In this document: positions 1 to 18,945 of the stretch, piece after piece
Layout: each line of letters opens with the position of its first letter
Numbering within the stretch: the stretch's first letter is position 1
From: a virus
Taxonomy: Duplodnaviria > Heunggongvirae > Uroviricota > Caudoviricetes
DNA length: 18,945 bases
Direction: 5' to 3' (one strand)
IMG/VR virus record: IMGVR_UViG_3300021400_005610
Translations under genes and position numbers: made by a program
The notes under the pieces: model-generated
What the model saw: the letters and a program-made list of their open reading frames with translations, nothing else
Told to the model about the DNA's origin: nothing
Database searches by the model: none

Positions 1-2
1 AT

Positions 3-2165
3 ACTGGTAAAATTGCTTTGGTTGAGCCAGAATCTGAGCCAGAACTTGAATCAGAGTCCGAAACGGAATCTGAATCTGAATCAGAATATGGATTGGAATT
101 GGAATCAGTCCCAGAACCAGCACCAGAAGCAACATACACAGAAACTTATGTATATGATCAAGAATATCCAGAAGATATTATGGCTACGTTGCCCAATAGA
201 AGTGACTCTTATAATATTGGTGCAACAGTCTATCCAGCAGAGCCGTCTGCTACGATGTTAGCTGGTGAAATGGATGGTTTGCCTGGAACATGGTCATTTA
301 ATGGCTGGGCTCCTGAATCAGTAGAGATTGTGGATACTGATGCAGCCTTTGTTGGTTCTTGGTCATTTACAGCTAGTGAAATTCCTGTTTCTCAGTATAG
401 TATTCTGTATCAGTATGATGGAGAATATCCAGAGGAAGTGCTTAGCACTTTACCGACAGATGAAAATCTGTATGATGATGGTTTGACTGTAACACCTTTT
501 GAGCCGTTTGCTACATCGGTGAGTGTAACGGATGACGATGTATCGGGTGTTTGGACATTTAATGGTTGGGATGCAGAATCGAAAGTGATTACAGGTGCGA
601 ATGTCACGTTCGTTGGAACATGGACATTTGTACAGGAAGCGGCACCGTTGTACGGTGAGTCTTATTCTTATGATAGAGAATATCCTGATGTAGTTATGAG
701 TACGCTTCCGATTAGTACGGCTGAGTATCCTGCAGGTGTAGATGTTTATCCTGCTGATCCATTGAATACGTCGGTTGAAGACGTTGTGAATGGAATGAGC
801 GGAAAATGGATATTTGTTGGCTGGGATAAACCTTATAAGACAATTGTTGATGCTCCAGTATCTTTTGTAGGTTCTTGGACTTGGGAAGAAGATGCAATCA
901 TTGTTTATGGAGAAAGCTATCGTTATGATGGTGAGTATCCTGAGGCTGTGATGAATACACTGCCTTCTCGACATGATACATATCAGAATGGTGTTGAGGT
1001 ATTCCCGTTAGATCCATCTGAAACAACAGTCGTTGGTGAGAAAGATGGTAATGCTGGTAAATGGACGTTTGACGGATGGAATGCAACATCAAAGGTTGTT
1101 GATGGGGCTGATGTAGAGTTCGTCGGTACATGGACATTTACTGCAGATGCACCTCCTGTAGTGATGACATATACAGAGTATTATCGATACGAAGGTTCGT
1201 TGCCTGAAAATGTTATTGCTACATTGCCGACGCGTCATAATTCGTATTCAAATGGTTCTCCTGTAACTCCTGCTGCGCCTTCTGCCACGACTGTGGAAGG
1301 AACGAATGGTTCCGAAACAGGTAAGTGGACGTTCAATGGCTGGGATGCAGAGGTTAAGACTGTTACAGATGCAGATGTGGAGTTCGTGGGAACCTGGAAA
1401 TTTACTGCTAATCCGTCTGAGCCACCTGTGGTGACTAAGTATACAGAACAATATCGTTATGACGGTAATGTTCCTTCAGCGGTTGCAAGTACATTGCCTA
1501 CAAGACATGGCGAGTATGAGGATGGTGTAGAGGTTGTTCCTGCTAATCCGACGGCAACTAGCGTAATTGCTCCGAAGGATGGCAAGAAAGGTACTTGGAA
1601 CTTTGTTGGTTGGGATGCCAAATCTAAGTTTATTAGTGGCGCAGATGTTACGTTTGTTGGAACATGGCAATTCGTTCCTGATGAGGAACCTGATCCAGGT
1701 GTCATTGTCAACGTGACGAAGACATGGGTGGATTATAACAATGGTACAAAGACTCGTCCGCAGTCCATTAATATTTCATTGTGTGCAGACAATATTGTTC
1801 TGAAGACAGCAACTCTGTCTGAGAACAATGGCTGGAAGACAACCTTCAAGGATTTGCCGAGTGTAAAGAATGGTAAGACAGTTCAGTACACGATTAAGGA
1901 AGAATCTGTGCCTGGTTATAAGTCTGAGATAAAAACCACTGTTGTTGGTGGTGCTGTTGCTCAGAACGAAGATGGAACAACAAGTACGTCTGCTACTGTA
2001 TATAATTATGACATTACGAATACCTTGGAAGGCAATTCTATTATGCCTGAAACAGGTAGTTTGACAGCTATTTTGCTGGCAATTGGTGGTGGAATTATTG
2101 TAATCGGTGGCGTGATTTGGTTCATCATTTCGAAGAAAAAAGATGATGAAGAAGACGACGATTAA
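3..2165 (+). CDS. Cell-wall-anchored adhesin, 5'-truncated: acidic ES/EP linker, 6 SHIRT-like repeats, CnaB-type domain, MPETG sorting motif, TM helix and charged tail
   Basis: The frame is open from base 3 with no RBS, so the gene starts upstream of the window. It has six ~85-aa repeats with consensus YxYDgeyPxxVxxTLP...GxxVxPxxP...GxWxFxGWd...vxFVGtWxF, matching the SHIRT fold. VNVTKTWVD..RPQSI..LSENNGWKTTFKDLP..YTIKEE is CnaB-like. MPETG (2043-2057) is followed by a hydrophobic helix and KKK. Confidence 0.88.
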   Translation, partial: TGKIALVEPESEPELESESETESESESEYGLELESVPEPAPEATYTETYVYDQEYPEDIMATLPNRSDSYNIGATVYPAEPSATMLAGEMDGLPGTWSFNGWAPESVEIVDTDAAFVGSWSFTASEIPVSQYSILYQYDGEYPEEVLSTLPTDENLYDDGLTVTPFEPFATSVSVTDDDVSGVWTFNGWDAESKVITGANVTFVGTWTFVQEAAPLYGESYSYDREYPDVVMSTLPISTAEYPAGVDVYPADPLNTSVEDVVNGMSGKWIFVGWDKPYKTIVDAPVSFVGSWTWEEDAIIVYGESYRYDGEYPEAVMNTLPSRHDTYQNGVEVFPLDPSETTVVGEKDGNAGKWTFDGWNATSKVVDGADVEFVGTWTFTADAPPVVMTYTEYYRYEGSLPENVIATLPTRHNSYSNGSPVTPAAPSATTVEGTNGSETGKWTFNGWDAEVKTVTDADVEFVGTWKFTANPSEPPVVTKYTEQYRYDGNVPSAVASTLPTRHGEYEDGVEVVPANPTATSVIAPKDGKKGTWNFVGWDAKSKFISGADVTFVGTWQFVPDEEPDPGVIVNVTKTWVDYNNGTKTRPQSINISLCADNIVLKTATLSENNGWKTTFKDLPSVKNGKTVQYTIKEESVPGYKSEIKTTVVGGAVAQNEDGTTSTSATVYNYDITNTLEGNSIMPETGSLTAILLAIGGGIIVIGGVIWFIISKKKDDEEDDD
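132..1680 (+). repeat. Six tandem, diverged SHIRT-like domain repeats (~255 bp period) within the adhesin
   Basis: GxWxFxGW and FVG(T/S)W recur six times at ~85-aa spacing. The DNA of the units is clearly diverged. Confidence 0.85.
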
Positions 2166-2178
2166 TCTTGTATGAAGA

Positions 2179-2217
2179 AAAAAATATGCCAGTCCGTAAT
2201 GGGCTGGCATATTTTTT
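2179..2217. terminator. Bidirectional intrinsic terminator between the convergent adhesin and deaminase genes
   Basis: aaaaaatatgccagtcc-gtaat-gggctggcatatttttt: GC stem with A and T tracts on both sides. Confidence 0.85.
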
Positions 2218-2220
2218 GGT

Positions 2221-2667
2221 TTACTTAGCGTGCTGTTGATAAGTGTCGCAGTTTTGCGGTCCGAAAATCTGAGCGATTCCTGCATTCTTGATCATTCTTG
2301 CACAGATGGGACATGGTTCACATTCCATCATAGGTACAATCTCACCGTTTTCGGTGTGTTCGTATCCTGCAAGATAAATGGTTGCGCCAATGAGTTTTTC
2401 TCTTGGTGCAGAAAGCATAGCGTTCTGTTCGGCGTGAACCGCGGGGCAATCGCCATAATTTCCAGAATTGTGTGCCTGAGATGCACGAGGACATGTTTTA
2501 TAGATATCGCAACAGTTGTTTTCTCCACGAGCAGAACCGTTGTATCCAGTTGCGATGATTTCATCGTTTTTGACGATGACGCATCCGTAGTTTCTACGAA
2601 GGCAAGTACTGCGTTTAGATGCTTCTCTGGCTATATTGAGATAATATTCTGTTTTTGAAATGCGCAT
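2221..2667 (-). CDS. dCMP deaminase (deoxycytidylate deaminase / ComEB-like, Zn-dependent)
   Basis: Contains STCLRRNYGCVIV, IIATGYNG and the catalytic HAE and PCxxC (HAEQNA; PCPIC) motifs. RBS GAAAGGA lies upstream. Confidence 0.93.
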   Translation of the reverse strand: MRISKTEYYLNIAREASKRSTCLRRNYGCVIVKNDEIIATGYNGSARGENNCCDIYKTCPRASQAHNSGNYGDCPAVHAEQNAMLSAPREKLIGATIYLAGYEHTENGEIVPMMECEPCPICARMIKNAGIAQIFGPQNCDTYQQHAK

Positions 2668-2863
2668 TTTATTTTTCCTTTCATTTTAGTGTGTTGTTAT
2701 AAATCCCGTTTTTTATTTTGTGTTTCGTGTAGTTGTAAATTTTGTGAATAAAGGGTCTTTCATTATTGAGATTTTGCGGTTATAATAAGCGCAGGGAAGT
2801 GGAATGATAATATCTTATTGCTTTTGCAAAATTTTGATATATTGAAGAAAGGTGAGTTGGATT

Positions 2864-3541
2864 ATGGCGGTAAATGGAAATAATTATGCTCAAGTTTATA
2901 AAAAGGGCTTAGAAGACGGCTTTGAAATCGTAGATGCTCGTCAATATTATGTGCCAGAATTAGATATGCGTCCTGATGTAGAACAAATGATGTCTACTCC
3001 TTGGACTTGTGATAATCGTCCCGTTTTTGGTTATACAACGACAAATGTCGATCTGAAGGATGAGCATTTACATGGAGGTCGTGATACAAATACTCATGAA
3101 TTTTGGGTATATGATGCTGAAAAAGGTATGCCAAGAAATTTGGATGATATGTATCCGAATGGATATCAGTTAAAAGATCCAAATGGGCAGACCGTTCCGA
3201 TGGGAAAAGCAATGGACCAGATGGGAGACTTTGCTTCAGCTGCATCTTATTATCCGCATGTCTTTATGGCTCCAGAATTTGCAGAAGCGCGTAATTATCT
3301 GAATGCTCGTATGAATCTCCCTCCTGTCACTGCGAAAGATTATGGGGCTTATTTGGGCCATATGGAAAATCAGTTACAGAGTAGAGATTTCACGTTTGTA
3401 GGTAAGATCACGAAGATTTCTGATATTCATATTGCATATGAGTCCATGGAGGGTATGGATGGCTATGAGGACGTTATGAAGCGTTCCGAATTCGCTATGT
3501 ATGAGCAAGATGATTTACCGAGTAGTCCATATGATTCATAA
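2864..3541 (+). CDS. Hypothetical protein (~225 aa), acidic C-terminal tail
   Basis: Long ORF with + strand codon usage. The ATG at 2864 follows GAAAGGTGA and is preferred to the GTG at 2852. No recognisable motif. Confidence 0.8.
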   Translation: MAVNGNNYAQVYKKGLEDGFEIVDARQYYVPELDMRPDVEQMMSTPWTCDNRPVFGYTTTNVDLKDEHLHGGRDTNTHEFWVYDAEKGMPRNLDDMYPNGYQLKDPNGQTVPMGKAMDQMGDFASAASYYPHVFMAPEFAEARNYLNARMNLPPVTAKDYGAYLGHMENQLQSRDFTFVGKITKISDIHIAYESMEGMDGYEDVMKRSEFAMYEQDDLPSSPYDS

Positions 3542-3570
3542 AAATAAGAATTAGTTGTTTGAATCCCGTA

Positions 3571-3608
3571 ACGGGCCGATGCGTTGTTTGCTCGGTCCGT
3601 CTTTTTTT
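3571..3608 (+). terminator. Intrinsic terminator
   Basis: acgggccga-tgcgttgtttgc-tcggtccgt followed by ctttttt. Confidence 0.8.
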
Positions 3609-3641
3609 GTAAAAATATATTGATAAATGAGGATTTAGATA

Positions 3642-3684
3642 TTGAATTTTTGATTTGCTTGTGGTATATTCGAAGTGTTATAAT
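3642..3684 (+). promoter_or_regulatory. Two overlapping sigma-A-like promoters for the 3730-7098 operon
   Basis: TTGAAT-17-TATATT (3642-3670) and TTGCTT-18-TATAAT (3655-3684), both with the TG extended -10 dinucleotide. Confidence 0.6.
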
Positions 3685-3729
3685 AGATTTAGTGTATTTA
3701 TCATTCATTTGAAAGGAGTTTTATATATT

Positions 3730-4104
3730 ATGGCAAGAAAGTCTGTTTCAGCTTTGAATGCGGAGCTGTCGAAGCATCAGAAGAAGATGAATGCTCTGCG
3801 TCAGGAGCTTAAAGAAGCTAAGAAGATTACGTTTACGAGTACTGGCGAAGTTGCGTGCAATATTTTTCCTGAATTGCTGGAGTTAGACGGTGAGTGCGCA
3901 GGCTGGTTTGAAGCAGTTGCAAAATTGATCGAAAGGCATAAAGCAGAGTTTGATTCTCTTTGTGGGAAGAAGACATCTGCACCTATAGAGCAGGTTGCGG
4001 CTGCGCCTACATCTGATGTCGTGTATGGCAGAGAAGGTCATGAACTTCCTCCTTCTGTACAGCGACCAGCATCCTCTGTAGAGGCTACTGAGTTTAATGG
4101 CTAA
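3730..4104 (+). CDS. Hypothetical protein with N-terminal coiled coil
   Basis: ATG at 3730 follows GAAAGGAG. LNAELSKHQKKMNALRQELKEAKK is helical/coiled-coil. The stop overlaps the next start. Confidence 0.8.
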   Translation: MARKSVSALNAELSKHQKKMNALRQELKEAKKITFTSTGEVACNIFPELLELDGECAGWFEAVAKLIERHKAEFDSLCGKKTSAPIEQVAAAPTSDVVYGREGHELPPSVQRPASSVEATEFNG

Positions 4105-4819
4105 ACAAAAGTTTTACGCAGTAAAGGTTGGTAGAACTCCAGGTATCTATTTGACTTGGGACGATTGTAAGTCCCAAGTGGATAAGTTTGAGAATGCCGA
4201 GTATAAGAGTTTTGGGAAACTCGACGAGGCATACGAATGGATGTCATCTGAGAAATCAGATGACGCACAGAAAGATAATTCTGTGCCACTTCCTAATGGG
4301 CCGTACACATTTGTTGACGGTTCGTTCAACGCTGCAACGGGTGTTTACGGGTACGGCGGATTTTTGTGTGTGCATGGTAGGAAATATCCTTTGGAAGGTA
4401 GCGGAAAGGACCCTGAGTTAGCAACGATGAGAAATGTTGCTGGTGAACTTGAAGGGTCAATGGCGGCTGTTCGTAAAGCTGAAGAGTTAGGTCTTCGTGA
4501 AATTACGATGCTTTACGATTATAAAGGGATTGAAGAATGGGCCGTTGGCAGATGGAAAACTGAGAAGGCAGGTACGTCTGCTTATCGGGAATTTATGTCT
4601 GATAGTAATCGCAGTGTGAAGGTCTCGTTTCAGAAGGTGCCTGCGCATACAGGTATTGAAGGAAATGAAATGGCTGATGTTATGGCAAAGCATGCTGTTG
4701 GTATGTCTTTGACAAAGAAACAGAAGTCATTGTATGATCAGGTGTATGCGATAGCAGACAGGGACGGGTATGATGTATCAGAACCCGTGTCTACGGAAGA
4801 AAGGGAGATCCAATTATGA
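4097..4819 (+). CDS. rnhA: Ribonuclease HI with N-terminal hybrid-binding (viroplasmin/Cauli_VI-like) domain
   Basis: N-terminal FYAVKVGRTPGIYLTWDDCKSQV...YKSF. The catalytic acidic residues fall in FVDGS, NVAGEL, YDYKGI and HTGIEGNEMAD. Confidence 0.92.
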   Translation: MAKQKFYAVKVGRTPGIYLTWDDCKSQVDKFENAEYKSFGKLDEAYEWMSSEKSDDAQKDNSVPLPNGPYTFVDGSFNAATGVYGYGGFLCVHGRKYPLEGSGKDPELATMRNVAGELEGSMAAVRKAEELGLREITMLYDYKGIEEWAVGRWKTEKAGTSAYREFMSDSNRSVKVSFQKVPAHTGIEGNEMADVMAKHAVGMSLTKKQKSLYDQVYAIADRDGYDVSEPVSTEEREIQL

Positions 4820-6003
4820 ATCAGTTGAAATGTCCTCATTGTAATCAAGTGCTTACAATTGATGATGCTTCTTATGCTTCATTGTTGTCCCAGGTTCGAA
4901 CAGCTGAATTTCAGAAAGATGTTCAACATGAAATTGACCTTGTTAAAGGTACATTAGCTACGAAATATGAAGCACAGCTTCATGATTGTGCGTTAGCAGG
5001 TGACCAGAAGGTCATGGCTAAAGAACGTGAGATGTTGCTGAAAGCACAGGAACGTGAAAGGCAGTTGCAAGCAAGTATTAATTCTTTACAGTCGAATAAT
5101 GTGCAGTTGCAGAATGATTTAGCAAATGCATCTCAGAGACAACAGTTGGCTGTCTTGCAGGCTGTAAAAGAAGTAGAAGATAAGTTGAATAAGGACTTGG
5201 CTGATGTTCGTGTTGAGTTGGAATACTATAAGAATTTCAAGACTCGCATGAGTACGAAGGCCATTGGTGAATCTTTGGAACAGTATTGTAATTTACAATT
5301 TGAGCGTATGCGTCAAAATGGTGCATTTAGAAATGCTTATTTTGGTAAGGACAATTCTGTGTCGCAACAGTCTGGATCGAAAGGCGACTTTATCTATCGT
5401 GAAATGGTAGAAGGCACGAATATTCCATTGATTTCTATCATGTTTGAGATGAAGAATGAGATGGATACAACAAGTACAAAGCATAAGAACGAGGATTTCT
5501 TGAAGGAGCTTGATAAAGACCGTAGAGAAAAGAATTGTGAGTATGCTGTTCTTGTTTCGTTATTGGAAGCAGATAATGATTTCTATAACGATGGTATTGT
5601 TGATATGTCGCACAAATTCGAGAAGATGTATGTAGTGCGTCCGCAATATTTTATTCCGATCATTTCTATTTTACGTAATGCTGCGTTGAATTCAGTTCAA
5701 GCAAAGCTTGATTTGATGCATGTGCAACAAGCGAATGCTGATCTTGTCACGTTTGAGCATAACATTGAGGAATTTAAAGCTGATATCTTTAGGAATCAAG
5801 AGTTAGCACAGCGTAAGCATGCTGATGCGATTGGCCGTATTGATAATATCATCGCTGCGTTGCAGAAGATGAAGGAAGATTTGCAATCGTCTGATCGTAA
5901 TTTGGATATTTTGGCAAATAAAGTTAACGATAAGTTAACGGTTCGTAAGATGGCGAAGGGTGCTCCGAGTATTGCGGCAGCGATTGAGTCGTATAGGAGG
6001 TAA
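4816..6003 (+). CDS. DUF2130-family protein (CPHC knuckle, long coiled coil, putative nuclease-like core)
   Basis: Shows KCPHC..IDDASYASLLSQVR, STKAIGESLEQYC, SKGDFIYR, IMFEMKNE and KHKNEDFLKELDKDRREKNCEYAVLVSLLE, as recalled for DUF2130. ATGA overlap with rnhA. Confidence 0.82.
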   Translation: MNQLKCPHCNQVLTIDDASYASLLSQVRTAEFQKDVQHEIDLVKGTLATKYEAQLHDCALAGDQKVMAKEREMLLKAQERERQLQASINSLQSNNVQLQNDLANASQRQQLAVLQAVKEVEDKLNKDLADVRVELEYYKNFKTRMSTKAIGESLEQYCNLQFERMRQNGAFRNAYFGKDNSVSQQSGSKGDFIYREMVEGTNIPLISIMFEMKNEMDTTSTKHKNEDFLKELDKDRREKNCEYAVLVSLLEADNDFYNDGIVDMSHKFEKMYVVRPQYFIPIISILRNAALNSVQAKLDLMHVQQANADLVTFEHNIEEFKADIFRNQELAQRKHADAIGRIDNIIAALQKMKEDLQSSDRNLDILANKVNDKLTVRKMAKGAPSIAAAIESYRR

Positions 6004-6009
6004 CATAAC

Positions 6010-7098
6010 ATGAAAAAGAAATCTTGTCTTTTGATTGTGTTGTGCCTGTTGATGTCTATGATGCTCACCGCTTGTGGTGGTGGTTCTTCGAGTCGTTCTG
6101 GAGCAAAGTCAGTAAATAGTGCGTCATATGGGGGTGCATATGATTCTTATGATGCTGATATGGCTATGACAGAGGAAGCATATGCTACGTCGTCATCAGC
6201 AAATGGTAAAGCAAATATAGAAGCATCTCGTGAACAGGTCAAACTGATTTATAATGGTAATTTATCGTTTGAAACAGTTGAGTATGATGTTGCTGAACAG
6301 AATATTAAAAACTGTGTCGAGAAATATAATGGTTATTTTGAGCGTTTTGATGTGAATACATCACAGCGTTATTGGGATGAATGGTCGAACGATACGTATC
6401 GTTATGCTGATATTACGGTGCGTGTTCCTGCCGAAAACTTTCATAATTTGATGTCGGATCTTCAGACAGATGGAACGATGGCTGTTGTTCGTCAAAGTGT
6501 AAACGTAGACGACGTATCAGAGAATTATTATGATCTGGAGATGCGTTTGGAAATTGCAAAAGCATCGGTTAAGGAATTGGAAGATTTGCTTGAACAAGCT
6601 GAAAATGTACAGGATGTAATTGCTGTAAGACAGGAACTTTCGGATGCCGTTTATCAAGTAGAATCTTTGCAAGGTCAGTTGAATTCTTACGATAGTAAGA
6701 TTGCATATTCTTATTTGTATATTAGCCTCGAAGAAGTTACGGCATTAACAATGGCAAATCGTGTTTCTGGTTACGGAAATAAATTGGTTGAAAGTGCGAA
6801 GCACGGTTTCTTCAGTGGTATAGATTTTGCAGGCAATTTGATATTGTGGTTGGCATCAAATTGGCTGACATTGATTATCATTGTTGCCATTGTTGTTGTA
6901 ATTGTGAAATTGATGAATCGCCGTAGGAAAAAACTTGGGAAGGTTGGTTATTTCGAGAAGAAACGTGCGATGAAGAAATTAGCAAAAGAACAAGCATTGA
7001 AGGATATGCAGGCTCGTGAGAGTCACGTAAATCCTGATATTATGATGGAAGATAAATCTGGTGATTCATCGGATTCTGTTAAGTCTGATGATAATTAA
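6010..7098 (+). CDS. DUF4349-family lipoprotein with C-terminal TM helix
   Basis: Lipobox LTAC after a K-rich, hydrophobic signal. Also KLIYNGNL, ITVRVPAENF, DVSENYYDLEMRL, ELEDLLEQA..DVIAVRQELS..VESLQGQL and a C-terminal hydrophobic segment. Confidence 0.85.
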   Translation: MKKKSCLLIVLCLLMSMMLTACGGGSSSRSGAKSVNSASYGGAYDSYDADMAMTEEAYATSSSANGKANIEASREQVKLIYNGNLSFETVEYDVAEQNIKNCVEKYNGYFERFDVNTSQRYWDEWSNDTYRYADITVRVPAENFHNLMSDLQTDGTMAVVRQSVNVDDVSENYYDLEMRLEIAKASVKELEDLLEQAENVQDVIAVRQELSDAVYQVESLQGQLNSYDSKIAYSYLYISLEEVTALTMANRVSGYGNKLVESAKHGFFSGIDFAGNLILWLASNWLTLIIIVAIVVVIVKLMNRRRKKLGKVGYFEKKRAMKKLAKEQALKDMQARESHVNPDIMMEDKSGDSSDSVKSDDN

Positions 7099-7108
7099 AA
7101 AAGACGGA

Positions 7109-7136
7109 TTGCGTTCTGTCTAAAATATGTTATGAT
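7109..7136 (+). promoter_or_regulatory. Sigma-A-like promoter for the LRR gene
   Basis: TTGCGT-16-TATGAT with TG extension (tgtTATGAT). Confidence 0.45.
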
Positions 7137-7175
7137 AAACCCAGGAGGATGTATGTCCTTCTGGGTTTTGATTTT
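7137..7175 (+). terminator. Hairpin, probable intrinsic terminator of the 3730-7098 operon or an attenuator
   Basis: aaacccaggaggat-gtat-gtccttctgggttt followed by tgatttt. Confidence 0.55.
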
Positions 7176-7208
7176 AATATCATATTTTTTAGATATGAGG
7201 TGAACAAT

Positions 7209-9635
7209 ATGGCAGACGAAAATAAAAATCTTGAGAATGAAAATGTAACTCCTGCTGGTGCTATTCCTGCTGGATATTATGAAAATGATGAGGGTCAAAT
7301 TACGATGGATCCTGCTGCATGGACGGCGTCTGCCCGAGAGGATACTGTAGCAGAAGTTACACTTGAAGATATTCCTCTTAAAGAAGGTAAGGGTGGACAA
7401 CTTGCCTTTGATTTGCATTCTATTGGAAGAGGATATGTCAAAGGGGCTTCTGAAGCGTTGACTCCTGAGGAAGCTGCTGCACAGGAAAAAGAAAGAGAAG
7501 CTATAGCTGCTGATATGGAAAGCTATCAGCGTGCTTTTAATGAGTATTCTGGTGTTTATATGGACGCACCTGTACAGAATGATCCTGTGCCAGGTGATTC
7601 TAGTCGCACACTTGATCCTAACAAACGAGAATATGTTGGTGAGGCTGGTACGTTCCAATATGATCCGAAAGAATTTGCGTTGAAGCAAATGCAGGCAAAT
7701 ATGCCTGATGGCTCTATGAAGTCCATTGAGACATTGGTTTATATTGGTCAGGAAACGGACGGTTCGAAGATTCATATTCCTGATGGCGTGCGTAATATGG
7801 CTGGTATGTTTGCGAATAGTAAGCTTAAGAGCGCACCTCAGATTCCAATGGGTGTTCAGAATATGGATATGGCCTTTATGGGCTGTGAGAATTTGAAATC
7901 AGCAAAGATTACAATTCCACCGACGGTTCGTGATATGAACCTTACTTTTGCGGGTTGTAAGAATATGACCAAGGGTCCTGTTGTTATTCCAGGTACTGTG
8001 AAGAACGCAGATTATGCGTTTGCTCAGTGTGCGTCATTGAAGACTACACCTCGTTTGGGTCATGGTATGGAGTCCATTTCTGGCATTTTTGCTGATTGTC
8101 GTAATTTGACAAAAACACCAACGATTCCTCAGACGGTTCGTCGGGCAGATTATGCCACGTCGAATTGTCCTGGTATGGATGGTGCGCGTGATGCAAAAGC
8201 GCAAGAGCGTTTGGAAAAGGCAAGAGCAAAACAGTATGAAAAGTTGACTCGACCTACTTTGGGTGCAAAGTTAGGTCAGAGTATTTCTTATTTGATGCAG
8301 GCACATGCACTTCGTAAGATGGGTTATGGTGCTGTTATGGCGCCTATTATTGCTCACAGTATGCGTAAGAATGGTGTGATTGCAAAAGATTTTCGTAGCG
8401 GCTTTGGTATGATGATGATGAATCGTAACCCGATGATGGGTCGTATGATGATGATGAATGCCAAGGATAGGGTTGAAAAGAGTGAAAAGCAACGTCAAGC
8501 TATGATTGATCGTAAGATGGCTGCATGGGATCGTGCTCATGATTCGTATTCTTATGGCTTGATTGAAACGAAGAATATTTTTGCTAAAGCTGGTCTGAAT
8601 GGCGAGAAAGATGCTAAGAATAATATGTTCCTCCGTATGGCTAATATGGATGGTTCGCAGTTGAATATTTATCGTGAGACGCACGGTAGGAGTGCTGCAT
8701 ATGATCAGCAGGAACGTGTGCTGAATGCTGCCAGCCAGAATGGGGTTGGTTTAGATGCACAGGCTCGTCATCAGTATGCTACGTGGTATAAGCAACAGAT
8801 GGCTCAGTATACGCAGTATTTCCGTGATGCAGATGCACAGATTGATCAGATGAACTATTCCAAGGCTCAGCGTGCTGATGCTAAGGAAGGCTTGGGTCTG
8901 ATGAAAGATGTTGGTCTTTCTCCGATTGTTGATTCCATGCGTAGGATGCAGCAGGATCATCAGTTGTTTAATGATGGTGATATGCGTGATATTGACCGTA
9001 TGATGAAGAGTATTGGCGTTGAGCCTGTATTCCAAGGTCATGTAGAACGTCAAGGTCAATCTCAGATTCATGTGAATTTCAGAGATATTGGACCGCAAGA
9101 ATCTCAGGCTGATAATCCTCAGCCAATGCATGATGATGTTAATCGTCAGCAACAGTCAACGCAACAATCTGACCATCAACAGCCAGCGCAACAGCCTAAG
9201 CATCTTCAACAGCCTGCGCCAGAGCCTAAACCGCAACAGCCTCAGGCTACAGCATCTTCGAGTGCTTCAAATACAGTTACTGTTCTGAAAGAGAATGCTC
9301 GTATTTGGACGCCAAAGGATGATTCACCTAAGTTGGTTGTAAGTATTCCGCATGAGAAGTCACCGAATGGTGTTGGTACGGTTTATATTCCGTTGTATCA
9401 GATGCATGCCAATGAGAACGGTAGTTACGAGGTGAATGTGAAGAATTCAGATTATGCAGTTCATTATAAGGGCGCACCGAAGGAAGGCGACCATATTACT
9501 GCATCTGAATTTAGTTCACGTGTGTCGTCAGGTGTTATGCCTACAACTGGTAAGCCAACTCGTCAAGAACAGGCAGAAGCTGTTAGTGCGGGTGTGACGA
9601 AGGATCAACCACAGGGTCCCGAGATGTCTAAGTAA
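7209..9635 (+). CDS. Large multidomain protein with BspA/DUF285-like leucine-rich repeats, helical region, Q/P-rich linker and small C-terminal beta domain; no signal peptide
   Basis: ATG at 7209 follows GAGGTG and is preferred to 7149. About 6 repeats of ~22 aa have the form IPxxVxNMxxxFxxCxxLkxxP. Confidence 0.8.
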   Translation: MADENKNLENENVTPAGAIPAGYYENDEGQITMDPAAWTASAREDTVAEVTLEDIPLKEGKGGQLAFDLHSIGRGYVKGASEALTPEEAAAQEKEREAIAADMESYQRAFNEYSGVYMDAPVQNDPVPGDSSRTLDPNKREYVGEAGTFQYDPKEFALKQMQANMPDGSMKSIETLVYIGQETDGSKIHIPDGVRNMAGMFANSKLKSAPQIPMGVQNMDMAFMGCENLKSAKITIPPTVRDMNLTFAGCKNMTKGPVVIPGTVKNADYAFAQCASLKTTPRLGHGMESISGIFADCRNLTKTPTIPQTVRRADYATSNCPGMDGARDAKAQERLEKARAKQYEKLTRPTLGAKLGQSISYLMQAHALRKMGYGAVMAPIIAHSMRKNGVIAKDFRSGFGMMMMNRNPMMGRMMMMNAKDRVEKSEKQRQAMIDRKMAAWDRAHDSYSYGLIETKNIFAKAGLNGEKDAKNNMFLRMANMDGSQLNIYRETHGRSAAYDQQERVLNAASQNGVGLDAQARHQYATWYKQQMAQYTQYFRDADAQIDQMNYSKAQRADAKEGLGLMKDVGLSPIVDSMRRMQQDHQLFNDGDMRDIDRMMKSIGVEPVFQGHVERQGQSQIHVNFRDIGPQESQADNPQPMHDDVNRQQQSTQQSDHQQPAQQPKHLQQPAPEPKPQQPQATASSSASNTVTVLKENARIWTPKDDSPKLVVSIPHEKSPNGVGTVYIPLYQMHANENGSYEVNVKNSDYAVHYKGAPKEGDHITASEFSSRVSSGVMPTTGKPTRQEQAEAVSAGVTKDQPQGPEMSK

Positions 9636-9657
9636 CTAAAGATGGGAGGTAAAGGCG

Positions 9658-10809
9658 ATGGCTAAAACTTTAGGTGAGATTGCTCGTTCCTACCAAGGTA
9701 ATAATGATCAGGGCGATTTCGAAGAATATCGCAATCGTAAAGGTAAGGTTCTACCTGGTCACAATCCGACAGTAGGTGGTGGTAAAGCTCAATATTTGAG
9801 TGAAACTCCTGGCGAATCTGAACAGTTCTTGGAACAAGAAAAGTCAGAAGCTGAGAAAAAGTTGGAAGATGATGCCGAATTGACTGAAGAGCGTACCGAA
9901 GAGTATGATGAATCTTTGGAGCATACGAACGAGACAATTTCGGAAGAGTTATATACAACAACAGACGAGCGTGAGCAGATTGAACGTGTTCGTCGTCGTA
10001 ATCGCGAACAGATGCTGGCAATGCAAGAGCGTCATGAGCGTTTGCGTGATAAGCTCGATAAAGCCATTGCTGCAGAATATCAGCGTCGTAAAGATTTGTA
10101 TGCAATTGAGAATGAAAAGAAAAATACGCTGGATTATGCCTATAAGGTATATGGCGATCAGGCAGATGTAGAAGCGATTTTCGATTCGGCATCTGCAGCG
10201 AAGCGTGAAGCTTCTCCTGAAGTGAGAACTTTGAGCGAGCAGATTTCATTCGATATTGATAATAAACTGCATGATAAAGATCAAGTGACTGTGGTTACGG
10301 AGACTGGACATGTTCGTATCATGGACAGAGAGCTTGCTGAAGCTATGCAGTTATATACAGAGAGAAAGAATGGCAATCCGATGTTGGAACAGGCTGCTGC
10401 TGGTTACGATGAATATCGTGACACGTTTAGCGATACGAAAGTAGTGGAGCGTGCAGAAGTAGCGGAAACTGATCGTTTCATTCATGAGGATTTCGAGTTT
10501 ACTCGTGACGAAGAAGAAAAGCTCGCTGAACTTCAGCGTCTTGTGAGCGAAACGGATAAGCAGGCTGCGAAATTTGAGGATAAGACGCCGCAGACGATGA
10601 CTCCAGAAGAGTATGCTCAGTATAATCGTGAGCGTAGGTTTAAGGAGTATGGTTATCCTGATGCTGGTGTCAATTATGATTATCAGTTGACAAAGGAAGG
10701 TATGTATGAATGGAATGGTCGTCCACTTCCATCTGCAATGTCTTCGCCGACAATGAATCGTGAGTTGCAAGCCGAGCGTGAGCCTCAAGTGGATCAACCG
10801 AATGCTTGA
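9658..10809 (+). CDS. Hypothetical acidic, coiled-coil-rich protein (383 aa)
   Basis: RBS GGGAGGT, a long ORF with E/R-rich helical segments, and no recognisable catalytic motif. Confidence 0.82.
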   Translation: MAKTLGEIARSYQGNNDQGDFEEYRNRKGKVLPGHNPTVGGGKAQYLSETPGESEQFLEQEKSEAEKKLEDDAELTEERTEEYDESLEHTNETISEELYTTTDEREQIERVRRRNREQMLAMQERHERLRDKLDKAIAAEYQRRKDLYAIENEKKNTLDYAYKVYGDQADVEAIFDSASAAKREASPEVRTLSEQISFDIDNKLHDKDQVTVVTETGHVRIMDRELAEAMQLYTERKNGNPMLEQAAAGYDEYRDTFSDTKVVERAEVAETDRFIHEDFEFTRDEEEKLAELQRLVSETDKQAAKFEDKTPQTMTPEEYAQYNRERRFKEYGYPDAGVNYDYQLTKEGMYEWNGRPLPSAMSSPTMNRELQAEREPQVDQPNA

Positions 10810-10832
10810 TTTATTCAGAAATGAATATTATG

Positions 10833-10870
10833 AAAAGCCTTTGAATAATTTTCTGTTCAAGGGCTTTTTT
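10833..10870 (+). terminator. Intrinsic terminator
   Basis: aaaagcctttgaa-taattttctg-ttcaagggctttt plus T-tract. Confidence 0.75.
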
Positions 10871-10873
10871 CTA

Positions 10874-10902
10874 TTGATTTATCAGTCTTTTATTGGTATA
10901 AT
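10874..10902 (+). promoter_or_regulatory. Sigma-A promoter of the lipoprotein/radical SAM operon
   Basis: TTGATT-17-TATAAT with TG extended -10. Confidence 0.75.
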
Positions 10903-10948
10903 ACAAAAAGGTAAATGTCGATATCCTTGAGTAAGGAGGTTGTAGTTT

Positions 10949-11188
10949 ATGAAATCACCAAAGGAAAAGATTGCTGTTGGTGTGCTTCTTTTGGGTGCAA
11001 CTGTCGGTATGACAGGTTGTGTTCCGAAGCATCATCGTATGTATACGGCGTATGGTGTTGTTTCACCAGTGGAGAGCATACTGAAAGAGCAAGCGGAAGA
11101 CGTTGCGAAAGATAATGATGCAACAAATACAGAAGCATCGGAAGGTTATGATGGTTCTGCTGATGACGAGGAAAAGTCTGATTCTTGA
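10949..11188 (+). CDS. Small lipoprotein, candidate radical-SAM substrate (AYG motif 9-11 residues after the lipidated Cys; acidic tail)
   Basis: RBS AAGGAGG. The signal MKSPKEKIAVGVLLLGATVGMTGC ends in a lipobox-like MTGC. The mature part begins CVPKHHRMYTAYGVVSP. The gene lies 15 bp upstream of the radical SAM gene. Confidence 0.78.
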   Translation: MKSPKEKIAVGVLLLGATVGMTGCVPKHHRMYTAYGVVSPVESILKEQAEDVAKDNDATNTEASEGYDGSADDEEKSDS

Positions 11189-11203
11189 TTGAGGGTTTAA
11201 TTT

Positions 11204-12295
11204 ATGAGTGTTTATGAAGATTTGCGTCGGCTGAAGTTAAGTGAACTTGAGACTGGGGCAGAGGAAGTAAAGGATGCCATGATGCATCCTCGTTTGCGCC
11301 AATTGTTTTTTGAAGTCACAAGTCAATGCAATCTTGCTTGCAAGCATTGTGGTTCATCGTGTACGATGAAAGGTAGAAGTGGTGTTCCTGTTGAGATTTT
11401 AGAGAATACAATTATTGAATTGGAAGTCGATCCAGAATATAAGAACCATATGCCTTTTATTGTTCTTACTGGTGGTGAACCTATGATGCGTTCTGATATT
11501 CGAGCGATTGTTGATATGCTTTATGCACATCATTTGCCTTGGGGGATGACAACCAATGGCACTCTCGTTACGGCAGAAGACGCAAGGTATTTTGTGAGTC
11601 ACGGAATGTATTCCGTGGCTGTGTCTATTGATGGCACGAAAGAATACCACGATGCTTTTCGTGGCGTAGAGGGCTGTTTTGATAAAGCTTTTGAGGGTTT
11701 ACAGCATTTCATAGATGCTGGGGTGCCGAAATCGAATGTCACAACTGTGTTGAATCATGTTAATATAAAGGATATCAATGAGATTTACGAGATCGTATCT
11801 CCTTATGATATTGATAGTTGGCGTTTGCTTAGTTTGGAGCCAATCGGACGTGCTCGTTGTCGGAAAGACCTTTTATTAGATCCAGATGATTATATTTTCA
11901 TTATGAATTATATCATCGATATGCGTCGCAATAATATTCCTGTGGAATACGGTTGCATGCATTATCTTGGACTGACATGGGAACGAGAGGTTCGTGATTG
12001 GTATTGGTATTGCGGAGCTGGTATTGAAGTTGCCAGTATTATGGCAAATGGTAATATCGGTGCGTGTCTGGATATTGAGCGAAATAGTACAACGATTCAG
12101 GGTAATATCTATGAAGATGATTTTTTGAGTGTTTGGCGAAAGAAGTTTCAAATTTTCAGACACGATTTAGCGAAAGAAACGTCAGGTTGTGACGGTTGTG
12201 AGCATGCAAAGTATTGTAGAGGAGGTGCCCATCATACGTATGATCATGTTTTACATGAGCAGCGTTTATGTATGAAGGGAGTGCTTTTTGATTAA
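11204..12295 (+). CDS. Radical SAM/SPASM enzyme resembling the rSAM/lipoprotein system family (TIGR04133-like)
   Basis: CNLACKHC (Cx3Cx2C), LTGGEP, PWGMTTNG and VSIDG. The SPASM-type C-terminus reads YCGAG..IMANGNIGAC..GNI..CDGCEHAKYCRGG..C. The radical SAM call is secure; the subfamily assignment is from memory. Confidence 0.9.
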   Translation: MSVYEDLRRLKLSELETGAEEVKDAMMHPRLRQLFFEVTSQCNLACKHCGSSCTMKGRSGVPVEILENTIIELEVDPEYKNHMPFIVLTGGEPMMRSDIRAIVDMLYAHHLPWGMTTNGTLVTAEDARYFVSHGMYSVAVSIDGTKEYHDAFRGVEGCFDKAFEGLQHFIDAGVPKSNVTTVLNHVNIKDINEIYEIVSPYDIDSWRLLSLEPIGRARCRKDLLLDPDDYIFIMNYIIDMRRNNIPVEYGCMHYLGLTWEREVRDWYWYCGAGIEVASIMANGNIGACLDIERNSTTIQGNIYEDDFLSVWRKKFQIFRHDLAKETSGCDGCEHAKYCRGGAHHTYDHVLHEQRLCMKGVLFD

Positions 12296-12799
12296 ATGAC
12301 ACGTATAAAGAAATGTCTTCAGTTTTTAATTCCTTTCTTCACGGGTATTTGCGTGACAGTATTGTTGAATTTCTTTTGTTTTGACGTTCATGTTGTGAAT
12401 GGCAGTTCGATGTCGATGGCCTTGTATGACGGCGACGTTGTGATTGCACAAAAGATGTTTATGAACGATATTGATAGAGGAGATATCGTTATATTGAAAG
12501 ACACACGGTTGAATCAGCTTATGATAAAACGTGTGATTGGTCTTCCAGGTGAAACAATACAGTTTGATGAAGAGGGCTATACTTATATAGACGGGGAGAA
12601 ACTGTCATATGAATATCAATTTCCTACCGTAGGTATGATTTACGATTATGATAATGTGACATTGGACGATAATGAGTATTTCGTCGCTGGTGATAATCGT
12701 TACGATAGTTATGACAGTAGGTATTTCGGTCCTGTAGAACGACAAAATATTCGGTCTATAGCAATCTTTCGATTGTTTCCGTTTGAAATATGCCGTTAG
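12296..12799 (+). CDS. lepB: Signal peptidase I (S26 family)
   Basis: N-terminal TM helix, catalytic Ser in VNGSSM, catalytic Lys in MIKRVIGLPGE, and box E YFVAGDNRYDSYDSRYFGPV. Confidence 0.93.
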   Translation: MTRIKKCLQFLIPFFTGICVTVLLNFFCFDVHVVNGSSMSMALYDGDVVIAQKMFMNDIDRGDIVILKDTRLNQLMIKRVIGLPGETIQFDEEGYTYIDGEKLSYEYQFPTVGMIYDYDNVTLDDNEYFVAGDNRYDSYDSRYFGPVERQNIRSIAIFRLFPFEICR

Positions 12800-12816
12800 G
12801 AAGGTGGTGACGAAGC

Positions 12817-13440
12817 GTGGCTAGAAATGGTCCCAATAAGACGAATATGAGTAAATCTGAGCAATGCAAGGTAATTGCTGGTGTGCTTATTACTGTGTTA
12901 TTCGTATCTCGTCTGATTAGCGAATGGCTGTTCTATGTAATCTTTGTGGCTTTGGCTGCGTATGGTATTGCGTGGATTTATCGTAAGTTCAAGCAAGTAC
13001 AAGCAGGTAATGGCAATCTGACAGAAATGAATCAACGAGCCACTGGTGTGGCTCAACCTCGGTTGAATCTTTCGGCTAGGTCGGGTGTGTCTGTAGAATT
13101 GCCAGGGAACTTTGAAAAAGAAGTGGATGAACTGAGAGCACCTGATGTCGTAAAGTATAAGCTGTTGCGACTTGGTGCTGAATCGGGTGCTACTACGTTA
13201 GCAGATTTGATGACATATGAAAAGACACCTGAAGTAATTAAGAAGTATATTACGAAAGGTTCTGATGGTCCGAAAATTCAAGGATTTGATGAGGACGGTT
13301 GTCATGTTAGCGATGATATTTTGTATGATCCAGACGAGTACGAATCTGTAAGTGAAGAAGATGTTCGGAATCCCGATACGATTCTTCTGAATGGTAAGCC
13401 TGTAAAGATTAAAGAACAGAAATCTCCTTTCGCATGGTGA
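12817..13440 (+). CDS. Hypothetical membrane protein (two N-terminal TM helices, acidic soluble domain)
   Basis: GTG start after GGAAGGTGG. Hydrophobic segments VIAGVLITVLFVS and WLFYVIFVALAAYGIAWIY. Confidence 0.78.
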   Translation: MARNGPNKTNMSKSEQCKVIAGVLITVLFVSRLISEWLFYVIFVALAAYGIAWIYRKFKQVQAGNGNLTEMNQRATGVAQPRLNLSARSGVSVELPGNFEKEVDELRAPDVVKYKLLRLGAESGATTLADLMTYEKTPEVIKKYITKGSDGPKIQGFDEDGCHVSDDILYDPDEYESVSEEDVRNPDTILLNGKPVKIKEQKSPFAW

Positions 13441-13453
13441 TGATCGGTTGTTG

Positions 13454-13490
13454 AAAGGTCGGCACGATATGTTGTGCCGATCTTTTTTTT
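13454..13490 (+). terminator. Intrinsic terminator ending the radical SAM operon
   Basis: aaaggtcggcacga-tatg-ttgtgccgatcttt followed by a long T run. Confidence 0.85.
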
Positions 13491-13585
13491 GTTCAAATTT
13501 TACGTGTATTGCGTTTTAAATGATTAGACATACGTTTGGACCATAAAAATCGCTCACGTTAAACGAGAGCGACATGTTTTGATAC

Positions 13586-13635
13586 AAAAAAAGAAGACAC
13601 CTCAAGTAGTTTTTGCTACAAGAGATGTCTTTTTA
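13586..13635 (-). terminator. Intrinsic terminator of the minus-strand lipoprotein gene
   Basis: On the minus strand: aagacatctc-ttgtag-caaaaa-ctactt-gaggtgtctt followed by cttttttt. Confidence 0.7.
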
Positions 13636-14367
13636 TTAGTTCTGTGAGAACGGTATAACCGTTTGGCTGGACTGAATGGAACTATAGACGATATATCTGT
13701 CTTCGTCATATTCTTTGACGTTCGTATGAGCGAATGTGAAGACGAGTAACGGAGGAACAGACTCATCGTCTGTATAGTTTGAGATATTCGTCACGAAGCG
13801 AAGCATGTTGTTATTGGGAGCTTCGATCATGAGGAATGGAATGTCATTGATGACAACTTCTGATACAGTGATAGAAGCATCGTTCTTAAGCTTCTCGAAG
13901 ATTGCGTCGTAAGTATTTACTTGGTATAATTCGCTGGTACACATGATGCTGTAGGATGCATCCTGTTTTTCGGTTACGAATGTACCAAGATATAAATCTG
14001 TTGAACTGTCGTCTGTTACAGGAGACGTAAGTCTAAAAGAATCTTTGGTGAAAACAGCGAAGCCGTAATCTTCGTAGATGGCGAATTTGCCGTAAGCACT
14101 AATGTCAGGGTACTCTTCGAGAATTTTGTTCCAACTGTAATGAACTCTGTCGTCGACAGGTTCTGTTTCAGTTGGTTCTTCTTTTTCTTCTTCAGAAATG
14201 GGTTCCTCAACAGTAGTTTGGGATCCTTCCGTTTCGGACTCTGATGGTTTAACGGTCTCGGATGTGTCCGTTTTATCAGTAGGCTTAGTGGCTTCGATAC
14301 CACACGCCGTAAGTGCGAAACAAAGGATGATGCTAAGAATAGTTAAAATGTATTTATGTTTATGCAT
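13636..14367 (-). CDS. Hypothetical lipoprotein (acidic linker + globular domain)
   Basis: ATG at 14367 follows GAAAGGA. The signal ends in lipobox LTAC, followed by an E/T/P-rich linker. Confidence 0.82.
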   Translation of the reverse strand: MHKHKYILTILSIILCFALTACGIEATKPTDKTDTSETVKPSESETEGSQTTVEEPISEEEKEEPTETEPVDDRVHYSWNKILEEYPDISAYGKFAIYEDYGFAVFTKDSFRLTSPVTDDSSTDLYLGTFVTEKQDASYSIMCTSELYQVNTYDAIFEKLKNDASITVSEVVINDIPFLMIEAPNNNMLRFVTNISNYTDDESVPPLLVFTFAHTNVKEYDEDRYIVYSSIQSSQTVIPFSQN

Positions 14368-14431
14368 AAGTATCAATCCTTTCATTTATGATTTTATTTG
14401 TGAGCTTTTTCTCACTCTATATTTCTCTCGC

Positions 14432-14458
14432 TCACGATGGGATTATATCACATCGTGA
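14432..14458 (-). promoter_or_regulatory. 27-bp near-perfect palindrome overlapping the TGnTATAAT -10 box of the minus-strand lipoprotein gene; candidate operator
   Basis: tcacgatgggattatatcacatcgtga pairs at 11 of 13 positions. The minus strand reads ...gtgaTATAATccc... through its centre. Confidence 0.55.
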
Positions 14459-14476
14459 TGTATTTTGTGTAGTGTT

Positions 14477-14518
14477 AAAAAAAAAGAAGCCCCGTCTTTT
14501 TTTCAAGACGAGGCTTTC
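14477..14518 (-). terminator. Intrinsic terminator
   Basis: On the minus strand: aagcctcgtctt-gaaaaa-aagacggggctt followed by c and a T run. Confidence 0.8.
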
Positions 14519-14523
14519 TTTGG

Positions 14524-14904
14524 TTATCCGACGCGGCGAAAAGGATAGATTATTGCTTTGCTGTTGCGTTCTTGTTCGAGTCGAGCTAAAGCTCTTGTTT
14601 TGTGAATACGGCGCTGAAGGATATGAATGTTCTTTTTGAGACGTTCAGGAATGCCTTCAATTTCGTTTAAGAACCATGCGCCGATGCCGAGAAGTACGAA
14701 GCAAATGAGTGCTGCTAGTAGGATGATTGGCCATACACGGTCATCTGTGAAACGATCGTCAATGGATCCGATAAGTAGGATTCCTATAAATCCGCAAGTC
14801 GTGCCGATACATGCTATGGTTTCGAGGGTTTTGATGATGACATAGGCACGTTTCATGTCTTTGAGACGTTCTGTCATCTGGGCTTCAGTCATTGGTTTCT
14901 GCAT
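14524..14904 (-). CDS. Hypothetical membrane protein (2 TM, basic C-terminus)
   Basis: RBS GAAAGGA upstream. Two hydrophobic helices and minus-strand codon usage. Confidence 0.78.
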   Translation of the reverse strand: MQKPMTEAQMTERLKDMKRAYVIIKTLETIACIGTTCGFIGILLIGSIDDRFTDDRVWPIILLAALICFVLLGIGAWFLNEIEGIPERLKKNIHILQRRIHKTRALARLEQERNSKAIIYPFRRVG

Positions 14905-15065
14905 GATGAGTTATCCTTTCTGTTTTTAAACATTATGGAATATTGTTGTATTATTTCTCCCGTGTAGCGTAGTCGATGAAATCGACGAAGCAATTTTTGT
15001 TATATTATAAGGAGTTGTGACACAGATTTCGGTCTGTGATAGGGTGTCTCGGAGGTCGAAAATCA

Positions 15066-15575
15066 TGTATAACTTTTTTTTCAAAAAATATACACGCACA
15101 AATTTTGATCGTGCCGAATTTGAATTCTGTGCAGTCTGTGACTGCATTTTTCGGTTCTTCTGGGATGTATAACTTTTTTGTAGATTTTTCGAAAAAAAAT
15201 ATACACACAGCGGATTTTGGGGTCCGATGTAGATGTTTTGTATAACTTTTGCTCGAAAAAAATATACATACCTGAATTTGCATTTTGTGTAGTATAGAAG
15301 CGGATTTTTCAAATTTTGGTTTGTTCAATTTTCAAACATGTATAACTTTTAAAAATAAAAAATATACACCTAAAATGTAGTATTAGAGCGAGTTTATTTA
15401 GATTTGTATATCTTGTATATTTTTTTTAGAAGTTAATGTGTAGAAAATATCTCCGTTCATATCACTAATTTGCATTTCATTGGCTTGTATACTGCATTTG
15501 TTTCTTTTTGTGGGTGTATTTACGTTTTGGTGTATATCATATTATCTATAAAAGGATTGGAAAAAAAAATATACA
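15066..15575. repeat. Cluster of inverted half-sites: four TGTATAACTTTT-(n)-AAAAAATATACA units plus further TGTATA/TATACA half-sites
   Basis: Units at 15066-15094, 15166-15205, 15239-15268 and 15339-15368. An extra inverted pair, TGTATATTTTTTTT (15414-15427) and AAAAAAAAATATACA (15561-15575). More hexamers near 15405, 15487, 15531 and 15579. Confidence 0.85.
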
Positions 15576-15706
15576 TCGTATACATTTGGCACTTTTGGGC
15601 CGTTTTGATATGTCATTTTGACACCTCAAAATCTGACACAGATATGTCCTCTGCGTGTACGAAGTGGAAACTTTTCGGTTTGATGAAAAGATATTTTCGA
15701 AAAACC

Positions 15707-15735
15707 TTGATAAATGAGCATTTTTGTGGTATAAT
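15707..15735 (+). promoter_or_regulatory. Sigma-A promoter for the DUF5131 gene
   Basis: TTGATA-17-TATAAT with TG extended -10. RBS AAGGAGGT lies before the ATG at 15772. Confidence 0.75.
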
Positions 15736-15771
15736 ATATCCGAAGGATAGAAACTAAAAGGAGGTAAGACG

Positions 15772-16755
15772 ATGCCAAAGCCAACGCATGATATATGGAA
15801 TCCATGGCATGGATGTCATAAATGTTCACCAGGTTGCATGAATTGCTACATGTATGCTCTGGATGAAATGCGTGGTGTGGAGAGATCGGCTGATGAGGTT
15901 CGTCTCACTAAGGCTATGAATTATCCTCTCTCGAAGACACGAAGCGGCGTATATAAAGTCCGTCCTGGGGAGCGACTCAGAGTGAATATGACGAGCGATA
16001 CGTTCGTCGAGGAAGCAGATGAGTGGCGAGATCAAATGTGGGACGTGATTCGAAAGCGTCCAGATGTTATTTTTTGGATTCTCACCAAACGTCCTGAGCG
16101 TGTATTAGATCACTTACCATCTGATTGGAATGATGGATGGGATAATGTGTCGATGAATATCACGACCGAGAATCAGGAGATGTTCGATAAGCGTATGCCG
16201 ATACTTTTGCAGATTCCTGCGAAGCATAAAGGTATTTGCATCGCTCCGATGATCGGACCTGTAGATATCGCCGAGGGACTGAAGTCGGGACAGCTTGAAG
16301 AGGTGTCCTGTGGTGGTGAGAATTACAATAATCCAAGACCTTGTCGTATGGAATGGGTCCAAGCAATTGCTGCACAATGTAGGCAATATCGGACGAACTT
16401 TACGTGGTATGAGAGTGGAACGAACTTGTTTGTCGCTGGAAAACAGCATTATATGCCGTCGAAGCGTATGCAAACAATGGTTGCCTTTTGTGCCTCATTA
16501 AATCAGCATTATTATGACCCGAAGTATATACTTCGAGATCCAGAGGATGGTCATGAGCTGATTTTTTCGGAACATAAGCCGAAGGAGTATAATCTGAATC
16601 ATTGTCTGTTATGTGCCAATCAATACATTTGTAATGGCTGCAGTGGTTGTGGCACATGTGGGGAAGTCCGAATGGTTAATGAGGAATTATTCAGAGGCTA
16701 TCAGGAAGAACTCATGAGAAACAATCGCGGTTTGCTGTCACAATATATTCTATAA
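15772..16755 (+). CDS. DUF5131 (phage Gp37/Gp68-like) three-Cys-motif, radical-SAM-like protein with C-terminal Cys cluster
   Basis: WNPWHGCHKCSPGCMNCY (Cx6Cx2C), MTSDTF, WILTKRPER, ENQEMFDKR, APMIGPV, CGGEN and C-terminal CLLC..ICNGCSGCGTC. Confidence 0.87.
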   Translation: MPKPTHDIWNPWHGCHKCSPGCMNCYMYALDEMRGVERSADEVRLTKAMNYPLSKTRSGVYKVRPGERLRVNMTSDTFVEEADEWRDQMWDVIRKRPDVIFWILTKRPERVLDHLPSDWNDGWDNVSMNITTENQEMFDKRMPILLQIPAKHKGICIAPMIGPVDIAEGLKSGQLEEVSCGGENYNNPRPCRMEWVQAIAAQCRQYRTNFTWYESGTNLFVAGKQHYMPSKRMQTMVAFCASLNQHYYDPKYILRDPEDGHELIFSEHKPKEYNLNHCLLCANQYICNGCSGCGTCGEVRMVNEELFRGYQEELMRNNRGLLSQYIL

Positions 16756-16776
16756 AGAAGGACTGGTATACCATGT

Positions 16777-17091
16777 ATGGCAGACAAGAGACGCAATCGC
16801 AGGAGTTGCAGGTATTATGAAATGCCTGGGAAATGCAATCACGAATGTGGAAATGGTGATTGTAGGAACGCTGTCAAATGTGAGTATTTCGATATGCTCT
16901 CGAAGGAGGAGAAAGCATATCGTAAGGCAATGACCACGGTGGGTGTAGGTTGTGCCGTATCTCACTTTAAGTTTGGGTCTGGTACGATTAGCTTGCTCGA
17001 AGACAAGTATGTGACTGTAGCTTTCGACAAGTTTGGTGAGAAGAAATTCTTGTATCCAGACGCTATCGGAACGTATTTGACGTTGGTGTAA
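16777..17091 (+). CDS. Small protein: Cys-rich N-terminus + Tudor/SH3-like domain similar to the PcrA/UvrD C-terminal domain
   Basis: Five Cys in CRYYEMPGKCNHECGNGDCRNAVKC, then GCAVSHFKFGSGTI..YVTVAFDKFGEKKFLYP. Confidence 0.7.
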   Translation: MADKRRNRRSCRYYEMPGKCNHECGNGDCRNAVKCEYFDMLSKEEKAYRKAMTTVGVGCAVSHFKFGSGTISLLEDKYVTVAFDKFGEKKFLYPDAIGTYLTLV

Positions 17092-17109
17092 GTTGGTTTG
17101 AAATGAGTG

Positions 17110-17143
17110 AAACGAAAGAGGCATTAAGCCTCTTTTGTTTTTT
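17110..17143 (+). terminator. Intrinsic terminator
   Basis: aaacgaaagaggc-attaa-gcctcttttgttt plus T run. Confidence 0.85.
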
Positions 17144-17156
17144 ATTTGATTGTGTC

Positions 17157-17185
17157 TTGAAAAAGACTGATAATTCAAGTATATT
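17157..17185 (+). promoter_or_regulatory. Sigma-A-like promoter for the final surface-protein gene
   Basis: TTGAAA-17-TATATT. Confidence 0.55.
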
Positions 17186-17355
17186 ATAAGAGTATAGAAT
17201 TGAATAAATGAATGGTCGATTATATCCGTCAGGATGTTTATGCGTTAAAGAGACGTCGCCATGATAAGAAAGTATGCGTCTGTATAGTTTTGTATTTCTT
17301 ATCAAAGCGTTTCTTTATGCAAAAATATATAAAGAAATATGGAGGTATTTCAGTT

Positions 17356-18945
17356 ATGAAAAAATGGAATAGAAGGATTTTTTCTTTCTTGCTGGCGTTG
17401 CTGATGTGCTTGAGCATAATGAATATTATATCTCCTGTCACTGAAGTACACGCAGCTGAAACAATTATTGATTCAGGTGTTTCACGATACGGAGATTGTC
17501 CGTGGCGAGTGACAAGTGATGGTAAGTTGATATTTGGTAAAGAAGGTGAGACTCATACATTGGGACCTTTACCGTCTTATGATGGTTGGTATTACCGTCC
17601 GTGGTGTGAATATATAAACGCACAATCGGTTCCTTATGATGCTGATGTTATGGCTCGTCATGTTAGTTTCGAAGGTAATGTAATATTAAAAGGCCCATTA
17701 AGTAAATGGTTGTATGATAATGATGGAAAACAACGTTGGGGTGAAATATCTTCTATAGATTTTGAGAATACCAATGTGTCTCAACTTAATAATTATGCAT
17801 ATTTGTGTTATTTTGCGAATGGTATATCTGGTTTTAATACAGATAGATTTCCAGGTACTGGTGTAACAGATTTTAGTTATATGTTTTATCGTTCAAGTAT
17901 GAACGGTGTTGATGTTTCAGATATGGATACATCAAGTGGATTAAATTTTACTTATATGTTTCATTCTGTCGATACACGGCATCTTGATATTAGTGGCTTT
18001 GATACAAGAAATGCTACTAAAATGAAAGGTATGTTTTCAACTGTGTATGCTGATACTAGCATAGAGTCTATTACGCTTGGTCCAAATTTCAGATTTAAAG
18101 GAAATAATATTGAAGATTCAAAAGAATGGGCGATTCTTCCTACACCTCCAATGCCATTGACTACAGGGAAATGGGTTCGTGTGGATGATGATTCTATAGT
18201 GTATTCTCCTGAAGAGTTGCAAGAAGTTTATGATGCAAATCCTGATGCTATGGCGGGTACATGGACGTGGGAATTAGCGCCTAATTCATCTTGGGTTAAA
18301 ATAGATGCTAATGGCGGTTATTGTGGAACATCTTTCCTTAAATGTGTTAACGGAAACATGAACGTTAGAGTCCCTAGTGCAGGCCGATATACGAATCGTT
18401 GGCTATTAGGTTGGTCTTTAGATCCAAATGCAACGGAGCCTGATTATTTGCCTGGGGAAACGTATGAAATAGGTGTACCAGGTCAAACTGTTACTATTTA
18501 TGCTGTATGGACACAGGATGGAGTGACAAGATATAGAGGACTGCATTACTTAGAGAATTTGGAAGGTGGATATTCTTGGAATCCTACTGATACGGATGTG
18601 TATTTTGGTGAAGTAGGAAGTGAGGTTGAGGTACCTGTTCGAAATTATGAGAACTGTGCAATTCCTGAAGTAAAGACAGTTACGATTACTGGTGATGGTA
18701 ATGCGTCTGTTACTTATGAATATAAGCGTTTGCGTTATTCTATCGCTTTTGATGGAAACGGTGCTACTTCAGGTCAAATGACGAATCAAGATATGGTTGT
18801 TGGAATTGGAAGTGTTTTGCAACCAAATACATACAGTAAGAAGGGTAGCATTTTTACTGGATGGAATACAGCACCAGATGGTTCTGGAACGTCTTATACC
18901 AACGGTGCAAACGTAGTAGACCTTACAACTGAACACGGTTCCACC
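17356..18945 (+). CDS. Secreted/surface protein, 3'-truncated: Sec signal peptide, BspA/DUF285-like repeats, InlB B-repeat (Listeria-Bacteroides repeat) domains and a MucBP-like segment
   Basis: Absent from the ORF track. I translated it by hand: RBS GGAGGT at 17341, MKKWNRRIFSFLLALLMCLS..VHA, and 530 codons open to the window end. Motifs include DMDTSSGLNFTYMF, GFDTRNATKMKGMF, IDANGG..LLGWS..TIYAVW and IAFDGNGATSG..FTGWNTAPDGSGTSY. Confidence 0.88.
   Translation, partial: MKKWNRRIFSFLLALLMCLSIMNIISPVTEVHAAETIIDSGVSRYGDCPWRVTSDGKLIFGKEGETHTLGPLPSYDGWYYRPWCEYINAQSVPYDADVMARHVSFEGNVILKGPLSKWLYDNDGKQRWGEISSIDFENTNVSQLNNYAYLCYFANGISGFNTDRFPGTGVTDFSYMFYRSSMNGVDVSDMDTSSGLNFTYMFHSVDTRHLDISGFDTRNATKMKGMFSTVYADTSIESITLGPNFRFKGNNIEDSKEWAILPTPPMPLTTGKWVRVDDDSIVYSPEELQEVYDANPDAMAGTWTWELAPNSSWVKIDANGGYCGTSFLKCVNGNMNVRVPSAGRYTNRWLLGWSLDPNATEPDYLPGETYEIGVPGQTVTIYAVWTQDGVTRYRGLHYLENLEGGYSWNPTDTDVYFGEVGSEVEVPVRNYENCAIPEVKTVTITGDGNASVTYEYKRLRYSIAFDGNGATSGQMTNQDMVVGIGSVLQPNTYSKKGSIFTGWNTAPDGSGTSYTNGANVVDLTTEHGST

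Follow-up and report, generated by a model that had tools for sequence, protein, structure and literature searches.

The described tyramine spliceases comprise PlpX/PlpY acting on PlpA, PcpXY, and the binary RhaX, RcsX and RasX systems, and are represented by the family models TIGR04103 and probably TIGR03913. Their splice site is defined by an invariant Tyr-Gly that follows a variable residue X (PMC11414181, PMC9811515). The splicease diversity survey of Scott et al. (Chem 2022) is cited as giving 939 predicted and 27 tested systems (PMC10533398, PMC10849128). A second pair of families, TIGR04133 and TIGR04134, is listed in NCBIfam as hypothetical equivalogs, which PGAP names "TIGR04133 family radical SAM/SPASM protein" and "radical SAM-associated putative lipoprotein". 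Our literature searches, with the system list of Scott et al. outside their scope, returned no paper on TIGR04133 or on the YGPP family discussed below, nor one linking a splicease with a lipoprotein.

Here we describe, from an 18,945-nucleotide stretch of DNA (the window), a divergent offshoot of a widespread system. From the evidence below we infer that a small prolipoprotein is very probably the substrate of the adjacent radical SAM (rSAM)/SPASM enzyme, and that Tyr35-Gly36 is probably the site of modification. Tyramine splicing, which would yield a ketoamide, is our leading candidate for the chemistry, and we advance it tentatively.

A four-gene operon and its carrier element

Four genes share one promoter and one terminator on the plus strand: a 79-aa prolipoprotein (10949–11188), the rSAM/SPASM enzyme (11204–12295), an S26 signal peptidase I (12296–12799) and a 207-aa membrane protein (12817–13440). 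A terminator hairpin at 10832–10869 (+), with a 16-pair stem and a T run, ends the upstream gene for a 383-aa protein and isolates the operon; related elements carry a hairpin at the equivalent position. On its 3′ side lies a sigma-70-type promoter (10874–10902, +) of the form TTGATT-17-TATAAT with a TG extension, making an extended −10 site. The promoter block CTATTGATTTAT...TATAAT is conserved 5′ of the peptide gene in a related locus (L094) and stands directly 5′ of the S26 gene in two loci that lack the peptide and rSAM genes (L110 and L109). A Shine-Dalgarno sequence for the peptide gene, AAGGAGG, was read directly at 10933–10939 (+). The peptide gene lies 15 bp 5′ of the rSAM gene, whose stop codon abuts the ATG of the S26 gene, and the operon closes at an intrinsic terminator (13453–13486, +) with a 15-pair stem and a T run. 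The gene order can be seen directly: the reading frames, the gap and the extended −10 site confirm the original prediction of a lipoprotein–rSAM pair 15 bp apart behind a promoter. The range given for it, 10874–12295, was too short, since the operon holds four genes and reaches the terminator at 13453–13486.

The S26 protein is a P-type signal peptidase I with an N-terminal membrane helix and SM, KRVIG and GDNxxxSxDSR boxes; it scores 118.5 bits against TIGR02227 (cut-off 47) and matches Pfam Peptidase_S26. The 207-aa protein is an orphan with a conserved C-terminal YESV...NGK...K..PF pattern, and its gene always follows the S26 gene. It has no family in Pfam, NCBIfam, PHROGs or PADLOC, and its homologues are few: 3 clusters in a set of 5.8 billion proteins, and 17 representatives in one of 1.84 billion. 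An ESM Atlas search gave a single lead for it at 0.76, which was set aside. PHROGs and PADLOC returned nothing informative on the operon proteins, and their weak pVip matches were discounted as generic rSAM likeness.

This arrangement could tie the S26 peptidase, together with the 207-aa protein, to the lipopeptide, either through dedicated trimming or because the modified site binds or inhibits signal peptidase I, the element's copy being regulated or protected. The abutting rSAM stop and S26 start, the single shared promoter and terminator, and a four-gene order retained in relatives at 50–68% enzyme identity are consistent with such a link. LppS, which is homologous to signal peptidases, has been proven to cleave RiPP leaders (PMC13381572), serine proteases are inhibited by ketoamides (PMC11626197), and the motif would lie some 11 residues from the lipid anchor, probably close to the active site of signal peptidase I. 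However, LppS is soluble, SipW-type and RRE-dependent, whereas the peptidase of the window is a membrane-anchored Ser-Lys enzyme, and it is signal peptidase II that processes lipoproteins. The S26 and membrane-protein genes also occur as a pair behind the same conserved promoter without the peptide or rSAM gene (L110/L111 and L109), and the 80 chromosomal loci examined for the wider family have no S26 or 207-aa homologue nearby. The two proteins were therefore rejected as obligate partners and belong to the element backbone. A functional link is unlikely, and the further step in which a ketoamide site acts on the type I signal peptidase encoded in the same transcript is highly improbable.

The peptide–rSAM pair is a self-sufficient two-gene cassette lying between the promoter and the S26 gene of a backbone operon. 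Given the loci that hold the backbone pair alone and its absence from the chromosomal loci, the neighbourhood is best read as a cassette inserted into a backbone operon. The carrier of that operon is a giant, plasmid-like, conjugative element of the rumen. Its DNA is Bacillota-type, in line with the earlier suggestion of a Bacillota, possibly element-borne, version. Searched as DNA over its full length, the window gave no match in phage or plasmid collections.

The prolipoprotein and its Tyr-Gly motif

The prolipoprotein consists of a signal peptide (residues 1–23), the lipobox Cys24, a core and an acidic low-complexity tail. The signal peptide shows an n-region (MKSPKEK), an h-region and the lipobox GMTG-C24, features that support the reading of this small ORF as a lipoprotein precursor. 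The predicted lipidation site, Cys24 (lipobox M-T-G-C; codon at 11018–11020, +), is invariant in all homologues, while the lipobox itself reads LTGC in L094 and MSGC in L093. The predicted modification site, A34-Y35-G36-V-V-S-P40 (11048–11068, +), contains the invariant residues Y35, G36 and P40. Together with the lipobox Cys, these are kept in four close and two distant peptide homologues, so the association of peptide and enzyme is more than chance. The acidic tail varies freely among the homologues, and the motif region is indeed the conserved part of the lipoprotein, as had been remarked at the outset.

Searches of NCBIfam and Pfam gave no match for the prolipoprotein, and neither it nor the peptides of its subclade match TIGR04134 (cut-off 39.8 bits). 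One apparent 90-aa homologue (P0125) was rejected as an artefact: it arose from gene calling across a frameshift in L001, a close relative with 1-bp indels in both the peptide and rSAM genes that reflect either assembly errors or decay. Further YG(PP) substrates within the window were likewise rejected, YGP being absent from every real gene or frame there.

The motif extends well beyond the close relatives. In the element-borne subclade it takes the form X-Y-G-V-x-x-P behind the lipobox, with X being A, L or M (AYGVVSP, AYGVTVP, LYGVYQS, MYGVSVP). Subclade peptides hold one or two YG sites, and the peptide of the window holds a single A-Y-G-V-V-S-P without V-Y-G-P-P repeats. Across the wider family, a YG.?P motif occurs in the ORF directly 5′ of the rSAM gene at 60 of 77 loci, with a median of 3.5 YG sites per partner and the consensus N-E-P-x-D-V-Y-G-P-P-P-D-F-E. 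The first YG of the YGPP family lies mostly 2–13 residues past the lipidated Cys. True TIGR04134 lipoproteins carry C/E-Y-G-x-P right after the lipobox Cys, as in CEYGSP (Parabacteroides) and C-YGMP (Treponema). The conservation of YG in neighbouring small ORFs, on which the original prediction depended, is therefore observed in the subclade, in the wider family and in the true TIGR04134 partners. Between the motif of the window and that of the YGPP family, the common residues are Y, G and a later P only.

Structure prediction is consistent with the pairing. The enzyme–peptide complex model scored 0.71, compared with 0.01 for the best control; of 80 solved complexes, 58 reach the score mark, as do 2 of 110 mismatched pairs, a calibration that holds only roughly because our own alignments were used and ligands were included. 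Model runs share at least 73% of contacts, with a partner pLDDT of at least 47. The predicted complex, in which the partner peptide's own fold is uncertain, places peptide residues 28–40 inside the enzyme barrel, with the signal peptide lying against the enzyme's surface. Residues 28–40 are modelled in contact with the GGEP strand (85–90), WGMTT (112–116), C251, C270-272, C288-290 and H344, and peptide residues 1–15 with enzyme residues 3–11, 198–206, 238–246 and 261–266.

The small ORF might instead encode an ordinary, unrelated lipoprotein, with the enzyme acting on a cofactor or other substrate, for example a heme or tetrapyrrole as do AhbD and NirJ. The heme b synthase AhbD is the enzyme's next-best HMM match after TIGR04133 (134 bits), and the deep branching of the tree is not settled. 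However, the pairing with a YG-containing ORF recurs in several phyla, and the partner is the sole recurrent neighbour of wider-family enzymes. The partner type varies, from a lipoprotein to a zinc-ribbon protein in Planctomycetes and Anaerolineae, yet the YG motif stays constant. The complex model passes its controls, the window contains no heme-pathway genes, and the enzyme falls outside the NirJ group. An unrelated lipoprotein is thus very unlikely.

Enzyme lineage and candidate chemistry

The 363-aa enzyme matches Pfam Radical_SAM (72.6 bits) and SPASM (27.2 bits). Its CX3CX2C cluster motif (C42, C46 and C49; 11327–11350, +) is invariant across 26 homologues and is followed by a fourth conserved Cys, C53. 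The AF2 model has a pLDDT of 92.8, and its nearest solved folds are the peptide maturases SkfB, SuiB, CteB, anSME and ChlB. The HMM searches also support a peptide-maturase-type rSAM/SPASM enzyme with TIGR04133 as its best family match. Membership of the TIGR04133/TIGR04134 pair, as initially proposed, did not hold: the enzyme reaches 259.1 bits, below the cut-off of 425, and the peptide has no TIGR04134 match. Scores against the splicease models fall far under their cut-offs (113.8 against 725 bits for TIGR04103, 79.6 against 591.75 for TIGR03913) and are no better than those on AhbD, NirJ2 or MftC (TIGR03962, 112 bits).

Family placement follows directly from the tree. The enzyme sits in a five-member, element-borne subclade nested within a large gut and rumen "YGPP-lipoprotein" rSAM family, to whose members it is 41–47% identical. 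This clade, with the enzyme inside, has support of 99/98 in a 14-row set and 90/81 in a 17-row set. The lipoprotein/rSAM family comprises gut and rumen Bacillota, Coriobacteriia, Treponema, Anaerolineae and Planctomycetes. Its 17 rows are sister to two true TIGR04133 members (joint clade 99/98), and the enzyme of the window is not among the latter. A well-supported splicease clade of TIGR04103, TIGR03913 and an Agathobacter enzyme (98/94) excludes it, with the deep branching order between clades not settled. The enzyme is also not within the NirJ/heme family, so on this point the original prediction stands.

The auxiliary-cluster region differs from that of the spliceases as well. It reads C329-x2-C332-x5-C338-x3-A342, the fourth Cys of CX2CX5CX3C being replaced by A342, whereas splicease-type enzymes of Nostoc and Azospirillum retain this Cys. 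The additional C53 and C251 form a pattern common to TIGR04133 and absent from spliceases. Splicease-like active-site residues at the modelled substrate contacts were considered and rejected, since identity to spliceases at these positions (0.29 and 0.13) is not enriched over that across the whole enzyme (0.27 and 0.26).

These features leave real weight with a different chemistry on the same pair and site: a side-chain cross-link, such as a cyclophane or ether centred on Tyr, epimerisation of a residue, or hydroxylation or another alteration of Tyr35 or an adjacent residue, in each case leaving the backbone uncut. The separate lineage, the different auxiliary-cluster ligand set and the lack of enriched contact identity all fit such a change. 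The closest solved folds either cross-link, through thioether or C–C bonds (SkfB, SuiB, CteB), or oxidise a residue (anSME). Several short motif repeats per precursor are typical of rSAM cross-linking systems of the triceptide type, and the wider-family precursors, with a median of 3.5 sites, resemble these. In contrast, the only strictly conserved residues are the Tyr and the Gly that follows it. The +1 and +2 residues vary by branch (PP in the family, V-x in the subclade, S/M-P in TIGR04134 partners), and no conserved Cys, Lys, Asn or Trp is available as a second partner for a cross-link. An invariant Gly after the target is not required for a cyclophane but is needed for splicing. We regard a non-splicing modification as a serious possibility, short of an even chance.

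Some support for the ketoamide reading may be drawn from the likeness of the substrate motifs. The PlpXY splice tag AVAAGYGVVFP matches the AYGVVSP of the window at YGVV.P (PMC10533398, Table 1). In Nostoc, a Nif11 precursor encoded beside a true TIGR04103 enzyme has the C-terminal sequence LYGLPPELF, comparable to the family's VYGPPPDF, and TIGR03913 partner peptides begin PIRMLYGGA and IKPYGVAI. This likeness spans only 5–7 residues and was found by deliberate search for it. The Nostoc splicease-type enzyme, for its part, has AhbD (154 bits) and TIGR04133 (152 bits) as its best non-self families. Because the splicease cut-offs, clade and auxiliary-cluster Cys pattern are not shared, ketoamide formation is offered as a hypothesis only, and the explanation as a whole, joining pairing, site and chemistry, is one that we hold with some reserve.

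In the proposed sequence of events, the enzyme would thread peptide residues 28–40 into its barrel, as modelled, and carry out a radical reaction at the invariant Tyr35-Gly36. Sec would then export the modified peptide, which would be lipidated on Cys24 and lose its signal peptide, so that the modified site would come to lie about 11 residues from the lipid anchor at the cell surface. The S26 and 207-aa proteins are expressed alongside the cassette but are not partners that it requires. A broader proposal is possible but doubtful: that TIGR04133-like rSAM enzymes form a second, independent backbone-splicease lineage that uses a Sec/lipoprotein signal peptide as a RiPP-type leader, by which bacteria of the gut and rumen, and in this case a giant conjugative element, would display an electrophilic ketoamide close to the lipid anchor of their surface lipoproteins.

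Comparison with known systems

If the enzyme edits Tyr-Gly, the system would represent a form of protein-level modification, acting on surface lipoproteins, that has escaped study. Hundreds of species of the gut and rumen, from several phyla, carry it, and catalogues so far list it only as a pair of "hypothetical equivalogs". If splicing proves true, it would carry ketoamides, which are protease-inhibitor-like and bio-orthogonally reactive, over from the secreted peptides of cyanobacteria and proteobacteria to proteins anchored in the membranes of anaerobes. A Sec signal peptide could then double as a maturase leader, and very small, one-site substrates of 79 aa would become available for enzyme engineering. 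The contribution of the window itself is a minimal, single-site, element-borne variant, in which the two prolines of the motif are dispensable, Tyr-Gly is not, and the cassette is mobile as a two-gene unit.

The closest described counterpart is the TIGR04133/TIGR04134 system, with which the window shares a lipoprotein gene directly 5′ on the same strand (as also in L095 and L096), the extra C53 and C251, the missing fourth Cys of CX2CX5CX3C, and a Y-G near the lipobox Cys (Y-G-x-P in TIGR04134 partners). However, a true TIGR04133 member from Parabacteroides scores 607.9 bits, compared with 259.1 for the enzyme of the window, and true TIGR04134 partners score 207.1 and 43.7 bits, where the peptide of the window has no match. 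TIGR04134 partners also feature a folded domain after the motif, in contrast to the mature peptide of the window, which is 55 residues long and has an acidic tail, and their system occurs in Bacteroidota or Treponema rather than in Bacillota-type, element-borne DNA. The YGPP family shares the two-gene unit and the lipoprotein partner. Its V-Y-G-P-P motif is repeated about 3.5 times, whereas the subclade has one or two X-Y-G-V-x-x-P sites, and its cassette is placed on a conjugative-element backbone and co-transcribed with a signal peptidase I.

MftC, the mycofactocin maturase, is likewise a SPASM enzyme acting on a small ribosomal peptide, with a Tyr target near Val and Gly (MftA ends in GVY). 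It is not close to the enzyme of the window in the tree; its Tyr is C-terminal and it needs the RRE protein MftB, whereas here the Tyr is internal and no RRE is present. The tyramine spliceases resemble the system in pairing an rSAM/SPASM enzyme with a ribosomal product, in targeting Tyr-Gly after a variable residue, and in the downstream context (YGVV.P, YG(L)PPE(L/M)F; PMC10533398). The binary spliceases further share the two-gene layout without an RRE (PMC11414181). In contrast, splicease substrates carry a Nif11/NHLP leader, while the peptide of the window has a Sec/lipoprotein signal peptide without a GG cleavage site, and the splicease product is released, whereas the product of the window would remain lipid-anchored.

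The operon and its two-gene cassette

The genes for the 79-aa peptide (10949-11188, + strand) and the 363-aa radical SAM enzyme (11204-12295, +) lie 15 bp apart, where the original prediction had placed them. The peptide has a basic n-region, a hydrophobic core and the lipobox M-T-G-C24, and the enzyme has Pfam Radical_SAM and SPASM domains. Upstream, a terminator hairpin (10832-10869, +) precedes a TTGATT-17-TATAAT promoter with a TG extension (10874-10902, +), and a ribosome-binding site, AAGGAGG, lies downstream of the promoter on the same strand. The predicted unit of two genes proved too short. The TAA stop of the enzyme gene (12293-12295) directly adjoins the ATG start codon of the gene for an S26-type signal peptidase I (12296-12799, +; TIGR02227, 118.5 bits against a cut-off of 47), a gene for a 207-aa membrane protein follows (12817-13440, +), and a strong single terminator (13453-13486, +) closes the operon.

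The subclade formed by the window enzyme and four relatives shares this order of four genes, and neither an S26 nor a 207-aa homologue was found nearby at any of 80 loci of the wider YGPP-lipoprotein/rSAM family. The 207-aa protein has few relatives and counts as an orphan: searches gave 3 clusters in 5.8 billion proteins and 17 representatives in 1.84 billion. At the related loci L110/L111 and L109, the S26 gene precedes the membrane-protein gene with no peptide or rSAM gene present; the relatives of window 12296-13440 lie at L110:3240-4657 and L109:138-1236, and in L110 a 71-aa IF-1-like (PF01176) gene separates the two. The hairpin and the CTATTGATTTAT...TATAAT promoter are likewise conserved directly upstream of the pair in L110 and L109, and the L110 pair is bordered by the same backbone genes, a homologue of the 383-aa protein and DUF5131. 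Because the S26 pair stands behind the same promoter without them, the peptide and rSAM genes are a two-gene cassette, placed in an element-backbone operon after its promoter and ahead of its S26 gene. The S26 peptidase is thus a co-expressed neighbour rather than a required partner. Participation of S26 in processing the peptide has a precedent in LPP clusters, where a signal-peptidase homologue acts as RiPP leader peptidase (PMC13381572), but the cassette-free pairs make it unlikely here.

The window further encodes SHIRT/Cna_B and DUF285/Listeria-Bacteroides-repeat surface proteins and RNase H1-like, DUF2130, DUF4349 and DUF5131 proteins. Metagenome contigs of 62 kb and 88 kb carry near-identical copies, in one case together with McrBC and a DNA methylase. 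An 828-aa protein with BspA-type LRR_5 repeats, two methionine-rich runs (MMMMNRNPMMGRMMMMN) and a Gln/Pro-rich segment (7149-9635) and a 383-aa acidic protein (9658-10809) are both conserved 5' of the cassette in related elements. The DUF5131 protein (15772-16755; phage Gp37/Gp68-like), which belongs to the conserved backbone of this family of elements and has 67% identity in L110, matches the PADLOC candidate defence models PDC-M41B (97 bits) and PDC-M30B (95 bits). The RNase H1-like gene (4097-4819) has a Cauli_VI N-terminal domain, and a dCMP/cytidine deaminase-like gene (2221-2667, - strand) is annotated from the near-identical L107. In L001:8001-9400, 98% identical, the peptide gene has a 1-bp deletion 3' of the YG motif and the rSAM gene a 1-bp insertion within a G run (window equivalents 11073 and 11670), reflecting either long-read assembly errors or cassette decay. 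A 90-aa apparent homologue of the peptide, P0125, was rejected as a gene-caller artefact of this frameshift.

Family, tree and fold of the enzyme

The original prediction had read the pair as a splicease system related to TIGR04133. In profile searches the top NCBIfam match is TIGR04133 (rSAM_w_lipo) at 259 bits, under the curated 425, followed by AhbD (134), TIGR04053 (123), NirJ2 (114) and MftC (112), and the scores on PlpX-type TIGR04103 (114 vs 725 bits) and TIGR03913 (80 vs 592) fall far under cut-off. Hundreds of homologues at 41-47% identity occur in gut and rumen Lachnospiraceae, Oscillospiraceae, Erysipelotrichaceae and Coriobacteriia, with others in Treponema, Anaerolineae and Planctomycetes. 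In a maximum-likelihood tree with labelled reference enzymes from annotated plasmid records, the window enzyme clusters with its four relatives (50-68% identity; support 100/100), nested within the wider family (99/98), whose sister group consists of two true TIGR04133 members (99/98). A separate clade (98/94) holds TIGR04103, TIGR03913 and an Agathobacter enzyme, and NirJ, TIGR04347, TIGR04053 and MftC make up a loose third group; the tree fixes no branching order among these groups. The enzyme thus belongs neither to a non-peptide family, a placement that would have counted against the original prediction, nor to the splicease clade.

The AF2 model is confident (pLDDT 92.8), and its nearest solved folds are the peptide maturases SkfB, SuiB, CteB, anSME and ChlB. 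An unusual arrangement of cysteines is common to the wider family and TIGR04133: an additional C53 follows CX3CX2C, C251 is conserved, H344 is invariant, and the fourth Cys of CX2CX5CX3C is missing (A342 in the enzyme). That motif is complete in spliceases, MftC and the Agathobacter enzyme.

The Agathobacter rectalis enzyme (NZ_CP143948.1, L099:2495-3649), a radical SAM/SPASM protein, scores 235 bits on TIGR04103 and 185 on TIGR04133 and may link the splicease and TIGR04133 lineages; no upstream peptide is visible, and an MFS transporter gene comes next, with a GNAT gene further downstream. Some family members (P0019, P0038; 545-565 aa) carry a fused C-terminal GNAT acetyltransferase domain (PF13302/PF00583), a hint that the rSAM reaction is coupled to acyl transfer in these lineages.

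Partner peptides and the modelled complex

YG.?P occurs in the ORF immediately 5' of the enzyme gene at 60 of 77 wider-family loci, and a YGP motif in no other real gene of the window. These partners have a median of 3.5 sites with the consensus N-E-P-x-D-V-Y-G-P-P-P-D-F-E, in which Y and G are fixed by how the count was built and position -1 varies among V, L, I and A. Most are lipoproteins; the first YG lies 2-13 residues past the lipidated Cys in 25 of the 30 with a clear lipobox, several reading C-V-Y-G-P-P. Subclade peptides carry one or two sites each, of another type than in the wider family: AYGVVSP (window), AYGVTVP (L094), and LYGVYQS and MYGVSVP (L093), every one behind a conserved lipobox. 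True TIGR04134 lipoproteins have CEYGSP (Parabacteroides) or C-YGMP (Treponema) directly after the lipobox Cys. Since only Tyr-Gly, usually with a proline at most four residues away, is kept in all branches, there is strong comparative evidence, in line with the original prediction, that YG is the functional site. Besides this partner, no recurrent neighbour of the enzyme gene was found at the wider-family loci.

The partner in Planctomycetes, Anaerolineae and some Bacillota (L065, L068, L069, L070, L074), upstream of the rSAM match, is a non-lipoprotein of ~90 aa, a double zinc-ribbon protein with C-I-Y-G-P-P-P in its middle, so the enzyme family would serve cytoplasmic-looking substrates too.

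A complex of enzyme, 79-aa precursor, SAM and three 4Fe-4S clusters scored 0.71 (best control 0.01). Of 80 solved complexes 58 attained this mark, as did 2 of 110 mismatched pairs; this calibration is only rough because author-supplied alignments and ligands were included. Runs gave at least 73% contact agreement and a partner pLDDT of at least 47. In the model, precursor residues 28-40 (HHRMYTAYGVVSP) touch the inner barrel at the GGEP strand (85-90), WGMTT (112-116), C251, 268-272, 288-290 and H344. The modelled signal peptide rests with its residues 1-15 on a surface made up of the N-terminal helix (3-11) and residues 198-206, 238-246 and 261-266, which suggests that the signal peptide serves also as leader. 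Such an arrangement would guarantee modification ahead of Sec export and would require no dedicated protease for leader removal. The enzyme very likely acts on this peptide, an unrelated substrate being highly improbable, and Tyr35-Gly36 is probably the modification site.

Candidate reaction and known systems

Tyramine splicing is, tentatively, the single most likely reaction: it would account for the invariance of Y-G alone against the drift seen at X and at +1/+2, and it requires no additional genes. Cross-linking, epimerisation or hydroxylation, the other radical reactions considered for this site, are together about equally likely. Spliceases remove a tyramine equivalent at X-Y-G with variable X (PMC11414181, PMC9811515, PMC11626197). 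Two splice tags are listed for PlpXY, PIRP(L/G)YGLPI and AVAAGYGVVFP (PMC10533398, Table 1), and the second agrees with the window T-A-Y-G-V-V-S-P at YGVV.P. A Nif11 precursor encoded on a Nostoc plasmid next to a true TIGR04103 enzyme (853 bits; best non-self families AhbD, 154 bits, and TIGR04133, 152) has the C-terminal end ...SIALYGLPPELF, a core similar to the wider-family consensus VYGPPPDF, and Azospirillum TIGR03913 partners start PIRMLYGGA and IKPYGVAI. These likenesses are short and were specifically sought, and are leads rather than proof; at the modelled substrate-contact positions, identity of the enzyme to spliceases is not raised.

The TIGR04133/TIGR04134 pair type has long been catalogued by computation, and we know of no experiment on it. 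The window adds a minimal single-site variant with its prolines replaced, an element-borne setting with a cassette-insertion reading, and a complex model that passes its controls. Its system is a variant of this already catalogued, uncharacterised pair type.
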